From Eledone cirrhosa (taxonomy: Eukaryota): DNA of 64,000 bases. The translations under genes and the position numbers were made by a program. The stretch is taken from the NCBI GenBank assembly GCA_964016885.1, contig OZ024745.1:121148001-121212000 (forward strand), given 5' to 3'. Under the pieces are notes generated by a model. The model worked only from the letters and a program-made list of their open reading frames with translations. It did not search any database and had not been told where the DNA came from. Below are positions 1 to 64,000 of this stretch, in pieces. Each line of letters starts with the position of its first letter. The first letter of the stretch is position 1.

Positions 1-1351
1 AGAGAATGCTTTAGTTTAAAAAAAAAAATTGTTTTAACAATATTGAATTATTGTTTAATAATCTCTTTTATTTTTTACGTATTTTCCAAAGACTGCACTA
101 TGTTAGATCAATATTAATTTTACTTTAGCTTCAGGAAAAATAAAAGGGTGAAGTATAAAATTTCAAGTCACTACAAAATCAAAACAACTCCCACCATCTT
201 TTTTTTAATGTTTTGTTTTGCTTCCAGTGATACTTTGTTTTCAAATGTGACTAAGATTGAAACTACAAACAGCAGACATCAGATTGCTATAATTTCAACA
301 CTGTTTGTTGTTTCAATCTTAACTATATGAAAATATTGGTATACAATAAACCACATCTCCCTCTTTGTAAATTATGAAAACTTATTATATTAAATATATA
401 TGTAGTGCCACAGAGTAAAAATAATACTGGTGGATCTTCTATATAGTTTCTTCCTTTTTTTTTTTTTAAGAATATTTATCGAACATTCTTGAACTGAAAG
501 AAAATTATACATTTGCAAATAAAATCTGATTAAAAAATTTGTTTTTTGTCTTGCAAATTATTACACTTGAAAATTTTGTAATTAATCTTCTCGGCACTGC
601 CAGCGACTGAAGGTGCTGATAGAGTAATCTCCCCTTAATACAATGCAATTTATAAAAACAACTCGGCCTCCAGAAGGTTAATAACATAATTCTCATATTG
701 ATATTAAACTTGGTTTTTTTTCTTTCTTATTTTCATCTATTTAGAATTTATATCCTTTTAAAATTCACTTTTTAGTGGTCAAGTCTGAATGATTACCTCT
801 GAACATCCTGTAATGATTTAGCAGAATATATCTAAAAGCAGTTTGTTAAAGCTTTAGCATTTAAACCAGCCGTATCAGGCCAGGATTCTCTCACATCTTT
901 CTGATTAAACTGGCTGTAATCAGCTGCTCATACTTATGTTAAGGTATTGTTCTCAAAATAAATAATATCATCTCCTAAATTCGATATGTGATATAATTAT
1001 GTGAACTAAAGCCTTTACCATACAATAGTAAATATAAAGTAATGTGAATGCTAAAGGGTTAAAGTAGGTTTTTTTCTTTAATTTCATCTATTTAGAATTT
1101 AGTTCCTTTTAAAATTCACTTTTTAGTGGTAGAGACTGAGTGATTAACTCTTAACATCCTGTAATGATTTAGCAGAATATATCTAATAGCAGGTTTATTA
1201 ATTCAAATATTTATAGTATCTTTACTAGAGGAGAGATCATTGAAGAAATCTTTGTTTGTAGTACAAATAGGAAAATTTATTTCACAAAACACCAGAAACA
1301 ATTGTAAGTGATTAAACAGTTTTTAATGAAAGTTAATTTTCTTCAAATACG

Positions 1352-1388
<37 letters not shown>

Positions 1389-1800
1389 AAAGGCAAACAG
1401 AAATAACAAAGCAAACGACACAGTACAATGAAGAAATATATTAATAGTTTTACGCTTCATATAGTAGGAAAGGGGTCTTAACGTTTCAGATGCTAGTTCT
1501 TCATCAAAAGATAGAATGAGAAATTAAAGAAGACATAGAAAGAGTGAGGAGACTGGCAGGGTGGAAATGGAAAACAATTTTTCAGAGAAAAATAACAGGT
1601 CCATTCATATTGCTATCTCTTAGAAAACTGTTGATGCTAGCGTTTTGTGTACTATATGCTTGATTGAAAAGGTGGTGATCGAGCGTGTGTATGTATATGT
1701 ATGTATGTATGTATGTGTGTGTATATATATATATATATATATTGAATAAAGCGATAGGAAGCCGGAAAGATGAAATTCCTTTAAAGATTTTATTCTGCAG

Positions 1801-1852
1801 GCATTATATATATTTCAATGACCAGTAAGATTCCAGTGACATCATCAGGTGC
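1801..1852 (-). ncRNA. Minimal type I hammerhead ribozyme motif
   Basis: GCAC CUGAUGA [stem II] GAAA U-AUAU-A UA AUGC; one stem I mismatch. Confidence 0.55.
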
Positions 1853-1983
1853 ATTGCATAACAGTTATAAAGGAAACAGTGAACACAGGTTGTGTACATG
1901 AAGACAAAAAAAAAAAGATTAAAATACTTGACTTGGGGGCAGCCTATGTCCAATCCGTTAGATTAACTGCCCCCATATATTTA

Positions 1984-2324
1984 TAATACAGTATATAGAG
2001 AAGAGGTTATGTTTTCATTTACAAGGGGTATAGAACCACTATAGTGAAGGATATAAGGTCTACGGAGAGTGGAGAAAATACATAATAATTAAGAGGTAAA
2101 ATTAAAATGTAAAACACCCACCTTTATAACTATACACACCTAGGGAATGTCCAGGTGTGTATAGTTATAAAGGTGGGTGTTTTACATTTTAATTTTACCT
2201 CTTAATTATTATGTATTTTCTCCACTCTTTGTAGACCTTATATCCTTCACTATAGTGGTTCTATACCCCTTGTAAATGAAAACATAACCCCTTTTTGTGT
2301 TATCTTCTCTATATACTGTATTAT
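1984..2324. repeat. Near-perfect palindrome, arms about 155 bp
   Basis: Arms meet at about 2141-2152; two substitutions and one small indel seen. Confidence 0.9.
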
Positions 2325-2566
2325 TGAGAGTCTGGTAATTTATTCCTTGAGCTCATAAAATTACAGGGGATTAACGCGAGTCTTTAACTCCATTTTTTTT
2401 CAATTTATATATCATCATCATCACCGTTTTACATATATCTTATAATCACCACTATAATGTTCCACATTTGTGTCATATTGTTGCTAGAATTTACCTTCAC
2501 TCAATCATAGCAACAAGTGTCTCCATTTTCACGAAAATATTATTACTTTTCCTTTTCCAGATTATT

Positions 2567-2629
2567 TCATTTACTATCTTTAATATCAAATTCTAGAACT
2601 TCTTCTAATTTCTGATATGTTTTCAGGCT
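2567..2629 (-). CDS. FBXO41: FBXO41-like terminal coding exon
   Basis: atcttttcag acceptor, phase 0; SLKTYQKLEEVLEFDIKDSK then TGA. The length matches the short FBXO41 C-terminal tail. Confidence 0.75.
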   Translation of the reverse strand, partial: SLKTYQKLEEVLEFDIKDSK

Positions 2630-3696
2630 CTGAAAAGATAACAGTAAAAATAAAAAAATATATATGATATTTGAATATATTGATTTCTAACTTTGGCAGA
2701 AAGACAAAATATTGTGGAGGAACTGTCCTCCTCATCATCATTGTTTAACATCTATCTTCCATGCTTGCATGGGTAGGATGGCCTGTCCCTTTGTGAGGGA
2801 TCAAGTTGGATTCTGGCTAGATTTCTACAGCTGGATGCCCTTCCGAACGCCAACCACATTTAGAGTGTACTGGGTGTTTTTTGTCGTGACACCTACACGA
2901 CCATTTTGCAGTGTGTGGTGGGTGTTTTTTGTTGTGACACCTACTTGACCACTTTACGGTGTGGAATGGATGCTCATTTTTGTCATGATACCTACATGAC
3001 CACTATAATGTGGGCTGGACTCTTTTGTCATGGCCCCAAGGGTGGGGGGGGGGGGGATCACTTATCTACTATATCTAGCAGATGTAATGACTATGAAGTT
3101 TAATCACTAAGCTATACACCTTCACTTAGGTATTATCTCTAGCAAATGTAATGACCATGAAGAGGCTCTGTTATTATCCCATGTAGTAACTGGTAAATAT
3201 GTCAGATGTTTACCATAAAATACATGCTCAAGACTCTATTCAGTGTACTCCACTTTTTTTCTATCTATTCAACTCCTACTATTAAATTTACTAATCACTT
3301 TAAATGCATTTTATATAAATAGTTAATTCTAAGATTATACATTTGTCTCTCTGTACATGACAATTAGACAAATGGCTGATAACAGATGTTTTATCAATGA
3401 CAGTCATATGTCTGGTTAGTCACTTGTCTTTCATAATACATTATACTTGTATTATACAGGGTGTCCCAAAAGTCACTAGACAATTTTATACAAATACTAA
3501 ACCAACCATGACCCGTTGGGTCATGTTCACTTCAAAATATTTTAAAATAATTTTTAAATAATTAAAATATACAGACATGTATATAATGTGAAATAAAACT
3601 GGAAGGCCCATATATATATATACTTGTGTGTTTGTATATATCTATATATATGTGTGGGTGTCTGATCTATATACACTGGTCATAGACACACATATA

Positions 3697-3734
<38 letters not shown>

Positions 3735-3739
3735 CATGG

Positions 3740-3903
3740 AGACATGGCTTAGTGGTTAGAGCATTGGCCTTGCAATTGAAAGGTTGTGAGTTCAATTCTC
3801 AGATCGGGCGATGTGTTGTTTCCTTGAGCAAGACACTTTATTTCACATTGCTCCAGTTTACTCAGCTGTAGAAATGAGTTGATAGGGACTGGGGTCCCTA
3901 TCA
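3740..3903 (+). mobile_element. tRNA-derived SINE (CORE-like); second copy 62845-63010, minus copy about 35700-35935
   Basis: A box tggcttagtggt, B box gttcaattc, then ccttgagcaagacactttatttcac. Confidence 0.8.
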
Positions 3904-4423
3904 TTCCACTGCAAAGTGGTCGTGGAGGTGCCACAGCAGAAAAGCACCCAGCACTCACTGTAAATGAGGTTGGTGTTAGGAAGGGCATCCAGCTGTAGAA
4001 ATCAAGCCAGAATCAGTTCCTGTCCCACCCTTGCAAGCAGGGAAAAGTGGACGTAAAATGAAATGATGATGAATGTTGATATATATATACACAACAACAC
4101 CACCAGCTCTCTTCCATTCTCCTACTCTGTCTCCTCTCCCTATCTCTATGTCTCTCTTTCAATCTACTCTGTCACAACCACTATCTCTTTCTCTCTATCC
4201 TTCTCTCTTTCTCTCTCTGTTTATGAAGGTACCCGGAAAAACCCTGTATCTCGGGAACCCGTGCTCTGATTTACGCGAAACTTGTTTTATTCCATTTGTA
4301 TTCCCATTTCAGAGACAACTTCCTTTCCAAGTATTTTCCCATTATGCGCCCTTTTGGCTGTATTACATTACAGACAAGCAAGCACAGACTATTATATAGA
4401 TATATATAATAGTATTATATAGA

Positions 4424-4906
4424 CTAGCAGAAAAACGACTCTTCGGGTGGTTTTCTGCTAGCATGTGTAGTGTGTATATTGATATTATACGCAAGTATAT
4501 ATACATGTAGATATGGTACATCAAATAAAATCGTAATTGACAATATACACAGAAATTGAACGAAGACTGCGTTACACTGTTTTATGTAATCAGTAATGTA
4601 ATCCATGATACATTAAAAAAAGACGATATTATATATAAACTGCATTAGGAGAAAATTAGTGACGGAAATATATCAATGTTTATTTAATCGATCGCTAACT
4701 GGAAGTGTTGACATTTGAAAATTTTAAAGAATTGAATCTTTAAATAATTAATAACATATATTTAATGAACAGCCACGAAATTTAGTAGATAAATTATGTA
4801 ATATTCATTCATTATTTATTCAAAGTAATCCAACTTATTTTACTAAGAGGATAAAAAATTATAAACCGTACGCAGTCCCGCGCTTCTTACTTTATTATAG
4901 TTTAGA
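4424..4906 (-). mobile_element. Non-autonomous Helitron-like element; second copy about 51790-52243
   Basis: On minus: 5' TC after A, 3' hairpin ctagcagaaaa...ttttctgCTAG before T. The copy near 52 kb is highly similar. Confidence 0.7.
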
Positions 4907-5727
4907 TATATATAAAATTGTCTAGTGACTTTGTGGACATCCTATACTTTTATTTATTTGGTTTTTCTTATTTTCCTCTTTTTTTTTAATAGTGGATTTA
5001 GTTTTCATCTGTTTCATTAACTAGAGCAAGATTTAATTTTTTGTCCACTTTCAGTGAAGTAGTTTATTTTAATCTGAAAAAATAGACTGGACAGTAGCCA
5101 AAGGAGAGAGTGTTGGCTGTTGACTGTTGGGATCAATTCACATTTCCTAGAAGGAAAAGGAGAGGGACATGAGACAGTAAATATAATAGTTGGGATTCTT
5201 CTTCTTATCGTATGACATATGCACAATGGTTAGAGAGACAGGTCGAGATTGGTGAGCCTGACTAAGGCATCATTTGTAGTATTAAGGATTGCCTCCTAGC
5301 CACTGGGAAAACGTCTGAGGGGTTAATCCTAAACAACATGCAGCATTATCTGGTCAGGCTCCCCACAGTCACTTGCTGGGCTGTCTTTCATTTTACATCG
5401 ATGGAGATGTCTTTCATTTTACATCTTGATATGTGTTGTGCAGATCCAATCAAGGAACACTCATAGTTGGGATTATTTATTGAGATCTACTAAAGATAGC
5501 TGAATGGCTCACTTCTCAATTATTGGGTCCTGTGTTAAATCCCACCATATGTCATCTTGGGCAAGTGTCATTTACCATAACCTCAGAGCAACATAGATGA
5601 GTTACCTCCCTTTGCGTGACGTAACAAAATCACAAGAGCATTATATATTAGTAGATGATATTACCAATTTCTTTCCATATTTGCTCTTCTTTTCACTGAC
5701 ATAAGAAAGAAATACTTATTAACTTAC

Positions 5728-5843
5728 TTTTAATTTTATTACAATGAATCTATATTGTTGTTTGAACTTGCTGTCTTCAGTATTGGTGAAGTAGTCCTGC
5801 ATCTCTACCTGGACTCTAATCTTGTTCAAATTGGGACAATGTT
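5728..5843 (-). CDS. FBXO41: FBXO41-like penultimate exon
   Basis: ccag acceptor, gtaagt donor, 116 nt, phase 1->0; KHCPNLNKIRVQVEMQDYFTNTEDSKFKQQYRFIVIKLK resembles FBXO41 CRNLKSIVVQIGIADYF. Confidence 0.92.
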
Positions 5844-5884
5844 CTGGAACAGTAAGGAAGTATTTCTCAATTAATTGGATATAC

Positions 5885-6810
5885 CAATGGTGATGATGAT
5901 GATGGTGGTGTGGTGTATATACCGATGGTGGTGGTGGTGGTGTATATACCAATGTTGATGGTGGAGGTGGTGGTGATGGTGGTGGAGGTGGTGGTGGTGG
6001 ATAAATCAATGTTGATGGTGGAGGTGGGGGTGGATAAACCAATGTTGATGGTGGTGGTGGTGGTGGATATACCAATGTTGATGGTGGTGGTGGTGGTGGA
6101 TATACCAATGTTGGTGGTGGTGGTGGTGGTGGATATACCAATGTTGGTGGTGGTGGTGGTGGTGGTGGATATACCAATGTTGATGGTGGAGGTGGTGGTG
6201 GTGGAGGTGGTGGAGGAGGTGGTGGTGGTGGATATACCAATGTTGATGGTGGAGGTGGAGGAGGTGGTGGTAGTGGATATACCAATGTTGATGGTGGGGG
6301 TGGTGGCGGTGGATATACCAATGTTGGTGGTGGTGGTGGTGGTGGATATACCAATGTTGGTGGTGGTGGTGGTGGTGGATATACCAATGTTGGTGGTGGT
6401 GGTGGTGGTGGATATACCAATGTTGGTGGTGGTGGTGGTGGTGGATATACCAATGTTGGTGGTGGTGGTGGTGGTGGATATACCAATGTTGGTGGAGGAG
6501 GTGGTGGTGGTGGATATACCAATGTTGATGGTGGAGGTGGTGGTGGTGGAGGAGGTGGTGGTGGTGGATATACCAATGGTGGTGGTGGAGGTGGTGGTGG
6601 AGGAGGTGGTGGTGGTGGATATACCAATGGTGGTGGTGGAGGTGGTGGTGGTGGAGGAGGTGGTGGTGGTGGATATACCAATGTTGATGGTGGAGGTGGT
6701 GGTGGTGGTGGTGGTGGTGGTGGATATACCAATGTTGATGGTGGAGGTGGTGGTGGTGGTGGAGGAGGTGGTGGTGGTGGAGGAGGTGGTGGTGGATATA
6801 CCACTGTTGA
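5885..6810. repeat. GGT-rich minisatellite, ggatataccaatgttg(atg)(gtg)n
   Basis: About 20 units of variable length. Confidence 0.95.
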
Positions 6811-7335
6811 CAATGGTTGCCACAAAAAAAGCCACAAAAAATCGCGGAAGATATTTACGATTCCACGAATATGCGGTGGTTTCCATGAACAATTATTCTA
6901 AGGAAAATTCCGCAAACAACCGGGACCATGAATAGCGGGACTGTGAATGTTGGGGGTACACTGTATATGATATATATGTATACACACATATATACACACA
7001 TATATACACACATATATATATATATATATATACATACTCATACAGATATATATTTATATACACACATATATATATATGTACACTCACACATACACACACA
7101 TTTAACCCTTTAGCATTTACATTACTCTATATTTTCATGGTAGACACTTTATTTCACATAATATCAAATCTACGAGATTTTGATATTATTTATTTTGAGA
7201 ACAATACCTAAATATAAGTATGAGAGGCTGGTTACAGCCGGTTTGAACAGAATGAGGTGAGAGAATTCTGGCTGGATACGGCCATTTAAATGCTAAAGGG
7301 TTAAAAAAGAGTAAAATACTTGAAAAGAGGCATAC

Positions 7336-7497
7336 TCATAAAAACTTGGATGATCTCACTCTGAACTGGGGTATGTGTGAATTTTAAACGATTTAAATTT
7401 TGGAATCCTAGTTTGCACAGTTTTTTAACAGAACTCTCATTGATGTCTGCTACAAACCGGTGGAGCTCCAATTCCTCCAAAGTTTGACATCGTTCAG
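7336..7497 (-). CDS. FBXO41: FBXO41-like exon
   Basis: ttttcag acceptor, gtatg donor, 162 nt, phase 1->1; AERCQTLEELELHRFVADINESSVKKLCKLGFQNLNRLKFTHTPVQSEIIQVFM. Confidence 0.92.
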
Positions 7498-7589
7498 CTG
7501 AAAAAAGGAGAAAAATAATTAGTGACAATAAGAACAGAGCAACAAGTGAACTGAGAGAAAAATAGAGTACAAGAAGAAATTGAATGTAG

Positions 7590-7938
7590 TATGGAGAGAG
7601 ATGGTTGTAATGGTATGGGTCTGTGATGTGTAAGGAGAGAGAGAGAGAGAGATGGTTGTAATGGTATGGGTCTGTGATGTGTAAGGAGAGAGAGAGAGAT
7701 GGTTGTAATGGTATGGGTGTGAGATGTGTAAGGAGAGAGAGAGAGAGAGATGGTTGTAATGGTATGGGTGTGTGATGTGTAAGGAGAGAGAAAGAGAGAG
7801 AGATGGTTGTAATAGTATGGGTTTAAGATGTGTAAGGAGAGAGAGAGAGAGAGAAAGAGAGATGGTTGTAATGGTATGGGTGTGTGATGTGTAAAGAGAG
7901 AGAGATGGTTGTAATGGTATGGGTGTGAGATGTGTAAG

Positions 7939-7969
<31 letters not shown>

Positions 7970-8312
7970 TTGTAATGGTATGGGTGTGTGATGTGTAAAG
8001 AGAGAGAGAGAGAGAGAGAGAGAGATGGTTGTAATGGTAAGGGTGTGTGATGTGAGAGAGAGAGAGAGAGAGATGGTTGTAATGGTATGGGTGTGTGATG
8101 TGTAAAGAGAGAGAGAGAGAGAGACAGAGATGGTTGTAATGGTATGGGTGTGTGATGTGTAAGGAGAGAGAGAGATGGTTGTAATGGTATGGGTGTGCGA
8201 TGTGTAAGGAGAGAGAGAGATGGTTGTAATGGTATGGGTGTGTGATGTGTAAGGAGAGAGAGAGATGGTTGTAATGGTATGGGTGTGTGATGTGTAAGGA
8301 GAGAGAGAGAGA
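7590..8312. repeat. Minisatellite gatggttgtaatggtatgggtgtgtgatgtgtaag(ga)n
   Basis: About 13 units with a variable (GA)n spacer. Confidence 0.95.
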
Positions 8313-8410
8313 ATTGTATAATAATTTGTTGAGTGTCTGAGGTGTGTGAAACTTGCGAAAAAGGGAGACCAAGGTAAAAATAGGCTTGAAGGAAATGACA
8401 CAAGATTGAA

Positions 8411-9472
8411 GTAACTGGTGATATGCCATAATACAAAAGACCCATTGACTAGTACAAGACTTTACTAACTAGTGGTATGCCATAATACAAAAGACCCATC
8501 CAGCAGTACAAGACTTTACTAACTAGTGGTATGCCATAATACAAAAGACCCATCCAGCAGTACAAGACTTTACTAACTAGTGGTATGCCATAATACAAAA
8601 GACCCATCCAGCAGTACAAGACTTTACTAACTAGTGGTATGCCATAATACAAAAGACCCATCCAGCAGTACAAGACTTTACTAACTAGTGGTATGCCATA
8701 ATACAAAAGTCCCATCCAGCAGTACAAGACTTTACTAACTAGTGGTATGCCATAATACAAAAGACCCATCCAGCAGTACAAGACTTTACTAACTAGTGGT
8801 ATGCCATAATACAAAAGACCCATCCAGCAGTACAAGACTTTACTAACTAGTGGTATGCCATAATACAAAAGACCCATCCAGCAGTACAAGACTTTACTAA
8901 CTAGTGGTATGCCATAATACAAAAGACCCACCCAGCAGTACAAGACTTTACTAACTGGTGGTATGCCATAATACAAAAGACCCATCCAGCAGTACAAGAC
9001 TTTACTAACTAGTGGTATGCCATAATACAAAAGACCCACCCAGCAGTACAAGACTTTACTAACTGGTGATATGCCATAATACAAAAGACCCATCCAGCAG
9101 TACAAGACTTTACTAACTAGTGGTATGCCATAATACAAAAGACCCACCCAGCAGTACAAGACTTTACTAACTGGTGATATGCCATAATACAAAAGACCCA
9201 CCCAGCAGTACAAGACTTTACTAACTGGTGATATGCCATAATACAAAAGACCCACCCAGCAGTACAAGACTTTACTAACTGGTGATATGCCATAATACAA
9301 AAGACCCATCCAGCAGTACAAGACTTTACTAACTAGTGGTATGCCATAATACAAAAGACCCACCCAGCAGTACAAGACTTTACTAACTGGTGATATGCCA
9401 TAATACAAAAGACCCATCCAGCAGTACAAGACTTTACTAACTGGTGATATGCCATAATACAAAAGACCCATC
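8411..9472. repeat. 54-bp tandem repeat, about 19 copies
   Basis: cagcagtacaagactttactaactagtggtatgccataatacaaaagacccatc. Confidence 0.97.
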
Positions 9473-10271
9473 TACCGGAACAAGTAGTATGGCACTAAAA
9501 GTAAATGTGGTGGCAGATCAGAGATAATATAAAGTTTGAGAGGACGCTCCAGTTTGGCCTGGCATGTGAGGGAGACAGTGAGAGTGAGTGAGAGAGCGTG
9601 AGTGAGGGAGTGAGTGGGAGTGAACAAGAGAGTGGGAGTGAGAGAGTGGGAGTGAGGGAGAGGATGGGAGGGAGGGAGTGTAAGTGGGAGGGAGGAAGAG
9701 GCTAGGAATGAGGGAGAGAGTGGGAGTGAGGGAGAGAGTAACAGATATATAACCTTTATAGACCACTCCCACCACCACCACCAACACCACCACCACCACC
9801 AACACCACCACCACCACCAGTGTCAAACACTGCACCAACTGCCTCCATCTTTAGAGGTCATAGACAAGTACTTGGGTTGTAGCAAAGTATTTCCCCGTCT
9901 ACTCAGTATTGTTGTCAATTCTCTGCTTCCTCTGTCTGCCCCACATTCTCTTCTCCGGCACTGTTACTTGGAGAATTGTCTTAGAGAGTTCATCCAATCT
10001 TGTCAGCAGCTCTTCAAAGTGACTCACATGCTGGGTGATTCTTTTGCAAACCTCAGCTATCTCAGTAATCATATGAGAATGCTGGATACTTGTATTTCAG
10101 GATCATTAACCCATCTTCAGTGATGCTTACTCATTCCATATTAAAGCAAAGAAGATAATAACTTCTTATGTAGAGATTTTGCAAATAATATGACATAAAA
10201 ATGTATTATTTGCAAAATCTCTCTATAAAGAGCTATTAGCTTTATCCTGATAAGTAAGCATCACTAATGAT

Positions 10272-10540
10272 GGGGGTATTTTATCACGGCACCAACACTA
10301 ACAGTTTAGAGGGTGTACTGGGGGCATTTTATCACGGTACCAACACTAACAGTTTAGAGGGTGTACTGGGGGCATTTTATCACGGCACCAACACTAACAG
10401 TTTAGAGGGTGTACTGGGGGCATTTTATCACGGTACCAACACTAACAGTTTAGAGGGTGTACTGGGGGCATTTTATCATGGCACCAACACTAACAGTTTA
10501 GAGGGTGTACTGGGTGCATTTTATCATGGCACCAACACTA
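10272..10540. repeat. 48-bp tandem repeat, about 5.5 copies
   Basis: ttttatcacggcaccaacactaacagtttagagggtgtactgggggca. Confidence 0.95.
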
Positions 10541-10547
10541 GAAAGGT

Positions 10548-10985
10548 TGGTAATAATGGTGATAAAAATGATAATAAGGGCTGTAGTGATAATGGGGGCT
10601 GTGGTGGTAATAAGGGCGGTGGTGATAATAAGGGCGGTGGTGGTGATAATAAGGGATGTGGTGATAATAAGGGCTGTGGTGATAATAAGGGCTGTGGCGG
10701 TGATAATAAGGTCTGTGGTGGTGATAATAAGAGCTGTGGTGATAATGAGGACTATGGTGATAATAAGGTCTCTGGTGGTGATAATAAGGGCTGTGATGGT
10801 GATAATAAGGGCTGTGATGGTGATAATAAGGGCTGTGGTGGTGATAATAAGGGCTGTGGTGGTGATAATAAGGGCTGTGGTGGTGATAATAAGGGCTGTG
10901 ATGGTGATAATAAGGGCTGTGATGGTGATAATAAGGGCTGTGGTGGTGATAATAAGGGCTGTGGTGGTGATAATAAAGGATGTGG
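10548..10985. repeat. 18/21-bp tandem repeat
   Basis: ggtgataataagggctgt(ggt). Confidence 0.95.
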
Positions 10986-11013
10986 GGGATATATTTCAAA
11001 TAATAATATTTAC

Positions 11014-11135
11014 CAAGAATGTTCAGTCCTTGGTTATCAATGCCACATCCTCCTATACTGAGACATTTCAGCCGTGGTAAACCCTTTGCTATCAAATTGA
11101 CACATTTATTATTGAACCTCTCTTGTTGTGGAGAC
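11014..11135 (-). CDS. FBXO41: FBXO41-like exon
   Basis: ttgcag acceptor, gtaaat donor, 122 nt, phase 2->1; SPQQERFNNKCVNLIAKGLPRLKCLSIGGCGIDNQGLNIL. Confidence 0.92.
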
Positions 11136-11211
11136 CTGCAAAGATGAAAATGTCATGAAAGCCACAATGAAAAAGGTGTTATCATTTAAACACACACATC
11201 CACACACACAA

Positions 11212-11244
<33 letters not shown>

Positions 11245-11266
11245 CGCACACACACATCCACACACA

Positions 11267-11314
<48 letters not shown>

Positions 11315-11605
11315 AACACACACACACACTCAAACACACACACACATCCACTCACATATACACACACAAACACACACACACACACACACACGCACACACA
11401 TCCACTCACATATACACAGATTGTTACATATGCATCTCTCACTCTCTCTCTTCTTCCTCTCTTCTCTTCTCTCTCTCTCTCTTTCCAGAGTCCAGGCCAG
11501 ATTGATACAGATTGAACCTTAAGCTGATCAATCATGAAACACGCATCACTACTCAATAAATGTAATGAAGACATAACAAATCTTCCATTTTATTATTAGT
11601 ATATA

Positions 11606-12630
11606 CTAGCAGAATGGCCCGGCGTTGCTCGGGATTTGCTCTAGGGTTCTTATATATTTGATATATATATTTATCCTTATTGAGCCTCGTGATATAAATA
11701 CGTTTGTTTATATTTTGTTATTGTGTATGCAAAAATATATATAATATATAATTATATATATATATATATATCATCATCATCATCATCGTTTAATGTCAAT
11801 CTTCCACGCTAGCATGGGTCTGGACGGGAATTGTCCCACTTGAGGCAAGATTGGTTGTCTTGCTCAGGACTGTCTGGCGGGTTTTCTACGGCTGGATGCC
11901 CTTCTTAACACCAACCACGTTTACAGTGTGGACTGGGAGGTTTTTACCATGTTACCTTCACGGCCACATTACAGCATGGACTGTATGCTTTTTTGTCGTG
12001 ACACCTACACGACCTCATTTATTTAGGACTGGATGTTGTGGTACTAACATAGCTTTACATCGAAAGGGGTGGTGTAGATGGCGGTTGGGGTAGGGGTAGT
12101 GGGACAGGGGTGTATTTTGGTTAAGAGGTGCCTACTGACTGTAGGTTTTAATATATATATATATATATATATATTAAAATAACAGATTAAAGTTTAAGAA
12201 AAGAATCACTGCTTTCACACTTAACGGGATCTTCTGAAACTAAAAATATCACTCTATGAATGCAGAAGTAAATATTTCAAAAAACGTTACACACTATATA
12301 TATATATATACACACACACTATATATACATACACACACACACCGCATCATAATGTGGTAATGCAGACAACCAGACATACAGACAGATATTATAAGGGCGC
12401 AACGTTATATCTATGTATCTATCTAAAAAGAAAGACTAAGAATTATAGAGAGAGATCGGTAAATCGCTTAATGCGGTCCCTAAGGCATTGGAAATTTGAA
12501 ATTTTTTTCTTCTCAAAACACTCACAGGACCATAAGTATTACATGTGTAAAGTTTGAAAACAATCGGTTGGGTGGTTCTCGAGTTTTAGTGAGCTGACAG
12601 ACAGACATTCTCTGTTTTATATATTTACAG
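11606..12630 (-). mobile_element. Helitron-like element with nested insertions
   Basis: ctagcagaatggcccggcgttgctcggg terminal hairpin and acagacagacattctctgttttatatat at the other end. Confidence 0.55.
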
Positions 12631-12638
12631 TGTATCTA

Positions 12639-12741
<103 letters not shown>

Positions 12742-12889
12742 CGAAATAATAGTGGTAAGGAACCAGATGGATCATAACGCACCAAAGTACTCAATACTTA
12801 GTGTAGTAGAGTGGGTAATAGGAAAAAAATATGACCCCGACGGCAGAGCTCTGACGTCGGGGTCATACTTTTTCCTATATATATATATT

Positions 12890-13900
12890 ATAATAAAATG
12901 ACAGGAGGCTGGACTGGTGTAAATCCTTGAAAGGTTTATTATACTATGATCATTTCAATGACCGGGTTTCATATGAATCCGGTGATATCATCAGGTATTC
13001 AAAATATAACAAATGAATGTAATAGATAAAATCCATGGGGCTGAAAATCATAGACCGGAGGACGACCAACCATCTAGCATCTTCCACCTTAGCCGGTCAC
13101 CCTCAAGTGCTGGCTATTCGGTCTACTTGAGGCAATCTGGTGAGGGGGGTAAAGCTTATAGTGTGCTACTAATCTCTCGGTCAAATAGAAGAAAGACAGA
13201 AAGGAAGAGGAAGATAAGTCAGCGTTAATATCATGCTACAAGAAAAAAGATAGAAAGAAAGAGGAAGAAAAGGAAGAAGAAGAAAAGTCATCGTTAATGT
13301 CGAGCTACAAGAAGAAAGACAGAAAGAAAGAGGAAGAAAAGTCAGTACTGATGCCGCAAAAAATTTTTTTTCCTAAAGGACCCATATCTTAACAGGGGTA
13401 TATATTGTAACTTAAACAAATCCCCCTCCTGGGTAAATTAATAGTACTGGTTTGGTACAAGGATGGCCTAACGACGAGGGCTGACTTCCCACTAGCACAC
13501 CTTTAGCTAGGCGATCTCACTCGGAATGGCTGACACGTGGTTAGGATGGGCTGGATGGGGTCTGCAGTCGCCGCATGCTGTTTGACTGCTAAACAATGAC
13601 ATAATCTTTACTCTATAATACACTTAAAGTTTCTTCATAAAAGTTTCTTTACCTAAACCTCGCAACCCAAAACCTTAAAAATTTTAAACTGTTTAATTTT
13701 CAATTTTCTAATTTCTTTAATTTTATAATGTTAATCTTAAATTTTTGTAACTTCATCCTATAAATCTAAACAAAAATTTAACGTTCCAATCTTCTGCGCA
13801 TCACATTATAACATGCAGACCCCCCACTATATTTACCTCTGTTATAATATATACCTATGTTAAGATACGGGACCTTTAGGAAAAAAAAAAAATTTTCGCG
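12890..13900. mobile_element. Penelope-like non-autonomous fragment with hammerhead motif and inverted arms
   Basis: HHR at 12941-12998, similar to the 1801 copy; inverted arms at about 13350-13410 and 13838-13903. Confidence 0.6.
12941..12998 (-). ncRNA. Minimal type I hammerhead ribozyme motif
   Basis: AUAC CUGAUGA ..ACCGG...CCGGU.. GAAA U-GAUC-A UA GUAU; palindromic loop 3 typical of Penelope HHRs. Confidence 0.7.
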
Positions 13901-14310
13901 GCATGAGAGGAATAAAATAGTGTGTGCAAGAGAGGAGATTATGTTGGTATGGACATGTGATGCGTATATTTACAATGTTTCAGCCTATCCTTATGAGAGA
14001 TGTATGGGAAGATAGGATGGAGTGGAGCATGCTGTATATATGCTTCAGCCTGTGTCAATGGGAAGTTAGGTCTTATGTATTACTGCATCATGCCAGAGAT
14101 CTTGGTCCTGTGTCATTACCTTTGAGAGGTGCAATTGGGAAAGGTTGGCTTTTATCACTTCATCCCAAGGCTCCCATCAACTTTGAGAGCTCTGTACCTT
14201 TTTACCCAGCTGTCATCCTCCATGCGGATCACATGTCCATACCATCTCAGCCTCTCTCCTGCACACCGCAACTTATCCCTCTTATACCCAGTTTCTTTCT
14301 CAACTCGTCT
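13901..14310. mobile_element. RTE C-terminal fragment with a short inverted duplicate
   Basis: ERRLCWYGHVMR on plus (13924-13964); RLRWYGHVIRMEDDSWVK on minus (about 14155-14300). Confidence 0.7.
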
Positions 14311-15075
14311 ATGCGTACATACATCTATCCATACATAAACATACAATAGACATATGCATACACACATTTACAGATAAACATATATTTATACCTGTAGGTA
14401 TATATATATTTACATCCACACATACATGTAATACATGTAGATTATCATCCATAAATATATACATACACCTCCATCCGAATATACATATAAACACACATGC
14501 ATATATACATATGCATGTACCCATATATAAATGTATATACATACACACACACTTATACTCATATGCATACACATATGTACACAATACACATATACATCTA
14601 TATAATCACATATGTATCTATATACATATATACACGATAGCTGCAAATTCTGCTAAGAATATTGCAATCACTTATCAGATTATTGAGTTTGGTGCACTTT
14701 TAGGCTACGGCCAGCCACACGAACCTGTAACAGATCCTGCACAAGCGACACCTGTGCTTTGAATGTTTTTTAAGTGGGGAAAGGCCTTGCACTCGACTAA
14801 TCCCACTCTCTGAGCATCGAAGACACTACCCACAAAGAAGAACTGGTCTACATCATTGGATGCTTTTGAAGCTGCAGGTTTTTCTTTCAGAGTTTCCCTC
14901 TCATAGAAAGGTGTTGTGACAACTGGGGACCTTTCACTTCCAGATGAAAAAAAAAAAAAGTACTATTTGGATGGACATTGACTCTGCTAGGTCCTCCACC
15001 CTTTGCTGGGTCCAAATATCACCCTCCTCACCAGTAGCACTCGAGAGTGACCTGACATACGTACATACATACATG

Positions 15076-16074
15076 CATAATATGTATGAGTAATATAGAT
15101 AAGGAAAGTATTCTATCTTGGACCAACAACCGCTATATTGGCTCCCACTTTGAAGGATATGCTTTTGCAATCCAAGAACAGGAGATTAACACGAAATACC
15201 TGATTCACAAAAGAGATAGGGATGCAGGCAAAACACCTAGATGTGATAACAAGTGCAGACTCAGCAGAAATAACATCGAGGATATCACCCATGTCATCAG
15301 CAGCTGTCCAAAGATGTCATCGCAGTACTATCTACCTTTGAGGCATGATGTAGTGGCCAAAACACTGTACAATGCAGTTCATAAAAAAGATAGCCCCGAT
15401 AGTAAACACATTAAAAGCTACAGCAATGTGGAAGACATCCATGTACATAATATGAAAGAGTACTGGTGGAATGTTCCAGTAAAAACCCCAATAAAATGCA
15501 GGCATAACAGACCAGATATTATGATATGGGACAGGGAAAAGAAGGCATGCACAGTAGTGGAAATTAGCTGCCCAGCAGATGCCAATATAATATCAAAGAT
15601 TAGTGAAAAGGAGAATATTTATGCAGAACTGATGAGAAATCTGCAGATACTCCACCCTGATTACACCTTCAGATTTATACCTGTGATTATTAGGGCACTG
15701 GGGTATGTTCGTAACTGCCTCAATACAAATCTTGAGAAGCTGGGCTTCACAGGAACAGAAAGAACACAACTAGTTAGGAAATTACAAGTACAATCCATTA
15801 ATGGAACAGTAAAAATATGTAAAACATTCCAGAAATTTTGCATCTAATAACTGCATATACACATGTACAGATACAAAGCATATGCACATGCACACATATA
15901 ACTCAAAACATAAACATCCACACATACAATAACATCCATATCTACACATGCATACATACATATCTACCTAGTTGATGTTGTGTAAGTTCCAATGAGAGAG
16001 TCTTGTGTCTATGTTAGAAACCGACTATCTCTCTATTGGTAAAACTTTGTGAAATTATAAAACCAGAAGAACAT
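15076..16074 (+). mobile_element. 5'-truncated R4/Dong-type non-LTR retrotransposon (restriction-like endonuclease C-terminus plus 3' UTR)
   Basis: ORF 15086-15847: AIQEQEI, CRL(S)..E...H..S.C zinc knuckle, RHD, RPDI, EISCP..K..EK..Y RLE motifs. Flanked by (CATA)n. Confidence 0.88.
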
Positions 16075-16167
16075 GATGGCTGCCCCCTCGTTATCGAGTA
16101 TGGCCATTGCACAATAAAAAAAAAAAATAAAATAAAATAAAACAAAACAAAACAAAAAAAAAAAAAA

Positions 16168-16228
<61 letters not shown>

Positions 16229-16307
16229 GCAATAATAATAATAACGACAACAACAATAATAATATACATATTCATATATATATACACACACACGCACGCA
16301 CATAAGC

Positions 16308-16345
<38 letters not shown>

Positions 16346-16353
16346 GATAGCAA

Positions 16354-16875
16354 CTAACAGTGCTGCGATCGAATGTGGCTTTTTAGCCCAGCCAATGATC
16401 CAAAATGTCTTGCACAGAGTCGGCAACCAAAACATTTACTGGGAATAGTCGGCTGTGGTTGGAGTTCGTGTACTTTTGCATGTCGCTTGAGTCCTCCTGC
16501 TGATTTACATTCTCTACCACATGTTTGGCAAGCATGATGAGTAGCATCTCCAACAGCAGCCTGGTAGTCAACCACTGGTCTTACTTTATGACTGCGAAGA
16601 TGACTTTCGAGTCCAGCTTTGCTTAGGCAGAGTCTCGCACAGACGCTGCATGTCAGAAACATAGGAGGACCCTCGCCGTCTGGAAGTGCAACAGCAATAC
16701 CCTTCCTCACGTCCCGCTTTACTTTCTCGTGTGCGATTCGAGATGCCTCAAAGGCAACTTTTCCCTCATATACAGTCTTTCTCCATTTATTACGATCAGC
16801 AGCAATATTTTCCCATGTATCAGCAGAGATGTTAGCGTCTTTCAGAGAGGCCTTCAAGGAATCCTTATACCTCTT
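16354..16875 (-). CDS. RTE LINE ORF2 C-terminus with three C2H2 zinc fingers
   Basis: KRYKDSLKASLK...WENIAADRNKWR (RTE C-terminal motif), then CSVC-x12-HLRSH, CQTC-x12-HAKVH, CRLC-x12-HIRSQH, then TAG. Confidence 0.9.
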   Translation of the reverse strand, partial: KRYKDSLKASLKDANISADTWENIAADRNKWRKTVYEGKVAFEASRIAHEKVKRDVRKGIAVALPDGEGPPMFLTCSVCARLCLSKAGLESHLRSHKVRPVVDYQAAVGDATHHACQTCGRECKSAGGLKRHAKVHELQPQPTIPSKCFGCRLCARHFGSLAGLKSHIRSQHC

Positions 16876-16929
16876 TTTTTTTTTTTTTTTTTTTTCTCCC
16901 TTTTTTTTTTTTTTTTTTTTTCCAATTCA

Positions 16930-19570
16930 ATGATGTTCCAGAACAATGTAAACGAGATAATTGCCAATTTGGGTTCTGGAACAAAAAAGATCATTGGCAA
17001 TAAGGGCAGGGGCCCCAAGTTATCACAACCTGGGCCCGCCCGTCATCGTGCCATTGTAATAGAGCCAAACAGGGCATTTAGTCTTGGCTGCTGGAACGTA
17101 CGGACGCTGCTTGACAGGGATTCTTTGGAGCGTCCTGAACGAAGGACCGCTCTTGTTGCGAAGGAGCTTCGACGTTACGATCTTGACATCGTGGCTTTGT
17201 CTGAGACGAGGTTAGCTGGAGATGGTCATCTTACGGAATTTTGTGGAGGGTATACATTCTTCTGGAAAGGAAGAGATGAAGGAACCAGAAGAGAGGCTGG
17301 GGTAGGATTTGCTGTTAAGACTGTACTGGTGAATAAATTGGAAGAATTCCCAGTGGGGATTAGTGAGCGTCTTATGTCCATGCGAGTTCCGCTGGACAAG
17401 GGAAGATATGCTACCCTGGTGAGTGTGTATGCTCCAACTATGAATTCTGTCGATGAAGAAAAACTGTCCTTTTACCATGCCTTGAAAGGTGTTTTAAGAA
17501 ATATCCCTCAGGCAGACAAGGTCATCGTGCTTGGTGACTTTAATGCTAGAGTGGGTAGGGATTTTAACACATGGAATGTAATCGGAAGGCATGGGGTGGG
17601 AAAGTGTAACAGCAATGGTATGCTCTTGCTGCAGATGTGTGAGGAGCTGGATCTGTGTGTTACCAGCACCATGTTCCAACAAAAGAACAAATTCAAGACC
17701 ACATGGATGCATCCTGCATCTAAGGAATGGCATCTTTTGGACTACGTCCTAGTCAGGATGCGTGACAGACAGGATGTGCGGTGTGTTCGTGTTCTTCGTG
17801 GAGCTGAGTGCTGGACGGACCACCGCCTGGTACGCGCAAAAGTGAATCTAATCACCAAACGTAAAATCCGGGCTCCTGGTGTTACCCTGCCCAAAAGATT
17901 GAATGCTGCTCGTCTTAAGGATAAAGATGTGAAGAGGACATTGGAAGAAGAGATGCAGGCTGCAGATCTTGGTGAGGATTGGCCGACCCTTAAAAAGTCG
18001 GTTTATGATGTAGGCAGACGTGTTCTGGAATTGGTGCAGAGAAAACATCAGGACTGGTTTAATGAGAAAGATGTGCATATAGATGACTTGTTGGCTGATA
18101 AGAGGCGCGCTCTGTCACGCTACTTGACGGCAAGACCACAGGAGAGGAATACGTTGCATGAGGAGCTCAGGGATGTAAAATCACGTGTTAGGCGGAGTCT
18201 TTCTCAGATGAAGGATCAGTGGTGGAGTGAGAAGGCTGGTGAGATACAAACTGCGTCTGATTGCAATAACACAAAGCTGTTGTACAGTCTCTTGCGTGAG
18301 GTTTATGGACCGTCTTCTTCTCTGGTGACACCGATTCGCAGCAAGGATGGCAAAGAACTTCTTCGTGACTCACAGGGAATTCTACGAAGGTGGCGGGAGC
18401 ACTTTGATGATCTTTTGAATCAGCCGTCTGTCGTCAGTGAAGATTTCCTCAATCTCATTCCGGAAAGTCCTGTGAAAGTAGCTCTCGCAGAGCCTCCGAC
18501 ACTTGTGGAGGTTGCAGTGGCTATTTCGAAGCTGAACAGTGGAAGATCTCCAGGTATGGATGGCATACATGCTGAGCTCCTACAATATGGTGGTGAGAGA
18601 CTCCTGCAACATCTTCACTCTCTGTTTGGAGGGATATGGGCTAATGAATCCGTGCCTGAGGACTGGAGAGATGCAGTAATGGTGGTCTTGTACAAGGGAA
18701 AGGGTAACAGGAATGATTGTGGGAACTACAGAGGTATATCATTGCTTTCTGTCGTGGGGAAAGTTTTATGTAGGGTGCTTCTGGACCGTCTGCTGACACA
18801 CATTGCAGATTGTGTCCTTCCTGAAAGTCAATCTGGTTTTCGTGTTGGACGCGGCACTACTGATATGATCTTCTCAGCTAGACAGCTCCAGGAGAAGTGC
18901 ATTGAACAGGGCTTGGATCTGTATCAGGTTTTTGTCGATCTGACAAAGGCTTTCGATACTGTCAACAGAGATGCATTATGGAAGGTTCTCCAGAAACTTG
19001 GTTGCCCTGATAAGTTCCTTGCTTTAGTTAGGTCTTTCCATGACGACATGAAGGCTTGGGTTAATGTCGGAGGTAACATGTCGGAGCCTATCTCAGTAAA
19101 AAATGGAGTGAAACAGGGGGATATTCCAGCACCGACCCTGTTTGCCATATACTTTGCAATGGTTTTCTGTGTTGCATTCAGGAATTGCGAGCATGGTGTT
19201 TACATCCGATATCGAACCTCAGGCAGCATATTTAACATCAGGCGCTTTGCTGCGAAGACAAAAGTATTTACATCAGTCATAAGAGACCTCTTGTATGCAG
19301 ATGATTGCGATCTTGTAGCGCACACAGAGAGTGATATGCAGCACATTTTGAATGTATTTTCTGACGCTTGCACTGCCCTGGGTTTGACTGTCAGTCTCAA
19401 GAAAACCGTCGTCATGTACCAACCTGCACCTGGTAGGCAGTACACTGAACCAAACATCTATGTGTATGGCAAACGACTTGGAGTGGTTGATCAGTTTGTC
19501 TACCTGGGAAGCACTGTCAATCGATACGGCAACCTTGACAGTGAAATCTCACTTAGGATTAGGAAAGCAG
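16930..19570 (+). CDS. RTE LINE ORF2 5' portion: APE endonuclease plus reverse transcriptase, stop-free, truncated after RIRKA
   Basis: Motifs GCWNVRTL, LSETR, VYAPT, LGDFNARVG, LDYVLV, TDHRLV, NYRGISLLS, QSGFR, FVDLTKAFDTV, GVKQGD, LLYADD, FVYLGS. Confidence 0.95.
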
Positions 19571-19581
19571 AAGAACATACA

Positions 19582-19613
<32 letters not shown>

Positions 19614-19647
19614 CATACATAGATACATGCATACATACATACATACA

Positions 19648-19680
<33 letters not shown>

Positions 19681-21309
19681 GTGTGTGTGTGTGTGTGTGC
19701 ATTTGTGTAAAAGGTAAACAGAAATAACAAAACAAACGGGACAGTACATGGAAGAAATATATTAGTTTAATGTTTGAAATAGCAATATATATATATATAT
19801 ATTCACATATTTGCACCAACAGATATACAACCCAACTGTACACAACACAATTGTATACAACCCAACTGTATATATATATATGTGTGTGTGTGTCTGTGTC
19901 TGTGTGTGTCTGTGTATGTATATTTGTATGTATTGATGTAATCACCATGATCATCGGGGAAGCTAATGATATCAGCAAATATTAACCTTTTCTATACCAA
20001 ACTGCCTGAAACCACACCCAGTTATCTGATACAAAACTGTTTGTTTTAAAGTATTTATATTTCTCTAAAAGCCTTCCATTATAATATTACATAAGAGACT
20101 TTATTTAATTATAATATTTTGTTTAAAAGCTACTACAATGTGAAATGGACAGTAAATGTTAAAAATATGATAACAATAATATTGGGATATTACCTTAAAG
20201 TTCTTTAGAGGTCCTTATATTTCGGGATAGAATCCCTTCGTCAAAAGATTAATAGAAGAAACTAGAAAAAATGACAGCTTAAAAACAACAAAAGATTTAC
20301 AGCTTTAAACTAGTTTCTTGTATTAATCTCTTGATGAAAGAATTTAGTTTTATCAAAATATAAAGATCTATAAAGAACTGCATGTTCCCAACATCTTTGT
20401 TACCATATTCTTTGTGGTAACCTTCAAACAAAACAACATTTTCTAAAATTTACTCAATGTTTCAAGTGCACCACAACACCTTATTTAGAAATGTTGCAAA
20501 CACCAGATAAATAATCATTTCTGATTTAAGTACAAGGCTAGTTATTTGTGGGTGAGTGGATAGCTGATTATACTGACTCCAGTACTTCACTGGTATTTCA
20601 GTTGATCAATCACAGAAGGATGAAATGTAAAGTTGACCTGGGCAGGATTTGAATTCATAATGTAAAGAACCAGAACAAAAACTGTTAAGTCTGTGTTTGA
20701 TGTTCTGGTGACAAATAATGAAACAGTTTGGTAATTGTTGACTGATTGTTTCCAAAATGGGTAGATTTGGTCATTTTGGTTAGCAATCATGAGGTAATAA
20801 GTTAAAGCACTCAACATTAGGCAAATCATCTATTGTAGATGTGGTAGCTCATGGCTGGTGCAGGGACAGAATTAAATATTTATTTCAAAGACAATAAAAG
20901 TTCGGACTCAAAATATTCTTTTAATGTTTCAAAATCACAATACACATTTCTATGGCCTGGTGTTTTGTTTTTTAATTTGATATATTGGCTCCTGATTCAT
21001 TTCTATATGTAAGTAGAGCTTCTTAAGTTGAATGGTTCTCAGCTGCTGTTTTTAGCAGTCTTTTGGTCCATTCACACTATTGGCTGTATAAAGAGCCTGG
21101 AATCTATTCCTTGAACTCATTAAATTATAGGATATTAATGTGAGCCTTTAACTCCATTTTTTAAATTTTATATATATATATAAGTTTATCCCAGCTTCAA
21201 TCACGGGGGTAGGGGGTGGGGTGGGGTGAACCACAGTAAGTAGGTACTCAATACAAAGCAGAGTATAAATATACAAAGGCTTCTACAGGACTAGAACTGT
21301 TTCATTCGA

Positions 21310-21358
21310 GCTTCCTGATGATTTCTCCTGAATGAAACAGTTCTAGTCCTGTAGAAGC
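21310..21358 (+). ncRNA. Type I hammerhead ribozyme motif
   Basis: GCUUC CUGAUGA UUUC-UCCU-GAAU GAAA CAG-UUCUAGUC-CUG UA GAAGC; stems I and III pair perfectly; GUA cleavage triplet. Confidence 0.75.
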
Positions 21359-21639
21359 CTTTCTATCTTAAATATATATATATATAAAAATATATATATA
21401 TATATATATTATATAGTAATAATAATAAATTTGAAGACTAAAATCCATAGAGGGCTCGATAAGGATAAATATATATCAAATATATAAGAAATATATATAT
21501 ATCAAATATATAAGGATAAATATATATAAAATATATCAAATATATATATCAAATATATATCAAATATTTGTGAACGCAACGATTCTTTGCTTAAACTTTA
21601 ATCTGTTATTTTAACAAATATATATATATATATTTATAT

Positions 21640-22095
21640 ATCATCATCACCGTTTTACATCCGTTCTTCCATGCTAGCATGGGTTAGACGGGTTGTCCTG
21701 TTGTGGGCAGTGTCTGGTCGGCTGACCATGCCTTGCTCATACAGGAACTGATCTTGGCTTGATTTCTACAGCTGGATGCCCTTCCTAACACCAACCTCAT
21801 TTACAGTGAGTGCTGGGTGCTTTTTCCGTGGCGCCTACACATCCACTTTACAGTGTGGGCTGGGTGCTTTTTTGCCGTGGCACCTCCACGACCACCTTGC
21901 AGTGGGAGGGTATGGGGGCATATTGTCTATATGCTTCAGCTTGTACCCATGGGAGGTCGGGTACTCTGTATTACTGCGTGACGCCAGAGGTCACGGTCGT
22001 GTGTCGCCAGAGGTCATGGTCGTATATATATATATATATATAACCCATGCTAGCATGGAAAATGGACGTTAAACGGTGATAATGATGATGATGAT
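21640..22095 (-). mobile_element. RTE 3' UTR fragment plus an inverted short tail copy
   Basis: Same 3' UTR as 46322-46620. Related copies at about 2730-3030, 3900-4075, 11770-12040, 37850-38040, 38726-38782, 44105-44410 and 49000-49350. Confidence 0.8.
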
Positions 22096-22604
22096 AATAT
22101 ATATATATATATATATATATATCATCATTGTTGTACATTTGTTTCCCATACTGGTACTGGCATGGGTTGGATATGATGTGTCATATTGTGAGACTAGGCA
22201 AGTTGGATGAACACATCCTTTCTCACATATTGCAGTGTGGCATGGTTTTTATGGCTTTATGCCTTTCCTAATGCCAACCACTTTACTATACAATATGGGA
22301 CAGACAGATAGCATTTTATCATAGCACCAACACTAACACCTTTCAGGGTGGACTTGGTTCTTTTTATCATGGCATCAATACTACCACTTTACAGAGTGGG
22401 CTGGGTGTATTTTATAAATTGATTTTGAAATTACATATGCTTTCAGTTGTTACTACAACAATCGATATTTAGGTTTACATAACTACTTTAATAATCTATA
22501 ATTCCGTTTAGAAAACAGTTCCCAACAACAGCTTTTAGAATTTATATTTTGGTTAACACAACAGCTTATGGTAGAAGTGAGACTCAATTATTGGCTGAAT
22601 TTAT

Positions 22605-23405
22605 CAATATGTGTGTATGTACATGAGTTTATGTACACGTGTGAGTGTGTATACATGTATACATGTATATGTGTGTACATTTGTCTATATATATATGTGT
22701 GTATTTGTCTATATATGTGTATATGTGTGTGCATCTGTACATGTATGTTTGTGTATATATGTGTATGTGTTTGTGTATATGTATGTGTATGCACGTGTAT
22801 ATACATATATGTGTATATGTGTGTGTGTATATGTATGTGTATGCACATGTATATACATATATGTGTATATGTGTGTGTATATATGTATGTGTAGATACAT
22901 ATATGTGTATATGTGTGAGTATATATGTATGTGTATGCACATGTATATACATGTATGTGTATATGTGTGTGTGTATATGTATGTGTATGCACATGTATAT
23001 ACATATATGTGTATATGTGTGTGTATATATGTATGTGTAGATACATATATGTGTATATGTGTGAGTATATATGTATGTGTATGCACATGTATATACATGT
23101 ATGTGTATATGTGTGTGTGTATATGTATGTGTATGCACATGTATATACATATATGTGTATATGTGTGTGTGTATATGTATGTGTATGCACATGTATATAC
23201 ATATATGTGTATATGTGTGTGTATATATGTATTTGTATGCACATGTATATACATATATGTGTATATGTGTGTGTATATATGTGTGTATATATGTATGTGT
23301 ATGCACATGTATATACATATATGTGTATATGTGTGTGTATATATGTATGTGTATGCTTGTGTATATACATGTATGTGTATATGTGTGTGTTTATGTTTAT
23401 GTTTA
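22605..23405. repeat. Compound TG/TA microsatellite with longer periodicity
   Basis: Recurring gtatgcacatgtatatacatatatgtgtatatgtgtg. Confidence 0.9.
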
Positions 23406-23765
23406 TGAGTCAGTACATGGTTTTATTTCTATTGTTATTGAACATATCTAAAAGTGTAAGGAGGCATTTGTTGTTTCTGTTGTTTCTCTTTATATATCAT
23501 TGTCTGACATGAACACCATAATTTAGAGAAGTCCCATAGAATCAGAAGCGTGATCTTACTCTAATAAAGGACCCGTGTGTTTACTTTATGTCAATTATCT
23601 TAATTTTACAGTCTTACAAGAAGTTATACAAATAGTTGTGAGGTTTTATAAAGTCCAAGGAAACTAATGAAATAGTTTTTTTCTGTTTCCAAAGGAAAGC
23701 TTTACTGAAGAATGTTAATACTATACTTGCCAATGGCATTTGGACTTATCCTCATTTACAAACTG

Positions 23766-23840
<75 letters not shown>

Positions 23841-24099
23841 AGGGAAAGAAGTTAATTTCTAGAAGAAAAAACATATTCCTGTGAAGAGTGTAGACAACAG
23901 ACTAAGAAGATTCCCTTATAGCAACATTAATAGAAGACAGAGCACAACTATATAGTAAAGAAAGAAAAGTAGTTTTGTCAATGAAAAGTGTGAAAGCATT
24001 CTGGGGTAACTGTTTCTTTAGTTGCTTGGTAGATTTAACTTGTTGCTCAACTTAACACAGCATTGAGCCACTAGATGTCTTTAGCAGAGCTGGCTCTGT

Positions 24100-24383
24100 T
24101 TCAAGCATTTGATCCATGTCTCCTGTCTATCTCTATTGCAAGTATTTGATCCATCTCTTTAGTTGGGCTCTGTTGCAAACATTTGATCCAGGTCTCCAAT
24201 TGAGATTTGTTGCAAGCATTTAATCCAAGTCTTTTGTCTGGCTTTGTTGCAAGTATTACATCTAGATCTCCAGGCTGGCTCTGTTCCAAGCATTTGATCT
24301 AGATCTTTAATCTGGCTTTGTTGCAAGCATTTGATCTAGATCTTTAATCTGGCTTTGTTGCAAGCATTTGATCTAGATCTTTA
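24100..24383. repeat. 37-bp tandem repeat, about 8 diverged copies
   Basis: caagcatttgatctagatctttaatctggctttgttg. Confidence 0.9.
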
Positions 24384-25278
24384 GTGTGAAAACAATTTCC
24401 TCCCTTCCCTGGATACCCTGAAGAGGGTCATAAGTATTGACTTTCTTCCTCTGAATTTGTTGTTTAGTTAATCTAGAGAGGAAAGGAGATGATGAAGTAA
24501 AGTGACAAGGTTTTAGGAAGGGCATCAAGCTATAAAACTCATTCCAAATATAGAACATATGAGCAAGATGAAGTTGCTTCAGTCTGTCTGATTTCAAACT
24601 GTGGCATGTTTAACACTTTAGCATTTACATTCCTCTATATTTACTATTTTATCTAAATATGCTATTATATGTTCATGGTAAACACTTTATTTCACATAAT
24701 TATCTCACATAATATTGAATCTATGAGATTTTGATATTATTTATTTTGAGAACAATACTTTAACACAAGTATGCGCGACCAGTTACAGCCGGTTTGAACA
24801 GAAAGAGGTGAAAGAATTCTGGCCAGATACGGCTGGTTTAAATGCTAAAGCTTTAACAAACCTGCTTTTAGATATATTCTGCTAAATCATTACAGGATGT
24901 TAACCCTTTAGCAATCACATTACTCTATATATACTATTATATTTTCATGGTAAAGGCTTTACCTCGCATAATTATCTCACATAATATCGAATCTATAAGA
25001 TTTTGAAAGTATTTATTTTGAGAACAATACCTTAACATCAGTTTGAGCGACCAGTTACAGCCAGTTCAACAGAAAGAGGTAGAGAATTCTGACCGGTTTT
25101 GGCCGGTTTGAACATTAAAGGGTTAAATGTTAGTGTGGTACTACCCCCTGGTCTCTTAGTCTCTTGGTTCTTCTCCACTAAGACTGGCAAAGAAACATTT
25201 CAGGGCTGAAATATAAGACCCACACCCACACACACACACCTACACACATATACACATACAGGCATACACACACACATG

Positions 25279-25312
<34 letters not shown>

Positions 25313-25494
25313 CATACGCACACACACACACACATATACACACATACACACATATACACACAGACATACACACATACACACACATACGTGCATACACACA
25401 CACACATACACAAACATGCACTCAGCCCCCCCCCCCCCCAATGCACCCATACACAAAAATGCTCTCAGTTACACGTGCACACACACATATACAA

Positions 25495-25526
<32 letters not shown>

Positions 25527-27140
25527 ACACCAGAAATTAAGGGCTTGAAAAAGTCCTATCAGTTTAGATTCTATCATATTTATTATTTAAAGACTTATTC
25601 CACATCAATAGATTCTTGATAAAAGCAACATTGGTAAAGTTCTGGTGATTATGGAAAACAGCCAAATAGTTTCTCAAGAGAATATTCTCACTTTACTTCT
25701 AAATTACCATTAATATTACTTTTTTCAACTTTATAATCATTTCCAGAATGTTATTAATTAATCATTTAAAAATTTCTTTATCAGTTCTCTCAAGCTATAT
25801 TGCTATCTATGTAATCTCACAAATATTTTTTGCTGCTTTATATCAATTTTCCTATGCCAACATAGGTGGACTGATTTTATTGTTTTTCTAATGATATTTA
25901 TAATGAATCCACTGTGAAATCAACAATTGGAAATGTTTTGTTAGTGAGGCAACTAAGACAAGCAGAGTTATGTGCCTTGCCCAGGAGCCCATGAACTGCC
26001 AATTATATGGTTGGTAACTCATTAACTTCATCTATTTACTTCATAAGCTTTTGCTGTTGCGAAACATTTATCTGAGATGAAAGACTCTTTAGGGCTATTC
26101 TTATTTAGAAAGATTTTTTTAGGTCTGTTCTTATTTATTCAGAAATTTCTAATTTATTTTCAAAGATTGAATTAATGTTACATTTAACCCCTTAGCATTT
26201 ACATTATTCTATATATTATTGTATTTTTGCACTAAAGGCTTTACCTCACATAATATCTCACATAATATCAAAGCTATGAGATTTTGATGTTATTTATTTT
26301 GAGAACAATACCTTAACATCGGTATGAGTGGCAAGTTACAGCTAGTTTGAACAGAAAGAAGTGAGAGAATTCTGGCCGGTTTAAATGCTAAAGAATTAAT
26401 GTATTTCTTTGCTAGCTACTACAAGATTTTGTCTCTTTTATTTTCTTGTTCATCCTGCATTACTCACATTACACCATTACACCATTACACCAAACACGAA
26501 AAGCAATCATTTCTTCCCTTGGATGTATGAAGACTTGTTTTCTTGAAGACATGAAAGTGTAGTTCTTTAATAATTCTTAAGTTGAACATTTGTATATGAA
26601 TTCCTTAAGCAAGTATTTTATACAATTGGACTCTTTTAATGATTCTATTATGAGAGGATAATATAATCTATTTTTAGGAGAAATTCAAACAAGCAGAATA
26701 ATGTAATCTCTTGAAAGACACAACATAAAAACACTACATAAAAAAAGAAAGGAAAGGAACCAATCATCAGATTGGACCAAGGACACAATGTTTCCACTGG
26801 TTTTTCCATTGCTGATACTATCTGTTGTTAGGAGGAGCAATGTAAATATAAAATATTTAGATTCTGCTTCATTACATCTCTTTAGTTCCTTGTTCGAATA
26901 CAGAATTTCTCAAACTTTTTGGGCCATCGCCCTCCTCATGGCCACATAATATCCTCAGCACCTCCACCCCTATATCGAGAGAGACCTACCTAAATGCAAA
27001 TTGTAAGTAATATATAATAAATAAAGTCGTTAATTTATATATAGTAAATAATATAATATATACTATATATTAAAAAATATATATATTTTTTTATTTTACT
27101 ATATTTATATATAATATGTATCATTTGATATTTAATATAC

Positions 27141-27290
27141 CTTGGATTGACAGGACTGAGGTCAAGTTTTGTGATATCTCGACAGCCAATGACAAGGGCC
27201 CAGAGGACTTCAGCTGAAGGTGGATGTAGGGCACTATGATATGTGAACTCTTCTAGGAGGCGGGCATAAGAAGAAACAAGCCACATACAC
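27141..27290 (-). CDS. FBXO41: FBXO41-like exon
   Basis: ttcag acceptor, gtat donor, 150 nt, phase 2->2; CMWLVSSYARLLEEFTYHSALHPPSAEVLWALVIGCRDITKLDLSPVNP resembles FBXO41 LWLASCYCR...EVIWALGAGCREI. Confidence 0.92.
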
Positions 27291-27379
27291 CTGAAATTAG
27301 AAAGTAGTTTGAATAATTTCTTTTTATTGAAAAAACAAAACAAAACAAAAACATGTTAATGGAATTACAAATACAACAA

Positions 27380-28055
27380 TGAATCAAAGTGTATGACAAC
27401 TGATAAAAACAATGCCAATCTCACAATCTACAACCAGCAAATTGCTCAAGTTATGGAGTTTGTATATCTCAGTCACAATCTATCATCAAACAACAATGGA
27501 ATGGTTGCTGCACAATATCAAATCGCTCTAGGTTGGGCAGCTTTCAACAAGGACAAGGAACTACTAACATCAAAACGAGTTTCCTACCATTTGAAGGCTA
27601 AGATTTACAATACTTACATCCTACCAGTTGTGTTATATGGTCTTGACTGTGTAAATTGGACTACAAGGTCACTTCAGAAGCTCTCTACATTCCAGAACCA
27701 CATCATGAGACTTATGACTGACAAGCGGCTCAGTGACTGCATCTGTATCAGTGAACTTCTCAACATTACCAGACTTAGACCAATAACATCAATTGTCAAG
27801 TCAAACTATACGGTCATATAAAAAGATCAACTCGTGGTGGGAGTAGGTTATGCCTGGAAGGAAGGTTGGCTGGTACGAGAAGCAGAGGCCGGCAGAGAAG
27901 ACGATGGCTTGATAATGTCAACCTTTGGACAGGACTTAATCTTTGCTTTTTAAACTCTGCTAGTGGTGATCGAACATTGTGGAGAAACATATCTCATGTT
28001 GATGCACTGTCTGCAACTGGCGGAGTTTAGTGTCAAAGAAATATAACAACAACAA
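27380..28055 (+). mobile_element. 5'-truncated RTE-like LINE 3' fragment
   Basis: EFVYL, ALGWAAF, KIYNTYILPVVLYGLDC, then after a frameshift LEG.L.G.RSRGRQRRRWLDNV; (caa)n tail. Confidence 0.8.
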
Positions 28056-28334
28056 TTTCAAATGTTTTTTGGTGGTGGAGTGTAGTTATTTTAATTGATC
28101 ACATTAGATTACTGGTACTTGATTTCAAGTATTAGGGGTGGAATGTAGTAAATTTAATCAATCACATTATATTACTGGTATCTATTCATTTACATCCTTT
28201 GTGTGCCCTGGCACGACCGAGTGCAAAATGAGGAAATCCTGCAGAGAGCTGTTTTGTCTGACAATTCTGTTTGGTCTAGCAATTCTGAATACAGTTTAAC
28301 AATGAGTTGATACAAATAAAATATCTGCAGGCAT

Positions 28335-28727
28335 CAGACTTATTTCCAGCTGTGTATACCTTCCAGAATCACAGACTTATTTCCAGCTGTGTATACCTTC
28401 CAGAATCACAGACTTAATTCTAGCTGTGTACACCTTCCAGAATGACAGACTTAATTCTAGCTGTGTACACCTTCCAGAATGACAGACTTAATTCTAGCTG
28501 TGTACACCTTCCAGAATGACAGACTTAATTCTAGCTGTGTATACGTTCCAGAATGACAGACTTAATTCTAGCTGTGTACACCTTCCAGAATGACAGACTT
28601 AATTCTAGGTGTGTACACCTTCCAGAATCACAGACTTAATTCTAGCTGTGTACACCTTCCAGAATGACAGATTTAATTCTAGCTGTGTACACCTTCCAGA
28701 ATCACAGACTTAATTCCAGCTATGTAT
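28335..28727. repeat. 37-bp tandem repeat, about 10.5 copies
   Basis: cagacttaattctagctgtgtacaccttccagaatga. Confidence 0.95.
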
Positions 28728-28868
28728 CGGTTGAGCGTCGGACAACATGCTTTGCAGCAGGAAGTTACGCCCCTTTACAATCTGAGTTTAAATCTCACAG
28801 AGGTTAGCTTTGTCTTTTATCCTTATGGGGTCAATAAAATAAAGCACCGGTAATGCACTGGGGTCGAT

Positions 28869-29092
28869 TTAACCCTTTAGCATTTACATTACTCTATATA
28901 TACTATTATATTTTGACGGTAAAGGGTTTACCTCACATAATTATATCAGATAATATCGAATCTATGAGATTTTGATATTATTTATTTTGAGAACAATATC
29001 TTAACATCAGTATGAGTGGCCAGCTACAGCCAGTTTGAACAGAAAGAAGTGAGTGATTTCTGCCAGATATGGTTTAAATGTTAAAAGGTTAA
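28869..29092 (+). mobile_element. piggyBac-type MITE family A (TTAA TSD, CCCTTTAGCATTTA TIR, about 200-245 bp), representative copy
   Basis: Splits a SINE at gtcgat-TTAA-tcga. Other copies: 846-1062, 7102-7304, 24609-24856, 24900-25126, 26184-26399, 31891-32118, 32394-32621, 33368-33585, 38279-38519, 51250-51490, about 56554-56764, 56913-57138. Confidence 0.88.
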
Positions 29093-29337
29093 TCGAATTT
29101 CCCCTCTCCCAAAATTTGCTGGCCTTGTGCCTTTAGTAGAAACAATTATTATTTCCAATAATGCTGCTTTTATTTTAGCATCCATAGTTGTTAGAAAAAC
29201 ATGTTCCTTTTGTTTCAATTAGTGATAACTGTTATATCAGGTTTCTTATTGGTGTGGACTTTTTATTGATTTTAGTTGTTTCAATTTTTCAAGCTGTTTG
29301 TCATTTATTGTTAATTTTTACTGCAAATGTTCATAAT

Positions 29338-29955
29338 AATAATAATAATAATAATAATGATTGTGTACAGTGCTCAGGTGCACTACAACTCAGCAAAAGT
29401 GTATGTATAGTACATAGAATAATGTACAAAAGTCAGGAAAGTGAACAGTGTATGAGATATGATACACACGCACACACATAAACACACAGACACACACATG
29501 CATACACCACATACACTCACACACGCAGGCATATACCACACACACACACACATGTGTGTGCGTGTGTATAGAGGGGGAATATTAGGTGTAGTTTTGGCGA
29601 ATTTCAGGAAGCATGGAGATTTTGAAGGATGCAGTGTCCCGACAGTTAACAACTGATGCAGGTAGTTTGTTTCGTGCTTCAGCAACTCTGAGCATTAAAA
29701 ATGTTTCCGACTGTCATGGGACTGGCTGTGCTGTTTTCTGACTTTGTTGGCATCCCCACGTGTGTTAGACACATGGAATTCAAAAAGGTGCTCAGGGTTG
29801 TTATTGGCAAGATGGTTAATAATCTTGTGGATGTCTACCAAGTTAGTTGCCAGACATCAGAGCCTTAATGTATCCATGCCTAGCGGAGCAAGGCATTCAG
29901 AGTATGGTAGATGCCCAATGGAGGGTATATATTTGGTTGCACGTTTCTGATTACT
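29338..29955 (-). mobile_element. CR1-type LINE 3' fragment with (ATT)n tail
   Basis: Minus-strand QKRATKYIPSI.HLPYSE.L..LGMDTL.L...KII, the CR1 C-terminal motif; interrupted by a CA microsatellite. Confidence 0.75.
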
Positions 29956-30237
29956 TTCTTTCTGCAAATTATTAAATACAATTTATGTTGTATTTAATTT
30001 TCATTGTGGAACAATTAGATAATGGGTTCAACCCCATGAGGTGATTGATCTGCATTGGTTCCAATGACAAGTGTTCCAGTTGTTTGATCAATGGAAGAGC
30101 CAGCTCGTGAAATTAATGTCTAAGTGTCTGAGCATTCCACAGACATGTGTACCCTTAATGCTATTTTAAAGGAGATTCAGCATAACTCATTTTTTCTACT
30201 TGAATGAACTGGGTCAATGTGAAATACAGTTTTGTAC

Positions 30238-30509
30238 TTAACCTGTTGATTGCCATGCATATTTTACACAGCTACAGTTGTGCTGGGTTTTTTTTCTTCA
30301 GTAAAATGACTATTTTAATTGACAATCATTTATTAACAACACATATCTGAATGATTGACATATGTCACATCAATAAACTAGTAACCCCATCTAGTTTTGA
30401 AGTTGTGAACTGTTGGAAAAGAGTTCATAACTTTGAAGTTATGAACTGTTGGAAAAGAGTTCAAACATGTTAGGACAAGTCATCTTGTCTACGGCACTGA
30501 AGAGATTAA
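30238..30509 (+). mobile_element. TTAA-flanked MITE family B with internal 36-bp repeats
   Basis: ttaacctgttga...cactgaagagattaa; splits a SINE. Other copies at 31423-31759 and 32800-33035 (inverted). Confidence 0.75.
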
Positions 30510-30637
30510 GGACACAATGCACAGCTGGGAATTGAACACATGACCAAACAATTGTAATCTGAACACCCTAACCACTATACCATATACCTTCACAGCTCTA
30601 TATAAGCACCAAAGAGGAGTAAAAAAATATATAATAC

Positions 30638-30736
30638 CTTTCTGTAAATACAGGACCACAGTTTATAATCGTCAGTTTTTTTAGACTTCCTTCTGCATTC
30701 ATTAGAACAGCTTCTAACCCCTTTTCCAGGCTGCCT
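30638..30736 (-). CDS. FBXO41: FBXO41-like exon
   Basis: cag acceptor, gtat donor, 99 nt, phase 2->2; RGSLEKGLEAVLMNAEGSLKKLTIINCGPVFTER resembles vertebrate FBXO41 RGCLEAGLESLLKAAGGNL...C...LTDR (recalled, not aligned). Confidence 0.9.
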
Positions 30737-32197
30737 CTGTGAATGTTTCAATAAAAACTTATTCTCATAACTAATGAAGGAGTCTTGTTAATATGGTGAG
30801 TATGTTTTATTATATATTTCTGGCAATACACTCACTTACACTCACACATACACACACTTACACTCACACATACATACACATACACACACTTACACTCACA
30901 CATACATACACTTACACCCACACATACACACACATACACACATATACACACACACATACACTCACTTGTACTCATACATACACACACTTACACCCACACA
31001 TACACACACATACACACACATACACACACATACACTCACTTGTACTCATACATACACACACTTAGACCCACACATACACACACGCACTCATACTTATATA
31101 CACATACACTCACACACACTTACATACACACATACGTGCACATTACACACGCATACACACATATACACACATACGCACACATACATGCACATTTACAGAT
31201 ACATACATGCATACATACACACATATACACACACATACATACACATATGCACATACACACATATGTGTACACATACACACATACACTCATATACATACAC
31301 ACATATGCACACACACACACATACACACACAATTTAATTGAAGAATTAACACTTTGTACCACATAAAACCATATTAGCAAAACATTCTAAAAAGTACAAA
31401 ACAACACTATAACTGCATCTCATTAATCTGTTGACTGCTGCGTATGTTTTACACAGCTACAGACCATTTTTTAAAACAAACATCTATTAACAACACATAT
31501 CTGAATGGTTGACAAACGTCACATCAATAAACTAGTAACTCCATCTAGCTTTGAAGTTATGAACTGTTGGGAATGAGTTCATAACTTTGAAGTTATGAAC
31601 TGTTGGAAACGATTTCATAACTTTGAAGTTATGAACTGTTGGGAACAAGTTCATAACTTTGAAGTTATGAACTGTTGGAAAAGAGTTTAAACATGTTAGG
31701 ACAAGTTATCTAGTCCGTGTTAGGACGAGTTATCTCGTCTACGGCACTGAAGAGGTTAGAAATTGAAGTCTTTACTTTAATACTGCTCCTTTTCACAATG
31801 ATCTATTCACTAGTAAAGATACTATAAACATTTGAATTAACAAACCTGTCTTTAGATATTTTCTGTGAAATCATCACAGGATGTTACGTGTTAATCCTTT
31901 AGCATTTACATCACTCTATATTTACTATTGTATTTTTACAGTAAAGTCTTTACCTCACATAATTATCTCACATAATATCGAATATATGAGATTTGATATT
32001 ATTTATTTTGAGAACAATACCTTAATATAAGTATGAGGGGCCAGCTATAGCTAGTTTGAATAGAAAGAGGTGAGAGAATTCTGGTTGAATATTGACGGTT
32101 TAAATGCTAAAGGGTTAATATGTAAATTATGAACTAATGGCGAAGCTTTTTGTTAAGAAAACATAAAATAAACTTGTATTATAGTGAAGTTACTTAC

Positions 32198-32258
32198 CGT
32201 ATCTCTTGTTGGTAAAACTTCTCACTTTCTCCACGCTGTTTTGGCCGTCCTTGTATAC
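32198..32258 (-). CDS. FBXO41: FBXO41-like exon
   Basis: tag acceptor, gtaagt donor, 61 nt, phase 1->2; SIQGRPKQRGESEKFYQQEIR, in frame with both neighbours. Confidence 0.85.
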
Positions 32259-33727
32259 CTACCGAGAAGCAATAAGATTTGTTTCAAAATGTGTCTTGAA
32301 AAATGAGAATAAAAACTGTCATGTATGCCACTTGCATCATTATATCATTTTTTATATAGTTTTTTAGTTTTTTATTGAGATATAGTTGATAGTTTAACCC
32401 TTTAGTATTTACATTACTCTATATATACTATTGTATTTTTGTGGTAAAGGCTTTATCTCACATAATATCTCATATAATATTGAATCTATGAGATTTTGAT
32501 GTTATTCATTTTGAGAACAATACCTTAACATCAGTATGAGTCATTGGATACAGCCAGTTTGATCAGAAAAAGGTGAGAGAATTTTGGCCAGATATGGCCG
32601 GTTTTAATGCTAAATGGTTAATACAGGATACAATTACATAATCAACAATTTTAGTATATAGAAGTTAAGGGTCAAACTACTTGCTTGATGGAATATTTTT
32701 CTGAAGACATTCTGCTGTCCAGCTCACTTAGGAGTTTCTTACCACTATAGTATGACACCACAATTACAATACATTTCAACGTCCTCATCTTACAATGCTT
32801 TAACCTCTTTAGTGCCATAGACAAGATAACGCATCCTAACATGTTTGAACTCATTTCCAACAGTTCATAACTTCAAAGCTAGATGGGGTTACTAGTTTAT
32901 TGATGTTACATTTGTCAATCATTCAGATATGTGTTGTTAATAAATGTTTGTGTTAAAAAATAATCATTTTACTAGAAAAAAACTTGGCACAGCAACTGTA
33001 GCTGTGTAAAATATACACAGCAGTCAACAGGTTAAACCCAGTAAATTACAATATCAAAATATTTACAATTTTGATATATTAAAAACCTACACAGTTGCAT
33101 AGATTTAGTAGAGTGGTTCCCAACCTTTTGTGCATCATGCCCACCTCAACTTCTAAAAAATTGTTATCTTCATTTGATATGAAAACAGTGATGATCAACT
33201 GCAAAGTGTAAACAAATTGGTGTATAGGTGGTGTCAGGTACACAATAACATGTGGAGGTGAGACAAGAGTTTCTGACTGTAATGTGTACCAAAGTTGCCT
33301 TGGTGTAAAAGCAGTTAAGTAAAACCTGAAGTTTGTTCTCATTAACATCATTTGCAAATTGCCCCCCTTAACCCTTTAGCATTTAAACTGACCGTATCCA
33401 GCCAGAATTCTCTCACCTCTTTTTATTCAAATCGGCTGTAAGTGGCCACTCATACTGATGTTAAGGTGTTGTTCTCAAAATAAATAACATCAAAGTCTTA
33501 TAGATTCGATATCATGTGAGGTAAAGCCTTTACCATGAAAATACAATAGTATATACAGAGAGTTATGTAAATGTTAAAGGGTTAAATATTAAAACTACCT
33601 GACATTGAGAATCCCTGGTTTAGTTTATAGCACAACATCACAGATTTAATATATGACACAGAAACATTATACTGTGATTTTAATGTATAAAAAGTGAAAA
33701 AAACCCCCAAAAATTAAAATTGCTTAC

Positions 33728-33782
33728 TTTCAAAATAAAGTTCCTTCAAGTTTGTCAATCTATGGGAAAGTTTTTCCAGAAA
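33728..33782 (-). CDS. FBXO41: FBXO41-like exon
   Basis: Polypyrimidine-tag acceptor, gtaag donor, 55 nt, phase 0->1; FLEKLSHRLTNLKELYFE (LRR-like). Confidence 0.85.
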
Positions 33783-34519
33783 CTAAAAAAAGAGAAGAAG
33801 GATAAGTTAAGATACATTAAGATACTGAGTTGCTTTACCTTGAGAAATTAAACCAATATTTCTTTATGTTCTGAGTTTAAATCACTCTGAGGTTTACCTA
33901 AATTTTGACTATCTATATATAAATTTCTGTGATTCTGTCACAACACATAAAGAGAGAGAGAGAGAGAGAGTAGTTTGACTACCTCGTACTACTCCTGTAT
34001 GTGTGTGTGTGTAAAAGGAAGGAAGGGGATGGTGAAAAAACTATAGCAAAATAGCAGCTGGTGTTCCTTGTGCAACGCTGTGAGTGTATGTATGTGTGTG
34101 TAAAAGGAAGGGAGGGGTGGTGAAAAACTACGCTGTGTGGGAGTGTATGTGTTTGTGTGTGTTTGTGTAAATGTATGTGTGTGCTTGTGTGAATGTATGC
34201 CTAAGTGGGTATTTTTGTAAGTGTGTCTGTGTTTGTACATTTATATTTATATACTCATACATATAAATGTATGCATATGCACATACACATACATGGACTG
34301 GTGTCCTGTTCAGGAGGAATTCTTGTATTCCCAATCACTTAACCGGGTTAAGTTCTGGCCTTCAGAAAACTGTCAAGCTCAATAGGCCTCACTCCATTCC
34401 CACAACCCCCCACAAAAGTCTTCTATATAAACTGTGAAATTCAATAAAATTGATTGAAATACCACAAAATATATAACAATGGATACAATGCAAGATGGTT
34501 ATTTGGATATTTGATTATT

Positions 34520-35505
34520 TCATTACCATATCTCTAATGAAAGACACTGTCTATGCCATTAACCCTTTTCTTACCATATTTCTACTGACACTGCCTATGT
34601 CATTAACCCTTTTCTTACCATATTTCTAATGAAAGACACTGTCTATGTCATTAACCCTTCCATTACCATATTTCTAATGAAAGACACTGTCTATGTCTTT
34701 AACCCTTCCATTACCATATTTATAACGAAAGACACTGTCTATGTCTTTAACCCTTCCATTACCATATTTATAACGAAAGACACTGTCTATGTCTTTAACC
34801 CTTCCATTACCATATTTATAACGAAAGATACTGTCTATGTCTTTAACCCTTTCATTACCATATTTCTAATGAAAGATACTGTCTATGTCTTTAACCCTTC
34901 CATTACCATATTTATAACGAAAGACACTGTCTATGTCTTTAACCCTTCCATTACCATATTTATAACGAAAGATACTGTCTATGTCTTTAACCCTTTCATT
35001 ACCATATTTTTAATGAAAGACACTGTCTATATCTTTAACCCTTTCATTACCATATTTTTAATGAAAGATACTGTCTATGTCTTTAACTCCTCCATTACCA
35101 TATTTTTAATGAAAGACACTGTCTATGTCTTTAACCCTTTCATTACCATATTTTTAATGAAAGATACTGTCTATGTCTTTAACCCCTCCATTACCATATT
35201 TCTAATGAAAGACACTGTCTATGTCTTTAACCCTTTCATTACCATATTTATAACGAAAGATACTGTCTATGTCTTTAACCCTTTCATTACCATATTTATA
35301 ACGAAAGATACTGTCTATGTCTTTAACCCTTCCATTACCATATTTCTAATGAAAGACACTGTCTATGTCTTTAACCCTTCCATTACCATATTTATAACGA
35401 AAGATACTGTCTATGCATTAACTCTTTCATTACCATATTTCTAATGAAAGACACTGTCTATGTCATTAACTCTTTCATTACCATATTTCTAACAAAAGAC
35501 ACTAT
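34520..35505. repeat. 48-bp tandem repeat, about 20 copies
   Basis: attaccatatttctaatgaaagacactgtctatgtctttaacccttcc. Confidence 0.97.
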
Positions 35506-36400
35506 CTAAAGAGAGAGAGAGAGTGAGAGAAAGATATAGAGGGAGAATAAATCCCAGTATTAAACTAGTACTTTTTTATCGGCCTCATAAGGATGAAAGG
35601 CAAAGTTGACCTTGGCAGGATTTGCCCTAATGACCCTGCCAATTCATATACTAACACACACACATCAAGTAAAGTATTTTTTTATTTTCTATATTATTTT
35701 ATCGATCAACAAGTTCCCAGACCTCATTTGCCTACCAAGTGGCGTGGAACGTCAAATTGGACCGAGGAAACAATGCTTCCATTGGTCTTTCCATTGCTGA
35801 TACTATCTACTGCTCGCAACTCCTGGCAGAAGGAGCAATGTGAAATAATGTGTCTTGAACAAGGACATAATGCATCGCCCGGTGCAGGAATCTAACTCCT
35901 AACCTCATGATTGTGGATTCAATTCTCTAATCACTAATAATAGTTTTTACTTAGGCACAAAGCCAGCAATTACCCCAGTGCATTACTGGTACTTTATTTT
36001 ATTGACCCAGTGAGGATGAAAGGCAAAGCTAAGCTCAGCGGGATTTGAACTCAGAACATAAGGTACCATAATTCTAACATGTTGTCCAATATTTTACTGA
36101 TACTACCAATCCACCGCTCTAACTCTCTAAGCACTAACAATGGTTTCTACTTTAGGCACAAGGCCAGTAATTTGGGGAGAGGGAAAGTCGATTAAATCGA
36201 CCCCAGTGCATTATTGGTGCTTTATTTTATCGACCCCGTAAGGATGTAAGGCAAAGCTAAACTTGGCGGGATTTAAACTCAGAACGTAAAGGGACATAAC
36301 TCTATGAGACAAAACATGGTGTCTGACGCTCTACTGATACTAATAGTCCAAGTGAAATAATACAGGTAAGTGCTGAAAAATGTAAAAATGTTTCTCTTAC

Positions 36401-36564
36401 TTTTGATGACATGCGGCCATGAGAAAAAGTGACATATTGCCACAGAGATGGGTGACAACTGGCTCTCTTCCATTTCTGACATACCAAAGGCATTGTAATT
36501 AAGGTCTTCTGGTCTAGAAAACTGAAGATTCGAGTTAACAAGTTCTCATCCAATGAATCAGCAT
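36401..36564 (-). CDS. FBXO41: FBXO41-like F-box/LRR protein, F-box exon (first identifiable exon; starts in phase 1)
   Basis: tttcag| acceptor and |gtaag donor. Encodes ADSLDENLLTRIFSFLDQKTLITMPLVCQKWKRASCHPSLWQYVTFSHGRMSSK, which fits the F-box consensus (L..IFSFL.....V C..W......LW). Confidence 0.9.
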
Positions 36565-36796
36565 CTGAAAATGTTTGAGATTATGATATTAACTCTTAAC
36601 ATCCTGTATCACATGAGACCACATTAACAAGACATCATTCTTTATAAGTTCAAAACAACACTAACTGCATCACATATTTACTCTAATGGAAAATTTTCAC
36701 AACAATCTTATTGTGCGAGAGTACGATGCCCCCGCTAGCGAGAATGGGCTGGACCACTACATATAAATAGTAGCGGCCTGAGTAAGTGGGGAAGTC

Positions 36797-37655
36797 GGTA
36801 CTAGTTCCACAGTTCATATGTTGATAGTCAAAGTTGGTACTAGTTCCATAGTTCGTGTGTTGATAGTGAAAGTTGGTACTAGTTCCATAGTTCGTGTGTT
36901 GATAGTGAAAGTTGGTACTAGTTCCATAGTTCGTGTGTTGATAGTGAAAGTTGGTACTAGTTCCATAGTTCGTGTGTTGATAGTCAAAGTTGGTACTAGT
37001 TCCACAGTTCATATGTTGATAGTCAAAGTTGGTACTAGTTCCACAGTTCGTGTGTTGATAGTGAAAGTTGGTACTAGTTCCACAGTTCGTGTGTTGATAG
37101 TCAAAGTTGGTACTAGTTCCACAGTTCGTGTGTTGATAGTCAAAGTTGGTACTAGTTCCACAGTTCGTGTGTTGATAGTCAAAGTTGGTACTAGTTCCAC
37201 AGTTCGTGTGTTGATAGTCAAAGTTGGTACTAGTTCTATAGTTCGTTTGTTGATAGTCAAAGTTGGTACTAGTTCCACAGTTTGTGTGTTGATAGTCAAA
37301 GTTGGTGCTAGTTCTATAGTTTGTTTGTTGATAGTCAAAGTTGGTACTAGTTCCACAGTTCGTGTGTTGATAGTCAAAGTTGGTACTAGTTCTATAGTTC
37401 GTTTGTTGATAGTCAAAGTTGGTACTAGTTCCACAGTTTGTGTATTGATAATCAAAGTTGGTGCTAGTTCTATAGTTTGTTTGTTGATAGTCAAAGTTGG
37501 TACTAGTTCTATAGTTTGTTTGTTGATAGTCAAAGTTGGTACTAGTTCCACAGTTCGTTTGTTGATAGTCAAAGTTGGTACTGGTTCCATAGTTTGTGCA
37601 TTGATAGTCAAAGTTGGTACTGGTTCCATAGTTTGTTTGTTGATAGTCAAAGTTC
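36797..37655. repeat. 39-bp tandem repeat, about 22 copies
   Basis: gttgatagtcaaagttggtactagttccacagttcgtgt. Confidence 0.97.
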
Positions 37656-37835
37656 ACAGTTTGAGTTAGTGTGTTGGATTGTTGGGTCTTAAAATATTGT
37701 TGTTCCATTACATGTGGTTATTGCCGTTTGTTTCAATTATATTGTTATTACACTGTTGCAGTGTATTCGTTTATCCATAAGGACATAACAAATCTGTTTA
37801 CTGTTTTTAGATATTTTATTCGAAATCATTATTGT

Positions 37836-37871
<36 letters not shown>

Positions 37872-38692
37872 TATCATTATTATCAACATCATTTAACATC
37901 CATTTTCCATGGGTAAAACGGGCAGTCCCTTTGTGAGGGATCAGGTCAAGGGACGGTGATTTGCTCATACAGAACTGATTTTGGCTTGGTTTCTACGGCT
38001 CGATGCCCTTCCTAACACTAACCACATTTACAGTGTGTGTAATGATGTGAAGAATTAACTCTTAATGTTATGTACCACATGAGACCACATTGATAAGACA
38101 TTCTTGAAAAGTAAAAATCAGTACTATGACTACATCACATTAAAAATTAAAGCCTTTACTCTAGCAGTGCACATTTTTACAGTGACCTATCTGCTAGTAA
38201 ATATACTACAAACATTTGAATTAACACTTAATGTCTTGTGCCACATGGGATCACATTCACAAGACATTCTTAAAATGTTTAACCCTTTAGCATTTAAACC
38301 AGCCATATCTGGCCAGAATTCTCCCCTCTTTTTCTATTCAAACCAGCCATAACTGGCCACTCATACTGATGTTAAGATATTGTTCTCAAAATAAATAACA
38401 TCAAAATCTCATAGATTCAATATTATGTGAGATATTAAGTAAGATAATTATGTAAGATAAAGTCTTTACCATAAAAATACAATAGTATATATAGAGTAAT
38501 ATAAATGCTAAAGGGTTAAAACAGTACTGACTGCATCTAATAGTGTAAATTATCACACACAGACAACATCAGTTTCATATATATAGATATCGTTCAATTT
38601 CTGTGTATATTGTCAATTACGATTTTATTTGATGTATCATATCGACATGTATAATATCAATACACACACTTATATATATATATATATACACT

Positions 38693-38728
<36 letters not shown>

Positions 38729-39172
38729 AAACCCATGCTAGCGTGGAAGATGGACGTTAAACGATGATGATGATGATGATGATATATATATATATAAAGA
38801 GAGAGAGAGAAGAAAAGATAGTAGAGACTGGATGGATAAGAAAAGAGCGGAATTTCTCCAAATATATTAACCCACTACCACGTCATGAGGTCAAATAATT
38901 GTTTCTACTTTTGGCACAAGGCCAGCAATTATTCCAGTACATTACTGGTACTTTATTTTATCGACCCCGTAAGGATGAAAGGCAAAGTTAACCTCGGCGG
39001 GATTTGAAATCAGATCGTAAAGGGACGTAACTATGCTGGAAAGCATATGCGACACACTACCGATACTGCCAACTGACCGGCCTTATCATGAGGTCAAATA
39101 ATGGAGGTAGCAAAGGAATGGTCATTGCACACACACACACACATAATATAACCACACATACACACATAAATA

Positions 39173-42100
39173 TGAGACTTGAAACTGGATCATGGAATCA
39201 CTGGCAGCTGAGACTTGAAACTGGATCAAAGAAACACTGACTGCTGAGACTTGAAACTAGATTAGAGAAACACTGACTGCTGAGACTTGAAACTAGATCA
39301 GAGAAACACTGACTGCTGAGACTTGAAACTAGATTAGAGAAACACTGACTGCTGAGACTTGAAACTAGATCAGAGAAACACTGACTGCTGAGACTTGAAA
39401 CTAGATCAGAGAAACACTGACTGCTGAGACTTGAAACTAGATCAGAGAAACACTGACTGCTGAGACTTGAAACTAGATCAGAGAAACACTGACTGCTGAG
39501 ACTTGAAACTAGATTAGAGAAACACTGACTGCTGAGACTTGAAACTAGATCAGAGAAACACTGACTGCTGAGACTTGAAACTAGATTAGAGAAACACTGA
39601 CTGCTGAGACTTGAAACTAGATCAGAGAAACACTGACTGCTGAGACTTGAAACTAGATCAGAGAAACACTGGCTGCTGAGACTTGAAACTAGATCAGAGA
39701 AACACTGACAGGTGAGACTTGAAACTAGATCAGAGAAACACTGACTGCTGAGACTTGAAACTAGATCAGAGAAACACTGACTGCTGAGACTTGAAACTAG
39801 ATCAGAGAAACACTGACTGCTGAGACTTGAAACTAGATTAGAGAAACACTGACTGCTGAGACTTGAAACTAGATCAGAGAAACACTGACTGCTGAGACTT
39901 GAAACTAGATTAGAGAAACACTGACTGCTGAGACTTGAAACTAGATCAGAGAAACACTGACTGCTGAGACTTGAAACTAGATTAGAGAAACACTGACTGC
40001 TGAGACTTGAAACTAGATCAGAGAAACACTGACAGGTGAGACTTGAAACTAGATCAGAGAAACACTGACAGGTGAGACTTGAAACTAGATCAGAGAAACA
40101 CTGACTGCTGAGACTTGAAACTAGATCAGAGAAACACTGACTGCTGAGACTTGAAACTAGATCAGAGAAACACTGACTGCTGAGACTTGAAACTAGATCA
40201 GAGAAACACTGACAGGTGAGACTTGAAACTAGATCAGAGAAACACTGACTGCTGAGACTTGAAACTAGATCAGAGAAACACTGACTGCTGAGACTTGAAA
40301 CTAGATCAGAGAAACACTGACTGCTGAGACTTGAAACTAGATTAGAGAAACACTGACTGCTGAGACTTGAAACTAGATCAGAGAAACACTGACTGCTGAG
40401 ACTTGAAACTAGATTAGAGAAACACTGACTGCTGAGACTTGAAACTAGATCAGAGAAACACTGACAGGTGAGACTTGAAACTAGATCAGAGAAACACTGA
40501 CTGCTGAGACTTGAAACTAGATTAGAGAAACACTGACTGCTGAGACTTGAAACTAGATCAGAGAAACACTGACTGCTGAGACTTGAAACTAGATTAGAGA
40601 AACACTGACTGCTGAGACTTGAAACTAGATCAGAGAAACACTGACAGGTGAGACTTGAAACTAGATCAGAGAAACACTGACTGCTGAGACTTGAAACTAG
40701 ATCAGAGAAACACTGACTGCTGAGACTTGAAACTAGATCAGAGAAACACTGACTGCTGAGACTTGAAACTAGATCAGAGAAACACTGACTGCTGAGACTT
40801 GAAACTAGATTAGAGAAACACTGACTGCTGAGACTTGAAACTAGATCAGAGAAACACTGACAGGTGAGACTTGAAACTAGATCAGAGAAACACTGACTGC
40901 TGAGACTTGAAACTAGATTAGAGAAACACTGACTGCTGAGACTTGAAACTAGATCAGAGAAACACTGACTGCTGAGACTTGAAACTAGATCAGAGAAACA
41001 CTGGCTGCTGAGACTTGAAACTAGATTAGAGAAACACTGACTGCTGAGACTTGAAACTAGATCAGAGAAACACTGACTGCTGAGACTTGAAACTAGATTA
41101 GAGAAACACTGACTGCTGAGACTTGAAACTAGATCAGAGAAACACTGACAGGTGAGACTTGAAACTAGATCAGAGAAACACTGACTGCTGAGACTTGAAA
41201 CTAGATTAGAGAAACACTGACTGCTGAGACTTGAAACTAGATCAGAGAAACACTGACTGCTGAGACTTGAAACTAGATCAGAGAAACACTGGCTGCTGAG
41301 ACTTGAAACTAGATCAGAGAAACACTGACAGGTGAGACTTGAAACTAGATCAGAGAAACACTGACTGCTGAGACTTGAAACTAGATTAGAGAAACACTGA
41401 CAGGTGAGACTTGAAACTAGATCAGAGAAACACTGACTGCTGAGACTTGAAACTAGATCAGAGAAACACTGGCTGCTGAGACTTGAAACTAGATTAGAGA
41501 AACACTGACTGCTGAGACTTGAAACTAGATTAGAGAAACACTGACTGCTGAGACTTGAAACTAGATCAGAGAAACACTGACTGCTGAGACTTGAAACTAG
41601 ATTAGAGAAACACTGACTGCTGAGACTTGAAACTAGATTAGAGAAACACTGACAGGTGAGACTTGAAACTAGATCAGAGAAACACTGACTGCTGAGACTT
41701 GAAACTAGATTAGAGAAACACTGACTGCTGAGACTTGAAACTAGATCAGAGAAACACTGACAGGTGAGACTTGAAACTAGATCAGAGAAACACTGACTGC
41801 TGAGACTTGAAACTAGATTAGAGAAACACTGACTGCTGAGACTTGAAACTAGATCAGAGAAACACTGACTGCTGAGACTTGAAACTAGATCAGAGAAACA
41901 CTGGCTGCTGAGACTTGAAACTAGATCAGAGAAACACTGACAGGTGAGACTTGAAACTAGATCAGAGAAACACTGACTGCTGAGACTTGAAACTAGATTA
42001 GAGAAACACTGACAGGTGAGACTTGAAACTAGATCAGAGAAACACTGACTGCTGAGACTTGAAACTAGATCAGAGAAACACTGGCTGCTGAGACTTGAAA

Positions 42101-42440
42101 CTAGATTAGAGAAACACTGACTGCTGAGACTTGAAACTAGATTAGAGAAACACTGACTGCTGAGACTTGAAACTAGATCAGAGAAACACTGACTGCTGAG
42201 ACTTGAAACTAGATTAGAGAAACACTGACTGCTGAGACTTGAAACTAGATTAGAGAAACACTGACAGGTGAGACTTGAAACTAGATCAGAGAAACACTGA
42301 CTGCTGAGACTTGAAACTAGATCAGACAAACACTGGCTGCTGAGACTTGAAACTAGATTAGAGAAACACTGACTGCTGAGACTTGAAACTAGATCAAAGA
42401 AACACTGACTGCTGAGACTTGAAACTAGATCATGGAATCA
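39173..42440. repeat. 36-bp satellite, about 90 copies, with a 612-bp (17-mer) higher-order duplication
   Basis: ctgctgagacttgaaactagatcagagaaacactga; variant units recur 612 bp apart (41291/41903, 41401/42013, 41471/42083). Confidence 0.97.
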
Positions 42441-42879
42441 GTTTACCATGAGTTTTATTTCATTTGCTATCCAACTGGTAGGTAGATTCAGTAGATCTTG
42501 AAGCTAATACCTTGTGGTACTAGTTCTTCAGCCAGATGTGTAATATAGATAAAGTCAATTTATTTTTTTTTATAGAACTTTATTCCACATGCCACTGCCA
42601 TAAATAGTCTTGGCAGATAGGATGGAGAAAGTATTGCCCTGGGGGATGGCAAGGGAGGCATGCTGGTACAGCCACTTCACCTTGCATGTTAGTGTGACTT
42701 GAAGAAATATAACTTCTAGTGCTTTGAGTAGAGTTTGGCTTTGTATTATACCATAATGGGAGACAGATGAAGAATTTTAATACACTTTAACTTTGTTTTG
42801 ATAAAAAATTTCTGGATGGCCAGTCAGAACTGAATTTGTAACCTCAATGGTGTACAATACTTAGCACATATCAGGACAG

Positions 42880-44030
42880 TTACTGTATTTTGGGATCTGG
42901 GTCGTCCCATTATAAGGGAGGTCTGGTTAGTTGGCTGCACCATGCCTTGCTCATAGTGGGGCTGTATTTGGGCTGGATTTTTATGTTTGCTTGATGCCCT
43001 TCCAACTACCAACCACATTTACAGTGTAGAACTAGGTGGCACCATTTACAGTCTAGGACCTGGGTGGCACTGTTGTGAGATAATATCTGGCCAGTTGGCT
43101 ATGTCATATATTGTTTAAATGGGACTGAATATTTGTTGGGATTTTTACAGCTGGATGCCCTTCCTAACACCAACCAGATTAACAGTGTGGAGCTGGATGG
43201 TCCTATTTGAGAGAAGTCTGGCCAGATGGCTGTGCCATACCTTGCACAAAATGGAACTATGTGTTGGCAGGATTTTCATGGCTGGTGAATGCCCTTCATA
43301 ACAACAACCATATTTACAATGTGGAAATGGTTGACACTGTTGGGGAGGGTCTGGCCAGTTGACCCCACGCCATACCCTGCTCATATCGCAACTGTAATTT
43401 ATGAGGGAGGTTGGCCAGTTGTCCATGCCATGCCTTGTTCATGGGGCTGTGTTTGGGCTGGGTTTTTATGGTTGCTGGATGCTCTTCCTATCGCCAACTA
43501 CGTTTACCGTGTGGAACTGGGTGGCACCATTGTGAGACAAGTCTGGCCAATTGGGTACATCATACTTTGCTCAAAAGCCTTACTCATATGGAGCCCTGGG
43601 TTGCACCGTTAAGAGGAGGGTGTGGCCAGTTAGCCATGCCATACTCTGCTCATATCAGAACCATAATTTGGAGTTGGGAGGTTCCATTATGTGGTGGGTC
43701 TGGCCAGTTGGCTGTGCCAAGCCTTGCTCATAGTGGAGCTATATTACTAGGTGATCCTGGGCCTGACCTCCCTCATAATGGGCCACCCAGCTCTCAAATT
43801 ATAGTTCCAATGTGAGAACAGTACGGCGCTGCCAACTTGCCTGATAATGGAGCTAACTATATCCACACTATAAACATGGTTGGTGTTGGGCATTCAGCTG
43901 TAAAAGTCTATGCCAAAATCCAGTTCTATTTGAACAAAGTACAGTGTGGCCAGCTGGTCAGACCTTTTTCATGATATAGGCGACCCATCTAAACTAAGAA
44001 AGCATGCAAAAATAGACATTAAACGGTAAT
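42880..44030. repeat. Diverged tandem array of RTE-3'UTR-derived units, last unit inverted
   Basis: Repeated gtctggccagttggct...ccatgccttgctcata...gctggatgccctt segments. Confidence 0.6.
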
Positions 44031-44765
44031 GAATTAGGGACACAAATTTAAGATATTTTATGAAGTTTATTAACTGAGTTTCGCAGACACAGACCACCAC
44101 TAGTTTCATCATCATCATCATCGCCATCATTTAATGTCTGTTTTCATTGCTAGCAAGGGTTGGATGGGTATTCAGAAAGAGTCAGTACTCAAGAAGGGCC
44201 ACTGACTTTTCATTTGTGCTGGGGGCCGGCATCTCACCTACACATAATTCTATGTTCCATTAAATACATTTTATCATGACACCAGCACTAAGGAGGTTGC
44301 TATGTCTTTGACACAGCTGACGAGTCCTCTCAATTCTTCGATTAGCAGTTTTTTATGGCTGGATGCCCTTCCTATCTCCAACCACTTTACAGTAGTACTG
44401 GGTGCATTTATCGTGAATTTTGGATGAATTTCTTTTTAACATCAGCAGAACACAAAAGCCAATTCTTAACAAAAGTTAGTAATATTGATGACTGCAGAGT
44501 TATTGGTCTGACAGTGAACTTTCTACAGCACTCAACATCAACATATACAAAGGTTACAATAAGTCAGTTTGTATAAAAATTAATTCTTTGTGTCACCAAT
44601 GGATAGAATTACTTGAAAATATTGCAGTAGCATCTAGTTGTGAGGTAACCTTTGTATAATTTCCTAGCAGATAATTAACTAGTGGTGATGTTAGCAAAAT
44701 AGTTTGTGTGTTTTGTTGATATATGTGGAATCAGTACATGTGATGTATGTGTATGTAATATAATG

Positions 44766-44834
<69 letters not shown>

Positions 44835-44952
44835 GTCTTAAGCCAGAAGGCTCATTTGGCCAGTGCTTATCCTGATTTCATAGCGTGAAGCAACTAAGAG
44901 TACTAGACTCCCCTGGACAGGATACCAGTCCATCACGGGTTTAAACCCCCAG

Positions 44953-45018
<66 letters not shown>

Positions 45019-45120
45019 ATATACATATATATATACATATATATATACATATATATATATATATAAATATATATATATATGGGGGAGGTTATAGTTCACT
45101 TGAAGCATTGTGTAATGAGG

Positions 45121-45545
45121 TATAAACGTTAGAATATGTGTAATAAGGCCAAGACAATGCAGATATGGACATAGAAAAAAGAATGCAATAGTGAAAGATA
45201 TTGATGAGAATTCGTCTTTCACCTTGAATTTATTTAAATGTCCTTAATTTTCGAGATAATATCTCTTCTTCGGAGGGAAGTAAAAGTCTCAGACCAGCGT
45301 CTAAATTTCCAATGAAGCCATGCTCTGGCTTTATTGGAAACTATGCATGGCTTCATTGGAAATTTAGACGCTGGTCTGAGACTTTTACTTCCCTCCGAAG
45401 AAGAGATATTATCTCGAAAATTAAGGACATTTAAATAAATTCAAGGTGAAAGACGAATTCTCATCAATATCTTTCACTATTGCATTCTTTTTTCTATGTC
45501 CATATCTGCATTGTCTTGGCCTTATTACACATATTCTAACGTTTA

Positions 45546-45547
<2 letters not shown>
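45121..45547. repeat. Palindrome with 203-bp arms and 21-bp spacer
   Basis: 45121-45323 is the reverse complement of 45345-45547 (no mismatch seen by eye). Embedded in (TA)n; each arm carries a CCGAAGA...GAAA hammerhead-like core. Confidence 0.9.
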
Positions 45548-45585
<38 letters not shown>

Positions 45586-45738
45586 CATACATATATATAT
45601 ACATATACATATATATATACATATATATATATACATATATATATATACATATATATATATACATATATATATATACATATATATATATACATATATATAT
45701 ACATATACATATATATATACATATATATATACATATAC

Positions 45739-45905
<167 letters not shown>

Positions 45906-45912
45906 TATATAC

Positions 45913-46000
<88 letters not shown>

Positions 46001-46005
<5 letters not shown>

Positions 46006-46298
46006 ATATGCCCCCCACACCCTCCCACTGCAAGGTGGTCGTAGAGGTGCCATGGCAAAAAAGCACCCAGCACTCACTGTAAAGTGGACGTGTAGGCGCC
46101 ACGAAAAAGCACCCAGCACTCACTGTAAATGAGGTTGGTGTTAGGAAGGGCATCCAGCTGTAGAAATCAAGCCAAATCAGTTCCTGTATGAGAAAGCATG
46201 GTCAGCCGACCAGACACTGCCCACAACAGGACAACCCGTCTAACCCATGCTTGCGTGGAAGAACGGACGTAAAACGGTGATGATGATGATGATGATGA
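46001..46298 (+). mobile_element. 3' UTR fragment of the second RTE family, tail-to-tail with the 46322-48152 copy
   Basis: ttaggaagggcatccagctgtagaaatc...cccatgcttgcgtggaagaacggacgtaaaacggt(gat)n, flanked by (TA)n. Confidence 0.8.
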
Positions 46299-46321
46299 TA
46301 TACACATATATACATATATAT

Positions 46322-48152
46322 ATCATCACTGTTTTACATCCATTCTTTCATGCTAGCATGGGTTACACGGGTTGTCCTGTTGTGGGCAATGTTAGGTTGG
46401 GTGACCTTGTCTTGCTCATACAGGAACTGATTTTGGCTTGATTTCTACAGCTGATGCCCTTCTTAACACCAACCTCATTTACAGTGAGTGCTGGGTGCTT
46501 TTTTTCTGTGTCGCCTACACGTCCACTTTAGAGTGGGGGCTGGGTGCTTTTTTGTTGTGACAACACTTTGCAGTGGGAAAGGATGGGGGCATATTGTCTA
46601 TATGCTTCAGCTTCAGCTTGTTCCCGTGGGAAGTCAGGTCTTTTGTATTACTGCGTGACGCGAGAGGTCACGGTCCTGTGTCATCACTGTTGAGAGGTGC
46701 AATGGGGCAAGGTCCGCTTTTATCACCTCATCCCATGTCTTCTTGGGTCTCCCCACTCCATGGCTTCCATTGACTTCTAGTGCTCTGCATCTTTTTATGC
46801 AGCTGTCATCCTTCATACGTAACCTCCTCTCCTGCACACTGCATTTGATTCCTCTTATGCTCAGTCTCTCTCTCAATTCATTTATGCTTTGCCATTTGCG
46901 TATATTACTATTACACATCCATTGGAGCATGCAGGCTTCGCTTCTTTCTAATCTACACAAGTCTTGTACAGACAACGCCCAGGTCTCACTACCATGTAAC
47001 ATTGCTGTTTGTATACATGCATCATAAAGTCTGTCTTTCATTTTGAGGGAAAAGCCTTTTGCAGCTAGCAGTGGCAGTAGCTCCCTGAACTTCGTCCATC
47101 CCGTTCTTACCCTAGTTATTGTACTTTCCGAACACCCCTCTCCGCTGCTGATTCGGTCACCTAGGTAGCAGAAGCTGTCTACTGTTTCTACAGAGCCCTC
47201 CCAGAGTTTGGTAGTGCTTGTTTCTGTGGCTGTTTGCTGCTTGCTGTCCCAACACAGCTGCTACATGTAAAGCCTACATTCCTAACTAAGCTACTTGAGA
47301 TCCCACTACATCTCTTGTGTACCCATAGTTTACATTTGGGCAGAGGATGGAGTTTCTACCTACACCTTCCCTACATACTGAGCAAGGCTATTTCCCTGAG
47401 GGGATCTGGGTTCTGTTTTCTCATCTACTTATGAGGACCTTGGTCTTTGACAGGTTGACTTTGAGACCCTTTCTTTCTAGTCCCTGCTTCCATGTTTGGA
47501 ATTTCTTCTCTAGTTCCACCATAGATTCAGCTATGAGTGTGAGATCATCTGCAAACAGAAGTTCCCATGGGCATCCAGTTTTAAACTCTTCTGTTATAGC
47601 CTGCAATACGATAATAAACAGGAGAGGGCTAAGAACAGAGCCCTGGTGGACACCGATCTATATGCTAAATTCCTCGCTATAGTCATTGTTAACCCTAACT
47701 TTGCTGACTGCTCCCCTATACATGGCTTGTACGGCTTTCACAAGCCATTCAACTACTCCTAGTTTTCTAAGAGCCCACCAGATTATAGCACGGGGCACTC
47801 TATTGAAGGCTTTTTCCAGATCGACAAATGCCAGGTAGGTACTTTTCCTGTAACTGCCTCACAAGGAAGAGAGCATCAGTGGTGCCTTTTCCTGGCACAA
47901 ACCCAAACTGCAACTTGTCTAGTTTTACCAGATCCCTAATCAGCTGTGCTATAACTCTTTCAGTTACTTTCATGACCTGGTCCATCAGCTTTATACCTCT
48001 ATAGTTTTCTCTATCTAGTGCATCTCCTTTACCCTTGTAGCAGTTGACAATGATGCTGCTGTGCCAATCCTTTGGTATGACCCCCTCTTGTATTACCTGG
48101 TTAACTAAACGTGTGGTTATGGTGTGACCTACCAACCCAGATGCTTTCAGCA
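46322..48152 (-). mobile_element. Degraded 5'-truncated RTE-clade LINE (second family) with PHD finger inside RT and (ATG)n tail
   Basis: Fragments YKGKGDALDRENYRGIKL, QFGFVPGKGTTDA, LLFADD, FCYLGD, AMLHGSETW, GRPKKTW; frameshifts and stops; 3' UTR ends in atgatg within (TA)n. Confidence 0.9.
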
Positions 48153-48823
48153 TCATATATATATATATATATAAAATCAAAATAGCTCAAGAAAAAAATT
48201 TTCCAACCTTTTTTATAATTCAGTAAAGAGAGAACACACACATATATATAATTAAGTTATACAAACTGACTATGATAACTATCAACATCCACACAGTTTT
48301 ATGGTAGAACTGTTTCACATTTCAGTGAGGAGAGACATTAGTTTGATTGCTTATCAATGAATGTTTGACCAATACAATCCTATTTTGATTATAAGGGACT
48401 ATTGTGAGTTTTAACTCAAAATTTAATTTTGATAAATTGAACTCCTATACTTTTGTTGAGATTTTACTATATCGAACTATACTTTTGTTGAGATTTTACT
48501 ATATCGAATGGTTCTGGCTGTTATTTTTTTTAGCAGCTGTACCTTCTGTTCATACCGCCCTGCATGTGATACACATGTGCTTTTCCTTTTTTAACTCATG
48601 TGCATATTATAGTCTTCTAAGTAATTTAGTAGTGGGGAGTGTATTAGTCGAACATCGATTGATAGCTATCATAGTCGGTTCATATACTTTAATTTATCCT
48701 TTTAATTGAATTTTATGAATCGTACTATCTATAGTTAATATATTCTTCACCTTGGTTGTTTTATATCCCTTATGATTTGAACATATATATATATATATGT
48801 GTGTTCTTCTTTCTTTACGGCAT

Positions 48824-48866
<43 letters not shown>

Positions 48867-50712
48867 AGGGAGTGTAACGTGAAGTTACTGTAGGTTCACC
48901 CAGGTGATACAGATCGAACCATGAGATGATCAATAGCGAAACCCGCTTCACCAATCAATAAACGTAATGAAGGCTTAACAAATCATCCTTGTATTATTAT
49001 ATATATATAACCATCCCTCCCCTATTAACTACACCCTCAATTTCCCCAAGCTTCCTCCCCTCCCTCCCAAGTCCCCATCCCACACTATGCAGTGCCCCCC
49101 CCCCCCAGGTGTCAAAGCAAAAGCACCCAGTCCACACTGTAATGTGGTCATGTAGGTGACACAACAAAAAGCATCTAGCACACACTGTAAATATGGTTGC
49201 CATTAAGAATGGCATCCAGCTGTAGAAACCTAGCCCAAATCAGCCCCAGGTGAGCAAAACATAGTCCTCTGATCTGATTCTCTCCCAAATGGTCAACCCG
49301 TCCTACCCATGCTAGTGTGGAAAATGGATGTTAAACAATGATGATGATGATATATATATATATATATATCATGATATTTATTTCGGCGCTTTGCTTGGGA
49401 CCAACCATCGTATAATTTTGTGTTCTTTTTCAAAGTCATTCTAGAAATGTTTCACATTCTATGACATTTGCATCTTACTTGGCCACAAAAGAAGCTTCTA
49501 GATTCGATTATTATTTTATTTATTTATTTACTGAGATTGATTTATATCACATATTGTCATGGACGTTAAACAATGATGATGATGATGATGATGATTGTTT
49601 GCAGTGGTCATATTTTTTTAAGCTATTTTTATAACTATTTCTATTTACAGTTGTTTTTTTTTAGTAAAAACTCAATATTTAACACAAACACACCACCTCA
49701 CATAACGATTTCTTTTGAATAGACAAATCCAAATAATTGAATCAATTGGTTTGATTTCAGATACTCAGAAATTTCAAATCTGATATCAGAAGTATCTAGT
49801 ACATTGCGCTGCTCTATCTTACAATAAACCACATGATATTGTTTCTACCAAGAGTGTTTCTACCTACTATAATTATTTCTACTTTAGGCACAAGGCCAGC
49901 AATTTCCTCAGTTTAACATATGAAACAATCACTACAATAACATATGAACATAATCATTGTTTCTACTTTTGGCACAAAACCAGCAATTACCCAGTGTATT
50001 ACTGGTACTTTATTTTATCGACCCCGTAAGGATGAAAGGCAAAGTTAACCTCGGCGGGATTTGGACTCAGAATGGCAAGGGCCGTAACTCTATGCGTCAA
50101 AGCATGACATCCGACCCTCTACCGATACTGCCAATCCACCGCACTATATGAACATAATAATGGTTTCTGATTTAAGCACAAGGCCAACAATTTATGGGAG
50201 AGGAAAGTCGATTAAATCGACAGCAGTGTATTACTGGTGCTTTATTTTACTGACCCCATAAGGATGAAAGGCAAAGCTAACCTCGACAGGGGCTTTGAGT
50301 GCAGAACGCAAAGGGCCATAACTCTATGTTGTCAAGCATGTCTGACGCTCTACCGATACTGACAATCCACTGCCTATAATGATTTCTGACATATGCCAAA
50401 AATATTTGAAGCAGGAAACAGTCAATCTTTGAGTAAAAGCTCTTTAATTTTTAATGTGAAACAGTCATAGTACTGCTTTATACTTTTTAAGAATGTCTTG
50501 TCAATGTAGTCTAATGTGGTGCAGGACGTTTAGAGTTAATTCTTAACATCTTGTCGTGATTTAGCATAACAAGGTACCATTTTATCAATACCCATCCCAC
50601 TAGATGAAAGCCAAAAGTGATTGGAACTCAGTAACTAGTACTCCAGTCTTGAAATATTAGTTACTAGTATTAATAAAATATAAATAGAAGTTAATGAATT
50701 GCTAAAATACTA

Positions 50713-51086
50713 CAGGTTCACAATCTTTTATCTGAAATTCCCAAAATGGAACTTTTTTCCCAGGATGTTGTCTGCACACCAAAGCTCGTGTTTGGTGCCA
50801 AACTTAACCCAAAGCTTGAGCTGAAACGACCTACAGTCAACCCAGATCAGGCAGTTGTGTCAGTGCTCCTACCAGTTGTGCATTCCTTGAGTGATGGAGA
50901 AATTGCTGAAATGGTGTTAGATAACAATTAACATGAGGGTACCACTGAGCCACTCTGTCCTCTGTAATGTTTTATCTAAAAAACTTTAAAATCTACACTA
51001 AAATGTTCCATTCCGTAATCTAAAAATTCCAAAATCCAAAAAGTGTCAGGTCCTAAGGTTTTTGGATAAGAGATAGTGAACCTTCA
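50713..51086 (+). mobile_element. pogo/Tigger-derived deletion element
   Basis: ta-caggttcacaatctttta...taagagatagtgaacct TIR-like ends; internal PVVHSLSDGEIAEMVL resembles a Tigger transposase C-terminal remnant. Confidence 0.6.
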
Positions 51087-52243
51087 GTGAAAATATGATA
51101 TCGTGCAAGGTGTAAGGATTGCTATGATTCTACTGATGCTCTTTAGCCCTAAATCAGCCATGGCTAAGTGGATCAGGACTGATGACAGATGTTTCATTTG
51201 TGGCCCTTTTGATCTCCTTCCATGTATAATGTATCTGGAACCACATTATTTAACCCTTTAGTATTTACATTACTATATATATACTATTGTATTTTTGCGG
51301 TAAAGGATTTATCTCACATAATATCTCACATGATATCAAATCTATGAGATTTTGATGTTATTTATTTTGAGAATAAAACCTTAATATCAGTAGTATGAGT
51401 GGCCAGTTATGACCAGTTATAGCCAGTTTGAACAGGAAGAGGTGAGAGAATTCTGTCCGGATACAGCTGGTTTAAATGCTAAAGGGTTAATGTAGCTTTC
51501 CTTTTTTTAAAGGATGATATGATGTTTATTAAGTTTAATTTGGCTGCTATTTTTAACAGATTGAGTGACCCATCAGAGGCACAGCCTGAAGTCCACAGAG
51601 TTGCCCTAAAATGTTCAACTAAAATGTTCAACCTAAAATGTTCACCTTAAGGGTTACATTGCTATAATTTTATCTCTGTGTAGCATTGTGGGCAAGTGAC
51701 CTCTATCATAGCTTCAGGTTGACCAAAGCCTGGTCAGAGAAATTTGGTAGATGGAAACTGTCTAAAAGGCCCTCATTAGGACAACTTTGGGTGGTTTTCT
51801 GCTAGCATGTGTAGTGTGTATATTGATATTATACGCAGGTATATATACATGTAGATATGATACATCAAATAAAATCATAATTGACAATATACACAGAAAT
51901 TGAACGAAGACTGCGTTACACTGTTTTATGTAATCAGTAACGTAATCCATGATACATTAAAAAAGACGATATTATATATAAACTGCATTAAGAGAAAATT
52001 AGTGATGGAAATATATGAATGTTTATTTAAGCGATCGCTAACCGGAAGTGCTGACATTTGAACATTGAACATTTTAAAGAAGTGAATCTTTAAATAAATA
52101 ATAAAATATATTTAATCAACAGCTACGAAATTTAGTAATACTCATTCATTATTTATTCAAAGTAATCCAACTTATTTTACTAATGGGATAACAAATTATA
52201 AACCATACGCAGTCCGCACTCCTTACTTTATTATAGTTTAGAT

Positions 52244-52956
52244 CAAAGGTTCTCAACCCATTTCGGCCAAATGCCCCCTTTTGCCCCTCGAAATCATGAA
52301 AAGCCCCCCCATACCCTATTTTTCCATTTTTCAATATACTACTGATTTTGATATCAGTAGATTACTGGGCCAAATCAAGTTATGTTAGAATGTTTAAAAA
52401 GATCTTTAAAAAATACTTGTACGAATTAAATACAAAAAAGTTTCAGTCCAAAACAAAAGCAAGCTATTTCAAATTATATATTTTTGAAAAATAGACGTGA
52501 ATTTTCTCAAAGATTTGATCTCAGTGGAAAAAGCTATTTTTTAAATTCTATATTTCACTGCTAGCTGTTGTAATATTTTGAGTGGATAGACAATTCTACA
52601 ATTCAAACTGTAAAGTCAAAATACATATGATGCAAAATATGAAGAATTTCTTACCTTTCTCTTGAATCACAAACTCAAGGGAAAATAGTACCTTGCAAAA
52701 TAAAGTGACTCGATCACAAACTTAGTTGCAACGAATGAATTGAGATGCTTAGTGACAGTGAGCAAACAATATCTGTATCCCTTATATATATATATATACA
52801 TAGATAGATACACACGACCCCCCCCCCCCCCCACACACATACATACACAAACTTGTGTGTGTGTCTGTGTGTGCCTTGTTTTTGGTACAGAAAGAATTTT
52901 GTCTCTAGTTTTTATTGCCAGGTCAAAGGCTCTTTTCAACAACGTCAAATAACAAC

Positions 52957-53034
<78 letters not shown>

Positions 53035-53503
53035 GAGAGAGAGAGAGAAAGTGAGAGAGAGAAAGAGGGAGAGACAGAGAGAGTAAGAAATGTGTGTTTG
53101 GTACACGTCTATCTATCTATCTCTCCAACAGGGGGCTCAAACATGGTAGAACCAATATTTCAGATTCCATTATAACTGGTGGAAATAAGGCGGTGAGCTG
53201 GTGGAATCATTAACACATCTGGCGAAATACTTAGTGGTACTTCTTCCGTTTTTACGTTCCAAGTTCAAATTCCGCTGATCTCAACTTTGCCTTTCATCCT
53301 TTTGGGGTCGATAAATTAAGTACCAGTTGTGAACTGGGATCGATGTAATCGACAGGACCCTAAACCCTAAATTTCATGCCTTGTGATAATAGTAGAATGA
53401 TTATAACTGGTGAAAATCATCACCCACCACCACGTTTGGCCCAGTGCCTCTCCCCCAGGACGTAATGCCCCTTTTATGTCCTTGAGCTTGAGACCCCTCT
53501 TCT

Positions 53504-53542
<39 letters not shown>

Positions 53543-55421
53543 CACTTTACTTTTTTTCTGTCTCTGGACTATGCCCATGCTGGAGCATCACCTTGGTAAG
53601 TTATGGGGACGTCAACAAACCAACAAGCATTGGTGGGATGGCAAACGCAAATGCAAAGACACACACAGACATATAAACATATATACGACGCGCTTTTTTT
53701 AGTTTCGGTCTATCAAATCCACTCACATGGTTTTGATCAGCCCGGGCAGTGGGACTGAATCCGGAAACATGTGGTATTTCTTGTCACACTGCGCATATAT
53801 ATATATATATATATATATCCACAGTTGGGTGCGGATGCATTCATGTATATATGTGTGTGTCCGCATGTATCTGTGTGTTTCTAAATATATTAATAACTCC
53901 CTCTGGTCGAGCAATCTTTGAAGTGTGGGGACAACTGGAAAGCTTCCATTACTCATACTTCTCGCCTTCTTCACTACCTCTTCTACGGCCTCGATATGAA
54001 TACCCCCTCCGCCTCCGTGGTATTTTCTTCGTGGTTATAAGAGGCTTAGCTCTGTTTCTCGACCGTTATATCGCGTGACTATCTCCCCCTCCGCCTTTTG
54101 GGATTCTTTCTCACGTCGTGTAGACGCGTTCTTGAGACTAGTAAAATGAGGTATCCTCTTGATAAGTCGGCAGACCTCGCAAGGACTCTATATCTTTGAT
54201 ATATTGTTTTTGTTTATGCCACGAAACTACGTAGTCGAGGAATTTAGGAACAGTTTAGGTATGATACATTTTATTACTAATTATATCTAAATGTTTCTTC
54301 TCTCTTCATAATGTATATATATATATATATATATACATGTGTGTGTGTGTTATCAAATTAACAATGAAAATAAAAATAAAAAAGTCAAGTTACTTTATAA
54401 CTTTGTTTTTATTGTTGTTTTTATTTTTATTGTTAATTTAATACCTAATTTAATACATTTGTATATATACATGCATTTATATTTAAGTGTGTAAGGTTGT
54501 TGACATGATTTATGCTTTTTTTGGTAAGGAGAGAATTTTGTCTCCAGATTTTATTACCTAGGGAGATTAAATACCACAGCTCTGACTGAAAGCTGACCAG
54601 ATTCTCAACCTCATCAAACACCAACGCCGGCCTGTGTGTGTATATATGTATATATGTATGTATGTTTGCATGGTCGGCCATCCGAAACTGTGTATATATG
54701 TATATACACATGTACCGCGCGGTTAAACAACTGGGAGTAAAGAACCCCTAGCCTTTCCCAGGGCATTCTTCTAGGAGAAGGCAACTCAGGAAACTGGGAT
54801 AACTCCGACATAAAACCTGCGGCTCAGTGGTTACCGATGATGTTGATCTTTTCTTCCTTTCGGGTTATAGCTACTGTCACTCAGAGAGTGGGACTGGCTC
54901 AGTGCACAGTCTTTCCTCACTTTAAAAAATATCTTCACGCACAGGCATTGCACGATAGAATTAATTAATAATTATTAATAATGGTATATCGTGCAATGGC
55001 CATACTCGATAACGAGGAGACAGCTATCATCATGTATGCATGTACGTATGCATGTGTGTGTATGAGTGTATGTATATGTATACACCTTTCATCACCATTG
55101 CTTCTTTTTCTTGTCGTTTCTGTTGTTCTTGTAACTGTTGTAAAAGTTGAAGTTGTCCTTATTTTCATTTTCTTTGATTTATTTTGTTTTTCTTTTATCT
55201 CCCTAGGGAATTCGTTGACAAACTTCTTTTATTTATTTTCTTCGTTTTCTCCATTCAAATACATTCACACTGGCTGTCTCAGAGACATACAAATATGGCT
55301 TATAAAACTTACCTAAGTAAATAGCCTAGCCCCCGTCCACAAGCTTCAAACGCCCCCCCCCCCCCCCGTGCCTCCTTGCTCCAAAACGCCCCCCCCCCCC
55401 CCCCTTCGTTGAGAACCTTTG
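52244..55421. mobile_element. hAT-type non-autonomous element, about 3.2 kb
   Basis: 14-bp TIR caaaggttctcaac / gttgagaacctttg and 8-bp TSD gtttagat at 52236-52243 and 55422-55429. Confidence 0.8.
54672..55033 (+). mobile_element. Short non-autonomous RTE-tailed element
   Basis: Ends with gtgcaatggccatactcgataacgaggagacagctatcatcat, nearly identical to the 3' terminus of the RTE at 16075-16112 (minus). Confidence 0.65.
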
Positions 55422-55439
55422 GTTTAGATTCATAATTAA

Positions 55440-55690
55440 TGACACACATTGACATATATACACACTGACATACACTGACACACACTGATGTACACACACA
55501 TACACTGACACACATACATACACATGTATACACACTGACATACACTAACATACGCACACACACACACTGATGTACACACACATGCACTGACACACACACA
55601 CACACACACACACACACTGATGTACACACACATGCACTGACACACACACACACACACACACACACACTGATGTACACACACACATGCACT

Positions 55691-55723
<33 letters not shown>

Positions 55724-55912
55724 ATGTACACACACACATGCACTGACACACACACACACTGATGTACACATACATGCACAGACACACATATACACACACT
55801 GATGTACACACACATGCACTGACACACATATACACACATATATACACACTGACATACACACACACTGATGTACACACACATGCACTGACACACATACACA
55901 CACATATATACA
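55440..55912. repeat. CA-rich minisatellite
   Basis: cacacactgatgtacacacacatgcactga(ca)n units. Confidence 0.9.
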
Positions 55913-55914
55913 TA

Positions 55915-56092
55915 TACCATATGCCATACCGGCGTCGAAGAGGCTACTTTTTTCCTAAAATAAGTCTCAAACATCTACCACGCGTCCTGGAGGCCGAAGG
56001 TTGTTTATTATTTTTTTTTTCAAATTTTTGGTTGTCAAAATTAGGGTGTGCCCCGGAGGACGAAGGAACTTCGGCACCGGGAAATATGGTAT
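55915..56092. mobile_element. Short TA-flanked MITE
   Basis: taccatatg... / ...aatatggta terminal inverted motif. Confidence 0.45.
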
Positions 56093-56102
56093 ATTATATT
56101 AG

Positions 56103-56292
56103 CAGTGGATTGGCAGTATCAGTAGAGGGTCGGACACCATGCTTTGACGTATAGAGTTAGGGCCCTTGCCATTCTGAGTTCAAATCCCGCCGAGGTTAAC
56201 TTTGCCTTTCATCCTTACGGGGTCGATAAAATAAAGTACCAGTAATGCACTGAGTAATTGCTGGCCTTGTGCCAAAAGTAGAAACAATTATA
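56103..56292 (+). mobile_element. tRNA-derived SINE with conserved gcctttcatcc..ggggtcgataaa..agtaccag core, representative copy
   Basis: B box gagttcaaatccc. Copies at about 28725-29150, 35940-36120, 36140-36350, 38900-39085, 49955-50140, 50160-50375, 53188-53400, 61005-61190 and 63162-63345. Confidence 0.85.
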
Positions 56293-57521
56293 TTAGAATT
56301 ATTTTGTCCAGTGGTTTTCCTGTAGTGTTCTAAGGATTAATTTTATTTAAGGTGATAATGGAGGGTGTTTGAAAGTGGAAGTTAGCTTCTGGTAAGTTGA
56401 ACCAAACAATTTCAATTTTTCAGAATATAAGAGACACCGCCCTACAAGATACATCTCTCTTTTGGAGAAAAAATGTTAAGAAAAATATTGTAGTATCTAA
56501 CATTTTTATTTGGTGACTAGGATCCAGGATGACATTAAATTTTAGGAGTAAAAAGCATTTAAACTGGCCATATCCGACCAGAATTCTCTCACCTGTTTAA
56601 ATTAGCCATAACTGGCCACTCATACTGATGTTAAGGTATGGTTCTCAATAAATAACATCAAAATCTCATAGATTTGATATTATGTGGGATAATTATGTGA
56701 GATGAAGCCTTTACCGTGAAAATACAATAGTAAATATAGAGTAATGTAAATGCTAAAGGGTTAAATCACCCAAGAAAGGTGAGAACATTATATAATTAAT
56801 AGTTAAGGTAAAAAGAAAGAAAGAGAAAGAGGCTGAAAGAGATGTGGATATGATAGAAACCTGCATACTCTATAGTTAGAGATATGATTTTTAGTCTTTT
56901 TATCAATATCCATTAACCCTTTAGCATTTTAACCAGCCATATCTGGCCAGAATTCTCGCACCTCTTTCTGTTCAAACTGGCCATAACCGACCACTCATAC
57001 TTATGTTAAAGTATTTTTCTCAAAATAAATAACATCAAAATATCATAGATTTGATATTATGTGAGATAATTATGAGATAAAACCGTTACTGAAAAATACA
57101 ATAATATATATAGAGTAATATAAACGCTAAAGGGTTAAGGTATTCTTTAACAATTGAGTAAACATAACGAGGAGTTTTGAGGGATTTACTAAAATATAAA
57201 AGAGAGTAACTTTACATATTAAATTATGCTACAAGATATCAATTTAAGTAGAAACCACTTAAAATGGTGGTGGTGGGTGAGTTCATAGAACCAGGACTAG
57301 TTTTGGCTGGGTTGGTATCAAAAGTGTTAACATGGGTGGTTTTGTTTCATAGATTCACAGCCAGCTTTGGGCAGATTGATAACAGAAAGGTTAGTTGGCT
57401 GTCTTTTGCCCCAAAATATGTTCTTATGTACATATATTAGAAATCATTGGATTGGCAGTATCGGTAGAGCGTCGGACAACATGCTCTGAAATAGCGATGT
57501 ATACATGAATATATGTATAGA

Positions 57522-57662
57522 ATATTTGGCAATATACTGTATGCTTAATTAAAAACATTTTGAAGACCTTGCGCTATTATTTTAAAGTAGTCACTACTTT
57601 AAAATAATAGCGCAAGGTCTTCAAAATATTTTTAATTAAGCATACAGTATATTGCCAAATAT
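57522..57662. repeat. Palindrome, arms about 70 bp
   Basis: atttggcaatatactgtatgc...aaagtagt-c-actacttt...gcatacagtatattgccaaat, next to (TA)n. Confidence 0.9.
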
Positions 57663-57672
57663 ACTATACATA

Positions 57673-57738
<66 letters not shown>

Positions 57739-57739
57739 T

Positions 57740-59222
57740 ATAAATATGGTACTGGAAAAAAAGGAAAAACTAGGCAGGAAGAAGTGGACAGAAGGAGAAA
57801 TTTATTGTGTATTCAATCTTTAACATATGTTTCTGTATGATTACATAACCGTCTACATGTGCTGACTGCATTATACAATGTTCATTCGTATGCGTTACGT
57901 GTCTATGATTGCACTTCATTAGAAATAAGTTAACAAGGAGGAAGAAAAAAATTGGGTATACTCCGAGTTGTAGGTAGTACATTTCTGCAATAAACATAAC
58001 TTACTGATCATGAAGCTAAAATAACAAAACATTGGTATATAGAGAAATTCAGAATCAAAATATAATATACAAATAACAAAAATAGTAAGCAAAAAATAAT
58101 AAATAAAGAATAAATACATGAATTACAATAAATATACAAAGTATAGATACAATATTGGTAAGCCGGTGAATTACAATCCAAATGACCAATGAGGAGAATA
58201 TTATAGTTGTAAGTAGAGGGAGGTTAGAAAGAGGAAGGATTAAGGCTGGTTAGAAAACCTACTTAATTCATATATTGTGGATAGAGGAAGAGGAGGAGGA
58301 AAAAGAAGAGAAAAGAAAGAAGAAAAAATAGAAGGAAATAAGAGAAAAGAAAAAAGAAAAAATAGAAGAAAAGAAATGAAGTCGAAGTGACCAGAAATTA
58401 TAAGACACCATTGAAGGGCTATAAATTAAATTGGTGGAGTGTGGCAAAGTTTTATCTCAACAGAATCCAACAACAGAAAGGACAAGTGGGCGCCGAAACC
58501 AAAAACGGCGATGAGAAGGAGTGATGTAAGGGGTGAGTATTTCAAATAGAGGGGATATATGGACACAGGATCCAATCCTATGCTAGTCAGGGTGATATTT
58601 AACGAAAGTCTTTAATGCCTTATGTTGGCAGTTAAAGATACTATCGTGTCGAGAGTTTAACAGATCTGATCTAGTCATAATTTTCAACACGTCCATCACA
58701 CAAAGATTACAGAGGCGTCTTTCATTTTGGTATTGGCTGACAAATCTTAACACTGACCAAGAAAGTGCATAATCCATATTATCCTGTTTTAAATCCCAGA
58801 TGTTTTTGGCTAGGGCAGCTGACTTTCGTAGACCGGGATTCCTGGATGAATGCGTGTGCATATACCATCCTTTTTTAAAACAGTTGGATGTGGCACCCAC
58901 ATATTTACACGTCCCCAATTTGGTTTTGACTACACATTGGAAAAGGATGTTTTTAAACATGCATTTCTCATTTAGAGGACAATTATTAGGTTGCTTGCAG
59001 TTGCAATGTGTCCGTACAAAATATATGGGGTCATCATTTGTTCTTGTATTTAGGGTGGTATTTGAGATATGGGGAGGTTGTGTTAGATTCGCACGTACGT
59101 TGTACGATTCATCAAAATGGTTGGGCGTATCCCTGGTTGGGAATATGGTTGGTTAGTTGTTCTGATAGTGGAGTTAGATTCCAACAAGGTCCGTAACCTG
59201 GGCTGAGTCACTTGAACCCATA
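57740..59222 (-). mobile_element. 5'-truncated Penelope-like element (Naiad-type GIY-YIG endonuclease end plus 3' region), flanked by (TA)n
   Basis: Frame open about 59150-58583: HCNCKQPNNCPLNEKCMFKNILFQC...KYVGATSNCFKK...H...LAKNIWDLK...WSVL...CNLC...LLNSR...CQH. Degenerate hammerhead core near 57815-57935. Confidence 0.85.
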
Positions 59223-59223
59223 G

Positions 59224-59257
<34 letters not shown>

Positions 59258-59509
59258 AGGGAGTGTAACGGGAAGTTACTGTAGGTTCACCCAGGTGAGC
59301 ACTCGACGTTTAGATTCACGTCAGTATCGAAGTGTAGAGCTAAACAGAGTGTAATATAATAATACAAGGACGATTTGTTAAGCCTTCATTACGTTTAGTG
59401 ATTGGTGACGCGCGTTTCGTTATTGGTTAGCTCAAGGTTCGATCTATATCGACCAGGCCTGACTCTAGAATCAAAAAGCTCGTCGGACTTCTGTCATTAC
59501 AACAGCAGA

Positions 59510-59594
59510 GGTCCGACGAGCTTTTGTTTCCGGAGTCGGGCCTCATTGATACAGATCGAACATTGAGCTGATCAATAGCGAAACATGCGTCACC
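59510..59594 (+). ncRNA. Hammerhead-like motif with long stem II (CCGACGA core); mirror copy on minus at about 59404-59490
   Basis: GGU CCGACGA GCU...AGC GAAA C-AUGC-G UC ACC; the mirror copy has CGCGCG stem III. Confidence 0.55.
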
Positions 59595-59643
59595 AATCAA
59601 TAAAAGTAATGAATGCTTAATAAATCGTCCTTGTTTTATTATT

Positions 59644-59673
<30 letters not shown>

Positions 59674-59674
<1 letters not shown>

Positions 59675-60823
59675 GGAACCAGTAAGACCCCGACGGCTGA
59701 GCTCAAGCCGTTTCGACGGCTAATTCTGGACTAAATGAAAATTTATTCTGGTATTTAAATAGCCGAGCTTCTCAAGGGGTAATTCCATATATGGTCAAAG
59801 TGATTGTCAAAAGTTAGTAGTAATTCTGTGATTGCAAATTAGTAGGGGAGATGGTGGCTAAACCTGCCAGTAGGAGAAAAAGGGGAGGGGGTGGAGTAGA
59901 CCCAATCATGCGTTGGTAGTGCCAGCTACAGCTGGGCATGAGGTCAAAGAAGATACTGGGGAGGGGGAGGAAGTCGAAACGGTAGGTAGAACAATGAGGG
60001 GTAAAAATATATATATGAAAGAAAAAATACTGAGAGTGATGAAAAGCGAATAAGTGTAAAGAAAAAAGAGTATAAAAGCAAGTTCTACGACCTAAGTCTC
60101 TAGCTATTGTTAGGCTAGATAAATAAATAAATAAAGAAATAAATAAAGAAAGAAAGAAATAAAGAAATAACGGAATAAGTAAATAAACTAGGTGGGACGG
60201 AATAGGCAAGGACCCTTTTAAGAGGTATAAGTACGTAAATCATACGGTGACGGGTCAACAAATGGAGCCAAAATACTAAAGAAACTACCACGAAATAAAT
60301 AATAAAGGTTTCTATCCCGGGCACAAGGCCAGCAACCACCCAGTGTAGCAAAGTAAACTAGTACGAGATAATAATTCTGAGTCCCGAAAAAAAAAATACT
60401 AATGCTAACTCTAAAGGTACCGCCGCGCTACAAAAGATCTTATACAAGCTACATGAAAGTTCGTACGAAGTAAAGGTAGAATACGGAAAAATAAATTCAG
60501 AATCCACCCTGCCCAAAAGAAAAGAGAAGAAAGAAATACTGAAACGAGAAAATAAGGCATAAGTGCCACTAAGAAATATAGAAGGCACGGAAAATAGGGG
60601 GAGCGGTCGGAAAAGGGGGCAAGTATCCGAGGTCTAACACAACTGCTATAAAAAGCGGAGTCCGCCAAATCTATCATAGACTAGGGGAGGCGGTGGGGGT
60701 ACTGAGGCTACAAGAAGCTCAGCCGTCGGGGTCTTACTGGTTCCTATTACCCACTCTACTACCCTAAGTATTGAGTACTTTGGTGCGTTATGGTCCACCT
60801 GGTTCCTTACCACATTTCCTTCG

Positions 60824-60826
<3 letters not shown>
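59674..60826. mobile_element. Penelope-like non-autonomous element with inverted termini
   Basis: ggaaccagtaagaccccgacggctgagct at 59674 is inverted at about 60715-60745. The right end matches 12740-12878. Flanked by (TA)n. Confidence 0.65.
59687..59780 (-). ncRNA. Hammerhead ribozyme motif, U3:A8 variant
   Basis: ACCCC UUGAGAA G..CGGCUA...UAGCCG.C GAAA CGGCU-UGAGCUC-AGCCG UC GGGGU. Confidence 0.65.
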
Positions 60827-60867
<41 letters not shown>

Positions 60868-60926
60868 CCAAGAAAAACCGTTGGTTGATCCATCAATCGA
60901 CCGAGTGTAGTGTAAACAGACGTAAG

Positions 60927-60994
<68 letters not shown>

Positions 60995-61974
60995 ATAATT
61001 ATTATTATTTCTACTTTTGGCACAAGGCCAGCAATTATCCCAGTGCATTACTGGTACTTTATTTCATCGACCCCGTAAGGATGAAAGGCAAAGTTAACCT
61101 CGGCGGGATTTGAACTCAGAATGGCAAGGGCCGTAACTCTATGCGTCAAACCATGGCATCCGACCCTCTACCGATACTGCCAATCCACCGAGTAATAATG
61201 GTTTAGATCGATATCCAGTGATTTCGACCTTGTTGTTTATATATATATATATATATATATATAAATGTGCAGGCAAGGAAAATAGACCTTAAATATGCAC
61301 AGATATTTGTTTGCACCGAACCTATATTCTTTAGTGTAAGATTTTATATCATCCCTTATATGGCAGTTAATGTGTTTAGCTTTAGAAAAGAATTAAATTT
61401 GATCTGGTAGAAAGCTGGGCCGATCAATAAGACAACTGACACACATTGTGTATTTTAAAGTATTTAATATGCAAACCACAATATGTAACAGCTGTTGGAA
61501 ATGATTTAAAATTATGATTACTGTTGTTGCCTTTCTAGAAATAATTGGACAAAGCTCAGCAGTTTGTAGTGATAGGATAGTATAGATGGTAGTGCAATGT
61601 AGGCGGTAGTTAGCGGAGGCGGTAGTGTATCGTAGGTGATGTAGTAGATTCTGTAGACAGAATACACGTCTAGGCGTGAAATTTAAATTATATTCTGGCA
61701 GGATTTGAAAATTTAGCCACAAATTGGCAAAACCATCAGAGTATAAGACAGAACGTATTGTGGTTTTTGTACTGGTTCTCCACAATCTGAGTTCAAATCT
61801 CCTCCTCACCTACTTATATGGTAGACTTAAATTCTCATCCAGTTTAACACCCGCAATTGGCCGTTGTAATGCCCCTAACACTCTATTGTAAACATTCATA
61901 TCAGGTCTCCAGTTTAAAGCCGCCAGTCTCAGAGGCCCTAACAAGACTCACGGATACTGCTCTCCCTCACTCAC

Positions 61975-62160
61975 CGAGTGTTGATCGTCTGCCAATACCG
62001 ACGAGGAGTTTTCCATTTGATTCGATCAAAGCAACAGCCTGCTCGTGAAATAACGTGCAAAGAGCTGAGCATTCCACGAGCACGTGTATTCTTAACAGAA
62101 TTCTCAAAGATATTCAGACTGACATAGTGACTGACAAGACTGGCCCTTTCAATCACATTT
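61975..62160. mobile_element. SINE body fragment; related copy about 30050-30190
   Basis: acagcctgctcgtgaaataacgtgcaa...ctgagcattccac...cttaa shared between both loci. Confidence 0.6.
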
Positions 62161-63353
62161 ACGAACAGTTTATTGAGTTTTCGTTTATTAAATTCCAGTC
62201 ACAAGACATGGATCAACCCGAAGCTATGACAAAGAATACTTGCTGAAGATGTCATGTACTGGGATCAGATGAGGGACCAAATGATTGCGAAACCATTAGG
62301 CCATGCTGTTTCCATCCTAGTACGATGATACTAAAAAAATCCATTTCAAAGGAGGCATTTTTCTCCACTATAAGTAATCAATCGAAGAGCCGATTTCTTT
62401 GGTGCTTGTCGACATCTAAGAATGGGAACTTTCCTTAAGCTATTTAGTTAGTAACCCTGCCTCCTGGGGTCCCAGATGTACCAACCCCGCCTTCTATTTC
62501 TATCTTATGGTGTCTCGATTAATCTCTGAACACATCCAAGGGCCACACTAACATCGTGGTAGGAGTCACGCCATGCTTCACTACTCTTTTCCTTGGAATT
62601 CCACCCCGTTTCCTCAATCCCTCCTTCAAATATAATTCTTATATGTTTCTTAGCATATTCTATACGACTATCAATTTTGTGGGACATATTAGACGTTGGC
62701 AGAGTCTAATCTTGGTACTTTTCGCACATCCCACCTTTTTGTTCTTCTTGTGTTTTTTTCTGTCTTGCCCATTGTATCTACTTCTGAACCACTTACTTTA
62801 AACTTGTGACGTATTCCTCCTTTACTTAATGGTCATCTTGTGAAGGCGCATGGCTTAGTGGTTAGAACATTGGGCTTTCAATCGAAAGGTTGTGAGTTGA
62901 ATTCTCGGACCGGGTGATGTGTTATTTCCTTGAGCAAGACACTTTATTTCACGTTGCTCCAGTTTACTCAGCTGTAGAAATGAGATGATAGGGCTGGGGT
63001 CCCTATCATTAAATTACCCAAGACACCTCCAACGAGATATACCTTGGAGGAGGCCAGCTAAACCTGCATAGGTGTGAGCTGTCACACAACACACACATCT
63101 TCACCGACCTCATTTTTACTTTAATTTATTTCATATATGTCAACACTAATTCTCGACATACTGGATTGTCAGTATCGGTAGAGAGTCGGACGCCATGCTT
63201 TGTAGTATAGAGTTACGGCCCTTTACGGTCTGAGTTCAAATCCCGCCGAGGTTAACTTTGCCTTTCATCCTTACGGGGTCGATAAAATAAAGTACCAGTA
63301 ATGCACTGGGTAATTGCTGGCCTTGTGCCAAAAGTAGAAATAATTATATTATA

Positions 63354-63539
63354 CAGTGAAATTCCGTTATAACTAATTTTACGAGGTAAAAAAAAAATCG
63401 TTGTAAAGAAAAATTCTTTATAACGAGATCGACCGAAACGAATCGAGCGTTTGTTTGTTATTACCTCGGGGATTGAAAAAAATTTCGTCATACTGAAAAA
63501 TTCGTTATAATGGTATTCGTTATAACGGAATTTTACCTG
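63354..63539. mobile_element. Tc1/pogo-type MITE
   Basis: ta-cagtgaaattccgttataac ... gttataacggaattttacctg-ta with internal cgttata repeats. Confidence 0.75.
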
Positions 63540-64000
63540 TATTATTATATTATCACTACTGCCACTACTACTACCACTGTCACTCGGGCCAAGTGCCACT
63601 TCCAGCTAAGATATCATCGCAGCCTGTTATTGTTGCTGCTGAAAACAATTCCATCTGATCTCACCATACAGAGAGATGGGAGGGCGAGAGAGATGGGGGC
63701 GATGACAGTGGGAGTTCGGCTCTTCCACGTTCGGACCGTATCCTTGTGGTTGTGTTTGTTGTCTATACTCTATCGAGTAATTAGCTCGGTGTTCGATACA
63801 TTTAATAAAAACAAAATAATGGAGTCCCTTATAGGTATTTTATATTCATTATTAAGGTGAGAAAGATTCGTTTAGGTAAACCCCTACTGCTAAAGTACCC
63901 CTGACCTGGTTCCTGAACAAGTTGAATGCAAATCTTATACCATGGCGTCACTAAGGAATTCACAATGGCTTGGTGATATTGTGGTGAAACTACCTCTGAC

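Follow-up and report, generated by a model that had tools for sequence, protein, structure and literature searches.

Results

Structure of the locus

The window (the whole 64,000-nucleotide stretch of Eledone cirrhosa DNA that was analysed) carries at 15056-16074, on the plus strand, the 3' end of an older LINE, represented by a 263-codon frame from a C-terminal restriction-like endonuclease region with CCHC, RHD and RPD..E..K motifs. This host repeat, which we take to be R2/R4-Dong-like, gave no match in Pfam or PDB. The (ACAT)n microsatellite that follows the end of the repeat in its uninterrupted copies is found here at 19579-19680 (plus strand), separated from it by an inserted unit. As the initial annotation had recognized, an identical 11-mer, CAGAAGAACAT, brackets this unit; it lies at 16064-16074 and 19568-19578, its only two sites in the window (0.03 expected; two sites were present in none of 100 shuffles). 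The first copy of this target site duplication (TSD) adjoins the element's 3' end and shares its last two bases (AT, 16073-16074) with the CAT tail, and the second marks the internal breakpoint and shares its first two bases (CA, 19568-19569) with the element. The microhomology initially described is thus present at both ends, although its extent is AT rather than CAT and CA rather than CAG.

Inside the duplication, the non-inverted piece runs on the minus strand. Its coding part (16354-16879, starting from element nt 4604) reads KKRYKD...QHC-stop and contains the C-terminus with three C2H2 zinc fingers; the 3' UTR (16075-16353, minus strand) then continues down to 16075, contains tracts of (GT)n, (TTA)n and T, and ends in a CATCAT tail. 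The same 3' end, which is that of the family, was found in 38 matches among the 40 listed copies, and the segment 16340-16875 was 100% identical in all 40 scored copies. The inverted piece occupies 16922-19569 on the plus strand (element nt ~1576-4223) and extends from the ORF start to RIRKA: its frame opens with an ATG at 16930 and comprises 880 stop-free codons up to RIRKA at 19569, encoding the APE endonuclease and the RT (Pfam Exo_endo_phos and RVT_1). Both coding assignments agree with those made initially.

The inverted piece ends in a T-rich tract of 48 nt (16874-16921, plus strand), in which six A/T positions (16874-16879) are common to both pieces and constitute the microhomology of the inversion junction. 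Previously noted as a T-rich junction, this tract is indeed present, but it is the native 5' UTR tract of the RTE family; CTCCC or a close variant of the tract occurs in 5 of the 22 copies showing the ORF start. Given that the tract is native UTR, an interpretation of the T-run as an inverted poly(A) tail, as described in PMC2837659, is ruled out.

Mapping of the breakpoints on intact full-length copies, as suggested in the initial annotation, placed the window copy at element nt 4223 back to ~1524 (inverted) and 4604-5383 (forward). The 380 nt between the two pieces, already recognized as missing, encode LLYACETW and RWSGHLARM in intact copies. The first ~1.5 kb of the element is also absent, and the earlier statement that the 5'-most sequence is fused to the 3' piece has to be abandoned, since about 1,520 nt of upstream 5' UTR are missing. 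Considered jointly with the origin by twin priming discussed below, the unit is very probably a dead 3.5-kb RTE-type LINE copy with its front inverted inside one 11-bp TSD.

The host repeat and its uninterrupted copies

The host repeat was 88-96% identical to all 12 host copies that were fetched, and in each of these paralogous copies its end is followed by a single 11-mer and then by ACAT repeats, which represents the empty site. In the whole genome, the host end motif with just one 11-mer and then ACAT or ATAT was present at 4,828 places, and the control yielded 0. Excision of the RTE and one 11-mer restores the host end; therefore, the duplication is real, and the microsatellite is older than the insertion. 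The RTE was inserted at the edge of an (ACAT)n run.

The RTE family

Searches in the 3.0-Gb genome revealed 1,461 candidates for the 3' piece and 1,406 for the 5' piece; in the 40 scored matches, the identity was 100% for the 3' piece and 99-100% for the 5' piece. The halves of the window copy show 99.4-100% identity to one young family. The 5' piece has 8-21 mismatches in 2,645 nt relative to 25 young copies (8 in the nearest copies) and differs from their majority at 10 of the 2,645 sites. With a 5' piece this close to young copies and a 3' piece matched identically in 40 copies, both halves can be assigned to one young family. This leaves no place for two subfamilies with their own TSDs, which the initial annotation had named as a refuting case, and agrees with its proposal of a recent insertion from an active family. 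These sequence comparisons support the family being both young and active.

The full element is ~5,383 nt long, with a 5' UTR of 1,583 nt, an ORF beginning at nt 1584 and a 3' UTR of ~280 nt. The intact element possesses one ORF of 1,181 aa with the order APE-RT-C2H2, and an open frame of 1,181-1,182 aa was retained in 20 of the 22 copies showing the ORF start. ATG-started sense frames in the full element's 5' UTR reach 69 aa at most, and no ORF1 was found there. The 3' end is found in exact form 5,603 times in the genome, and the 5' UTR marker has 510 matches; long copies number in the hundreds, and their ORFs are mostly intact. Among 95 stretches around 3' ends, representing 97 of the first 100 of the 5,603, 52 contained a short derivative, in which a piece of the 5' UTR is joined to the tail, and 31 a LINE body. 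The copies listed end in a (CAT)2-3 tail followed by AT or ATGT repeats, and the family targets (AT)n/(ATGT)n microsatellites.

Judged by architecture rather than by a tree, the element fits the RTE clade: it has a single ORF with APE and RT, its 3' UTR is short and closes with a short tandem repeat, and its TSDs measure 11, 13 and 15 nt, in keeping with the 10-12 bp or more expected for RTE. The C-terminal motifs of its protein are presumably RTE-like as well. The element lacks what characterizes the L1 clade, an ORF1 in addition to ORF2 as well as a poly(A) tail. Homologs with 48-65% identity bear no element names.

Recurrence of inverted copies

Of 93 copies with the 5' UTR marker, 14 (~15%, about one in seven) were found to have an inverted piece next to a forward one, 13 of them by script and one (L287) by eye; the 93 copies were drawn from the first 100 of the 510 places with this marker and are all located on contig C1, and this sample favours long copies. 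When copies were picked by their 3' part, 3 of 40 young copies, which were the best matches of the 3'-piece search among the 1,461 candidates, and 0 of 31 unselected LINE bodies were inverted. Given that no unselected copy was inverted, the rate among all copies is only about 4% (3/71). The frequency of inverted copies, for which a genome-wide count had been envisaged, is thus given here from samples (14/93 long copies; 3/71 by 3' end). Loci picked by the RT marker showed 1 inverted case among 29 others, and those picked by the ORF start 2 among 29, all three being already in the set. The large ORF-internal inversion of the window copy is therefore atypical, as only that 1 of 29 other RT-region loci is inverted.

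In total, 16 distinct inverted copies were obtained, with the window copy included. The distance between the start of the inverted piece and that of the forward piece was -10 to +7 nt in nine of them, +39 nt in one, +380 to +2,570 nt in five and -636 nt in one, and three inverted pieces (L245, L258 and L300) reach element nt 1. TSDs in unique sequence surround the whole unit in the window copy (11 nt) and in L070 and L258 (13 and 15 nt); in most of the other inverted copies, the TSD is ambiguous owing to the microsatellite, and six have no 3' flank in the stretch examined. Inspection by eye gave, as raw counts, 1-5 nt shared with the target at 14 of 14 outer junctions, an overlap inflated by the microsatellite targets; of 15 inversion junctions, likewise as raw counts, 9 have 1-6 nt in common, another 2 are joined bluntly and the other 4 contain extra bases. 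The junction microhomologies are thus short. Two copies, L055 and L153, were counted apart from the inverted set, and L139, L151, L159, L177 and L292 were dropped as separate insertions, their opposite-strand matches lying far from a junction.

Origin of the inverted copy

These data raise the question of how the inverted arrangement was formed. That an RTE had used twin priming was the reading given in the initial annotation, and it is borne out, on firmer ground than the initial annotation had, by the geometry (nt 4223 at the 5' TSD and ~1524 joined to 4604), the single TSD, the common family of both halves and the recurrence of the same build in 15 other copies. Short microhomologies, taken as raw observations, are present at the three junctions. 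Pieces that lie within 10 nt of each other, as in 9 of the 16 copies, and inverted pieces that reach the first base, as in three, are what twin priming predicts. We are accordingly confident, jointly with the structural description given above, that the window copy arose by twin priming during insertion.

In such a process, the APE endonuclease would have nicked the (ACAT)n run at its edge, and the resulting end in AT would have paired with the CAUCAU tail of the RNA, with 16064-16074 as the putative first-strand priming site. The tail-primed cDNA 1 would have reached nt 4604. The other strand would have been cut 11 nt away, and its end, at the putative second priming site 19568-19578, would have annealed to nt 4223 of the RNA through 2 nt. 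From there, cDNA 2 would have extended over 2.7 kb until it met the U-tract in the 5' UTR, and would hence have ended in A's. Pairing of the six T's at the end of cDNA 1 with the end of cDNA 2, followed by sealing by repair, would have led to the loss of the 380 nt and of 1.5 kb of the 5' UTR. The gap sizes suggest that both cDNAs were copied from one RNA. Most internal priming sites in the family lie in the repeat-rich 5' UTR, whose repeats may pair with AT/ATGT target ends and so place the second priming there.

Several other origins of this structure have to be weighed. A normal 5'-truncated insertion might have come first, with later break repair inverting its front and deleting the 380 nt; microhomology and deletion are also marks of end-joining repair, and no empty or intermediate allele was seen for the window insertion. 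Such a history is nevertheless very improbable, as one of its breaks would have had to coincide exactly with the TSD border, and leave the TSD perfect, in 16 copies, and it leaves the three inversions at nt 1 and the near-zero gaps in 9 of the 16 copies to be accounted for; moreover, a divergence of under 0.5% from its relatives leaves the window copy little time for a later inversion. Two RNAs, or two insertions, could also have met head to head at one site by dual priming or nesting. The family clusters in microsatellites, L055 has the 3' end on both sides, and two RNAs of a near-clonal family are indistinguishable by sequence, so that for the window copy alone, given its 380-nt gap, two RNAs are possible. 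However, the inverted piece has neither a 3' tail nor a TSD of its own, and an inverted start no more than 10 nt from the forward stop, as in 9 of the 16 copies, needs one template. We consider this origin very unlikely.

An origin in which one cDNA folded back or switched template would dispense with second priming from the target DNA. The family does fold back, as indicated by L053, in which a 636-nt overlap via A/T runs fits fold-back better, and by the short derivative L153, a fold-back-like hairpin with a palindromic apex. Fold-back copies sequence already present in the cDNA and thus yields an inverted duplication, whereas the window copy has no duplicated sequence: its inverted piece lies entirely upstream of the forward piece, with 380 nt absent, and the overlap is at most 10 nt in 15 of the 16 copies. 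As the origin of the window copy, we consider fold-back highly unlikely. An artifact of the assembly process at the T-tract of a high-copy repeat is hardly credible. The inversion junction is a 48-nt low-complexity tract, and with Logan contigs and RAD reads on 15600-17300, where the repeats at 16108-16350 and 16864-16932 were skipped, paralogs swamped the signal; against this, the other junction lies in unique ORF sequence on a perfect TSD that restores the normal end of the host, most other inverted copies are joined in non-homopolymer sequence, and the arrangement recurs in 15 further copies whose breakpoints differ. Twin priming thus remains the preferred origin.

Sense-strand A-to-G bias

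A separate observation concerns the substitutions within the family. Seven of the 10 differences between the window copy and the young majority are sense-strand A>G changes. In 83 young copies, 78 A>G sites were counted vs 12 T>C sites (p 1.4e-12), with 216 vs 13 events and 42 vs 11 singletons; as many of them had been selected by their similarity to the window, variation is reduced in the query segments. ORF nt 411, 1415, 1702, 2242 and 2711 are recurrent A>G sites. G is depleted 5' of the A>G sites (odds ratio 0.37, p 0.0013) and enriched 3' of them (odds ratio 2.3, p 0.0005); in the context rule of ADAR, G is rare 5' and common 3' of the edited site. Ten apparent G>A sites carry A in older copies, and in the comparison of the older majority with the young majority, 23 of 56 differences are A>G and 8 are T>C. 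The protein is changed at 53 of the 78 A>G sites.

An A>G excess in an ADAR-like context makes it likely that edited RNA was written into DNA, the bias arising from RNA that ADAR had edited ahead of its reverse transcription; a rival explanation is an error bias of the RT. All four haplotypes were present in 93 of 171 pairs of common sites, and 20 of 595 site pairs were linked. A reading of all A>G sites as independent per-molecule edits was revised in view of the linked pairs and the haplotypes shared among copies, which show that inheritance from several source copies contributes. On this evidence, the A>G pattern appears to be composed of recurrent change and inheritance.

Discussion

Twin priming is documented mainly for mammalian L1, and 5' inversion is usually ascribed to L1 or its host cells; the model was reportedly introduced by Ostertag and Kazazian in 2001. 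In L1 twin priming, one DNA end primes at the 3' end of the RNA and the other internally, and the two cDNAs join over short complementarity (PMC2912911). Inversions affect 18-31% of L1 insertions (PMC2912911, PMC12016303), with 18-22% given for human L1, where the pieces lie within 20 bp of each other in 46% (PMC12016303). The RTE family described here resembles mammalian L1 in the inverted internal piece at the 5' TSD, the forward 3' piece with a tail, the TSD (11-15 nt here) and the small gaps or overlaps (within 10 nt here in 9 of 16 copies); bases shared at outer and inversion junctions, which are known from L1, are seen here as raw counts. Its rate in long copies, 15%, is of the same order as the 18-31% reported for L1, while the overall rate of ~4% is lower. 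Unlike L1, it has a single ORF without ORF1 and a CAT tail instead of poly(A), inserts into microsatellites rather than TTTT/A targets and is inverted mostly in its 1.6-kb 5' UTR; its protein is distantly similar to L1 ORF2p (77 bits).

In cell assays that included non-L1 LINEs, inversions were obtained almost only for L1 in human cells, with one inverted Nimb-2 insert, and twin priming was tied to a 3' overhang of 10-20 nt, the TSD peak of RTE being 10-12 bp (PMC4245944). As far as the available text indicates, no RTE was included in those assays, whereas here a natural RTE family is repeatedly inverted; its cut of 11-15 nt fits the overhang condition given there. In the accessible text of PMC4476161 and PMC13174262, twin priming is treated for L1 only.

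A close counterpart is RTE-2_OV of Octopus vulgaris, which is described as an RTE-clade element with one ORF (endonuclease, RT and C2H2 finger), a microsatellite-rich 3' UTR and signs of activity, the C2H2 finger being called rare in RTE (PMC9115989; the word "inversion" is absent from its main text). Compared by these partial descriptions, RTE-2_OV has 1,109 aa and UTRs of ~600 nt vs 1,181 aa and a 5' UTR of 1,583 nt here. RTE/Bov-B elements are reported, in the parts available, to have a short-repeat 3' tail, a TSD whose first base is A, 3' microhomology of 1-2 nt and a link to microsatellites (PMC6007223, PMC13295347, PMC2887409), and all of these features recur in the present family. What those texts deal with is a T-stretch signature or the creation of microsatellites, whereas here the microsatellite, in the window at least, was present before the element was inserted; "inversion" appears in PMC6007223 in a reference title only and is absent from PMC13295347. 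A literature search, mostly covering journals open without subscription, revealed neither family-level twin priming in RTE nor an RTE editing ratchet. The mechanism itself is real and known; what differs is the type of element in which it is seen, here with numbers for a family.

Taken as a whole, we lean slightly towards a model in which twin priming proceeds without ORF1p or a mammalian cell, in an ORF1-less RTE with a stagger of 11-15 nt and in ~15% of long insertions, is steered by pairing between microsatellite ends and the 5' UTR, and is joined by a ratchet of A-to-G change that ADAR drives. In a young non-L1 family of whose long copies 15% are inverted, overhang length, ORF1p and host repair become separable and testable as candidate causes. 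For genome annotation, the finding means that inverted copies are split into false pairs by repeat annotation. If the A>G bias reflects ADAR editing, the copies would preserve in DNA what was edited in germline RNA, and editing would gain a route to inherited change. The ratchet, if true, would mean that RNA edits, many of them recoding, enter each new germline copy and build up in the active lineage.

Rearranged copies and 3' ends

Among the genome stretches examined for copies of the RTE family (L numbers), L055 contains, at 2440-5258, a forward 5'-truncated copy fused to the element's 3' end in inverted orientation, so that the RTE tail terminates both sides. A clear TSD was not found for this structure, which we regard, from its arrangement, as a candidate for the priming of two RNAs. 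Inverted duplications are present in L053 (453-5272), joined through A/T runs that could have paired, and in L153 (4623-5034), which has a palindromic apex; both are compatible with cDNA fold-back. In the inverted copies of L245, L258 and L300, the inverted pieces reach element nt 1, with 2-5 additional bases at the inversion junction that may record the true 5' end of the RNA or its cap. At the 3' ends of L039, L046, L066, L067 and L056, tandem duplications cover the final 170-250 nt of the 3' UTR and perhaps arose by re-priming at the tail.

Short derivative, 5' UTR and targets

A SINE-like, non-autonomous derivative of ~ 350 nt, in which the last ~ 45 nt of the element are fused to element nt ~ 1195-1497, is abundant (52 of the 95 stretches L104-L198, e.g., L115, L129 and L165) and is again located at microsatellites. 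Upstream of the segment found in this derivative, the long 5' UTR (element nt 1-1190; L220, L058) is made up of microsatellites and A/T tracts and is perhaps an acquired extension.

The older host LINE adjoining the RTE insertion (window 15056-16074; also L032, L059, L060 and L061) has a restriction-like endonuclease, and at least 4,828 of its ends in the genome are followed by (ACAT)n or ATAT. Among 40 further young copies of the RTE, 4 adjoin this LINE; therefore, the two families have common targets.

A>G bias

In the ORF of 83 young copies, A>G changes are in excess on the sense strand in an ADAR-like context, and the same sense-strand excess characterizes differences between older and young copies. 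The sense-strand A>G sites of the window copy are 17249, 17250, 17520, 17666, 17926, 18631 and 19171. Judged from these sequence comparisons, the pattern in the family is likely an editing ratchet.
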